The position numbers were made by a program, and so were the translations under genes. A stretch of 64,000 bases of DNA from contig MU008151.1 in NCBI GenBank assembly GCA_010909165.1, positions 434,001-498,000 on the forward strand, given 5' to 3'. A model generated the notes under the pieces. That model did no database searches, was not told the DNA's origin, and saw nothing but the letters and a program-made list of their open reading frames with translations. Below are positions 1 to 64,000 of the stretch, one piece after another (position 1 is the first letter of the stretch; each line of letters starts with the position of its first letter). The DNA is from Anthoceros angustus (lineage: Eukaryota > Plantae > Anthocerotophyta).

Positions 1-451
1 AGTGTGGAGAAGTTTTACAAAGTCCTCAAGGAAAAGATGAAGAGTGAAAAGGGGACAATAAAGGAGGCAAGTATGAAAAGCAATGTGCTATCCACATGGA
101 AAAGTGCGAAGAAGCAAAAGCATGGTAGTGTAGGGACTCAGATAGCAGACCATGATTGAAGGCAGAAGCTTGTGGCATAGCATTAAAGGGGGGAGAAAGC
201 TGTTACGAAGCAGAGGTGGAGAGAGGAAGTACTTGCAGCTGGGCGATTGGGAATCGTGGCTCCTATGACTTGCAGGTGGGTTACCTAACCGGCGAGCGCA
301 GAATAATGGGGAAAAAGCAGGGGTAATAGAAAAATGGTAGAAATCCCTAAAACCTGAATCTGCACGTGAAGCGTGGAACAGTGGAGTTACAACGGCAAAT
401 TGATTGAAATCCAAGTGCCGAGCTGAGTACGCTGGAATCGCATTTGCCAAC

Positions 452-1957
452 ATGCCGGGTGCCGTCGACAAGGACGTGAAGCAGAGCAGAGAGGCAGCAG
501 CAGTTGCTTTACAGCTTTTCCGGAGCATCGGCTTGGACGAGCGCACTGCCCACACCGCCATTGCCAATTCCAAGCTCTCGGCCCAGCTCCGGCAGGTGAT
601 TAGCGAGGTGGGTGTGCTCCGCTCCGCCCCGCATTGCTCCGCTGCTGCTGCCAAGCTTCCTGGCCCCGGCAATGCGCCACCCGAGGCCGCCCCCCATGGT
701 GCCTGATGCGTGACACGTGTTGGGCGCTTCGGTGCAGGCAGGAGTGGGAGATGGGTGCGACGGGGCTGTGGGAAATCTGCTGTTTGCGGTACGGCTGACG
801 CCATTCCGGGTGCTGTGAAGGAGGAGGTTGTGAGGTGGAGTGGAGTGGAGTGGAGTGGAGTGGCTGAGCTGAGCTGAGCTTGGGGCCCGGGTGTGGCAGG
901 TGGCGACCCAGTATCCTGTGAACGCGCTGCGGCACCGAGGGGCGTTGCTGGAGTATGTCACAAGCTATAAGGTGTGGTGGGTGCTTCGCGAACCCTTGCG
1001 GGTGGGAGAAGAGGGAATTTGGGTTGGAATTCCGGGGCCTGATGCGTTGTGGGTGCAGATAAGGAGCGTCTCGCAGCTGGAAGGCGCTTTTGGGTACTTG
1101 GCGTCTGTGGGGTCGGGGGCGTTGGATTATAGGGAGCTGGAGAAGAGGAGCGGTTTAGGTGAGTGAAGGGAGGTGTTGGGTTGTGCAGCGCGCGTGGTGG
1201 GTCGTGTTGGGTTGGTTGTAACGGGTGTGGGTGGGGAATGTGAATTCAGGCGTGGACGGGTCTGCTGACCGCATCAGGTTGGCTGTGGAGGAGGTGGTGA
1301 GAGTGAACAAGAAGCAGCTTCTGGTTGAGCCTTATCGGATAGATGGTGGGTCTTTGCTCAGCTCAGTCTGTGACGTTCAGTGATTTGCTTCCTTGTGAGT
1401 GAAGGATTGAGGAGGATTTGTATGCTGGATGGTAGTGGGTTAGTACACTTGCATTGAATGCGGTGTCTCTTGGCCCTGTTTCAGTGGGTGCCTTGCTTGG
1501 TCAAGCTCGGGAGCAAGTGCCATGGGCTGATGTGAAGCATTTGAAGGTACCACCATGGGGTCCAGGAATGTCGGGATCACACATTCTGCTCGGATGTGTG
1601 GATGTTGGTTTTTGGGTCTTGTGCTGCCCCCATTCATGTCTCCTGGTTTCGTTCTCCAGGCAGAGATGGATTTTCAGCTCAAAAGAGTGCTCGGGGAAAG
1701 CACTGCTCTGGACGAGGAGGAGAGGTCATTCACCAAGAAGAAGGAAAAACTAAAAGTTGAGGTGCGTTGTGGCTGCGAGAGTCTGGATGGAAGAGCTTCT
1801 TCATATTGAGCTGGCTCTTCTTGTGTTGATGCGCTTGTAAGACAACTTCGTAAGGTTCGTTCCGTGCCTTGCTGTCGTGCAGGAGCCGACCAAAGCTGCA
1901 CAAGCTGTCTCAGCTCCTGAGCCAGAAGAGACTAACCGGTATGCTGGATATCTCTGA
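452..1957 (+). CDS. Glutaminyl-tRNA synthetase N-terminal (non-catalytic, tRNA-binding) domain only; 8 exons; about 237 aa if read to TGA 1955-1957, or spliced onto the MIZ1 ORF
   Basis: Hand-spliced exons 452-607, 738-788, 900-971, 1059-1158, 1250-1345, 1485-1546, 1660-1761 and 1883 onward, all GT-AG and phase-consistent. They give LQLFRSIGLDERTA..NSKLSAQL / DGCDGAVGNLLFA / VATQYPVNALRHRGALLEY / QLEGAFGYL / VGALLGQAREQVPWAD / KKKEK, collinear with the eukaryotic GlnRS N-terminal extension. No TRFPPEPNG/HIGH catalytic exons were found in the window. Confidence 0.85.
832..880 (+). repeat. (GTGGA)n followed by (GCTGA)n pentanucleotide microsatellite in intron 2 of the GlnRS-NTD gene
   Basis: Directly visible: gtggagtggagtggag... 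then gctgagctgagctgagct. Confidence 0.9.
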
Positions 1958-2094
1958 GAATCTGCAGTGAAGCTTGTGATTTTTCAGTCTGTCAGGTTCA
2001 GGACCGGAAACTCTTGTTTGCTAAGGCTCTCTTCCCTCTTTGCTGCAGCCGAGGGAGGGAGCTTGGGGAGAGTGGGAGGGGGGCGGTACCTAGC

Positions 2095-2811
2095 ATGCGT
2101 GGGTCCAAGGAAGGTTCCGTCGTGAGCTCGCAAGCCAATCCCAAGGGCCTGATCAACGGCTTGCAAAGTCCAGGCAGTCCCTTGGATTCACAGATGATGC
2201 TTCTCGGAGTGGACAAGAAGAAGTCCAAGAAGTTTCTAACCATCGTCAGGTCCATCTTCCACGTTTCCATGCCTTCCTTCCCCTGCAAGTGGCTAGCCCT
2301 GCCTCCGGGCCCCTCGGACTCCCCTTCCCTGGGCAGTCGCATCACGGGTACTCTATTCGGCTTTAGGAAAGGCCATGTGCATTTCGTGGTGCAGGAAGAT
2401 CCCAAATCCCAACCTGTCCTACTGCTGGAGCTCGCCACACCCACCAGCTCCCTTGTCAAGGAGATGGCCTCGGGGCTGGTCAGGATTGCGTTGGAATGCG
2501 AGAGGACTCCCAACAGGGGAAGGTTGTTTCAGGAACCCATGTGGACTATGTACTGCAACGGAAGGAAGACAGGGTATGCCATCAGACGGGTATGCTCGGA
2601 ATCAGACCTCCATATTCTGACTCTGGTCCAAGCTGTGTCGATGGGTGCGGGCGTGCTCCCCATAGACGACGATGGCCCGAATGGCGAGCTCATGTACATG
2701 AGAGCTCGGTTCGAGAGGGTTGTGGGTTCCCGGGATTCTGAGGCTTTCTACATGATGAACCCTGATGGCACTGGTGGGCCAGAGCTCAGCATCTTCTTGT
2801 TGAGAATATAG
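2095..2811 (+). CDS. MIZ1: MIZU-KUSSEI 1-like protein (DUF617), single coding exon from ATG 2095
   Basis: Motifs GTLFGFRKGHVHFVVQEDP, LLLELATPTSSLVKEMASGLVRIALEC, WTMYCNGRK.GYA, VSMGAGVLP, GELMYMRARFERVVGSRDSEAFYMMNPDG.GGPELSIFLLRI are characteristic of DUF617/MIZ1. Confidence 0.93.
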   Translation: MRGSKEGSVVSSQANPKGLINGLQSPGSPLDSQMMLLGVDKKKSKKFLTIVRSIFHVSMPSFPCKWLALPPGPSDSPSLGSRITGTLFGFRKGHVHFVVQEDPKSQPVLLLELATPTSSLVKEMASGLVRIALECERTPNRGRLFQEPMWTMYCNGRKTGYAIRRVCSESDLHILTLVQAVSMGAGVLPIDDDGPNGELMYMRARFERVVGSRDSEAFYMMNPDGTGGPELSIFLLRI

Positions 2812-4206
2812 ACGACTTGGCCAGACCGAACGGTGGCCACCACATTTCACCATAGCTGATCATCACTAACCGCAGTCTTGTTGCCACACACATCCACCAG
2901 ATGCTTTTGACCAGACAACAGAGCCCAGCTCTCTCCACGACAGCGATGGAGCCAGCTGGTGGAGTCTGCAGGTTATTTGCTAGCTGGAGCACAAGTCTTG
3001 TAATGTACGTCGCAGGGAGAGGAGATGTGCCATATCGTGCTGAGCATTGCACTGATTTTTTTCAGAAGAGTGTCAATATGGCGTGTGGTTCATGTACCTC
3101 AAATGTGCGTGTTGAGGTACAAGGTTAGCAGACGTGTGGAGGAGGAATCTGTGTGTACAGACTAGAAGGGTGGTGGTGGCACATATGTGTTACACATCTG
3201 GAGATTGGCAAGAGACATACAATCCGATGGCACCACACCACAGCACGGAAGTTGGGTTGCGCAAATTGGATGCCATATCTGTCGAAGGATGATGGAAGAT
3301 GTTTCTCCCCTCCACATTCACATTCCTTGGCGGGTAGCTGGGCATGGAGACTTCGGAAAACCATTCATTTGCAGAGAAGACATTGCTGTTCGCATGCAAT
3401 ATTCATGTGACATTCTGTTGGGCAGGCAAAGAGACATCCTTCACTTGCTTGCCAGCTTGCTTCCCCCACTCACTGACTGATCAGAGTGACTTATTATTAT
3501 GCTGGTGCTCAGACTGGCAGTAGCACCTTTCTTTACGTCCTCTTGCTACCTCAGCAGGCACAGTAGCAGATAATGCTTGGCACAGGACTCAACAGCTTGT
3601 GAGAGTCCCGTTGTGGGAGACTTGATTCACGATGCATGCTGGCTTGCTGGCTGGCACACTAGAAATACCACACAGGCTGATTCAGTGCCTGTCTCATAAA
3701 TGCCCACGTGTTGTCCGCTACACGACGGATCACATCTTGTGGGCACCACGGCCTCACGTTAGGTGGGCAGTAATGTGACACGATAGCCACAGTGTGCAAT
3801 CAACTCTCTCTTTCCCCTCCTTGGACGTAAAGTGGAAATCGTCTTGCGCTTCTTGGGAATCTCCCGTGTTTGTCTCTTCGTCGACAACCGGTTTACTCGG
3901 TGCTTCGAAAGGAATCACCGACACAACACTCTCTTGTTCCTTACATCCTCGAGAGGAGTGTGGACGAAGGGCTGATTGGTGGAGGATTGGGTTCGAAAGG
4001 AGAGCGAACAAAGGCTTGATTGGTGGACAGTCGGTTGATGCATGCATGTTGAAGAAGAAGATTTAAGTGATACTTTCATAAAATTTCAATTTAGAAATAA
4101 TTTTATTTTTCCTGGCATAGAATATACTTTAGAGCTTAATTTCATGTTTATTTGTTTGAAGGCCAAATGGAGGCGGACCAAGTGAGTGACATCCATACAT
4201 GAGTTC

Positions 4207-5360
4207 ATTGGAACTCTCCATTAAGCGTCCTTAGGATGGATGAGTACTCACATTGGGTGCAAATTCATCTCCCTTTCATAGCCCTTATGGGGCTACTTGT
4301 TATATATAAGATCATGCTTGTGGGACTGTCTTTTGTCTCCACACCGTGCCGGGCTGCTGGTTCTTAGTGCCTTACGGGGTTACTCTATATCTTATTCCTA
4401 GTTCAGGATTGCGATGTACACTTTGACATATCTACAGCGTCAAAGATATGTGCTCATGGGCCTTTCACAACGAAGAATCCAAAATGGAGTGCGCAGTCAC
4501 CGTCGTAGGGCGTGGAGAGATAGGGAATGCCTATTTTTATTCATCTTTCACTTGTCTTTTGATTGATAAACTATGCCTTCACTCGCGGCTTACAGTGCCG
4601 TTTGTCAGTGCTGGACCCATAAACGTAAATGCTTAATATGTACAGGTTGGTAGCATTAGAACCTCGCAATTGAACCCGCAAGACCATTGCGTGTCTTGTG
4701 CACGTCGGGTTTTGATATTGAAACCTGTTCGACCCTTCGCAGATTTATTAGAGCCATCATAAATGGTGAACAGTGCTCTCTTAAAGCGCATTCCAATCGG
4801 GATTGCGCTTTCGTGATTGCGACATCGTAGTTATTCCTTATTTAGGTTGTTTAAGAAACATTTATAACGACGGCGAAGGCGCCTTCCCTTTTATTATCTT
4901 CGTTGTGAAAGGCCCTTCCGATGAGGTGCAAACCCGTCTGCCTTTCATGTCCCTTTACTTCGTAGGGCACTAAGAACTGGCGGCCCCGCACGCTACATAA
5001 ACGAAGGCGGCCCCGCACGCATGATGTTATAATACTTTGACATATATATAAAATAAAATCTCGAATTATTGTAAAAACAAAATTGCAGGCAAACCACATT
5101 AAGCTTAAGCGTATGGGTTTATTGGAACTCCACAATTAAGCGTCCTTGGGTCCTATGAGTGCTTGAATGAGTGCCGTTCATTTATGAGCTTCATGGACTA
5201 TGGGATTAGCTTTTGTAAATGTCATGCCCTCAGTCTCTGCAGTGCGCAGGGTTGCTAATTGTTAGTGCCCCTCAAGGGTTACTTGAGATCCAATTCAAAT
5301 GCAGGACTTTGATGTATACTTGAAGTTCTATTAAGTCTTCAAATTCATAGTCATTTGGGC
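4207..5360. repeat. Degenerate direct plus inverted repeat complex (probable non-autonomous transposon relic)
   Basis: 4207-4460 resembles 5121-5360 (attggaactc..ttaagcgtcctt; ttagtgcc..gggttact). 4345-4372 and 4458-4510 are reverse-complement matches to 4965-4992 and 4866-4915 (e.g. gggcctttcacaacgaaga / tcttcgttgtgaaaggccc). Confidence 0.65.
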
Positions 5361-5485
5361 TAACCATGCTACTCTTGCTTGCTTCTGAAACTATGTGCAA
5401 GTACTAGTGTCTTACAAAACAAGCGGTTTCACTCACAAAAGAGGAGTGTGTGATGGAATTCTCTTGTGGGACCTGGCCGGTGAAC

Positions 5486-5875
5486 ATGTATGCAAAATGT
5501 GATGAACTTGACGATACACGCCAGTTTTTGATACCATGGCTGCAAAGACTATGGTGACATGGACAGCGTTGGTTGCCGGGAATGCCTTAGCAAGGTCTCG
5601 GATACAAGGCACTTGGCTTGTTGTGCATGGACAAATGGATGATCATGAGGAGGGTCTCATTTTGTGCTGACGAGTTCATATGTGCTGGCCTTCTCAAGGC
5701 CTGGGCAAACACCGATACCTTATCGAAGGGCACGCACCTACAATCGTAGATTGTGGAAAGAGGAGGAAGGACTGCAGGATGATGGTGTGGGGGGCAATGG
5801 TCTAGAGGACTGGCATGCACGCTGGGTTTTTGACACCTTGATCGCAAAGATGCGGTGACATGGATTGCCTTGGTA
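5486..5875 (+). pseudogene. PLS-class PPR pseudogene fragment
   Basis: MYAKCDELDD.., MVTWTALVAG, QGLGYKAL, ADEFICAGLLKA motifs are spread over several frames with stops and indels. Confidence 0.75.
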
Positions 5876-5972
5876 TCTCGATAAATGATGAGTTAAAGTT
5901 TAAAAACTTAATAGCACCCATGTTTATACAATATTTTTTTAAATAATAACAACAATAAGCACCAAAGAGAGC

Positions 5973-6449
5973 CTAGGGATCGGCGGTAGGAGCCGGCCTC
6001 CTGGTTATTTGAGCCTCAATGAAGGCACGAACCTGAATTATGGAAATAAGAGTTATGCTTGGCAGGTCCCTCATACGACGCTCAAGCTGGCGCATACGAT
6101 CCTCATGACCCCTAAGCTGTAATATGGTATCCTCAAGCTGGCGAATACGATCCTCATGATCCCTTTGCCGTAATATGGTATCCTCAACCTGGCGCATACG
6201 AACCTTAACCTGGCGCATACGCTCCTCAAGCCGGACCATACGAGCGTCAACCTGGCTATGAATCATACGTGCCTCGCGCCGGCGCATGCGATCCTCAAAC
6301 CTGACCCTTCGATCCTCTGTCCACCTATTATTTATACGGACCTCAAGCCTTTGCATACGATGGCCAAGCTGGGTGATACCATCCCGAACCTGGCGTATTT
6401 GATCTGGCAAAACAGCCGGGGAGAGATTTCGCCCGCCGTTTTCTGTCAT
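5973..6449 (-). CDS. Intronless orphan coiled-coil protein (about 158 aa from ATG 6449) with internal RMRQ(L/V)EDTIL repeats
   Basis: Open frame from MTENGG. Tandem 21-bp and 54-bp nucleotide repeats at about 6070-6240 encode heptad-like R/E/Q-rich repeats. No family recognised. Confidence 0.5.
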   Translation of the reverse strand: MTENGGRNLSPAVLPDQIRQVRDGITQLGHRMQRLEVRINNRWTEDRRVRFEDRMRRREARMIHSQVDARMVRLEERMRQVKVRMRQVEDTILRQRDHEDRIRQLEDTILQLRGHEDRMRQLERRMRDLPSITLISIIQVRAFIEAQITRRPAPTADP

Positions 6450-7034
6450 TTTAACGAACAATCCCGACGCCTTCTTCCACAAGGATGGCCCTGCGCCTGC
6501 GCCTGCGCACATGCATAATCACAATCACGACGCGGCTTATGCTTATGCACTCCTCAAAACCTAAACAACAAAAGACATGGACTGTAACCTTGGGAGCGGC
6601 CTGTCTTCACCTGTTTCACACACAGCGAAAATCTGCCTTGCTTTCCCTCTGTGGAGCATCAAGTACTTCAGAAATGCGCACCACCTCAGAAGATGGAAGG
6701 TTAATCGCATGGCATTCATGATCGGCAGTTCCTGGTAGAGCAGGCGCCCGTGCACAGAAAGCAAGAATATTTGTGGCCGTTCTGCTGCCGCGGAATTCAT
6801 ATGCTCACGTGAGCGTGAGCACATGGTTCCGGGAACAACAAACTGCGAGTCGCCAAACACTTGTAGGTGTGCAGATGCACAAGCTTCTGTAGGCACAAAC
6901 TCGTGAACCGTTGGTGGAATCGTGATCTCAGATGCAATATCGTTGGACCATCTGGCCGACATGAGGGGCTAACGACGTCGTGTAGGTACTTTGCTTGGCT
7001 TTCTGAAGGCGAGTGCGAGCACGGGTGGGTTAGT

Positions 7035-7051
7035 AAACCCTAAACCCTAAA
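7035..7051 (+). repeat. Interstitial plant telomere repeat / telobox (AAACCCT)x2
   Basis: taaaccctaaaccctaaa at the edge of the insert that lies between two PPR fragments. Confidence 0.7.
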
Positions 7052-7069
7052 TGGTCTTGCAGAACGACA

Positions 7070-7600
7070 GGCAGCTGCACTCACAGATTGTTGAAAGGGG
7101 ACTGCTGGATGGCGTAGTGTTGGACAACTGATGTATGGAAAATGTGGTGAACTGGAAGATGCACGCCGGGGATTTGAAAGCTTAGCTACAAAGGATGGGA
7201 AGGGCTCGGCCATAAGGCGCTTATTCTGGATGGACGAGCCCCATTTTGGCTGACCATGTTACTTCTGCTTACCTTCTGAGAGAGGGCCTGTCCGGCAGCT
7301 GCACTCACAGATTGTGATCGAAAGGGGACTGCTGGATGGCATACTGGTAGGCACCGGCCCGGTGGACATGTATGCCAGATGTGGTGAACTGGAAGGTGCA
7401 TGCTAGGTTTTGACAGCACGGCCACAAAGCCTGTGGTGACATGGACAACCCTGGCAAGGGGTCGGACACGATGCGCTTGTGTATGGACAGATGGAGGAGG
7501 AGGGCCTCATCCTAGCTGACGATTGATCTTGCATTTGTTGGCCTTCTCAAGGCGTGTTCAAGAACTGGTCAAGGCCATGATCTGGCACAAAGAGTCAGCT
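7070..7600 (+). pseudogene. PLS-class PPR pseudogene fragment with internal duplication
   Basis: QLHSQIVERGL, MYGKCGELEDA, VDMYARCGELE and VVTWTTL motifs are broken by indels; ggcagctgcactcacagattgt occurs near 7070 and near 7294. Confidence 0.75.
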
Positions 7601-7903
7601 GAGAAATATTGAAAAAAAGCAGCCACTCCGCGGGCCCCGGGTGGTATCAAACCACATAGCGTACCCGAACATCCTGTCACAAGTGCGTAAAATATCCCAA
7701 TAATCTGTTTGACAAACGGCCTTTCAAACGAGGCGGACACAGGACAGGAGGCAAAGCAAATCGGGCCATGTTTACAAACGGCCTTTCAGACGAGGAGGAC
7801 ACAGGAAGCAAAGGGTGATGACCCTCGTCATTGGGCGGCCGGCCGGCTGGCCTGAAACAGTTACCTGCAGCGCGGAACGCAGAGCAGTAGGCATGAGCAG
7901 AGG

Positions 7904-10757
7904 ATGGTGGATGTCCGAGCTGCGGCCATCGTGCTGCTGCTGGCATGGGCGTGGGGCTTAGCCAGGCATGCTTCTCCCGCTTCCGCCTCCGCTGCCGCTG
8001 TCTGCGTGTGCGGCAACCTCACGGTTCCCTTCCCCTTCAGCCTGCAGGGGAACGGGAATGGATCCGGTTGCGGCAGCGGCAGCAACGGGAGCAGCGCGAG
8101 CTCGGGCCTCCCGGGCTTCGCAATCCGCTGCGACGCGGTGGCCGGGCCGTTGCTGGACACGCGATCCGGCCCGTTCCGGGTGCTGGCTCTCGACCCGAAA
8201 CAGGCGTGGGTGCAGCTGGGCAACGCGCGGCTGGTGGCGCCCTCGACCTGCGCCGGGCCGGGGCAGAATGGGAGCTCGCGGCTGGATCTCGGCCCTCCTC
8301 CTCGCCCTTCGCGGTCGCGGCGGGAACCGGTTCGTGACGCGCGGGTGCGGGGCTGTGGGGACGTTCGTCACGGACCGGGAGGCGGCGTCCACCTCCTGCC
8401 CCGTGCCCAAATGCGGGCTGCTGCGCGGGGCGGAAGAGATCTGCACGGTGCCGTTCCCGGCCGGGGTGCGCGTGGCGTTGATGCGGAATTCGATCCAGGA
8501 CCGGGTGCAGGCGAATGCTCTTACAACAGCACGCTAGCCTACTCGCCGGATGGGGAGGAAGCGTATTGGAGGCAGGATTCAGGGTGGAGTTCGCTGTGCG
8601 GGGCGGGGAATTGCTCGGAAGCTGCGGGGCGGGCGGGGTTCGCTTGCGCCCAGTCCGCGGTGTGCGCGGACGGAACGTGGGTGGATGGATACACCTGCGC
8701 CTGCAAGGACGGGTTTGTGGGGGATGGGTATGTTGCGGGGAGCGGATGCCAAGGTATTGGGATTTTTCTGGCTGGGGAGATTTTTCTCGGGCTGGATCGT
8801 GGCAGTTTCATTCAATCGTCTTGGGGCTTGGGATGAATGCAGAGCAAGACGCGTGCTCCGAACCCGGGATCAACCTCTGCGCTTCGAATGCCGGGTGTCG
8901 AGTGGAATCAGGAGTGGCCACTTGCTATTGCCCGGCAGGATTCACGGGTGACGGGATGCGGGATGGGGAAGGCTGCACAGGTGGGGACCTTGTCGGCTGG
9001 CTGGCTTGGGGAAAGGGGAAGGGCAAAGGGAGAGGGGAAGGGGGAAAGGGGGAAGAGGAAGGGGGTTTGGGTGTTTGTAACAAAAATGGATCTTGACGCT
9101 GTTTTGCAGATAAGTCTGCCTGTGTCTTTTGCTCTAGTTTCTCCAACTGCACAAATTCTGGCGGGGGGGCATACAGGTGTGTCTGCGACACGGGGTATGA
9201 GGGAGACGGCACCGTGAATGGGACCAGGTGTTCTGCCAAATCGCCTTCTTCGTCGGGCCTTGAAGCAGGTGGGAAGACTAACTGCAGGAAGAGGTACCTC
9301 TGGAGATGTTGGGTTGTCTTGGCTTGTTGTTGCAGTAGCTGAGCTGATTGATGTGATGACTTCCGACCGCAGGAGTGGTTGCAGGAGGAGTTGCAGCTGC
9401 TGTTGTGATAGTCCTTGGTTGCTGCTGCTTTGCTGCAAGGACGGCGGTGGTGTTGAGGCAGGAAAGGCCGTTGCGACGGGAGCTCAGGAGGCTTGAGGAG
9501 CTCATTCAAGGCTGTTCTGGGCCCCAAGCTGCCATCATCTTTCCTTACAAGGTAGCGGCTGCAGGAGCTTGCTTGGCTTGGTTTTGGTCAAAGGCTTGCT
9601 TCTTGTGTCTGTTGCGTAATAATGTAAGCTGCTGTTGCTGCTGTTCATGTGCCTGCTGGACCTGCCACACATTGGAAAAACACGATAAGGTGATAGAGCT
9701 GGCCACAAAGCGATTCTCCGAGTCCCAGAGGCTTGGCGGAGGGGCATTCGGCACTGTGTATGCGGGCAAGTTGTCTCAAGGCACTCGGATAGCAGTGAAG
9801 AGGGTGAACCAGAGCAACGCCCACGGCCTGCAGCAGTTCCTGAACGAAGTGGAGTGCCTGGCCAAGGTGAACCACACGGGCCTGGTGCGCCTGCTGGGCT
9901 GCTGCCTGGAGCTTCGAGACCCTCTTGTGGTGTATGAGTTTGTGGCCAATGGGACTCTGCGGCAGCACCTGCAGCAGGAGAGGGGCAAGATACTGACCTG
10001 GGGGACGCGGATGAAGATCGCTGTGGAGGTTTCTCAGGCTCTTGCCTACCTGCATTCAGTGTTGACACCTCCCATCTTTCACCGGGACGTCAAGTCCTCC
10101 AACATTCTACTCGACAGCTCCTTCGCTGCTAAGGTGGCTGATTTTGGCTTGTCCAGGTTGGTGCCGTTGGGTGCCACCCATGTCTCCACCATGGCTCAGG
10201 GCACTCCCGGGTACCTGGATCCTGATTATTACCGCACCTACCATCTCACCGACAAGAGTGATGTTTACAGCTTTGGAGTTGTTCTCATGGAGCTGGTCAC
10301 AGCAAGGAAGGCCGTAGACTTGAACCACGAGGAACGGGAGGTTCCCCTGGCAAGTCTGGCCATCCAGAGGCTGTCCAGCGGCGAGTTGGATCAGATGATT
10401 GATCCAGCTCTACAGCCCACCATGACCCCAGAGTCACTGCATATGATCCAGCAGGTTGCGGAGCTTGCTTTCCGTTGTTTGGCCTTCACTCGACAGGACA
10501 GACCATCCATGAATGAAGTATGTTGTCCTGGCCTGGAACCTCCCCACTTTTTCAGATGCTTGAAAAAACCGAGCCTACTCATCGTACCGGGATGGGGTGT
10601 TCTGCAGGTGGCGGATGCGCTTGAGACCATCCGACTGTCCTCCTGTCTCAACCAAGGGTCGTTTGCATCGAAACCTGTGCCATTCCATGGTCGTCGAGGG
10701 GATCCGAAGCAACCTCTTGGCCACCTACTGTTTACGAACAATTCCGTGAGAAGGTGA
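7904..10757 (+). CDS. Wall-associated kinase (WAK): signal peptide, GUB_WAK_bind, three EGF-like modules, TM, RD kinase; exon 1 carries three compensating -1 frameshifts
   Basis: CGNLTVPFPF..GCG..PGFAIRC; EGF exons (YTCACKDGFVGDGY..GC; CYCPAGFTGDG..GC; CVCDTGYEGDG..RC); TM VVAGGVAAAVVIVLG; kinase GGGAFGTVY, IAVK, HRDVKSSNILLD, DFGLSR, GTPGYLDPDYY, DKSDVYSFGVVL. Confidence 0.9.
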
Positions 10758-11053
10758 TAGACTGAGCCAGCAATGAGAATCCAGTAGTCTATTATGGAGT
10801 AAGCGAGAATCCTGAATGTGCAATTCGTTCGGAACTTGACATTGTCCTCTCTCGTCGAAGATTATGTCACTCACACCTGGTTGTACGGCGGTAGGAATCT
10901 ATGATCGTGGCACGCTTGCAGGAAGGAAGCATCATGCCTGAGATGGCCGCCATTTGTCAGTCGTCGTACTGTGATGCTTGGGTTTTCTGCCGCTTGGCAG
11001 GTCGAAGCCAGGACAGAACACTCCCAACTCTTTTGCCGAGCCATCCCTTGGAG

Positions 11054-12976
11054 TCACCTTGCGCGGTTGACTGCCAGGTATACTTCATGAGTCAGTCCCA
11101 AACATGGATACCTAGACACATGTACAGTGGAGTACAAATGTATCTCCGCAAGGCGGAGAGTGTACCTGGGGTGCGCGATTTGTCGTTTCTCCAACTGAAG
11201 GGCTTGTTGATATGATGTTGGGGGTGACAAGCCAGAGAATAGTTTGTGTAAGAAGCGTTTAATGCAGAAGTCGGACAGTGCGTAAAGCAACGTTGTAATA
11301 AGTGGTGGAATCAGCTGATACCTGTAGCTCCAGCTGAATCCTATCTGAGGAGAGTTGTACAGCGCTCCATGGCAGGGCCATCTGATGCTGTAGCAGACGA
11401 ATGAGTCCTGGGCCCTGAGCACAATATCTCCCTTGGGCCATCTTATAGTAGTGGGTTGTCCATCTCCGAGAAGGGACCAAAAGGAGAGTACATCTACAGC
11501 AAGCTCATTTGAGCCCTTGTTTTCTAGTGCCAGCATAATATGCCACCAGGGCTCTTCATTGGGCGCTTCTCGCAGACCGGCTTTCATCGTCATTGCAACT
11601 GAAGGTGATGGTGCCCTTCTTTCCTCCAGAATCTCATGTAATTCTCCTGTGGTACTCACTGCAGAAGGATACACACTCAAAGAGGAAAGATCGGTAGGGG
11701 CTGTTGGGTCTTTCTGATCACCCTCCGCGCCCTGTTGGTCCGCTCCTGGTGACGAAATTTCAGCTCCAGTGTGCGACTCATCACTAGAGGTTGCGTCCAC
11801 AGAGGGCTGATTATGTCCGGCCCCTTCCACTTCCTGCAGAAAAACATGGACGGTTATCGTGCCCTGCTGTACAGGTCATCGAACATGGGTTTCTGTTCTT
11901 TAGGATAGCTGAGCTCACCCCATCGTTTTGCCAAATGTCATCCTTAAGGGCGTCGGAAAGGCAGGACTCTTCAGGCTGATGATTACCAGCCGCAACTTGA
12001 CGAGGCGGCAGCCGAATTGAGTCGCTGACATCTGACAAGCTCTCCTGCCAATCAACCGAGGTAACACTTGATAAATCAATGTGCAGAACAGCCTAGTCAA
12101 AACCTGTTTTGCCAGATTATGCCACTCAGCTGATTACCTTGGGACGAAAGCTGAAGGAACTTCCTGACTTGATAACGGTTTCTAGAAATTTAGTAATGCC
12201 CCGGTGAAGCTGTTTCCAATCGATCGATTTAGCTTCAAGCAGGGTGGAGACACCTGAGGCGAGCACGCTGTTCTCTGTGTCCATCCTGCAACCGCAATTC
12301 AGGGTCCGTACGTAAATATATGAGAGCCCTACTGGCCACTGCTGCACGAACCTCAAGTTCACGACACGGTGGCAACTGATGCCATGGTGCAGAACGTACC
12401 AAGTGTGATCCAAATGCTGAACGATGATGTTGTCCACGGTACGCTCCACATCAACTGCAAGTTAGCGGAGGGAAGTGAATTGTGAGCACAGTAGCTCTCG
12501 GCTCAGATTTCTCCCACCCCATGTGCACCTGGCAAGTCGGAGTAACCTCGAGGCAGCGTGAAAGCAGCAGACGATGCCTCCTTCACATAACATCGTCTGT
12601 AATCGATGAAGGCCACTGCATCCTTCTCCACCACACTAGCAAACCGTGTTGCCAATTGCCTGAGCTTCCTGGACCGATCCAATTCCCCACTTTTTCTCTG
12701 GAACAACTTACGCAGGTTCTTCAAGCCCGCCAATATCCTACCAAATGCAGCAGAAGATTCAAGGTTTTCAACTCCTGATCCGTCACCGCTGCATGCAAAA
12801 GAGTCACCAGCCACATTGCCAGCTACAACATCAATTGATGAACGCATAAACTTACTTGTCAGTACATTGCGGAAAAGGATTTCTCCGCGGATCCGACCAG
12901 ACCAGCTCCTGCACACTGTCACAAGAAGAATCAAGCCAGACCTCACCTCCGAACATGCTCCCGCCAAGACAGGCAA
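11054..12976 (-). CDS. Uncharacterised multi-exon protein (5' end uncertain, may extend to an ATG at 13676)
   Basis: ORFs 12503-12976, 12126-12449, 11811-12038 and 11054-11830 can be joined by phase-consistent GT-AG introns (SDLP|VDVERT; RPK|AVLHID; QNDG|EVEGAG). No family recognised. Confidence 0.6.
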
Positions 12977-13089
12977 TCTATCATCTCAAATCCCAACGCG
13001 GAAGAAAGCAGGAGAGTCTCACAAACAAAATTCGCGGCTGATATGCCCGTCAATTGCCGCCAGCCACTCCGCCATGATAACTCGGATTA

Positions 13090-13450
13090 GCAATTCCACT
13101 GAGATTCAGACCTAATCCGAACCATTTCCCCAAGGCTCGTGGCTTAGAGTTGGAATTCAGTCTGTCGAAGGTTCAAACAGAAGGTATGAAAATAATGCTG
13201 CCAGGCCCGCCACTCCGCCTACATCACCCGGATTAAAAATTTCCACTGAGATTCAGCCCTAAGAAGCAGTTTTCACATGGCTCGTGGCCTGCACCTGGAA
13301 TTCATTGAAGGTTCTAACTGAAACTATCACGAAAATCACACCATTTCTGCCAGCCACTTCGAATTACGCAATTCCACTAACATCCAATCCACGAAACAAT
13401 TTTCACAAGGCTCGTAGCTTAGCCTCAAACTCCATTGAAGGCTCAAGAAG
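13090..13450. repeat. Three degenerate tandem copies of an approximately 140-bp unit
   Basis: aattccactgagattcag..aaggctcgtggc..gaattca..gaaggttc recurs near 13092, 13238 and 13370. Confidence 0.75.
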
Positions 13451-15364
13451 GTTCAATCAAAATCAACGCAATTTCTTAACACTGCAACCAAGTTTTACGC
13501 CGAAGTTTACCAGGAACAGTTTCCAGCCTCACGTTCTGCTCCAGCACTTCACCTACCACAGCCACAAGTCGAAGCGTGTTGGCAACCGTTACACCAAGAT
13601 TAGGATGCTCGCCGGAACTCCCCCCTGAAGCGGCGAAGCGGAGAAGAGGACAAAATCGGATTGAGCAGCAGTGCATGTTGGAGCCGCCCGATTGGCCCGC
13701 GCCACAAACAGCCGACATGGTACCACGGACCTGTGCTCGGCAGGCGACGCTCCCCTGGTGGATCCAATCGCACGCAGCTGCCACCGCCGGACACGTGCTT
13801 CTGCCGACAACCTCCGGTCGATTCCTGCCGGGCCGACAGCCGGTTAAGACAGCCGGTCGATTTCTTTGACAGTGGCTTCCTGTCAATGACCACCCGTCGA
13901 ATGCATCATCACACTGGAGCCGGCGCTCCTGCTGTCCCGAGCGTCGGTGGTCGCTCGGCATTCGGGAAATGATTCTAAGGTGGGGCCTGGAAGACACTTT
14001 TTCCCTAGGAAAATAAAATTTAAAGATATTTTTAATATAAAAAAATATATCACGAAGCCTCCTTCTAAACACCATTAGAGGCCTAAAGTTATTTTTCAAC
14101 AGGAAAAAAAAGGGGGCATTCACAAGCAATATGATGCGACTTGGTCGTACTTATACTCACCTAATACATACTTTCTTGATGGTATATAAATTTATTTAAA
14201 TACATCTATTCCTCTTCAGCAATACATTCACCAGGCTGGAAGAGGACCATGCGATTAGTTTTGCTGGCCAAGACTAAAAACTCAATTTCCTACTCGATGT
14301 TCAAAATATTGAATTCCCATATATGAACGTGAGGGAGATGAAATTATCTACCTTGTAATTGAAGGAGTGTTACTGTAATGACATCAAGATCAATGATTCC
14401 TTCTGTTAGTATCATTGTTCAATTTTCATGGCACATTAGCCTTGACATGGATACACTTTTTATGTATATATTTGGTACATACAAGAGAGATTACATAGAT
14501 TGGTAGTGAGACAGTTCATTGGATTAAAAAGAAACGAGATCAATCTATCACAGATTACTTAAGCCCACTGAACAAAATTTTGAGTTCCCCTTTTTAAGAT
14601 TCTTCAAAACCGTCTCCAGTACTGAAGATATTTTAGTACTAAGTTTATAAAATATATAAATAAATAATATAGAATATGACTCATTCACTTTACTGTCACT
14701 TAGGTCCCTCAAAGCTATCATATCATAGATTCATTCCATTCCCTCTCCAATTCCTATGTGAATGGGTTAGAGCCTTTAGGAGGGATTGTATTGAAAGGGG
14801 AGAGATAGGATAGACGGTACATGACACCCACATGAGAGTCACTAGAAGTTAAAATGGTATGAGTACCTAAATGGCAATTAAAATAATTATTTGGAAAAAC
14901 GAATGAGATTAATAGAAGTCCAAATATGTATAGTTTACTCGAAAATGCTTGGAGTGGATGTGAACGAGGGAGAGTAGCAGTGGAGAAGATTGGCCGGGCC
15001 AAGGCCAAGGCCAAGGTTGGGCGTAAGAAGTGGCATGAGCACAGGTGTCCTAGGCTCCGCCAGAAGCGATCCTACATGAGCTGTTTGGTGTTGATTCCTG
15101 GTACATTTCTCTGAGGAGGAGGAATAAGAGACAGATTGGGTGTTGGGTTCTCGCCGTGTTGGGTACAGCGTGCGGAAATTGCGTGATGAGATGAGGAATC
15201 CGTGGCGGATTCCTAGCGTCCTGCAGCGGGTTCCAGTGTGCGCTATCACACGTCCCAGCAAGCGTTGTGTGAATTGGGGCACCGATGGCACCCGCAGGAC
15301 AGTGGAGGTGGCAGGGGACGTGAGGATTTGAGATTTCTCTCAAGCGGCACCCGCTGCGGTCGCA

Positions 15365-18300
15365 ATGTCGTCTTACAAGATGTTTCACTACAAGATGCCG
15401 TCATGGCCTCTCACTGACTACCTTCACAGGAGCAACTCCCAGCTGGTACGCCCCGATGGAGCTCTTGGTTGGTGGTGGATTTTGAGGTAGTGACTCTTCG
15501 CTTGCATGGTGGGTGGCGTTGCGCAGAAGGACGAAGGCCCTGGAGCCCCGCCGCCGCTAGCGTGGAAACGCAAGCTCAACAGCCACGCAAATCTCCTGAA
15601 GGAATTCAGTGTCACCTTCGTGGAAGCTATAAGAATGGTATTGAGGATGAGGGAATTCCAGCTGAGAGCGCTCTTGTGCAGCGGTTGTTGGTACTTCTAG
15701 GCGGATCCGCAGTCTGGTGCCGAAGATTGTGTTTTGATTGCTGTCTGGTGCGGACGATTGTGTTTTGATCGAGCTTGTGGCTTGTCAGCTGGGCTTGGGA
15801 TTGCGCCTCTGGACCTACATCAGGTCAGAACGTGCTCAGGGAAGGGTAATTCCTCTACGTGGAAGTGGAAATCTGCCGATCCGTTTGTTGCTTCTGGCCG
15901 CGCCCGCTTGGTGCTGATGCGCTGCGCATGTGCTTCACAGGCAGCGCCCATTGATCCATTTCGAGCGAAGGATTCGAAACCCTCCGCTTGTCATGGCGTT
16001 CCGCTTGGGGGAATTGGGTTAGTGCTTCTACTCTCCGAGTGCTGCTGAATTTGGGCGCGCTGGCAAGACTTGTCAGTGCCGCAGCTGGGAATGACCAGCT
16101 CCTTGCAGAGTAGCAGGTAATGTGGATTTGCATTGCGATCCGCAGGGGTGGAAGCATTGGCAGGGGTTTTAGAGGAGAATTCAGAAGATGGCAATTGATT
16201 CCTGGTGTTTGTGAAGAAGGTCCAGTGTGGGCAAATCAGTTCTCGGTACATGGACTGCTCTTCGTTTCAGTTTCAACCCTAGTTGCTGGTTGTGATCTAG
16301 AAGTTTTCCGTAGGATTCCGAGAGGAGTGACCTTTTGCGTTTGGTGCAATATGCAAATGTTGGTCGGTTGTGTCAGGTCTTCGTCACCCGTGAGAAGGAG
16401 CACGGTGGGCATAAACAGTTCTCTTCCGTTCTTTCTCCCGGCATGCCTCCGGAGCTCTTGTAAGTCTAAATTGTCCACAGCTGTTGTGATCAGGTATTCG
16501 TTTACTCATGATTTGGGCTCTAAGACTGAAGGACCCAAACTGTCTCTGCATGACTGCAGGAAAACGCCAGATGATACAGGTATTTCTTCTTGGGATTGGA
16601 ACTTGGATGGGCAGCATTCCTCATACCATGCCCTTTTTCCACGGGCTTGGACTGTGTACGAAGGTACCAGCACCCGTGTTAATTCTTTGCAGGCTTCGAA
16701 GTTGGTGGCACTTGGTAGTAGAGTGAATGAAGTATTTCCTCATGTGACTCCCTGATGCTGGTGCAGGCGAACCAGATCCGGATCTGAAAATTTCCTGTAG
16801 ACAAGTGTCTCCTTTCATTCCGCACAACTATACAGAGAGTAGCTTCCCAACTAGCGTCTTTTCTTACACTGTAAGTACGGTGGCATCCATTGCAGAGATC
16901 TGGAGAAAACTTGCTTTGCCGTTCATTTAAGGAACGAGGCATTTTGTTTGAGGTTTGAAGGCCAAACTTTCTGCAGGTGTACAACACTGGCAGAGAGAGC
17001 GCAAATGTGACTCTGCTTTTCACTTGGGCGGTAAGCCTCCAGCAGTTGCTGTAGGGGTGCGGTATTTTCATTCTATCAACGAGCCCAGCTACTAACAGAT
17101 GTGCTTAACAGAACTCAATTGGGGGTGTGTCACATTTCACGGGCGGTCATTACAACAGTCCATTTGAGTAAGCTTCTTTGTATCCAGTTTCTCTCCTTCA
17201 ATTGAGTTGAGGTGATCTGCGATCATGGCACAAGAGTCTAGCCACCAGAACCTTATGACACACGAGGTTTTCCTGACCTTTCTCCAGGGAGGCAGATGGT
17301 GTCAGGGGTGTTCTTCTCAATCACAAGTAAGTCTTTACTACTTTCCGCACATTTGGCTGTGCAGTTGGTCGTTGGTTTTAGCACGTGATTTACAGGCAGA
17401 GAGTGCATACGAAGCAGCAGAAGTAACGGAGGCATTGGTTCTGCAGGACAGAGAAATATCCGGAAATTAAATTTGCCATTGCAGCACGGCAAACTAGTGA
17501 TGTCAAGGTGGCTGTATGTCCCTCCTTCCTTCTCTCCGGAAAGGAGGGGGAGTACACTGCAAAAGACATGTGGTCCCAGGTTAAAGAGGTGCTGAAACTT
17601 TCATGAGCTTTGCTTTTACAGGGGGCATGATTTGCCCGGTCCAACTGTCTACTTGAATTCTTCGCTCTGAACTTGTGGAGTTTGAAAATTTTCAACCTGT
17701 ATACAGCATGGTTCATTTGCTGAGGAGAACTTTGCTGCGAAGGACTTACCACCATCGGCAATGGGCACAGCTGTTGGTGCTGCAGTGGCAGCTTCTGTGG
17801 TGGTGCCACCCAATGGAAAGAAAATTGTCGTCTTTGCTTTAGCTTGGGACTGTCCAGAAGCAAAGTTTTTGAAAGGAAGGTCATATTACCGGTGGGTGTG
17901 CTTGGTGTTGGTGAGCCGTTAAGTTTCAGTGGAGTTCTTGCTTTCCACAACTCTGTATTGACGTGACGCTTAATCCCTTCATGTATCTACCAAGGGCAGG
18001 CGGTACACACAATTCTTGGGTTCCTCAGGTCAGGCTGCAAAGAAGCTTGTGCACAAGGCTCTGCTTGGTAAGCATTCTGAGGGGCATTTGCAACACTTAT
18101 CATAGTCGTAAGTGTGGTGCTCTACATCACTATGTTTACATGGTGCCTGTGTGCAGATTACCGGAAATGGGAGACATGCATAGAAGATTGGCAGCGACCC
18201 ATTTTGGATGATGAAAAGCTTCCAGAATGGTACGAGATGGTTGTTTGAGGCAGCTGATGTGAGTGTAAGAGCTGTGTAATGTGCATGACATCCAACGTGC

Positions 18301-20377
18301 TGAATAGTGTCTGGTCTGGCCCAGGTATCGGATAACACTGTTCAATGAATTGTACTACCTTGTTGCGGGAGGAACTATATGGACCGGTAAGTTAGGACCA
18401 ACTTCTAGCCGTGGTAGAGGATGCCTTGGTCTCATGACTGACATCGTTTTGACTGGTCTCAAATCAGTTTCTTTGTATGACAACATGTTCAGATGGTGGC
18501 CCTTCGTTGCAAGAGAGGGGGGAGGTCATATCAGCACAAGCGTCAAAAAGGCCAGAAACTATCCTTATTGGGCAGTCTCCTGTGGCCGTGGATGATTATG
18601 AGCGTAGCCAGGATGCGATTCCTTCAACACATGTCAACTTGAATATTGAAGGGGCAACGGATGGGATATCTGTCTCTCCTGAACACCGTGCCGTAGCCAG
18701 TTCGAACAGCTCTTCCCCAGGAAGGGAGGGTACGTATCCTTTAGATGCTAAGGTGTTTTTTGAGACAAGTGCCGAGCTGCTTGAAAACTCCCAACACAGC
18801 AAGGAATGTAGGCCGGGAAATGAGTCATCGGGCAAAGGAGAACGTGAGAGTGAGCCTGAACAGGATGGTAGTATCACAGATTCAGAAGGGTCCGCAGAGC
18901 GAATGATATTGAAGACCATCGAAGCAGTTGTGCCACATAAAAAGTATGACTCTGCATCGTTCGGCTTTTCCAGTGGAACAGCTTTGCTTTCCAAAGGCGA
19001 GGAAAATGTGGGCCAGTTCTTGTACTTGGAGGGAGTGGAGTATGCCTTCTGGTGCACTTATGATGTGCACTTTTATGCATCCTTTGCACTGCTTAATCTT
19101 TTTCCCAAGCTGGAGCTTAGTATTCAACGTGATTATGCGGCTGCTACCCTCACGCACCAAGCTGACAGAGTCAAGTACCTGGCTGAGGGTAACTGGGGTG
19201 TGAGGAAAGTTTTCGGATCGGTACCACATGATTTGGGTACCCACGATCCATGGGTTGAGGTCAATGCATACAACATTCATGATACCAGTAAGTGGAAGGA
19301 TTTGAATCCTAAGTTTGTTGTCCAAGTGTACAGAGATGTGGTGGCTACCGGAGATTTAGGTTTTGCGAAAGCAGTCTGGCCTGCAGTGTATGCAGCTATG
19401 GCATATATGGATCAATTTGATCGCGATAGGGATGGTCTCATCGAGAATGATGGGTTCCCTGACCAAACTTACGATACCTGGCCTGTGCACGGTATCAGTG
19501 CTTACTGTGGAGGTCTGTGGCTAGCGGCCCTTCAAGCGGCTGCTGCTATGGCTGACCTAGTACAAGATACCAATGCAGCTAAGTACTTCCGTGGGAAATT
19601 TAGCCAAGCAAGGGTTGTGTATGACAAGAAGCTTTGGAACGGCTCCTACTTCAATTACGACAGTGGAACGAGCAGTAATAGCAAGTCTATTCAGGCTGAC
19701 CAAATGGCAGGGCAATGGTATGCTTGGGCATCTGGGTTACCACCCCTCTTTGAGGACTACAAGGCACGAAGTGCGCTGAGAAAGATCTTTGATTTTAATG
19801 TGCTCAAGGTGCAAGGAGGCAAGATGGGCGCTGTCAATGGAATGCACCCAGATGGCAGAGTTGATGAAACTGCCATGCAGTCTCGAGAGGTGTGGACAGG
19901 TGTAACGTATTCCCTGGCTGCTGCTATGATCTACGAAGGAATGAGGGACGAGGCATTTATAGCTGCTGAGGGAATCTACCTGGCTTCATGGTTGGACTTG
20001 GGGTAAGCCAGCAACATGCGTTTGTACTCTGTTTTGAATAAGAATGCCTGTACTCGTTGCTCTGTCGATGCAACTTCCTTACTACCAACCTCTGTGGCAC
20101 CAGGTACTGGTTCCAGACTCCAGAGGCCTGGACAACAAGTGGAAGCTATAGGTCCCTCACTTACATGCGGCCACTCGCTATCTGGGCTATGCAGTGGGCA
20201 CTGTATCCGCCAAAGAATGTCGCGGAAGCTCCGAAGATACAGCAAATGGAGAAGGGATGCAGCTACCTGCACGAAGGCTTCTCTGCTGTTGCAGATGCTT
20301 TGAGGCATGCTCCAAGGCCACCGATTCGTCAACTTTGCAATCTCTGTTCCGCCGTTCTCTGCTGTAAATGCCGTTGA
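15365..20377 (+). CDS. GBA2: Non-lysosomal glucosylceramidase (GH116), multi-exon
   Basis: N-terminal [67 protein letters not shown]; catalytic part [65 protein letters not shown]. Confidence 0.95.
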
Positions 20378-20947
20378 CGTAAGTCATGGTTATCATTGCA
20401 GATCCACTCCATCAGACTCTGGAGCCGATTGAAGGTGTTAACTCTGGAGATATTCTTGGGTACAACCATCGTGTTAGTGGAACATTCTTTGAACAATAGA
20501 AGCTTAGTCACTGAAAGGAACCAAATAGTGAGGAGCTTAGTCAGTGAAGGAGACCAAATAGTGAGAAACCTTCATGTTATCTCACCTCGTGCAGTCTTCC
20601 GACATCCGAGGTTCCGAGGCACAGGAACGCTACGCGAGCTGCCTCCAGACGTGCAAGTTGTAGATATTAATTTAATAAATATTTACCACAAAAAGATGTT
20701 TCAATTCAAAGACGTGAACAAGTCTGGAAGGCAGGCATAAATTTTACATTGTCACCAAATGCAAATTTGCGGTGACAGTCTTGACACGAACCATGTCCAA
20801 AACTCGGTGAGCTATCGTCATTTTGAGGTGAGGTCTACCGATAAGACAAGTTGCAAAATTGGTGAGAGACTGACTGTACTAGAAGGGCAGCCATCTAGCA
20901 CATCCTCTGAGGTCAGGTAATTTGGCAGAGCTCAAAATCTGGATCTC

Positions 20948-22162
20948 CTAACGAGGCCTTAAGACTCTCTGTAATCAAGGCAACATGTCGGATTAGAAGG
21001 AAAGGTCAAAGTACAGATGCTATGAAGAATATCTGATGATCAAAATACTCACCCTTGGAACGTTTGCAGCCACAGCAGTTTGGTCGTCATCAGCGTTGTC
21101 AGTAGCGGATATTTCATTGTCCAGCTTGAAGTAAGTGTCCAACGACAACATCGAAAAGGGTCTAATTTGATTCACTTCCATTGCCGAAAGATTTTTCATC
21201 TGCCACAACGAGCCCGCAGTGGCCGATTAGTAGAGAAGGAAAGAAGACCTGCCAAATGACATGGATTTTGATTGAAGTGGCCATCACCCACCATCTTACT
21301 TTCACAGCATGTGTTCTACCAGACAGCTTGGGGAATCCATTGTCAATTTTGTCCCGTCTAACGTTTTGGACGTCCTCAACTTTCGTACGAACCTGCCGAG
21401 GTGGTATTGTTAGCTAAACCAGTGGTGACTCATGTGTGAAGATACCAGTATTGTATGCCTGGGCCATGTGTCTACTGCTCACCTCGAAGGCTCTGTTCTG
21501 CAACTCTGTCTCACTGCAACAAGCATCAGGGTTTAGCATCAGCAAAGCATTGGTGGCTGCACTGCGGCAGAAAGGGTGGAAAACACCACATGACATACTT
21601 GACCAGGACAAGACGTGCCAACTCGATGTAGTGAAATGGGAGAGACTGAAACTCCACCGGTGCTTCCTTTTCGGCATCTAGAGCTTGAGCAAGTTTCTCT
21701 GGCACCAGAGCAGAAGAACATATTCGCTCAATGAGCAGGGCAGAGTGAAAGCAGAGAGAGTTGAGGACACACCTGCAGACATCCAGTCGGGGATTTGAAT
21801 TCTGCATTTCCCACGTTTCTTCAATGCAATGCCGAGCCAAGCAGGAACTTTGATGGGAACCTGAGGAAGAAATGGACCGTAGTCTCCCTGTGGGAACACC
21901 CAACAAGATGTAAAAGATGTTGCGACATTGCAGCCAAATTTGAGGGAAGAACACGCAGGCAGACATACACAGATGAGGCGTAGCGTGTCCATACGGACGT
22001 TGGGCACGATCTCAACATCCTCTCCTTCAGCTAAGAACTCTATCTGCACACAAGGTGAATTTGAGGAACATGCAAGCCTGCCAAAACATTTTGCTGCAAC
22101 TGGATCGCTCGTCCAGGCCGACTTGCCTCAGCAGGTGTGAAAGGGTTGAGCGTGGTGTCCAT
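20948..22162 (-). CDS. PSF2: GINS complex subunit PSF2; first intron is GC-AG
   Basis: MDTTLNPFTPAE|IEFLAEGEDVEIVPN, GDYGPFLPQVPIKVPAWLGIALKKRGKCRI..PDWM, FQSLPFHYIELARL, NLSAMEVNQIRPF, ending RVLRPR*. Confidence 0.92.
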
Positions 22163-22767
22163 CGCCGTTGCCGCTTCAAGCCTCAGCCGGTGAGCTGCCG
22201 TGCTCGGGACTGTGTACCACCTCGGAACTTACCCAACAGAGTGCTGCTTCAGAGCTGAGCCCAGTGCCTACGGACCCAGCCCTCTCATGTTTCTTGCTCA
22301 CGCACGCTGTGTTCCGTTTGTCACTCGTGATCGCGAATGCTGGGTTTTAACGCTTCTGACTCTGCAAATTTGCAGAGATACAAGTGGAGAAGCCATGAGG
22401 TGCACGACATGTGAAGGAAGGGTCTGTGGGTGAAGGAGCTGAAGTGGTGAAATCGATTAGTAGCAGTGCAAGATGCGAGATGAGATTGCGCGACGTGCTA
22501 TACTGTCTGCCCACCATGGTTGACAATCTCCTTCTTCATGGCCTTGTGCGTGTGCAAGGGAGCATACTGGAGGTCCAAACAAGGCACCAGCAAGGTTCTG
22601 AAATATTGGAGACAGGTGAGTCAAAGTTGAAGCAATTGTTGAACAAGGAGACCAAATAGGACTGTGATGATCGGATCTGCCTTCACTTGAGGCTTGCCAA
22701 GGTAATATTGATGGGCACAGATTGTTTTACCGACACTGATGTATTCTTGGGAGCTGGATTCTGCAGT

Positions 22768-24360
22768 ATGGTACTTGTAGAGATGTCTATGGCTGCCTCC
22801 TGCAGGGCCTCGGGTGACAAGTCTGAAATAGAGAACTTATGCAAACAGGGACGGCTTGACGAGGCCCTGCTCTGCCTGGACCAGGAAAGCCCAGTGCCTT
22901 CCCACCAGGCATGCATGAAGAAGGGAGCCCTGGTGGAGACCAAGTGGGTGCATGCTCATTTGGCCAAGCATGGATTTGAGTCCAGCAAATTTTTGGGCGA
23001 GCTTGTGGCGGTAACGTTGGTGAAATGTGGCAGCCTGGCTGATGGGATGAAGCTATTCCGAAGATTGTCAAATCCAACTGCCTTCTACTGGACAGCTATC
23101 ATTTCAGGATACAGCGATGCTGAACTGCATCGAGAGGCTATCTCCTGCTACGAGCAGATGCAACAGGATGATGTGCAGCCAGATAAAATATGCTTTGGGC
23201 AGCTTACTTAAGGCATGCAGCCGGTCAGAGGACTTGGGAGCGGGATTGAAAATTCACGCTGCCATTGTGAGACGGTGTTTGGAATCCGACATGTTTGTTG
23301 GTAGCGCATTGGTCAGTATGTATGCCAAATGCGGGAGCATCAGGAATGCACACAAGGTGTTTGATAGAATGTCCCGCCGCAATGTAGTCTCATGAAATGC
23401 AATGCTCGCAGCATATTCTCAGCAGGGCCAAGCAGAGGAAGCCTTGCAGGTTTATGCTCAGAGCGACTGAAGGTGGAAGTCATCAGATCGGATGTTAGGA
23501 CCTTTGTCAGCATTCTGGAAGCTTGTGGCAGCCTTATAGAAACGGAGAGACGTGAAGACGTTGGTGTGGAGAATGTTAAGGTCAAGTCGTTGCACCTGGG
23601 TAAGGAAATACATGCTGAAGCTGGAAGCCTGGGTTTCGAGACAGACAGATTTGTTGGGAGAGCATTGATTAGTATGTATGCAAAGTGTCGAAGCGTGGTG
23701 GATGCAGAAAATGTGTTCAAAGGGCTTATCTTCACGGAGTGTGGTCTCATGGAATGCAATGCTTGCCGCGTATGCCCAGCAGGACCATGGAGAACAGTGT
23801 TTACAATTGTAAGATGCAAGGTGACGATGTCAAACCAGATGACCGGACCTTTGTCAATGCCCTCCAAGCACGTGGGTCCTTGGCGGACAAGGAGGAAGCC
23901 AAACTAATGAGGGGCTTCAAGGTGGAGTCACTGCAGAAGGGAAAAGATTTTCCTGCTGATGCTGTCGGCAGGGGCTTTCAATCGGACGTCTTTGTTGGCA
24001 GCGCACTGCTTCGTACGTATACAAAATGTGGGAGCATCATGGATGCACAAAAGGTTTTCGATGGACATATGCAGCGAATCTTGAGTCATAGAATGCAATG
24101 CTTGCAGCATATACCAAGCAGGACCAAGGAGAAAATGCCTTGTACATTTATGGGCGGATGATGGAGGAAGGTGTGAGGCCAGATGCTCGAACATTCGTCA
24201 GTGCTCTCCAAGCATGTGGGAGCCTGGCAGTCAAGGAGCAGAGTACAGTTGTGGATGGGGGCAGTGTTAAGGCGGATTCCCTGCACAAGGGGAAACAGAT
24301 ACATGCTGAAGCTGCAAGCATGGTTTTGCAGCAAACGGGTTTGTTGCAAACACGTTGGTG
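22768..24360 (+). pseudogene. PLS-class PPR pseudogene with elongated (LL-like) L motifs
   Basis: IENLCKQGRLDEAL, VKCGSLADG, WTAIISGY, SDMFVGSALVSMYAKCGS repeats. There are several frameshifts, an in-frame TGA (23393-23395) at the conserved VS-W-NAM tryptophan, and truncation against AT-rich DNA at about 24.4 kb. Confidence 0.85.
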
Positions 24361-25802
24361 ATTGTGACCATGATCCTTGCAGCATACGCCCATTTCTAGG
24401 ACTCTTTCGTCTTGTTTTTGTTCGTTGACGTAAAGTTTCCAGGGGTTTGCTTCTCGCAAACCATGGCCAAAGAGGTCCTTTCTTCGATGAGTGTTGGTTT
24501 TTGTTATTTTTCGGGGTTTTTTTTCCCGAATTTAGCCAAAACCCTTTAACCTTTTTCAATGGGACACTGCTATGGATGGATGGCTATGTAGGACTAGCAT
24601 CTACAACACAGCGTGGAAATAATGGCTATGAGGTAATTAAACTCTTGTTTGGTTTGCAAATTACTACATAGTTATGGAAGTATTATATGCAACTTCAATT
24701 ATGTGTCGTCAGATAATGCCTAGAGTTGGATAAAGGTGAGATCGATTTCTTAGAGTGCATTTCAGAAATAAGGCTACGCTACAAACACAATCTAACATTA
24801 TTTACCATCTTAAGATATAGAAAAAAAAGATACTAAACTTGGATTCTAGAATTTGTCTACCTTGTACCTTTCCACCATCGGGGCCTTCTCTAAAAGATGC
24901 GCTGGAATCCTTTGTGGGTTTCTAGTCATGAAAATAAATATTCCATGAGGGTATAGTTTTTATTCAATAAATTATATGAATAAATATGATTGTTGGTTCT
25001 CTTGAAGACGGACAATTACCATCCTTCCTAAGAGTTGATCCATAGAATGAACAAGCAGCTCAACAAGGACAATGTACTATTCTTCTTCTACTATTAAAAA
25101 GAGTTTCCTCTTGTCTAGAATAAAATGGAAAGATACGTATTTTTATAAATAATATAATATGTATTTTAAGTGATCGATGGCGAGGTTTTGGTTGAAACGA
25201 GGCATGACACCGCGCCCACGTTAGTAATCAGTGCTTTGTGCGAGGTTCGAAAAATGCACCAAGGTTGCCCGTATATTCCCGTGTGATAGAATCCGCTTTG
25301 GCAGTGCAAATCCCACAGCTGATGTTAGCGGTTGCTATCGGAAACGGGGCAGAGCCACATTCCGCGCCCGATCTCTACTTCAGCTGCTATGGCACCTCGT
25401 TCCGTGTGTGATGGACGGACAGGAGATGGCAGAGGCCCACCATCGTCCTCCCCAGCTATAGCCCATTTCAGTCCCAAGCCTTGTCTTGTCACACCTTTCC
25501 TCGAGCTCCTGGCCGCTTATTTTGTGCTCTCTCGTTCCCTGCTTTCTTGTTTCCTGCTCTCGTCGGTTGAGTTCCTCCGGAGCGTTGTGGCCATGGTCCC
25601 GACGCTCTCAAATCTCATGGCTCCCGGCAGCACTTCCACCAACAGCAGCCTCCTTCTTGCTTCCGGATGCCAGTGTCGCTGCGTCTCCATTCTGTGCACC
25701 GTCGCGGCCTTGGCGGCAGCCGGGCAGCACAGCAGGTTCTGGGCCAGGCCTGGGAAGGTGCCGGGGAGAGTTGTGGGCAGGTGCTGCTGCACCCAGTAGA
25801 GC

Positions 25803-25846
25803 TGGGTCGTGGGTTGTGGGTTGTGGGTTGTGGGTTGTGGGTTGTC
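25803..25846 (+). repeat. (GGGTTGT)n heptamer repeat just upstream of the WAKL start codon
   Basis: About 5-6 copies directly visible. Confidence 0.9.
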
Positions 25847-25857
25847 TGTCTGCCGCC

Positions 25858-27982
25858 ATGAAGAAGCTGCTCCTGGCCGTGGTGATGGCGGCGGCAATGC
25901 TGCTCCCGGCACGCTCGGGCGGCACCGAGTGCCCTGCCTGCGGGGACATGGATGTCCCGTACCCGCTCAGCACCGGTGCAGGCTGCGGGCTGCCGGGATA
26001 CAACCTGACGTGCGATGCGGAGCGGGGCGTTCTCGTCTTCCCTGCGCTGTCTGGCAACCACGACGTCCTGAGCATCGACTCGGAGTCCCGGCAGCTCATC
26101 GTGCAGCCCGGTAGCATCATCGCGAATACCTGCGTCTCGACTGAGCTCAGCAGCTTCGGCTTCAGCATCGATGAGTCGTCGCAGTTCTTCCTGGGAGACG
26201 GCAACAGCATCCTCATGTTCAATTGCTCGCAGTTTCTCCTGTACTCTCCACTCAACTGCAGTCGGGCAGGGGTTGGCAGCGAGGCCAGCCCCTGCCGCAG
26301 GTTTCTCAATGAGGTGGTAAGGGCTCCGAATCGATTCCGTTTCCCATTTGAGTCCTCCCTCCCGTTCCCCTCAAGTTTTCATTTCGTCTGGTACTGTGAA
26401 TGAGCAGGAGCCCGGAGCACGCACGGGGGGAGCCCTCAAGGCTGCTTGTTCTGCCCCACCAGGCAACATTTGCTGCAAGTACAATCCCGGGGGCCAGCGA
26501 AAAATCAATATGAATTCCACGCAGTGCTCTGCGTACACCAGCGTGGTGAATTTGGACGACAGTGTGAACGCCAGCGCGTGGACATACGGCATGCAGATCA
26601 AATGGAAGTATCGCGGATGTGTCGGGAACTGCAACCACGGCGTTCACGAAACGGCCATCATAGCAGGTGCGATGGAGAGCGTTTTCCTGAATTCATTCTG
26701 ATGGCCGGCAGCATCGCCGAGCAGTATGGGGTAAGTTTGCATGTCCTGATTCTGAGCGTGGCGCTCCCGCAGGCCTGAGCGCGGGGTTCGCGACGGTGAT
26801 GGCGGCGGCGATGATCTTCGCGGTGCTGTACAGGAAGAAGCAGGCGCTGAAGCGAGCGGAATCCCTGCGGATCCGGGAGCTCTCGGACCTGCTGGCGATG
26901 GGCAGCAGCGGGCGATCGGCCAGGGTGTTCTCGGCGCGGGAGATGAAGCGCGCGACGAGCGACTTCGCGGCGGACCGGGTGCTGGGCAGTGGAGGATTCG
27001 GGGACGTGTACCGCGGGATGCTGGACGACGGGACCGTGGTGGCAGTGAAGACGGCCAAGATCGGCAACACCAAGAGCACGGAGCAGGTGATCAACGAGGT
27101 GCGCATCCTGTCGCAGGTGAATCACCGCAACCTGGTGCGTCTCCTGGGCTGCTGCGTGGAGATGAAGCAGCCGCTGCTGGTGTACGAGTACGTGCCCAAC
27201 GGGACTCTGCTGGAGCACCTGAGCGGCGCCCGAGGCAGCGTCCTGGACTGGCTCACCCGCCTGCAGATCGCCCTGCAGACCGCCGAGGCCCTGGCGTACC
27301 TCCATTCCGCGGCCTACCCGCCCATCTACCACCGCGACGTCAAGTCCTCCAACATCCTGCTCGACGACGAGCTCAACGTCAAGGTGTCCGATTTCGGCCT
27401 CTCCCGCCTCGCCTCCCTCGACCTCACCCACGTTTCGACTTGCGCGCAAGGGACCTTGGGCTACCTGGACCCCGAGTACTACAGAAACTACCAGCTCACC
27501 GACAAGAGCGACGTCTACAGGTATGCTGCTGATTTGCCCACACACACAAGTCCCCTTCCTTCCTTCCTTCCTTCCTTCCTCATGGCATTCACTTGTTTGT
27601 CCTTTCTTCTCTTGGCAGCTTTGGGGTTGTGTTATTGGAGTTGGTAACCTCACAGCGAGCGATAGATTTTGCGAGGGATGAGGATGATGTGAATTTGGCC
27701 ATCTTTGCATTCGGGCGTCAAGAAATGGGCCAGCTTTTAGACGTGGCTGATCCTCACCTCAAGGATACCACATGGCCGACCACACTAGACACTATCTTGG
27801 CGACAGCATTGCTTGCGCTAGGCTGCTTGCAGGAGACTAGAGTTGATAGACCTCCCATGAAGGAGGTTGTCGAGGAGTTGCAAGTGATCATAGGAATTGA
27901 GGAGTCCGGTGAAAAAGTGATTCCTCAAAGTATGCACAAGCCCTATTCTTGCGCGGTGTCAAATGTTTCTGATTGTGATTGA
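25858..27982 (+). CDS. WAK-like receptor kinase (WAKL15/20-like: GUB_WAK_bind, no EGF, TM, RD kinase)
   Basis: Signal MKKLLLAVVMAAAMLL; CPACGDMDVPYPLSTGAGCG; CCKY; TM; FSAREMKRATSDF..LGSGGFGDVY, AVKTAKIGN, HRDVKSSNILLD, CAQGTLGYLDPEYYRNYQLTDKSDVY|SFGVVLLEL. Confidence 0.92.
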
Positions 27983-28492
27983 TATTTTCTCCTTCTTTTT
28001 CCTTTTTCTCTTTCCATAATTCAACTGTATGATATTATATTTTTAAATATATAAATTATCTAATCGTTACCTGGTTTTAATATATTAAATCTTTGCGCAC
28101 ATTGACATCTCGCATCAGAGAAATTGATATGCTCGGTAGAAGAAGAAGAGAATTTCACAACAACACGACTTTATCCTTCTGGGCTATTTACTCAATAATT
28201 GAATTACTATGAAAGAAGGTATTACATCTTTTTGTTGCTTGTATTTTTAAATTTTTTTGATGACACAAATCAAATCAACAGAACAAAAGGGTTTCTGAAA
28301 AGCCTTGAGTAGGGTTTTTTCCTCGATTGAGTCTTTCGTCCTAGACTAGCAACGTTAATATTGAATTTTGAATTTAAAACCCTAATAGACTAGCCGGTGT
28401 GAACTGGCTGGGTGGATATATCCTCATCTTCCCCTTTGGAAAGCCCAAAAGCTCACCTCTCTGCTTTGCTCAAGCTCAGCTCAACTATGCGA

Positions 28493-28845
28493 CTACTATT
28501 TTGATGCAAGTACGTCTATCGTCTACTCTATTTGCGATGCATAACGCTTTGTCGGTCGTCTACTACTTTGATGCAAACATGTCTACTCTTGACTGGACTT
28601 GTGATGGGTGAAGCTTCGGTAGGGTCGTCCACTACTTTGATGTAAGTATGTCTACTCTTGCCTGTGTTTGTGATATGGAAAGCTTCGGCTTGGTCCGTTT
28701 GCTATTTTGATGGAAGTATGTCTATTTGCGACTGTATTGTGATGTGCAAAGCTCAAGCTGACCCGTCTACTATTTTCGTAGAAATATGTCAATTTGCGAT
28801 TGTGTTTGTGATGCGTAAGGTTCTGGCAGGCCGTGTCTGCTACTC
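28493..28845. repeat. Tandem array of about 5 copies of an approximately 69-bp unit, plus a dispersed copy near 29037
   Basis: ctacta(t)tttgatg(c/t)aagtatgtcta..gtgat..aagct recurs near 28493, 28560, 28630, 28700 and 28767. Confidence 0.8.
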
Positions 28846-29112
28846 ATATGCTTTCCATGATTCAGTCCACTCATGGAATTATAGTTCGACAAACTTAGAA
28901 CGGGATAGGCTCGGGGCAGAATCCTCAGTAAGGCTAGGTAGGGCGCGGGCCCTACAGGAATGTTTGGAAATGGTATGGTTACTTGCTGTCGTCCTAGGGT
29001 TGGGCATGCGCTCAAATCCTCGGCTCTGTTTGTGATGTACTATTTTGATGCAAGTATGTATCTTGTTGACCTAATTGGGATATTTGGGACAGGCAATTTG
29101 AGGTTATACAAT

Positions 29113-29403
29113 ATGGAGGACTGTAAGATCTATAAAATGGAGGATTGTAAGATCTGTTGCATATGTCAATCCCTGTTGCAAAAGTTTAAAACCCTTACAC
29201 TATCATGTCATCATCGGTTCCATAAATCCTGCATCAAGAAGTGGGTAGTCGAACACTCAGGTACTTCATGCCCTCTGTGTAGGGAACCTTTGCATGAGGT
29301 TGTTTTAGAGATATTGCACTCATGCCCTCGTCATTCAAGCCGTCATCGGAACCCTCCTCACCTATGGCGAGAATCTCCTTATGATCCGTCTGCCAAAACC
29401 TAA
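29113..29403 (+). CDS. Small intronless RING-H2 (C3H2C3) E3 ubiquitin ligase-like protein (frame open from ATG 28960)
   Basis: CCIC-x13-C-H-H-RF-H-KS-C-IKK-W-x8-CPLCR: all eight zinc ligands and the conserved Trp are present. Confidence 0.75.
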   Translation: MEDCKIYKMEDCKICCICQSLLQKFKTLTLSCHHRFHKSCIKKWVVEHSGTSCPLCREPLHEVVLEILHSCPRHSSRHRNPPHLWRESPYDPSAKT

Positions 29404-29724
29404 ATCCGACGTCTCTATGCTCCTAAGCCTGCTAAAAGGTTCTTAATATAATTTAAGGACCAAGTTGGTCAGACATTGATAAATTATTACATCCATTTAG
29501 ACTCTGACTATCATATCTTAGGTGCTTCAAATGTCTTTGAGTACGAAACGTAGGTTCGTCACCTTGTTGTGACCCCGGGTCTCCCCAGGTTGTGTTATGA
29601 TAGGTGGGATTATCCCATCTCTTGTCATGCAATAAAGAGCCTCTGTTTTTCTCGTAGCGGTATATATTTTTGTTAGAATACCGAGGTCCTGTGTTGAAGC
29701 CCCGTAAGGGCGAGGGCCTGTTGC

Positions 29725-29789
29725 AGAATATTCTCTCGTGGCCGGGGGCTGGGGTTTAGGGTTTTAGGGCACTGAAGTCTGGAACCTTC
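29725..29789 (+). promoter_or_regulatory. Heat-shock-element-like and telobox motifs upstream of Cpn60
   Basis: aGAAtaTTCt at 29725-29734, GTCtgGAAccTTC at 29777-29789 and gggtttagggttttaggg at about 29752-29769, roughly 300 bp before the ATG. Confidence 0.4.
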
Positions 29790-30065
29790 GGAAATTACGG
29801 TGCACAACCGCGCGGTAAACCGTGCGGAGCACATTGCCTGACATTTCGCTTGCAGTGCGGTGTCCGAACCGTGCGTGAAACCCGGGGTCGGAACTGCGCG
29901 GGCTCCTCCTAACGCCTGCTAGAGGCGCACTAGAATTGTGCCAACGTTCTTCCGCCGTCTGAGCAGCTGGGCCGCCTCCAGATTGCGCGTTGCCGGTTGT
30001 CCGGGAATTGTGCCTCCATTCCGCTGTTCTGCCTAATCGATCCGGTTTCAACAACGTCAGGGACC

Positions 30066-33771
<3,706 letters not shown>

Positions 33772-35513
33772 TATCCGCCATTTTGCGGCGCTGTTTTCAC
33801 CTGAGTTCACAATTTTTGACCTGAGCTAGTGACGGCTTTAGAAGAGTTCTCGGGGGCAGAGGACCTGTGATGAGAGTGAGGAGTAAGGAGCAATTTGTCG
33901 GACGAATTACGATTAGGTGGACGCAGTGCGTCACTTAACGTAGAGTAAGGAACGTGCTTACTGCCGAGATGGTTGCCAATAGCGTAGAGGAGGGCGGCGT
34001 ATAGTAAGTCAATTTGGATCCCTGTTTTCTTAGGCACCGAATGTCTCACTCTATGTTAAAGAGCAATGATTTGGAGCTTCTAAATTAAATCCCGTTTCTA
34101 AATTACCCATCATAGATACCATATCTGTTTGGGGCATTCTACGGTCTGCCATAATGTATACCACATACAAAATATTTACGAAGACCAGTCTAGTGGCTTC
34201 GTCGAGTTCTTCTGAGAAGGAAATTGGCACTCATTTCAATAATATGACGTTTAAAAATCGGATCTTATACGGTTAGCCTATCTGACGGAAATCATGTCCT
34301 TAGTGGACTTCAATAAAATTCTTCTTCTTCCATCTTCAATGTTGATACAGTGTACTATGTCGCCACTCGGTGCATGCCTATCTATCAATGCCCTCAATCA
34401 TTCTGAGCACATTCCGAAGGTGGACAACAATGCCAGACTGCAAAGTGCAAGGATAAATCTAAGCTCATCAGGGTATGGCAGCCTGTGAAAGGGAACATGC
34501 CCACCAAAGTCGGCGTATGGGGAAGGGAAGAGCACTGATGCAGATAACCCATATTGTTTTTGCAAAGTTGAGAGTAGGCTATATATATCGTTTTCCAACA
34601 TAGCTTACCAGCTGGGGGAGGTGAGCGCTCTCCTGTAACCCAAGCGGGGGCGACGGGTGACAGTGGATTAGGGTCCGATCGGCTCAGGCCGGGAGCGCTG
34701 TGTAGATGCCGTGCCCGCTCCAAGCCGGGAGGTGAGTGTCTGTCTTCTCCGGAGGGAGAAGGTCGGTTCTCATTAGAGTGGGGGGCACTGCGTGAGGCGG
34801 GCAACCGAGCAGCGAATACCCCCCGCTCTCGGCAGTGGAGGGACAACATGGCAGAATGGCGACCCCGATCATCCTTCCGATCGTCAACCCGCGAACCTGT
34901 CACCCACCCACAAACATTTTTACAACTGTCCAGTGTGAGATCTCTGTCGGGAAAACCTTTGTCTCACTCACACGAATAGACTGCTTCAACCCTTCCTTCA
35001 CCCATGCACCAGCTTTCAGAAGTGCAAACGGCCCTCCGTCCCTTGTTTCATAGAGACCTCCACCGTATTTGGCCAAATTTGACTGAGGGGGAAGAAGGTA
35101 GCGTGGTGTTTTCATTCATGCGTTAGTTTCAGGGTTTTAGCACGATGACACGGGATGTTCATGTTCTTTTGTCACGGTGGCATAAAGCATTCGGAAAGAG
35201 CTCTTTGGACCCAGTAGGTGTGTTATGTATGGTATTTCACCTCCTCGTGGCCTTTTACAGCGAGCGCAGCCAAACCTCCTCTTATCGTTTGTTAATAGAC
35301 GGTGAAAGGCCAGAGGAATCCACAGCAGCTGAGATTATGACAAAATAAACAATGGTATATGCTATACACTGAAGAGGGTTGTTCACCCTGTTCAATCACT
35401 ACACTAAGAAAAATGAAAGATAACTTAAAAGATACACCTACGATCTACATCCTAAAAAACACTACAACATCGACCAGCTCTCTAGCTCAATGGAGCAAGC
35501 TCATTGCCATGTC

Positions 35514-38500
35514 TTACTCCCCATCACCAGAGACAAGGCCATAGACGACAACAGTCCTTGATGGAGAGTACACCTGGAATGAATGTGGGCGATCGTCATA
35601 CCAGCCCTCCTGCTCATCACAGACAAATTGGGTGGTCATTTCTTACAAGTGGAAAAAGGGAGCTCATGAGGTTCTCAGCAAAACCAAATGGAAACACATA
35701 GGTTGAAGGAAGAGAACTTACTGAGGAGAAGTAGTCAGCTTTGCTGTCTATTCTTCCAAACCCACCAAACCGAGATTCATCGGAGTCTAATAATATCTGC
35801 ACGAAGGACGGCTTCCAGGTCAAGGAGACGCACCAAGAACGATCCACTTCCGTGTGGATGGATGAGCAAAATCTTGACAGACACTTCTGGAGAGAGATAT
35901 TTCAGACTAAAACACTCCGGGAGGGGACAGTACCTTGTATTTACCGGGCTTGATGCAGCCCACTCGGTAATTTGTGTAGCTCTTCTCCCAGTGGAAGTTG
36001 AACACGAAAACCAGCTCTCCTTTTTCAAATATGATCACCCTGTCACCCTCATCTTTGCGGGAAATGTATTGATGGTCCGAGACCATAAACTGCAAGTTTA
36101 GTCGGACACAACAATGTGTAGCTTGTCCATTCAGAATTCCAGGGTACAGCTCGAGATTGAACATATAAGTTCATAGCTTGAGAGGATTGAAATCCAGAAA
36201 GGTCAAGCAAATACCTTGTATGTCTCCTCCAGCTTCTGCATGCTCGCGTCGAACTCCTGTAGCCGACTGTACCTGAGGTACGGTGCATCACCCTGCATGT
36301 AATCGAACACTTGACTCCAGTTAGTCTCTTCCTTGTACAGAAAGGTCAGAGGAAAACACCAGGTCGGAAGAAGGCTTTCACCAGATCAAATCGACGTCTG
36401 CATTTGTCGTAGCTGCCACCATTTCCAGGAACAAACTTCCCAGTTGGCAATACCTGGTCCCACCTGGGGAAATCAATCCACTCTGTCCAGGGAAACGACA
36501 GTGTTAAGACACGAGATACAAGGTGGAATACTAAACAACGTTCTGGTCAGGCTCGAGGGTATGTACCGGGGTGACCAAATTCGTTGCCCATAAAGTTCAA
36601 ATAACCTTCACCTCCCAGAGCCATAGTTATTAGCCGGATCATCTTGTGGAGGGCCATGCCTCTGTCAATTGCGGGAGTGCTTGGGCCATCTACTGCCATA
36701 AAGTGGTACATATCCTGGCCACAACAACAGGGACGATGAGCGGAGGAAGTTATGAGAGCTGCTACATCCTGCAGTGACGAGACTGTCCAAATGTGGTGGA
36801 ATTTATCTGACACCTCACCTTGTCCATTAGCCAAAATGCTAGGGTCTTATCTCCAACAAGAGCTTGATCATGGCTCTCAGCATATGCTACACATTTTTCC
36901 AGCCAACGTCTGTTGGTCAATGTGTACACAATATCACCCATTTTCCAATCTTCGTCCCTTTGCCTGCAGAAATTGCAAACACTTAGGGATTCATAGAGAT
37001 GGTTCTCCTTAATGCCTTAAGGAACACTCAGGCTCAAAACGAGCTTCAAACTTTTTTGATGACGCGGGAATTGGTGGAATCTGCAACTTACTTTGACAGT
37101 ATGTCAATCCATTTGTCCGCAATCGCCATTTGCAAACGATAGTCAAACCCAACTCCACCTTCGCTCACTGGTCGGCAGAACGTGGGCATACCGCTAACCT
37201 GCAACATTCCACACAGAAACACATTGTGCCACAGAATGAGTCCACTGAAAAATCCTGAAATCCCTCTACTCTAGCTGTCAAATAATCTCTTTCAGTAAGT
37301 TGCCTGGGCAGGGTGCCCCCATGTTTCAGCCAGACACATACATCTTCACCAATTGTGATGCTATCCGGGTAGAGACCATGTAGCAGGTCGTTGGCAATCA
37401 TCAAGTACACCACGGCATCAACATCAGTTGATAGCCCAAAATATTCCCCGTAATTGCCTGTAAACTCCATCTGATACAGAAAACAAGTCACATTAGACTG
37501 TGCGGTCTACCTTTTCTTCAGGCAAAAAGCTTATGCGTCTCAGATGAGGAACATGCCTGCAGACCATGATGGGTGTACATCATGGATGTTACTCCATCAA
37601 AACGGAATCCGTCAAACCTATACTCTTCCATCCACCAACGAAGATTGGACAGCAAAAACCTCATAACCTGCAAAATGAAGCAACACACAAAACATTAGAG
37701 AGCAAGTAGCTTGCAGAAATCTCCACCTAAGCAATCAATTGAGGATGGCCAAGACATCCAACCTCCCAGCTACCATAGTTGAACAGACGAGAATCCCACA
37801 TCCAATGATAGCCACGTGTCCCAGAGTGAAAGTAGTGGGAGTCCGTCCCATCAAACATGTTGAGACCGTCAAGCACATTGTTGGAAGCATGACTGCCAAG
37901 TCATACTGTGAGGAAACCAAACGAAATTGAAGCAGCCAAGTGATTCTCGTTAACATGTCATACGTTACAGAATGCGCACCTGTGAACAATATCCATCAGC
38001 ACAACAATGCCCAGCTCATGAGCCTTATCAATGAGACTCTTGAGTTCATCTGGTGTCCCACAGCGACTGCTCACTGCAAAGAAGTTTGTCACATGATATC
38101 TGCACATGTAAAGGCAATCAAGGGGTTCCTCAAACTCGGCTCCTCATTTTCAGCCACAAGATATAACAGCCCTCATACGAGACCGCGGCTCAGTATGACT
38201 GCTGACCTATCACGTGAGTGCCAGAAAAACAAGCATGCTCTACACTTTCGTGCTCATCCCCTCTCTCTCCAGTGCTGGAGAGAAGTTCTGCCGACTTTCA
38301 CAAAGACAAGTGGGAATATTCACATGAATGTTCTCGTCAGCCAGCATGAAAATATCAGACTTTTGGGCTGCAAGTTGGCTCTACACCACAAAGAAGAAAT
38401 ACAGGAAGGGTAAGATCTTCACCCGAAGCTGCCATAGTATGCATGTTCCTGGATGGCCATGAGCTGCACAGCATTATATCCAAGTCTTTTGATCCGTGGT

Positions 38501-40328
38501 AGCACATCATCCCTGAACTCTGCGTATGAATTGACCTTGGGCTCCTGCACAAGATACAACCCCATTGGTATGAACAGTGATGACCAGACATCCCCCATCC
38601 ATTCATAGAGCTTCAGATATGCTTCCTACTCAGGTACATACCGTACTGCTCATACCAACATGGGCCTCATAGATACGCAAAGATGTTGGCCGACTAGGTC
38701 GAGGATACTGGAAGGTGTACTTTTCCTGTGCACAGGCCAGAGACGATGAAATCAACCTTGAATATGTAAACGGAAGCCCGGGCCACCCTGCATCTGTGAT
38801 CATAGGTACAGATTTGCGTACCTCAGGAGGTGGGTCATAGTATATCCCATTGTAAGGTATCTCGCCCGGTGCTTGTACTGCAAACTTGATCCAAGCAGGA
38901 ATGGCATCCTTTGGGCCAGAGGGTGTAGTCATGTGAATCTGTTTACACACAGAGTTTAGGGATAGCTGCAATTCTTCATTGTTGTTTGGAAAGCACTCGG
39001 GGGCTACCTCAGATCGAGTGAACTACAATAGACTGTTCGTACCTTCACCCGAGAGCCATGGGGAATGGCAGGTGATCCATCTGCATTGTTCGGCAAGAAT
39101 ACTTCCCAAATGCCAAACTCATTCTGCAGAGCAACCAAAATTCTCTGCTTGAGGAATGCACCGATGGAAAGAAACATTAAGACATCGCAACAAACTTTCC
39201 TACAAAGTAGAAAACAGAGATCCATGTAGCACCTTCTTCATAGGATCTGCCGAGGCATTCCAGTTGTTGAAATCTCCTGTTAGAGAGGCACTCTGCACCA
39301 GCAGCACGGACACAGCTAAGACAGCATCACAGGTGGAAGCCACTGAGGTACCACAAGTTGCCATAAGCTTTCAAGCACAAGCGGCAGCGTTATGCTCAAG
39401 AATTCATAGTTCAGGACCAACCGTTGCTCCAGGTGCCCATTCTCTGTAGGTGATCCCCGCAGGGCTGCACATGCCAGACAACATGCAATCAGCATCCGCT
39501 GGACCCCACCACTCCCCAAGTTCCATACAGCAGAAAGTGAGGCCGACCTTGCGGTGAATCCCAGTTTCTCATATCCCCTGGAAAAAGCCTCCAGCCCGCC
39601 TTCATGTTGGTCGATTGCATGCCTCGTCTTCTTGTACTGTGAATATCTGCGTCAGTGTACAAGGCACGAGGTAACTGATCACATGACATCACATCAAAGT
39701 CGTGCTCCTCTTTCCAGTGCGATTCAAAGTGCAGACAATTGTGCACCTGTACTCCAGATGGTCCTTGTGATTCCTCAGATATGGGTCAATCTCGTAAATC
39801 CTCTGCCCATCTCCCGGCGGGGGCACCACCGTGGGGAGGCTCTCAATGTACGATATCGACTGCCGCAATCTCTCGTTCTCGTCCCGCAGAGACTGCACAT
39901 GCCCAGCAATGTGCATTCCCACAACGTCACCACAAGCCCAAGCCCAAGCCCGTGCGGCACGCAATTGCATCACAGAGAGCAGACAGGCGCCATCTCCAGT
40001 TGGGCTGAACCTGAATTTTCTGGGCGATTATCTCAGTTTCCTCCAGCCCATCGGCAGCGTCCACTGTCGCAGACGCAGCGTCAGCCGGCGACGCCTCGGC
40101 CCGTACAATCCTGGCCCAGGGGGCTGCCAGGCACCGGGTTCCTGGTGCTATTCTGTTCCTAAGACTGGTGAAATTGCCGGACGTGGAGAGCAGCTTGGGC
40201 GGCGGGCAGGAGGGTCTGAAACCTGCTCTGGCTGAGGAGGAGGAGGAGGAGGAGCAGGGGCAGAGGGACGCCCTGGTGCAATGCGAGGCTGCTGTGGAGG
40301 GAGCCGGTCTGGGCACGGTCCAGGCCAT
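35514..40328 (-). CDS. SBE2: Starch branching enzyme II (GH13), plastid-targeted, multi-exon
   Basis: Ser-rich transit peptide from MAWTVPR; [126 protein letters not shown]. Confidence 0.95.
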
Positions 40329-41285
40329 CCTCCCAGAACAATGCCACCTTCGGCTCCCCCAGCTACCCTTCAACTCCAAGTTCAAATCCTGCTCTCCTTG
40401 GTCCTCCACAGCTTGCTGTTGTCACAGATGGACTTGTCAATGCATATCACGCTCCGACTACATAGGTATATCGTATCCACCACAAAGATGCGCTTGGAGC
40501 TCCATGTCAGACTCCCGGAAACGGACCCATCCACTTACCAAGGCAGTTATTTCACAAATGTAAACAACAGCCTCATATACAGCTCCGTGGAATTAGGCTC
40601 GCTCAACAATCTGTCTCGCTGCTGCTGGGCAAAGGACAAACACCTCGGATTGCGATCACTTCCCTCCATGTCCTCGTTCTTATTCTTATGTTTCACCTTT
40701 TATTGATTAAGTCTCTTGCTTTTTGTGGTGTGATCATTAACATGATAGTGCTCCCTCTTTTTGCTATGGTAAGACATGAACACACATGAAAGGAGGGCAC
40801 CTACATAGATAGTTCTAATCCTATGCTACGATAGATGATAAGGTCTACTGTAAAGCTTTACAACGTTCATCAATCCCAGACATGCCGGAGGTCTCTAAGA
40901 TAGTAACTAATCCGTTATGGGACTGTGCTGTAACTGAATAGAATGTCCTAGTGATGAGATTATGCGGCAGGGAACAGTCCATGGTTTTTGTGGCTAAAAG
41001 GGGGACACGTGGAATGGAGTGAGACGAGGGACGCGTGTCTTGGACTCATGTCGGAATTGGAAACCACATAAAATGGACCTTCTTACATGTTTTTGGAGCT
41101 AAAGGCATTCTCAAATGTTCTACCTGGACTCTCTCCCTATGTTACAGTATCCTGTTTCTCGTAGATTGGGCTAGTGTGGATGAATGTGGTATCCAGGATC
41201 ACACACGGGCTGTCAATGATCTAGAGACTGTTGTTGATTGACGAAAGCTGTCAAGATGTACGGTTTAGCCTGGCAGGCAATGTGA

Positions 41286-42284
41286 TCAGCTACCTCTGGT
41301 AAAAATTGCCTCTAGCCTTTCCAGGGAACCGTGGAGGTGACCAATGTTCATTCCAAGCATGGGCTCACCAGTGCCCAGTCCACCATGGATGTCAGGCAAG
41401 GAGTATTCTGCATTCCAGCCCACACGGAAATCCAGACCAGGACAGGCAGGAAACGATGTTTTATGCTGGATCTGGGTGACAGTGGAGCCCCCCAAAGATG
41501 TGGCCAGCTTCCACTTCCAACCTGTTGTGCCGTCTTGGAAATTGTGACCCAAGCCAACTTGCAGGTTCACCCAGGGACAGAGAGGGATTTTCTTCGTCAG
41601 CAAACGGACATCGGTGAACTGGGGCTCCCAGATCACCTTCCACTTCCGATCGGTTGCAGCCGGTTTCAACACAAGCTTCGTGTCGAGTCCCTGGGCTTGG
41701 AAGCCAAGGACAGAGAGGCGAGGGGGAGAGCTCCCAGAACCGACAAGGTCTGCCTTTCCCAAACCTGTTATCCTCAAGTTCGCTCCAATCCTGTACCCTT
41801 GCAAGTGCTGCCGGAACTTCACATGGTACTCCTTCGGATTCCAATCTATGCTGTAAAAGTCCCACAACCATGACAGATTCCCGCAGCTGCCTGTCTGGAC
41901 CAGAGAGGGCTGCTGCCCTACAGAGATGTGATGCTGCTGCTGCTGCTGCTGCTGCTGGCATGGCTCTTGGTGAAAATCGTGTTGCACGGGCAGACAGGCC
42001 TGCCGCCGATCATATGAGACCGAAGTACTGTAGGATGGACCCTGTTCTTGCACCATGAGATGCATCGGTGGCGCCGAAGGCTGCACAGGCTCTCTGACGA
42101 AATCGTTCACAGAAGCAGGGCTTCGTCGCCGTTGCTGAATTCTCTCTTTCAGCCTGGTGAACAAACTGGATATCCTCCGCGCCCCGCCCTTTCTGCGGGC
42201 CTTGCTCCCCGCCGCTTTCTCCTTTTCTGTCAGCACATGGACAGACCCATATGACACTCCAGCGGATATAGATCGCTTCTCCAT
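41286..42284 (-). CDS. Conserved uncharacterised plant protein (resembles the Arabidopsis At5g11280-type family, from recall), intronless, with a basic/polyQ N-terminal extension
   Basis: 332-aa ORF. C-terminal KLVLKP..RKWK.IWEP..DVRLLTKKIP..NLQVGLGHNF..GWKWKL..GWNAEYSLP..GTGEP..SLERLEAI is beta-strand-rich; a (CAG)n polyQ tract lies near 41932-41956. Confidence 0.8.
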   Translation of the reverse strand: MEKRSISAGVSYGSVHVLTEKEKAAGSKARRKGGARRISSLFTRLKERIQQRRRSPASVNDFVREPVQPSAPPMHLMVQEQGPSYSTSVSYDRRQACLPVQHDFHQEPCQQQQQQQQHHISVGQQPSLVQTGSCGNLSWLWDFYSIDWNPKEYHVKFRQHLQGYRIGANLRITGLGKADLVGSGSSPPRLSVLGFQAQGLDTKLVLKPAATDRKWKVIWEPQFTDVRLLTKKIPLCPWVNLQVGLGHNFQDGTTGWKWKLATSLGGSTVTQIQHKTSFPACPGLDFRVGWNAEYSLPDIHGGLGTGEPMLGMNIGHLHGSLERLEAIFTRGS

Positions 42285-42804
42285 AAAGCACCAGCATCAA
42301 GCCTCGGATGGCGGCACCAAGCCATTCTCAAACTGCTGCACCGTTGCCAGATCTGGCTTCACGAACCTCAGACTTCACGCCACACATAGGTATCTCACAC
42401 AACACTAACCGCATCACGAACTCCCACCAAATCAGCTCGCGGGGCAAACAGATTTCTCGTGCAACCAGCAGATGCGCCGCAACTCCTCCCTGTCTGATCT
42501 CGCAATCAACAGCGGGTTGCTGCGAGATTCGCAAAAACCTTTCTCAAGTTGCAGCAAGATTGAAGTTTCCAAGTGCCCTGCCATTTATACCACCTGACAC
42601 TCGCCGTCCTGCGTTCTGTAACCTCGGGAATCCGGCGAATGGTGAGAAGTGACGTTGGAAGTGCGGGAAGCATAGGTTGAAATCTGCCACAGGTTCCTTA
42701 GTGCTGGATTTGAATGGGATTACAGGAAGTTGAGGACTGTCACACTCGAGCATCGTGTGCAAGGTGAGGAGGCTGAGAAAGAGGAGCGGTAGCAGGGGCC
42801 GGAC

Positions 42805-43831
42805 ATGGACAAGGTGAAGAGCCTGCTCAAGCCCAAGCCCTCTCCCCAGGAGCAGCTGCGGGAATGGCAACGCAAGCTGCGGCAAGAAGGGCGCACCATC
42901 GAGCGGCAAATTCGAGACATACAACGAGAAGAGAAGAACGTCCAGAAGTCTATCCGAGAAGCAGCAAAGCGGAACGACATGACATCCGCCAAGGTGATCC
43001 ACGGCTTCGTCTTCTTGGCTCTTTGAACCTAAGGCTCTTCCCTCCTGACACGACGGATGTCTATGTGTGCCACACGGTTTTGCTGCAGTCTCTGGCAAGA
43101 GAGCTGGTCGGCTCCAGGAGAGTGGTAGCACGGCTGTATGAAAACAGGGCTCAATTGAACTCTCTGTCGATGCATCTTGGAGAAAGCGTGGGTAAGTGAG
43201 TGGTGAGTCATCTGGAGACGTAATTCTGTGCTGCCATGAGAGGCTGCTGCCTGATCTCATCCCATGTCTCTGCAGCAACTGTCAGGGTTGTAGGACACCT
43301 GTCGAAGAGCACAGAGGTGATGAAGCTGGTGAACGGCCTTGTTAAGGCACCGGAAATATCTACGCAGATGCAAGAGTTATCCAAGGAATTGATGAAGGTA
43401 GGGCTTCTCAGTTGGTGCATTTGCGAAGCATTGATTCGAGGGTCACGGTCTGTGAAATTGCTCTTCAGGCGGGGGTTGTGGAAGAGATGGTGAACGAGTC
43501 TCTGGAATCAGCCCTGGATTCTGATGACATCGAAGAGGAAACTGAGGTGGAGGTCGATAAGGTTCTGTCTGAACTAGCTGGGGAAACAGCTGCACAGCTG
43601 CCCACAGCCGCGAGAAAGGAAAAGCAGAAGCAGCAGGCTGCAGAAGAACCATCAGAACAGGAGGTTGGTTTCTGTTACTGCCCTATGTCGGATGGTTCTA
43701 AGCATTTCTATTTCCGCCAGTCTCATAGTGATGTTTTCTTGACCGCATTGCAGCAACAAGCTGTGGGAGAGGATGACGAAGCAGCTGAACTTGAAGCATT
43801 GCGTGCTCGACTCGCCAGTGTGAGATCGTAG
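42805..43831 (+). CDS. VPS24: ESCRT-III subunit VPS24/CHMP3
   Basis: KPKPSPQEQLREWQRKLRQE.R.IERQIRDIQREEK, AQLNSLSMHLGES, GHLSKSTEVMKLVN, MQELSKELMK|AGVVEEMVNE, EVDKVLSELAGET, LRARLASVRS*. Confidence 0.95.
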
Positions 43832-44345
43832 CTGAGGGCGGGTCTCATTTTACTGCCCCCCAAATCATGCTTACTCAAAGTACTTGATAGGGTTTCCATC
43901 ATGATCTACTTCTTCTCACCAAGGCCAGAGCAAGCAATTCAAAGACTCACAAGTCTGACAACAACAGGAAGGCTTGCCTGTTTGTTGTGTACACATTCAT
44001 CAAGAGCATTCAAGTATTTACCAGTTGTCAAGATGGTGTCAGCAGCTGTACTGAGGACTCCAGGGACATCTTGTCTCCCAGCTCTACCGCTGTTGCCAGA
44101 TTGTTGCATTGTAGTCCTGGCTCAGGTTATGCCGCTAGTCAGGTCTTTGTACTAGCATAAGAACAGTTATGTCAAGAGGGAGGAAGAGTATCTACTCTTT
44201 GCACTACTCACCCCCAATTTTCATGAATGAGAAACTCACCACATGGGTCTCCAATAACCCCTTCGTACACCCACCTGCAAACCAAAGCCAATCTTGTATA
44301 AATGTCTTACACCAGACTACTGGCAGTGGAGAGGAGAAGACAAGA

Positions 44346-45903
44346 ATGGCGATGTGCTACAGTTCCAGCATCGGCCTGGCGGGGCTCTCGTCGGCTCAGA
44401 CTGGCCATGTGTGTTGCTGGCCGGCTTCCATAGCGACAGGTGAACAAGTTTGAGTGCGTGGACACGTGAGCCTCTTCTGGCCCCCAACTTCTTCCTTTAG
44501 CGAACAAGGAAGTTCAAATGTGCTTCAGCGTTGTCACACAATGAGGAAATTGTTGTCCAGGATGGGTTCAGGGTTCTGGCCAGATTCCTCGAGCTCCCAG
44601 GGCAAATGCATCGGCCGTGAGGTTTGCCAGAGCAGAGGCTTCCGATGCCAGCGCTCCTCAACATGCTCCAGTCTGGTCCAGACGAGACCTGGCCATCCAG
44701 ACGCTTGTGGGGGGCACGTTTCTCGGTAAGTCCCTTGTCTGCACTGGAGAAGGCTGCAGCAGGAGTAGACTGGTGTGACCTTCGGCCGCTGTATGTATGT
44801 ATGCCCGCAGCATCCTGGGCTGCTACTGAAGACCCAGCTGAAGCCGTATCCACCAGCAGAAGAGCTGTAAGCTGTACAGTCTGAAGCCAGAATTGCATTT
44901 GCGGCTTCCCTGTTTTGGAAGACAGCTCAACCTTGTTGGGTGCTGTATGCAGCTCAGGGGTGAACAGGTTCCCGAGAGTGAGTACAAGACTCTGCCCAGC
45001 GGCCTCAAGTGAGATGCAACCAACAGACATGCACTGCGAATGCCATGTGTTGTAATTTCCGTTTGCATCCTGTGCCTGCTTACCCCCGGTGTCTGCTTAC
45101 AGCCCTCTCTCCTTTAATCCTTGCCAGATACTATGACCTGAAAGTTGGAGGTGGGGAGACTGCGGTTAAGGGCTCAAGAGTTGCGGTTGGTGATACTCCT
45201 CAGTAGGATAAAGACGATGGATGTAATGCGCATCTGCTCTGAAACTCTGTGTTGCTCACGTGAGGGATATCAAGCTCAACGAGACCCTCCTCTCCTCCCC
45301 TTCTTCTCAATGCAGATTCACTATGTCGCAAAGTGGAAAGGGTTAACATTCATGACAAGCAGGCAAGGCATGGGTGTCACAGGGGGCACTGTAAGTATTT
45401 GCACATGATGCATGCCATCTTTTGTGATGCAACTTTTTTTTCACCACGTGTCATGTCATGCAGCCGTATGGATTCGACGTCGGAACTTCTGAACAAGGAC
45501 TGGTCTTGAAGGGCCTTGATGAGGGAGTCCTGGGCATGAGAGTAGGCGGCCAGGTGAGAATCACAAGTCATGGAGTGGTTTCTTTTCCCACGTTGTTGCA
45601 TGGTTGTTGACCCTTCTCTCTGCCCATATCCACATTGCAGCGTCTGCTCATTGTACCACCTGGACTAGCATATGGCAAAAGAGCGGTGCAGGAACTCCCA
45701 CCAAACTCTACCCTAGAGGTACCTACTTCGTCTCCGCCTCTACACTCTTTTAGGAATTGTGTTTCAGTGAAACCTGCGTGCATGGTCCTCTTGTGTTTTT
45801 ATGTTTGATCTGTATCCAACCTTGACCTTTGCAGTTCAATGTGGAGCTGCTGAGCATCAAGCAGAATGCGTTTGGGTCACTCGTGAAGCTCGTAGAAGGG
45901 TAG
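44346..45903 (+). CDS. FKBP16-4: Chloroplast thylakoid-lumen FKBP-type PPIase (FKBP16-4-like)
   Basis: EAVSTSRRA|LRGEQVPESEYKTLPSGLK|YYDLKVGGG..KGSRVA|IHYVAKWKGLTFMTSRQGMGV.GGT|PYGFDVG..LKGLDEGVLGMRVGGQ|RLLIVPPGLAYG..NSTLE|..VELLSIKQ..VKLVEG*. Confidence 0.9.
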
Positions 45904-46268
45904 TCCTTCGTGTCCCGTGCATTTTATTCTGTTCCATAAGGCCTCAAGCTGTTGTGGACGCTTACACCGTTGGCGTGCGTATCGCACTCTTTCATTGATT
46001 TGCGCTTCTATCCAAAGCCCTCTTTCAGATCGAAACGTCAAACTGCCTGTCATTTCCACCGGCTATGCTCGAAAGGAAAGGGAGACTTTATTATAAAAGA
46101 GAGAATGAAGGAGAAGAAGAAGAATTTTATTTAAGTCCACCGAGGACGGATTTCCGTGATGGGACTTGGTACTTAACAACTTGTACCATGGTATGCTTAA
46201 GCTACTTGCACCAAGGGCATCTATTCCTTTAGGCACCCCATCTAAGTACCGATCCAAGCGCAAGATAC

Positions 46269-46333
46269 TTAATAAGCACGTTCTTATAAATGTGTGTCCA
46301 ATGGACACACATTTATAAGAATGTGGTTATTAA
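46269..46333. repeat. Near-perfect 65-bp palindrome (20-bp perfect core arms, 1-nt spacer), with TTAA at both ends
   Basis: ttcttataaatgtgtgtcca-a-tggacacacatttataagaa (46281-46321), extendable to 32-bp arms with 2 mismatches. Confidence 0.9.
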
Positions 46334-46514
46334 TCATGGGAAAAACCTATCCACCCCAAAAACAAAAGGGGGAAAAACCCAACGAAAAGCACCTTGCCAG
46401 GGGGACTAGCCCGGCTATGCTCCGGGTTACACATAACACTTTACATATGTTGTATAGCAACATATGGATCTAACACAAGACTAGACGTCTGCACTTGTTA
46501 TGTTTAAATAATAC

Positions 46515-46570
46515 GTCGAGTTGGTCTAAGACATGTTCGGGAAGACATGGGTTCGAATCCCAGTCTGACA
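46515..46570 (+). pseudogene. tRNA-Leu-derived relic (D-loop plus T-arm/3' acceptor; anticodon arm and 5' acceptor strand missing)
   Basis: GTCGAGTTGGTCTAAGAC..TGGGTTCGAATCCCAGTCTGACA matches eukaryotic tRNA-Leu GCCGAGTTGGTCTAAGGCG..TGGGTTCGAATCCCAC..CTGACA (recalled consensus), but cannot fold a full cloverleaf. Confidence 0.6.
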
Positions 46571-46745
46571 TTACAAATGTGGACTATTCTGAAAATAATA
46601 GTCGTATTATTTGGAGAATAATAATCTTTGTGTATATTAATTGTTCTTTGTAGTTAGTTCGAATCTCAGTGTGCCGTTACAAATGTGGATTATTCTGAAA
46701 ATAATAGTCGGATTATTTGGAGAATAATAATCTTTGTGTACTTTA
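46547..46745 (+). repeat. Tandem duplication of an approximately 107-bp unit beginning with the tRNA T-arm
   Basis: ttacaaatgtgga(c/t)tattctgaaaataatagtcg..attatt..ggagaataataatctttgtgta occurs twice; each copy is preceded by gttcgaatc(c/t)cagt. Confidence 0.85.
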
Positions 46746-46991
46746 TTTGTTTTTTGTAGTTAATCCCAGACCTTCGGCCCTTGTTTGAAGCCGGGGACCA
46801 GGACGTTTGGCAAACATACCTGCTTGCATGCCGGTCATGGTGATTTTGACCCGAAATGGCAAACATTGCGTTCGGCATGTCGTGCACGATAATTTTTACC
46901 CAAAGAGATCGAGATCGAGATCAAAGACGCCTTCTAATCCCACTCAAAACCAGGGACTTTTGGCAAACATTGCGGTTTTATCTTCGTTTGC

Positions 46992-47200
46992 TGAAGTTTG
47001 CTTAGCGAGTTGTAGGGTAGAAGTCCCAAACTATGCAAAGATGCTCGTACATGTGGACATGGGCGTTGAAGTTTGCTCAGCGAGTTGTGAGATAAAAGTC
47101 TCAAACAATGCAAAGATGCTCATACTTGGGAACATGGGCACCTGCGAGCTCTGAGGGAGAAGTCCCAAACCATGCAAAGATTCTCGTGTTCGGGGACATG
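46992..47200 (+). repeat. Three tandem copies of an approximately 72-75-bp unit
   Basis: gcgagttgt..aagtc(c/t)caaac..atgcaaagat(g/t)ctc..gacatgg repeated three times. Confidence 0.8.
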
Positions 47201-48507
47201 GTATCATTGCTAAGATGGCCTTGAAAATTAGTGACCGAGCATTGAGTTGGATTCTTTTCTTAAAAAGACATGGGTTTATAGAAGCAAGGACGCTGGTAAT
47301 TCTGAAGTTGAGACTATCAAGATGCTATTGTTTTTTATTCGTTATTATTAAATAATAATAACTCATAAAAAAATAGGCAAAAACTACGCCCGGCGTTCTA
47401 AGGTTAAATGAACCCCAGCAATTGCAAACTGGTTTTCATGGCGTCTCTCTCTCGATTCCTAAATATATCAGTGACTATGACTTACCTTCGGTGGGAGCCT
47501 CTTCTAGCCATCCTCTTTTGTAGTGTGTCAATCGCTTTCGTCATGTTGTAGCTTCGTGTGGCAAGCGCTTGGATCATTATTAAGCATTCCTCGTCCGTAA
47601 GCTCTCTTTACCCTATTGAGCTAGGTTGATTCGCCACTAGTGTCTCTAGTTCTTTAGTCCTCGTCCTTGCTGATTTTAAGCACTGCTTTAACTCGTCACA
47701 CTTATCCAACACTAGCTGAAGATGCAACAAAAGGTCCTTATCAGAAGTAGTGGGCACATGTCGCCTTGTGTTTGCAGTCGTGGATGTCTTTCCCTCTGAT
47801 TCTGCAAGATACTCGTATCCGGGGCGTACATCCCACATCGGCCTCCTTAGCTCCAGCTCTTCAGTCTTAGGCTATTTGGCCTCTAGTTCTATTTTTGCAT
47901 CCTGGTTCTTCTTCTTCTGGCTTGATAGCCCATAGCTTTTGGTTCTTGCTATCCTTCCCGCAAAGCACTTCATAGCGATAAGAATGACGGCATGCATCAT
48001 GAAGAGGGCGCTCCATGAATCCATCTCCACCGACACGAGCGAGAAGTTGGAACGTCAGTCATGGTACCCTTGTGTGATTAGTGAAATTCAAAATACCTAA
48101 CCCGTCGAGGTTAAGTGGGAGTATCAAATATCTTAACTGAAGATAAGAATAACCTGCTTAGGTTAGTTACTCAACCAATATACTTTAATACTAGTTGTAT
48201 ATATAAGGTACTATAATCTTCATTTAATTTAAGTTTTGTTCATCCTCCTCTAGCGTGTTCGCTTGCTTGCTTATCAAATCCGCACTCGAGGATTTTAGTC
48301 ATGAAAGTACATGTGTTAACATTCGCTAAATAAAATAACATATGTTGAAGGTCAACAACATGTTTCTCCTTGAAGCATGGTGTGTTCGTTAAAGCTCAAA
48401 GGCATACGTAGAGGCCCCGGTTCTAAAAGTAAACACAAAGTTTTTTGTTTGCAACGTTCAAAGTTTGAGAGACAAATTGCAGCTAGTCTTGCGACTCAAG
48501 GGAATCG

Positions 48508-49137
48508 ATGAGGCGCGTTGGGGTTAAACACAAATTACAGGACTCGGATACATTGCCCAAGATGGAGGCAACAAAAATGTGCAAGAGAACAAAGACACTC
48601 GACACATGTAAACCATCGAAAGTACATGAGCATGAAAAGACGGCATCGACTAATATTTTCGGTCGCTTCGTAGCATCTAAAGGAACTCGTATACTCAAAC
48701 AAGATAGGTACAAAGTTGTGCGCGTTGTAGGGGACAGGAAGTGTCTATTTCGCTCCGTGACAGCCTCAAACTTCCAAGGTTCGAAACCACTGTTGGATGA
48801 CGAGAGGCAAGAGCGTGTGGCAGACATCCTCCGAAGTTGGGCTATTGCTGAATTGGAAAAACAAAGGCAAACTTACGTGGATGTAGTCGAAGGAGACTTC
48901 ACCAACTATGTCAAAAGGATGAAGAGGAGCATGGAATGGGACGGCGAACTCGAGATCCTGATGCTAGTACACATTCTACACCGGCCCATCTGCGTTTATG
49001 TGGAGTGCGAGGGCGGTGTCATGCCCCTGCAGACGTATGAGCCCATCGAAGCGTGCAAAAATGACTCATGTACCATCACCATATGGTACGACGGACGAAG
49101 TCATTACAATTGCATTCACCTGCTTCATGGTTACTAG
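48508..49137 (+). CDS. Intronless OTU-domain cysteine protease (deubiquitinase), divergent plant OTU3/OTU4-like
   Basis: VGDRKCLFRSV (Asp/Cys), ADILR, VEGDFTNYVKRM, EWDGELEI..HIL..PICVY, IWYDGRSHYN (His/Asn) are collinear with the recalled plant OTU4 core GDGRCLFRSV..ADELR..VEGDFDTYV..WGGEPE..HVL..PITVY..GHYD. Confidence 0.82.
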   Translation: MRRVGVKHKLQDSDTLPKMEATKMCKRTKTLDTCKPSKVHEHEKTASTNIFGRFVASKGTRILKQDRYKVVRVVGDRKCLFRSVTASNFQGSKPLLDDERQERVADILRSWAIAELEKQRQTYVDVVEGDFTNYVKRMKRSMEWDGELEILMLVHILHRPICVYVECEGGVMPLQTYEPIEACKNDSCTITIWYDGRSHYNCIHLLHGY

Positions 49138-50836
49138 CTATAAAGCAGACTGGTTGTCACAGCGTAGAAGAGTAGGAGAGAGCTTCTCTTTTTTAACAAA
49201 CTTGAGGAAGGATCTCTCCCACTCAACTTCCTTGGCAGCATCTGTGAGGGATTTATATTCGGCTTCAGTATTAGAAAGAGCAATATTGGTCTGCTTCTTG
49301 TAACCCCAGCTAATGGCAGCATTTGCAAGAAGGAGAATAGAATGATATAGACAAGCTTTTGCGACAGGAGCTAATATGATCTAAATTAGTCGAAGTAATT
49401 TCGTTTTCATATTTCTTTCGTCAATTGATTGAGCACAAACTTCACCATAAAAATAGAAGTATGAGCTGAGAGTCAAAACATATCAATTTTTATGTGTTTT
49501 ATTAGTTTTATTCAACCTTTCTTGTTTAGGGAAGCTGATATTTGCAAGCAATTAAACATGACAACACACAAGCATTCTCTGCTTACCCTACCAATAGCCC
49601 ATGCATATTTGTATTTTAGATTACCCATTTGAGTAAACAATTCATATAGAGAAATTTCAATCGATCATACATATTCTTCAACGGACCAAATTTTGTATGT
49701 AAGATTTTGTTATAATACAAAGCTATGCTCAAGCTATGATGGTTTTTCATAATATTATATATTAGGGCCAATGGCTTAGACTGGAATTAATTTGTGCACG
49801 ACTTTCTTTCATTCTTCATCCTTGCCCAATTTCACAAATTCTGCTTTCTTCAACAATTTGATAGACCAATCACAGATTAGCAATAATGTGATCTTCAACT
49901 TCTTTTTGAGGACGGCCTACAGGCTTCTTGGTCTTGGACAATATGTATGGTCACTGGACACAACAACACACTATGTGAAGGCTTGCTGAGCAAATAGCTT
50001 AGAATCTTCACTGCTAGTGACATAAGCCATACTTGCTTTGAGGTTATCATTTTAAGAGTAAGCCAATTGGTTAATGTAGAACAAAGTGGTGAAGAAAGTA
50101 GAACAAAGTGGTGGAGACTGAAGAAAGCAAATGAAGAACTCGAAAGAGTAGTTTTTGTTACAATCCGAAGCTACAGTAGTAAGGCGGCTAGCACATAGGT
50201 ATGGTGTGAAGCAATATGACCAATGCCACATGACAACCTAGACGATAGCCCCGCTGCAAACACACAAGCCGGTGACAAAGAAGAAGACGACGAAATTTTG
50301 ATCCAATTAACTCCTAATTATGCTCAAGACCACTTGTATTGTGATCATAATCGTAAGCTCGGAAAACAAACAAGACCGGAGGCCGTTCCTATTTCGGTTC
50401 TCACAATCTTGTAGCCATGAGATGAATTTTATGTACTGGTAATCAAGAGGGAGAAACATGACAAGACCCTTAAAAAATATGGATCCATGCGTGAGAGCAA
50501 CTATGATCCAAAAAAGTGTGATGAAGATCCTTTGTCAAAACATCAAAATTACAAGATTGCAAAGGTGAACACCCGTTCTCGAAAGACCATAAGGTGTCAC
50601 GTGCAGAAACAGGGGATATCATTCTACTCCCGATAACAGCTACAACTGGGTTGGAAGAAATTAGGGTATACAGTACCTACCTCGATGCGGGGGCCGGGGC
50701 CACATTCTGTTCGCTTGCGTGTTGCTATAGGTACGTGCGCCTTTTGTCCTGCCTTGTCCATTTTTAAAAATGTACTGGCCAAAGCTGGAACCCAGAGTTT
50801 GAACCCACGCACCTCCAGGTTGACCGTGGTTATTAT

Positions 50837-51162
50837 AACGGCTCCAGACGGAACGGGGTCGGGCGGGACCGTGCTTCAAACGTCAAATTCTGGCGCCTCA
50901 CACGATTGGCGCCAGGCGTGCCCCCCTTTTTCAACGTGACCGCGAGGCGATACTGGCGCAACCCCCCGGTTCCAGTTCAAATTCAAAGTGGACGTACTGT
51001 ATCGCCAGTTCCGCCGCGCAACGGGTTACCGGCATCCCGTTTGCCGGTTCGCATTTCAAAATGCGCGGGCCCGCGCAGTCGGGCCGCCACGTGTCCGTTT
51101 CCCCGCCCAGCCTGCACTGCTCGCGCACTGCTTCTAATGCAAGGCGCAATGCGCAATCCGTT
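50837..51162 (+). promoter_or_regulatory. Cell-cycle promoter module: MSA cores (AACGG, both strands), CHR-like TTCAAA motifs and one E2F-type site
   Basis: AACGG at 50837, 50852, 51020; CCGTT at 51037, 51095, 51158; TTCAAA at 50875, 50976, 50982, 51055; ATTGGCGC at 50905. All are 400-720 bp upstream of the cyclin A ATG. Confidence 0.55.
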
Positions 51163-51558
51163 GCTCCGTCTAGTCTGGTCCCTCGCTCCGAGCGGGCTGC
51201 TGGTGTGGAGCCAGCCGCTGTCGCATTTGCTGCTGTGGTGAGAAGCGATCGAGGTTGCGGCGCTGCTGGTTTGTGTGGTGTGGAAATCGGAGGAGCTCCG
51301 GCGGTGATCTAGGTTTTTTGTGGTGGTGCATTCTTTTGTTTTTGTGAGAGCTGCTGCGAATTGGAGGCTGGAGAGGTGCGGCGGAGGCAATTCTGGCCTA
51401 GGTGGAGGTTGCAGATGCAAGAAAGGAGGTCGATGCAAGCAGGGACTGGAGAAGGCATGGGAAGCGTGAGAAAGCTGCAGAGAAGCAACAGGTGAAGCGG
51501 AGAGTGGGGTGGAGAGCTCCCGGAGGCCGAGTGTGTGGAAGAAGAAGTGCCGGAGGCC

Positions 51559-54088
51559 ATGTCCGGAGCCGGGGAGCCTGCTGCGGCTGCTGCTCGCCGG
51601 CAGCGGACTCGGGCGTCGTACTCCGGTACCAGTGGTGCTGCAAGCGGTGCTCTGACCGGTGCTATGAGCGGTGCTGGTGCTGGTGCTGGTGCTGGTGCTG
51701 GTGCTGGCCCGGGGGTCGCTGGAGAGGACATGAGGCGGACGAGAGCTGCCGCGAAGCGTGCGGCCATGGATGAGACCGCTCGGGCTGCGTCCACTGCTCC
51801 GGTGCAGCAGGCCAAGAAACGTGCGGCGCTGGCCAATCTTTCTAACCATTCCAACATCCCTGCGTCCCGGACCGTGTCCAAGGCTCAGGTGAGGTGCTGG
51901 TTTGATTTGTGCTTGGACTGAGAGTATGCTGTGAAGGATGCGGCCTGAGCTTGTTTTGGCTTTGTGAGCTTCAGGCTGTGGTGCAGTCGGCAAAGGGGAA
52001 GACGCGAGCAGTGGCAGCCCGGGAGGTGGAGAATGGACATCCGGCGAGTGCTAGCGCGCTGTCTAGAAAAAGCTCTTCCAACGTGGGGCCGAATGCTACA
52101 CGGAGTACGGCCACCAGCGCTACTTCGGCGCATAGCAATGAAAATGCTCCCCCTGCTGGAGCAGATGGGAACGTAGATATGAAGGAGGAGGAGAGGGCTG
52201 CTGAAAGTCTTGTGGTCGGAAGCCAGAGCTCAACGGATCAGGAGCCTCCGGTGAATGTAAATGCCGCCACCATAGCTTCGCTGGAGAGGAGAACTAACCA
52301 AAATCTCTACATTTCGAGGGAATCAAAGCCCAGAGTTAGAGCAGGTAGGATTCTTTCTGCTTCCCGCGTTCTCATTTTCTTGCTGCATTTTTTGTTCTTC
52401 CAGGATCTCATGGATACCTGTGATGGCACAGGAGGACTCTTTGTGGATACCGCTACTGAAGGAGTAGGTTGGTCGAATAGGTTGAACTACACAGACATTG
52501 ATATCGACAATGCGGACCCTCAGATGTGCAGTGTGTACGCTACAGACATTTACCAGCACCTGCGCCTTTCGGAGGTGAGGTGTCTTGCCTCGTTGCTTCT
52601 AAAGAGTTTGTTTACTGCTTTTAATTGTTCTGCTCAGTGCTGGGCCCAGTGACATTTCCTGATGTGTTGCTCCTCCGTTTTCCAGCTGAAGAGGAGACCT
52701 GCCACCGACTTCATGGAGAACATCCAGCAGGACATCAACTCCAGCATGAGAGGAATTCTCATAGACTGGCTCGTTGAGGTGCGTTGAGTGTCACCGTCAA
52801 ACTATCTTTCTTGCTGAATAACGAAGTTTGATTCTAACTCAGTTTGAGTCAATGCTTCAGGTTGCTGAAGAGTATAAACTTGTGCCGGACACACTTTACC
52901 TTACCGTGTCCTACATCGACCGTTTCCTGTCTGCCAATATTGTGAATCGACAGCGTCTGCAACTGCTTGGCGTGTCCTGCATGCTCATTGCAGCGTGAGT
53001 CTTAGCTGTTGCACCCAGTCTTTCAGGAAGCGCGTAGCGTTTCGATCCAGTGTCTTACCAGCCTTTTCTGTTCAGCAAATACGAGGAGATCTGTGCACCC
53101 CAGGTTGAAGAGTTCTGCTACATCACCGATAATACTTATGCGAAAGAAGAAGTGAGTGGCGAGCAAATCCACTTTTTTTACTACTCGAAAGTCATGATCA
53201 CGATCTCAACTTCTGTTTGCTGAGCATGGTCTCTTGGTGAATCGTGAATCCAGGTTTTGGAGATGGAAAGACGCGTTCTTAACAATTTGCGGTTTGAGTT
53301 GACTACACCCACAACCAAGAGTTTTCTTCGGTACGTCGGCTTGTCCTCTGTTTTCATCGATTTGTACTCCTGTGGCCTACATGGTTCATTGGCTTCTGCT
53401 TCGTCGCCTTTTAACAATCATGTTGCTGTGACGTACAGACGGTTCATTCGCGCGGCGCAAGCTGGCTTCAAGGTCAGGCCTCTGCGAAGCTCGATTCTCA
53501 TTTGCAACTCATATCTGCGTCCTGTCGTTCTGACCAGCTTGTGAATTCTGCAGGTTCCTACTCTTCAGCTGGAATTTCTTGGGAACTTCCTCGCTGAGCT
53601 TACTCTAGTGGAGTATTCGTTCCTGCACTACCTCCCATCTTTGGTGGCAGCCTCTGCCGTCTTTGTGGCCAAGCTGACCCTCGACCCTGCAACCAGGCCC
53701 TGGGTATGTCTGTCAGTTTGCTCGTTCAGTTCCTGCAGTTTCTTTCTGTTTCTGTCCGCATGTCTGACCCAGCTTTCCCCGTCTACAGAATGCCACGTTG
53801 CAGCATTACACTGGCTACCGACCATCAGAACTCAGGGAATGTGTGCACGCCATCCACGAACTGCAGAACAACACCAAGAAATGCACACTGCCTGCTATTC
53901 GAGAGAAGTACAAGCAGCATAAGGTTGGTGCCGCCTTCCACTTTTGTCGCTGCTGCCCTTGTCTATATCTTGTGATTGAGTTGTGGTTCTCACTCGCATT
54001 TTTACTTGCCCATCAGTTCAAGTGCGTGTCAGCTTTGGCAGCCGTGGGACCTGTCCCAGAGGAATACTTCCAAGATCTGGACTGCTAG
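51559..54088 (+). CDS. CYCA: A-type cyclin, multi-exon
   Basis: D-box RAALANLSN; DPQMCSVYATDIYQHLR; MRGILIDWLVE|VAEEYKLVPDTLYLTVSYIDRFLS, LQLLGVSCMLIA.KYEEICAPQVEEFCYITDNTY, PTTKSFLR, YLPSLVAASAVF, AIREKYKQHK|FKCV; (GGTGCT)n Gly-Ala repeat near 51670-51706. Confidence 0.95.
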
Positions 54089-54477
54089 TGCCAAGTTTTG
54101 AGATGTTCCATTGTTGTAATGAGAATTTGTGGAGGCTCGACAAGAGACTGTCGACGTCCGTGGACACTAATTTCTATTTCGTCGCGTAGATTCTGGCACT
54201 GATCTTTTAGGATTGACAATTCATTCCTCCTGCAACGCTCAGTCTAGCCTGCTTTCTCCTTGCCGGCCCCCTTTTCCCAGTCCAGGACATGTGATTTCAA
54301 CATGCCCCTGCTTTTAAGCTAGATGCAGGTTGTAACCCAGGCTGGCCCCATGAGAGCAGAGCAGCAATGTGCAAGTAAGTAGACAGCCCCGTCCCCTTGC
54401 AAGCCGCAAGCAACTCATCTGTATATTTATGAACGTCTGATCCCCGTCAGTCAGAAGTAGGTAGTCTCCTTCCCTTG

Positions 54478-56838
54478 TCATCTCCCTTGCAGCTGAACGT
54501 CCAACCCAAGGTAGGATTCTGAAGGAACCCAATCTTCCGACTTGGACTGGATTAGCCCACTGCTTTCGTGCGTGCCGAGCGGAGAGAGCGTGGGACTAGG
54601 AAATGCAAATGCCATGTATTGAATGCTCTTGATCTTACTCACCACCTCCTGCATGCTGGGTCTGTCATCCTTCTCCGTGGCCAGGCACTGGAAACCCAGC
54701 TCCGCCAGCGCCATGGCCGCATTCTTGGCGCCCTCGGTGTTCGTCAGCCCCGGCTCCAGCAGCTCCTCCATCGCCCCGCTCTGAATCCTCGCGGCCGCCA
54801 TGGCCGACAGGTTCACCTCCCCCCTCTCCCTGCTCATGTCCACCGCCTTCTTCCCGGAAACGAGCTCCATGAGCACCACCCCCAGACTGTACACGTCGCT
54901 CTTGTCGCTGAGATGGTAGGACTGGTGGTAGTCCGGGTCGAGGTAGCCCGGCGTGCCCTGCGGCGCAGTCGACACATGCGTCCGATCCACGTCGTGCAGT
55001 CGACTGAGCCCGAAGTCGCCCACCTTGGCCCGGCATCCCTCGTCCAAGAGAATGTTGCTGGACTTGACGTCGCGGTGCACGATCGGCGGGTGCAGCGAGT
55101 GGAGGTGGGCCAACGCCTCCGCCACTTCCACCGCTATGGACAAGCGGGTGCGGCAGTTGAGAGACGGAACGGAACGGGGCCCGTGGAGATGCTCCGCCAG
55201 CGTTCCGTTGCCCACGTACTCGTACACCAGAATGCGCTGCTCCGGGCAGCAGCCGTAGAGCCGCACCAGGTTGGGGTGTTTGGCCTGGAATCCGAATAGC
55301 AGATACGAGTCAGATACGAATCAGCCGTATTGAGAATACAGAAGAATCTCGAGGCTCAAGGTCTGGCACTTTTGGACATGGAAGAGCAAATGAGAGCATG
55401 CACCTGAGAGAGCACGGTGAGCTCGGCCATGAACTGTTGCCTGCCTTGGAGGTTAGCCTGGTGGAGCTTCTTGACAGCCACTTGGCGGCCATCTTTGAGC
55501 TTGCCTCTGTACACCACGCTGAAGCCGCCTCCTCCGATCCGCCTCTCTGCTGCGAAGTTCTTGGTTGCCGTTGCCAGCTCCTTGTAGGAGAACCTTGTCG
55601 GATCTGTACGTGCAGTCCGGCCTCCACAGGTGAGTGGATGGAGGTCCAGTCCGCTTGTCTTGGTTAGGACAAGCTAGGGTAGAAAAAGACAAGCCGGGCC
55701 AGAGGAGTGACCTGAGGACGACCCGGAGCCTGCGTCCATGATGGTGGCGATGTTCTGCATCTGCTTGCCGTGTGATCGCCTGCTTTTCCAGGATTTCAGT
55801 CTTCGGCGGCCGAGGAGGAAACACAAGATGGAAGCGGCAACCCCTGCTCCACCTGCCGCCACGCCTGTTCACGAGCCGGAGCCGGAGCCATGATGCTGTC
55901 AGTAAACTCCATCACGGACAATTTCATGAACTCCAAAGCAAGCTAGCGGGCAGATTCCAGCTCACCTCCTAACACAGGGCCTAGCTTGTTTGCAGACGAA
56001 GGTGAGGACGAAGGGGTGTTGTCTTCAGGCGTAGATACATTGTACGAAAATTCAATCGTCGGAGAGCACACAATGGTTAAGGAACGGTCAGGGCTCGGAT
56101 ACTGGAGGATGCTCGAGTATGGTAGGGTTGAACTTCCTGGACACCAATTCAAATCCAGCACGTCAAGAACCTGTGACAGATTTAAACTCCTATGCTTCTC
56201 ACATTTGGAATCCAAAATCACATCTCACCATCTGGCGGTTTGTCAGTGACGCAGAAGTAATTCGGGTGCGTTGGATTGAAACACAGCGAGCTCCGGGAAA
56301 CCAAGAGACCCGGATCGGGCGCGTTCTGGTAGATGGTGGCGTTCCAATTCTCTTGAATGCCTCCGTCACAGTCATGACTACCGAACTTGGCATCTCCAAA
56401 TGTACTACAGAGCTTGGTGAAGGGCAACGTCCAGTTGTCGGGGGAGAATACGATGAATGTGCTGCTCATCGATAATATGCTCGCGTCAGGAGGTGTGAAT
56501 TTCCCGGCCCGAGGACCTTCCAACGTGCTGCAATCGAGAAGGCTGGTGTCGTTGATGCTGATGGTGTGTCTGTTGTAGTCGATGCTGACATCATAGCTCC
56601 CCGATTCAGTGTTGAGGACAAGCCGCGCATCCCCGGTGCACGAAAGCAAACCCTCGAACTTGCGATCCCCGCAACCAGGCTCCAATCCGAATGGATACCG
56701 CACCGTCGTGTCCCCACATACTTTCCTACACGCCTGATCCGAGCCTGCACGCATACCAGCGGGGGCTAAGACCAGAAGCACCACAACCCATACACGAATT
56801 GCGCTCATTTTTTCCCCGAGCAAGAAGGATTCAACCAT
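54478..56838 (-). CDS. WAKL/LRK10L-type receptor kinase (GUB_WAK_bind, TM, RD kinase); one exon junction has an unresolved phase
   Basis: Signal WVVVLLVLAP; CRKVCGDTTVRYPFGLEPGCG; TM GVAAGGAGVAASILCFLL; PTRFSYKELATATKNF..IGGGGFSVVYRGKLKDGRQVAVK, HPNLVRLYGC, HRDVKSSNILLD, STAPQGTPGYLDPDYH, DKSDVYSLGVVL. Confidence 0.88.
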
Positions 56839-57659
56839 CCCCGCCCGCAGCTATCTAGAAATTCGCGATCCAGCTACGGACAGGAAGCGACTGCCCAGTT
56901 TTGTGCTCTGCAGCTGCAGGTGAAGCTGGGATGGAACAAAGGCGCGAGACGCGGAACTGAGGGGAAGCGGAGGAATGAAGGAAGCGGTAGGGAATGCGTG
57001 CGTCTCTGCTCTCTGCAGGGACGGGTTGACGTAGGTCAATACCTGGACAAGCTCAAGCCGCCCTTGTGGCAGCCACATCCTTTTGACCCGGTCTTCTCAG
57101 AGGATTGGCTCTTTCAAATATCGTCAGTTGGAGCCGGTGGTAGAGACCCAGAAAGTGCAGGTCGTTGCACGTCCGGGCATACTTGACATACCAAGACTGG
57201 GTAGATATTTTTTGTGTTTCTGGAGACTGGAATCTTGTCCAATAGGCTAACGAAGTGAAGGCAGATTGCCCCCACTCTGTACCTTGCTAGTGCATGACTT
57301 CTCGGGTGTCCTCCTGGCAACGACTAGGGCAAGTCATTCTTCACGGGATCCCTGATTATGAAATGTCCCCTCAAGACCCCTGCACTGTTCAGGGGGCAAC
57401 TGGAAATGCCAGCAGAAGGTACCACCGTTCCTGCGAGGACCTGTGCCCGAAAAATGTTCTACCAACTGATTAGCGACTTGAATACAATGAAGGCTTCTCA
57501 ACCCTGCTGTTTCTAGCAGCTAGGCACAGACAGCATGACTCCTTGGATTCCCATCAGAGCCTTGCCTTGCCTCATACATGTGCCATGCAGCAGACCATGA
57601 AACTGCTCCCACGCTGTATTTCTGGCTGCCTGAACTGAGATGCATCTGCAAACGAGTTC

Positions 57660-59266
<1,607 letters not shown>

Positions 59267-59465
59267 GAAGAATTTAGCTCGATTTGCAGCGTTCTGAAAT
59301 AAAACACGCAACTTGTAGAGCGTTGTTGAAATCGTAGAAAACGTGGAATAAGGCGAGATGGGATAACCCCTAAAAATGCACTTCACACTAGCTTTTGTTA
59401 TGTGCATAACAGCCAAGCATAGCATCACCAATTTGCGCACGGTGTAGAAACAAAATCAAGAGGAG

Positions 59466-60255
59466 ATGGCGGCAACCCGTGCGCGCATGGCAGCTGTGGA
59501 AGCGGCTTCTCGTCTCTCATTGTATCGCGGCACGGGAGGACAGCTTCATGGAAGCACTGCAGCAGCTGGAGCTGTTCCCATGCTCTTTCGGTCGCAGCCG
59601 CTAGAGGCCGATGCGTGGAGAGGCTTGGATGGGGCTGGGAATGCGGCTTCTCTTTCGGTGCCTCAGATTTGCTGCAGAGGAAGTGACGGGCAAATTTTTG
59701 GAGGATTCGCAGCCGCTGATTTTTTCCGGATGCCTGTGCTTAGGGTGGAAGGGGAACCAGGGGTAGGGCCGGGCAGCAGACCGGGAGATGTGGATCCCTG
59801 GTTGCAGGCGCGGATAGATGAGTGTATGTCTTGGTCTAGATCAAGCCCGTGCTTTGTAAGTGGAGCTGAGGATGGCGTGTAATTGACGTTTGTGACGTGT
59901 GCTCTTTGCAGTGATATGTCCCGGCCAGGATGATGACATATCGAGGTAATCGCTCGGATTAGGTTTTCTCCATTCCGGTGTTTGTGCGTTGTTTCTGGTG
60001 ACTGATTGCCTGACTGTAAATGTTAACTCTTATCAGTCCAATGCTCATGCACACGAGGAGGACGTTCCAGCCGAGCACAATTGTGCGGAAGCGCAGGCAT
60101 GGTTTTTTGGCAAGGTAAGGTTTTGGCAAGGTTTGTCATACATCTTTCCTTTGCTTTTGCTGGATCTTGACGGAAGTTCTCAGATGCAGGCTCGTGTCCT
60201 CGGTGCAGGAAATCTACTGTCGGGGGACGAAGAGTTTTGGCTAGAAGACTATTGA
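59466..60255 (+). CDS. Uncharacterised small protein, possibly mitochondrial, divergently paired with NDUFV2; multi-exon, 3' structure uncertain
   Basis: ATG 59466 opens an Ala/Arg-rich, presequence-like N-terminus; GT-AG sites near 59821-59911, 59946-60037 and 60114 onward link short acidic exons. No family recognised. Confidence 0.5.
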
Positions 60256-60788
60256 AGGGCCGCAGAAAGCTGTCTGCCTGAGTGCTGATCTACGCTTACC
60301 TGAACACAGCTCTGTATCGAATGAGCAGACTTGCGGCAGTACCAGTCTAAGTTAGTCGATAAAGCACCGGCCATTTTCATTTAGTTCATCTTGCAGTCTG
60401 CAACTTTCCCGAACGATTTCAACACTCCAGAAGATTAGCAGGAGGTCGCTCCTTGCTTGTCACAGATGTTATCCGTTTCATGCGCGAACTGCTCTTCCGT
60501 ATTCAAATGCTGTGTAGTTGCAGCTGTAACGTTTGATGTTGTCATGTTGCTCATGTGACTTGTTGGACTGGACGGCATTTGTTGTAACTGACTCGGGTGA
60601 CGGGAGCCTGACCCCGGGTGGTGACCTGTGGCGCAGCGCTGTCCACACTTCGCCGTGAGGCTTCAGCTGGTTCCTTCACAACTCTGTAACTCTTTATTAT
60701 GCGAAAGTGTTGGCTGCCTATCTCTAGGTCCGGCTAGTGCAGCCGCTCAATTTCTCTCGGAGGTAGCTCAAAGGGAGGCAGCCTGTGC

Positions 60789-62168
60789 ATGCAAGGGTCG
60801 GGTGCGATGGCGGTGGCGGCAGCGAACCCGAGGTTGCAGCCGGCCGGCTCCGCCCTCTCCTTGGCTTCCTACGCTCCATCGCATTGTTCCTCTGCACGCG
60901 CCTCTCCTGCAAACGGGGCGTGCTCGGTGTCTGCTTTGAAGCTGGTGGCAAAATGCAGCCGGCGCCATGGCTCCAACGGGCAGCGGATGCACCAGCGGCT
61001 AGGAGCAGCAGAGGCGGACTTTGTGTGGCAAGGATTCAGAGCCGGAGCGCTGGCAGGGACGGAAGAAGCTGCGGCAAGCTCGCCGGGGCGGGGTGCTGTG
61101 AGGTGCAGTGTGTCAGCTAGGCCTGCCTCGCAGCCGCGCTTCATCCAGCACAAGAAGGAGGCGTTCTGGTTCTACCGCTTCCTCTCCATAGTGTACGACC
61201 ACATCATCAACCCTGGCCACTGGACGGAGGACATGCGCGAGGACGCGCTGGAGCCTGCGGACCTCGACAGCAGGGACCTCGTGGTGGTGGACGTCGGTGG
61301 TGGTACGGGGTTCTGCACGCTCGGCGTTGTGAAGCACGTGGATGCCAAGAATGTCACCATTTTGGACCAGTCCCCTCACCAATTGGCCAAGGCGAAGGAG
61401 AAAGAGCCGCTGAAGGATTGCAGAATTATGGAAGGGGATGCTGAGGACTTGCCGTTTGAGACGGACTATGCTGATCGCTATGTTTCTGCAGGGAGGTGAG
61501 GGATTTGTGCTGCCGTGAGCATCATGAAGTGGATCCCGTAGTATTGGCAGCTGCTGTGGACGTTTTGCGGAAATTGATGCTAACATTTGCTCGACGCTTT
61601 GCAGCATTGAGTACTGGCCCGATCCTCAACGGGGAATAACCGAGGCCTACAGAGTCCTGAAACCTGGAGGGAAAGCTTGCTTGATCGGACCAGTTCATCC
61701 TACGTTCTGGCTGTCACGGTTCTTCGCTGACGTGTGGATGCTCTTCCCTACGGAGGAAGAATACATCGACTGGTTCACCAAGGCTGGCTTTCAGAATGTG
61801 CAGCTGAAGAGAATTGGCCCTAAGTGGTATAGAGGTGTCCGCAGACATGGTCTCATCATGGGATGCTCTGTGACAGGCGTGAAACCAGCTCCCGGTCCTT
61901 CCCCACTGCAGGTACGTTTCAGCATCATTTTTTCCATCATTTCCTTCAGCATCATGTGTTGCATCGGGTACCTAGTCCTGACGTTGTCTCTCATCTGGGT
62001 CCTTTTATGCAGCTGGGACCGAAGGCGGAGGATGTGCAAGCTCCTTCCAATCCCCTGTTGTTTCTCTACCGATTTGTGATTGGGAACTTGGCAGCCTTTT
62101 ACTACGTCTTGGTACCAATCTACATGTGGATCAAGGATTTTATCACTCCTAAGGGTCAGCCCATCTAG
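60789..62168 (+). CDS. VTE3: MPBQ/MSBQ methyltransferase (tocopherol/plastoquinone synthesis, 37-kDa inner envelope protein)
   Basis: QPRFIQHKKEAFWFYRFLSIVYDHIINPGHWTEDMR, VVDVGGGTGF, LDQSPHQL, EGDAEDLPF..DRYVSAG|SIEYWPDPQRGI, IGPKWYRGVRRHGLIMGCSVTGVK, YYVLVPIYMWIKD. Confidence 0.96.
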
Positions 62169-62743
62169 GGGCCAGACAATGTACGATTTTGCTGCTCATC
62201 TTAGTTACCTGCGGCGTAATTTTGGGCTTGAGCAACTGACTGACGCGGTTGCTGTCGCTTTCCATTCCGTCTCAACAGACTAGTTGGCGACGTCCATCCT
62301 TTCTGTAGCAACATGTTCGTGTTGCGAGTATCAACTTTGGGTCGAATTCATGGTCCGGCTAATTACAAGCATTCGCATCCAACTTCTGACTCTGTGCCGA
62401 GATCCAACACCGCCTCACCAATGGGATAACTTTACCGATTATCTCCAATGTCGGATGTAGCAAGTCGTCCTGTGGAGCCGAGCCGCATTCCATCTCATCA
62501 TGCACAGACTGCGGCTGCTACTCAGCTTTCTTTGCAAAGTAGGTGAGAAAACATCACTGGAAATTCTAGGTCTGTCACTCAACCAGCTGCTGCTGCCGCA
62601 TAGCCAATTTCTGGTCGAAGTATCAAGATATACACACATATGTAAATCTTTTTCTTAGGAATTGCCCAAGGAGGTAAACCGACAAGCGATCAAGCCTCTG
62701 CACATGACCATGGTATAAGCATGAAGTCCCCTCGTCCATCTCT

Positions 62744-64000
62744 ATGGAAGTTTCATGTGGCGGTTTGGAGCTGGGTTTAGGGTTCAGGCTTAACTCCATA
62801 GCGCAGGCTTGTGCGAATCTCAGAGTTGGGCACAGAGGGCGACATGGCCTCTTATTGCAACAGCTTTTATGCACCCGTCAGACACAAATTGGTGAGAACA
62901 TATCAGGTCTTTTAGGAAAAGCTATCGGTGGCCTGTCTTCAGGGGCTGAACTCTTAGCAAACAAGGAAGCCTCGAGTGGCAGCAGGCTTCCAACCAATTC
63001 ATCTCGTCCGGGAGAATGTCTGGTTGGGGAAAGGAATGGTGGGCGCCAGGAGCTCTTGTTGCCAGAGTCTTTTCTGGACCACAAACTTTGGTACAAGCCA
63101 CCTTTGGTGGACGCTCAGCTAGCTGCTCTGGATATGCAGGTGGGTCGTCGTGGTCGTGGTCCTGGCCCTACATCTCAATCGGGGCTGCTGGATGAATTTG
63201 ACCTTAGCAGGCCTGCAGGTGCAGTAACTGCTCAGACGGTATGCAGACTATGTGAGCAGGGGCAGCTCACTGAGGCTGTTGAGGCTCTGGGAGTACTGGT
63301 GGAGACAGACTGTCGAATTTTCCAGTCCCTCTTTTATACTGTGCTGAAAAAATGTGCGGGTAAGAAGGATCTGGTTCTGGGTCGCCGTGTCCATGCCCTT
63401 ATCGTAAAAAAGGGGCATGAGTCGGACACTTTCCTGTGCAACCACATCCTGCGGATGTATGCTTCTCATGCCCGGTTGCAAGACGCGATGGATGTGTTCA
63501 CCATGGTGCTCAACCCAGATGCGTTCACGTGGTCTGCCATAATCTCTGCCCATGTTCAGCATGGGCAAGGTAGAAGGGCCATAGAACTGTATTATCAGAT
63601 GGGCAGGTCGAGTGTGAAGCCAGATGGCCATGTGTTCATAGCAGCTCTTCAGGCGTGTGCCAGTGTGGGAGACTTGAAAACGGGGCAACAGGTGCATGCT
63701 GATGTGGTGGCCAGTGACGTTGAGCCTGGTTTGTTCCTTTCTAGTTGCTTGGTGGACATGTATGCAAAGTGCGGCAGCCTCGAGGATGCGCAGGGTGTGT
63801 TTGATGAACTTGGCCAGAAGGATGTGGTGACATGGACCAGTTTGATAACAGGATATTCTCAGCAGGGCATGGGTCAGAAAGCTCTTCATCTTTACAGTTC
63901 AATGCAAGAAGAAGGCGTGGTGGCACCTGATGCTGTTACATTTGTGTCCCTCCTCCAGGCATGTGCAAGTGTGGGTAATTCGGGCTTGGAGATGGGGAAG
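62744..64000 (+). CDS. PLS-class PPR protein (organellar RNA editing-factor type), open through the window end
   Basis: The frame is open from ATG 62744 with no stop before 64000 (hence absent from the ORF track): RLCEQGQLTEAV, GRRVHA, RMYASHARLQDAMDVF, FTWSAIISAHVQHGQG, VKPDGHVFIAALQAC, LVDMYAKCGSLEDAQGVFD, DVVTWTSLITGYSQQG. Confidence 0.92.
   Translation, partial: MEVSCGGLELGLGFRLNSIAQACANLRVGHRGRHGLLLQQLLCTRQTQIGENISGLLGKAIGGLSSGAELLANKEASSGSRLPTNSSRPGECLVGERNGGRQELLLPESFLDHKLWYKPPLVDAQLAALDMQVGRRGRGPGPTSQSGLLDEFDLSRPAGAVTAQTVCRLCEQGQLTEAVEALGVLVETDCRIFQSLFYTVLKKCAGKKDLVLGRRVHALIVKKGHESDTFLCNHILRMYASHARLQDAMDVFTMVLNPDAFTWSAIISAHVQHGQGRRAIELYYQMGRSSVKPDGHVFIAALQACASVGDLKTGQQVHADVVASDVEPGLFLSSCLVDMYAKCGSLEDAQGVFDELGQKDVVTWTSLITGYSQQGMGQKALHLYSSMQEEGVVAPDAVTFVSLLQACASVGNSGLEMGK

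Follow-up and report, generated by a model that had tools for sequence, protein, structure and literature searches.

A probable expressed fusion of a glutaminyl-tRNA synthetase N-terminal domain with MIZ1 in an Anthoceros-type hornwort

In the window (the whole 64-kb stretch of DNA that was analysed), eight exons assigned to the N-terminal domain of glutaminyl-tRNA synthetase (GlnRS) lie upstream of a complete MIZ1/DUF617 coding region, and the default product of the locus is one in-frame fusion mRNA, found in three related organisms. We consider it likely that the locus is a real, expressed GlnRS-domain–MIZ1 fusion gene of a probable Anthoceros-type hornwort. The gene would have originated when a partial copy of a cytosolic GlnRS gene, comprising just the eight exons for the N-terminal appended domain and a Lys/Glu-rich linker, came to lie directly upstream of an intronless, complete MIZ1 gene; the donor of the last GlnRS exon would now pair with an acceptor inside the old MIZ1 5′ leader. 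Translation from ATG 452 would give a protein of ~485 aa, in which a 15-residue linker connects the GlnRS N-terminal domain to full-length MIZ1; a second predicted isoform, of 453 aa, lacks exon 5. The features of the locus are as follows (RNA joints are given as last letter/first letter of the joined exons):

452..607, plus strand: exon 1, with candidate start ATG 452; residues 1-52, putative start of the GlnRS N-terminal domain
738..788, plus strand: exon 2; residues 53-69; GT-AG borders, phase 0; RNA joints 607/738 and 788/900
900..971, plus strand: exon 3; residues 70-93; RNA joints 788/900 and 971/1059 in X1, X3, and X14
1059..1158, plus strand: exon 4; residues 94-126; its 3′ end forms the hinge-like G125-L126-G127 (1152-1158 + 1250-1251)
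1250..1345, plus strand: exon 5, a 96-nt cassette exon; residues 127-158; the frame is kept when it is skipped
1485..1546, plus strand: exon 6; residues 159-179; Trp172 (1523-1525) in the motif VPWAD; joints present in RNA
1660..1761, plus strand: exon 7, Lys/Glu-rich linker region; residues 180-213; RNA joints 1546/1660 and 1761/1883 in X1, X3, and X14
1883..1938, plus strand: exon 8, the last putatively GlnRS-derived exon (56 nt); residues 214-231; donor 1938/1939; RNA joint 1938/2049 in X1, X3, and X14
1939..2048, plus strand: intron 8 (110 nt, GT..AG), the removal of which creates the fusion frame
2049..2094, plus strand: former MIZ1 5′ leader, now the predicted linker RGRELGESGRGAVPS; open in the MIZ1 frame, and carried on RNA contigs that also include exon 8 and the MIZ1 ORF
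2095..2811, plus strand: complete, single-exon MIZ1/DUF617 coding region (238 aa + stop)
2812..3718, plus strand: 3′ untranslated region of ~900 nt (X1 contigs 2048-3136 and 3136-3718; X3 to 3705; X14 to 3700)

Exons 1-8 (452-1938) have GT..AG borders throughout and consistent phases, and encode 231 residues with zero stops. With intron 8 retained, the open frame would terminate after ..NRYAGYL (~1957), leaving 137 bp to the MIZ1 ATG at 2095. Use of the donor (G/GTATGC at 1938/1939) and the acceptor (...tgctgcag, ending at 2048) joins 1938 to 2049 to create an Arg codon (CG+C), followed by the MIZ1 frame (..EPEETN-R-RGRELGESGRGAVPS-MRGSK..); the joined frame comprises 485 codons, terminates at the MIZ1 stop (2809-2811), and places ~246 extra residues ahead of the MIZ1 methionine. 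The form that skips exon 5 (453 aa) acquires no added stop. The initial annotation had proposed eight intact, in-phase GlnRS N-terminal-domain exons with GT-AG borders, an unspliced N-terminal ORF that stops 137 bp short of the MIZ1 ATG, and a 110-nt intron joining 1938 to 2049 through an Arg codon to give ~485 aa, and the exon model, reading frame, and RNA contigs agree with it on all of these.

The RNA evidence consists of Logan k-mer contigs, rather than long reads, from the window's own organism (X1) and from relatives (X3 and X14), supplemented by a relative's unspliced contigs (X23). Taken together, the contigs of X1, X3, and X14 contain the joints 607/738, 788/900, 971/1059, 1158/1250, 1345/1485, 1546/1660, 1761/1883, and 1938/2049, which are exactly the eight junctions of the model; the joint that creates the fusion is present in all three runs, under three organism labels. 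A 1,989-nt RNA contig matches the window over 491-3136 with zero mismatches, across every junction there, and an X3 contig is unbroken over 428-608. Within intron 8, contig coverage is zero over 1939-2047 in the three runs, and the spliced form is therefore dominant; the depth of the bin 1912-2058 equals the expectation from exon letters alone in every run. Zero coverage in this interval also rules out the competing acceptors at 1987, 1995, and 2001, at which no contig starts in X1, X3, or X14, and none of the contigs from these runs ends around position 1957, where the unspliced frame would stop. Independent transcripts of the two partners, as would mark conjoined read-through, were not found (no intron 8 coverage, no end at ~1957, and similar depths in X3, ~155 for the N-terminal exons vs. 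191 for the MIZ1 contig; contigs can miss rare forms). We infer that exon 1 and MIZ1 are linked on single molecules.

The contigs thus favour the proposed splice joint over intron retention or the rival acceptors, as the initial annotation had predicted, and the dicistronic arrangement that it had offered as an alternative is unsupported because the reading frame is continuous through both parts. It had also named as grounds for doubt a lack of joined reads, a separate MIZ1 start, and GlnRS catalytic exons belonging to the locus; the joints exist, there is no start or coverage inside 1939-2047, and no catalytic exon was identified in the 64 kb. An unspliced X23 contig is continuous over 1564-3288, so the adjacency of the GlnRS exons and MIZ1 also exists in a relative's DNA and is not an assembly join.

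At the 5′ end, the X1 contig departs from the window upstream of 491, with 245 nt that are absent from the whole window (its 30-nt loose 5′ sequence has no occurrence anywhere in the window), and the true 5′ exon and start codon in the window's organism are therefore uncertain. ATG 452 has an A at -3 and no upstream ATG lies in 428-451, so scanning ribosomes should initiate there. X1 and one of the X3 contigs contain exon 5; the joint that skips it, 1158/1485, is the sole form in X14 and the deeper one in X3 (92.8 vs. 64.8), so that skipping predominates in both relatives. Skipping takes out 32 residues just past the hinge, the initial portion of the second subdomain, and this speaks against strict conservation of the tRNA-binding geometry.

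The N-terminal part was scanned exon by exon, and piece by piece the matches are consistent with a GlnRS N-terminal domain (PF04558/PF04557). Exon 1 alone matched positions 4-36 of PF04558 at 26.3 bits (E 8.4e-6; cut-off 28.6 bits), and its best PDB match was human GlnRS residues 3-38 (E 0.003-0.009); exon 4 alone matched PF04558 positions 79-110, colinear with exon 1, at 12.4-13.4 bits (E 0.08-0.16). Exons 3, 5, 6, and 7 singly gave no Pfam match, PDB searches with exons 4, 5, and 7 and with exon 3 + exon 4 gave nothing above chance, and an exon 1 search for N-terminal fragments, together with the protein atlas, returned nothing useful. From the hinge-like G125-L126-G127 to Trp172 there are 47 residues; matched by motif and spacing, not by full alignment, these would correspond to the G-V-G hinge of yeast Gln4 and the conserved Trp 48 residues on, the latter (W160, the counterpart of Trp172) being required for tRNA binding (PMC3333875).

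A six-frame scan of the 64 kb detected no class I HIGH-type or PEPNG motif, and a single isolated MSKR on the minus strand. HIGH, PEPNG, and KMSKS-type motifs mark the core of class Ic synthetases. The catalytic core of a GlnRS enzyme was not found; the transcript passes from exon 8 into MIZ1 and ends near 3718. The earlier proposal that the GlnRS catalytic exons are not at this locus therefore holds within the 64-kb window, on the motif scan. Nesting of MIZ1 within a large GlnRS intron is ruled out, given 64 kb without catalytic motifs and the transcript end near 3718.

Root hydrotropism requires MIZ1, and recent work connects the protein with cytokinin receptors; to our knowledge, no molecular activity is established for the MIZ1/DUF617 family. 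The MIZ1 part matches the DUF617 profile PF04759 over its full length (positions 1-159 of 159; 242 bits, E 3e-72), has 2,490 homologues at E<=0.001, and shares 81-84% identity with MIZ1-like proteins from ferns and lycophytes. Its AlphaFold model has pLDDT >90 over residues 81-238; fold searches with the model were uninformative (Foldseek best E 0.012; VIA best Z 5.7; no solved relative). The DUF617 barrel weakly resembles LigD phosphoesterase and CYTH/TTM barrels (Z 3-5.7, far under a reliable match), and such a likeness to nucleic-acid-end- or triphosphate-processing barrels would fit a role in which RNA is brought to MIZ1. MIZ1 homologues of Arabidopsis, Amborella, Physcomitrium, and Marchantia are reported to associate with the ER on its cytosolic face (bioRxiv 10.64898/2026.10.12.758437).

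The combination of a GlnRS N-terminal domain with MIZ1 was found nowhere else among the proteins and loci searched: 0 of 278 fetched DUF617 proteins and 0 of 76 other plant MIZ1 loci carried the domain, a range that fits the lineage-specific origin claimed by the initial annotation, and the moss- or fern-like transcripts L001 and L002 had no GlnRS-like part. Protein searches used the open stretch 1936-2808 as query (lengths 160-509 aa, so the 485-aa fusion was in range), a two-row profile (200-639 aa), a representatives library (any length), and an exact look-up; none of these collections returned a self match or a DUF617 + PF04558 protein, and the long DUF617 proteins had either no extra domain or a NUDIX or PPR domain. 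As there was no self match, the window's genus is seemingly absent from the collections, and the fusion may have been annotated elsewhere. No paper naming both DUF617 and glutamine tRNA-synthetase was identified in the literature searched.

Sequence differences among the relatives suggest, from a small sample, that the N-terminal module is under constraint. Exon 1 differs at two positions (499 and 533), both synonymous, and in a substitution sample of ten sites the spliced forms differ in exons 1 and 5 by 5 synonymous vs. 1 conservative change. The unspliced X23 contig, compared with the window over 32-577, has 23 differences in 63-274, 1 in 275-451, and 2 in exon 1. In X14, 12 of the 159 letters of exons 7-8 differ, and a length difference of 3 nt over 2048-2277 keeps the frame. 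The three organisms that share the fusion and its splicing are ~5% apart.

The transcript could be real and the GlnRS exons a neutral remnant of a decaying duplicate that gave MIZ1 a promoter and leader, in which case the fused part would be functionless or MIZ1 would be made mainly from ATG 2095. We regard this as unlikely. A chance in-frame open join is not very improbable (we estimate ~1 in 3 for a matching frame, multiplied by ~0.5 for the absence of stops in 15 codons), but decay is difficult to reconcile with eight exons that are all intact, without a stop or frameshift. Frequent skipping of exon 5 and the differences in exons 7-8 of X14 would suit a loss of function, whereas the hinge and Trp are retained, the differences between spliced forms are mainly synonymous, and the context of ATG 452 favours starting there over an ATG 1.1 kb downstream in the mRNA. 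Similarly, the fusion was not found outside the hornwort group in the collections and loci searched, yet it has been kept and identically spliced in all three organisms. If the N-terminal part were neutral, the finding would be reduced to a lineage-specific curiosity.

It is highly improbable that a separate gene encoding only the N-terminal domain and MIZ1 were joined artefactually, by occasional read-through, contig assembly, or a genome mis-join. Logan contigs are assembled from k-mers, and one that spans two genes does not by itself establish a single transcript; however, precise GT..AG intron removal recurs independently in the runs of all three organisms, with intron 8 uncovered in each, exon 8 (56 nt) is shorter than a read, and a relative's unspliced contig crosses the junction region.

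For the expressed fusion gene, a helical GatB/YqeY-like module that keeps its hinge G-x-G and Trp would be mounted on ER-face MIZ1. Tentatively, this module may be an added binding surface that couples MIZ1 signalling to translation or amino-acid status, the bound partner being either an RNA, tRNA(Gln) or another, or a protein from the synthetase complex. It is doubtful that the fused domain has kept the ability to bind tRNA(Gln) or another RNA and delivers that RNA to MIZ1 at the ER; if it did, the fusion would be a 'Rosetta stone' indicating that MIZ1/DUF617 acts with tRNA or the translation machinery, for example in uncharged-tRNA or amino-acid sensing that tunes cytokinin or Ca2+ signalling. 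An expressed, apparently constrained fusion to a tRNA-sensor module is a testable hint at the partners of MIZ1; it would also represent an RNA-verified new plant gene built from shuffled exons of a housekeeping synthetase, and add to the few known re-uses of GatB/YqeY-like modules beyond tRNA charging.

The N-terminal part resembles eukaryotic GlnRS (yeast Gln4, human QARS1) in that exon 1 aligns with the very start of human GlnRS, the PF04558 matches are colinear, the G-x-G hinge and Trp are near the yeast spacing, and a Lys/Glu-rich linker ends the domain where the catalytic core would begin. Unlike GlnRS, the fusion has no class I catalytic core (none in the 64 kb) and has MIZ1 spliced on instead; in addition, the middle residue of its hinge is Leu, whereas that of yeast is Val, and the 32 residues that follow the hinge are missing from one isoform. 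The MIZ1 part is like that of other land plants (Arabidopsis MIZ1, Marchantia MpMIZ1a), with a full DUF617, one coding exon, and the usual variable N-terminal stretch, and shares 60-84% identity with fern, lycophyte, and seed-plant MIZ1-like proteins; ordinary MIZ1 proteins, however, are ~200-300 aa with no other domain, in contrast to the long extension ahead of the MIZ1 methionine here. The placement of a helical tRNA-sensor-type module in a new protein context has parallels in the Deinococcus GlnRS, with its C-terminal YqeY domain, and in NUQM, a subunit of Pichia complex I whose GatB/YqeY-like module is a protein–protein bridge rather than an RNA binder (PMC12487887). The hornwort fusion differs from both in lineage, partner, and origin, as its module would derive from a eukaryotic GlnRS gene and is joined by splicing.

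Rebuilding the gene model from the window, with GT..AG introns throughout, gives eight exons upstream of the MIZ1/DUF617 coding sequence:

452-607, plus strand: exon 1, opening with ATG 452
738-788, plus strand: exon 2
900-971, plus strand: exon 3
1059-1158, plus strand: exon 4
1250-1345, plus strand: exon 5 (96 nt)
1485-1546, plus strand: exon 6
1660-1761, plus strand: exon 7
1883-1938, plus strand: exon 8, with its donor at 1938/1939

The phases of these exons agree throughout, and they encode 231 residues with zero stops. If the donor at 1938/1939 is unused, the frame closes after seven more codons (..NRYAGYL) with a stop at about 1957, leaving 137 bp to the MIZ1 ATG (2095). Joining 1938 to the acceptor ending at 2048 creates a split codon (CG+C, Arg), followed by 15 codons of the former leader (RGRELGESGRGAVPS) and then by the MIZ1 methionine in the same frame; the fused frame has 485 codons, with the stop at 2809-2811. 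The initial annotation had proposed this exon model, donor, acceptor, 137-bp gap and 485-codon frame, and every detail was correct on rebuilding. Introns of about 100 nt and a G+C content of roughly 50% both fit a hornwort. Intron 2 contains two short tandem arrays, (GGAGT)n then (GAGCT)n (825-887).

RNA evidence was taken from k-mer contigs, not long reads, with four public sequencing runs compared: X1 (the window's own organism, identical to the window sequence), X3 and X14 (both about 5% diverged, giving three organism labels with X1), and X23. The joints found in the X1, X3 and X14 contigs (607|738, 788|900, 971|1059, 1158|1250, 1345|1485, 1546|1660, 1761|1883 and 1938|2049, each pair being window positions adjacent in RNA) coincide base for base with those of the predicted exons. 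The 1938|2049 joint, on whose presence in RNA the initial annotation had staked the chimeric gene, connects the two halves in all three runs. One 1,989-nt X1 contig runs from 491 to 3136, crossing all junctions with zero mismatches, and a second contig extends it from 3136 to 3718. The mean depth of bin 1912-2058 equals exactly the value from its 37 exon letters in each of the three runs, so intron 8 (1939-2048) is touched by no contig. In the contigs of these runs, intron 8 is never retained, splicing to the rival acceptors (1987, 1995, 2001) is not seen, and no transcript starts within 1939-2047, which over that stretch speaks against the separate MIZ1 start (between 1957 and 2095) that the initial annotation had named as a refutation. 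In X3, depth is about 155 over the N-terminal exons (two isoforms summed) vs 191 for the contig that spans exon 7 through the end of MIZ1; since these values are close, most MIZ1 mRNA has the upstream exons. X14 has a 3-letter length change inside 2048-2277 that keeps the frame.

The adjacency of the two halves could reflect a mis-joined window, but this is ruled out by an unspliced contig through 1564-3288 in X23, a DNA-like run with a fourth organism label; the contig spans both parts, which are therefore neighbours in the relative's genome too. MIZ1 could also be nested in an intron of a GlnRS gene; the initial annotation had named GlnRS catalytic exons belonging at this locus as a refutation. 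A six-frame motif scan of the whole 64 kb rules out such nesting, since no class Ic signature, HIGH-type or related, turned up in it; the locus is therefore not a working synthetase gene.

The upstream half was scored exon by exon, not as a whole spliced protein. Exon 1 matches positions 4-36 of PF04558, the GlnRS RNA-binding region part 1 (E 8.4e-6), and in the PDB it aligns best to residues 3-38 of human GlnRS, at 50% identity; the match of exon 4 to PF04558 (positions 79-110) is weak but colinear with that of exon 1. The other exons are too short to score alone, and among them exons 3, 5, 6 and 7 had no Pfam match. The N-terminal half ends in a Lys/Glu-rich stretch; as a lead only, comparison with plant GlnRS sequences would place this stretch at the point where the enzyme's catalytic core begins. 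In yeast GlnRS, stable tRNA(Gln) binding requires both a conserved W160 and the hinge G112-V113-G114, which joins the two subdomains and is nearly invariant (PMC3333875). In the translated fusion, G125-L126-G127 falls at the border of exons 4 and 5, and W172 lies within VPWAD, a hinge-to-Trp spacing of 47 residues vs 48 in yeast.

The downstream half (2095-2808) matches the DUF617/MIZ1 profile PF04759 over its full length (E 3e-72, positions 1-159 of 159) and has 2,490 homologues; across the domain, the closest of them (ferns, lycophytes and transcriptome contigs) are 81-84% identical to it. Modelled by AlphaFold from 46 sequences, the protein is mainly beta strands, with high confidence at residues 81-238. 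Fold searches with the mainly beta model of the DUF617 domain (2335-2808) gave weak matches at best, to LigD 3'-phosphoesterase (Z 5.7, 4.5) and, at Z 3-3.5, to CYTH/triphosphate-tunnel enzymes; none is convincing as a solved relative.

At the 5' end, the first 245 nt of the 1,989-nt X1 contig match nothing in 1-4400, the window match starting at 491, and the last 30 letters of this loose part occur nowhere in the 64 kb. They could represent an exon beyond the window start spliced to 494, which fits the AG at 492-493; alternatively, the contig could be a chimera with a paralogue. ATG 452 is supported in the organism of X3 because an X3 contig covers 428-608 continuously. ATG 452 has an A at -3, and the transcribed 428-451 contains no earlier ATG, so translation from it should yield the fusion.

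Exon 5 is present in X1 and absent from the only X14 contig, and in X3 the skipped form is more abundant (92.8 vs 64.8 included). Skipping keeps the frame and gives 453 aa, removing 32 residues after the hinge. A second, more divergent and unspliced contig family (X3, X23) across 1079-1592 lacks 1206-1438, including exon 5, and near the end of exon 4 differs by three non-synonymous changes; its X3 contig is too divergent to align after 1592. At 550-693 and again at 1447-1590, X23 contigs come in two variants. This pattern suggests that relatives have a second copy or allele from which exon 5 is missing, and the 'skipped' transcripts may come from it.

The listed differences cover the stretch up to 1477. 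Six of the ten in exons are synonymous, including both exon-1 differences listed for an unspliced X23 contig (32-577). The non-synonymous changes at 1131, 1141 and 1146 are confined to the minor, unspliced, more divergent contig family; the spliced form has five synonymous differences and one Val-to-Leu among those listed. This small sample of listed differences points to purifying selection on the N-terminal part. The 177 nt upstream of ATG 452 (275-451), with one listed X23 difference vs at least 23 in 63-274, resemble a promoter or 5' leader that has been conserved.

Beyond the gene, about 35 nt at 4180-4216 are common to many unrelated contigs (X1, X23, X3), with loose ends on both sides; this stretch of the AT-rich spacer is probably a fragment of a dispersed repeat. 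Other genes in the window, of which the GH116 and DUF7781 genes look like ordinary neighbours, are:

7904-10754, 25486-26400 and 54481-55266: wall-associated-kinase-like receptor kinase genes (GUB_WAK, EGF and protein kinase domains)
18477-20003, minus strand: large exon of a GH116 glycosyl hydrolase gene (DUF608, 7e-144)
41289-42284, minus strand: DUF7781 gene (1.7e-68)

PF04558 was found in none of the 120 best DUF617 matches of two database searches, and no fusion-like architecture occurred among 150 representatives in a search without length limit; in the longest DUF617 proteins, a second domain is either absent or is NUDIX or PPR. The N-terminal domain likewise had no match in 278 fetched DUF617 proteins (local BLAST) or at 76 plant MIZ1 loci taken from metagenome contigs together with flanks of at most 6 kb (tBLASTn), the two closest loci being ordinary MIZ1 transcripts (249-250 aa). 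The MIZ1 of the window's own genome was also not found in the protein collections searched, so the fusion's absence says little about the closest relatives. A search of one literature library returned no paper with both DUF617 and glutaminyl-tRNA synthetase, and recent bryophyte MIZ1 work makes no mention of a fused form. Both domains and exon shuffling are already known; the architecture appears undescribed.

The splice and the continuous frame are both conserved in three related organisms, which supports the chimeric-gene reading of the initial annotation, and we consider a real fusion gene and protein probable. A partial GlnRS duplicate (promoter and N-terminal-domain exons) would have landed upstream of MIZ1, or the remainder of a GlnRS duplicate would have been lost; the orphaned donor of exon 8 would then have recruited an acceptor in the MIZ1 leader, the predicted product from ATG 452 being a fusion protein. 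MIZ1 homologues, linked to Ca2+-pump and cytokinin-receptor regulation, reside at the cytosolic face of the ER (bioRxiv 10.64898/2026.10.12.758437); the GlnRS module is cytosolic, and the topology is therefore compatible. These findings are relevant to MIZ1 research and to non-canonical uses of synthetase domains, within a narrow lineage and for a putative function. In the most likely reading, the module gives MIZ1 an extra binding surface, for which retained RNA binding is possible, if rather doubtful. Its ligand could be tRNA(Gln), other RNA or a protein partner; in Pichia complex I, the same fold works as a protein bridge (PMC12487887).
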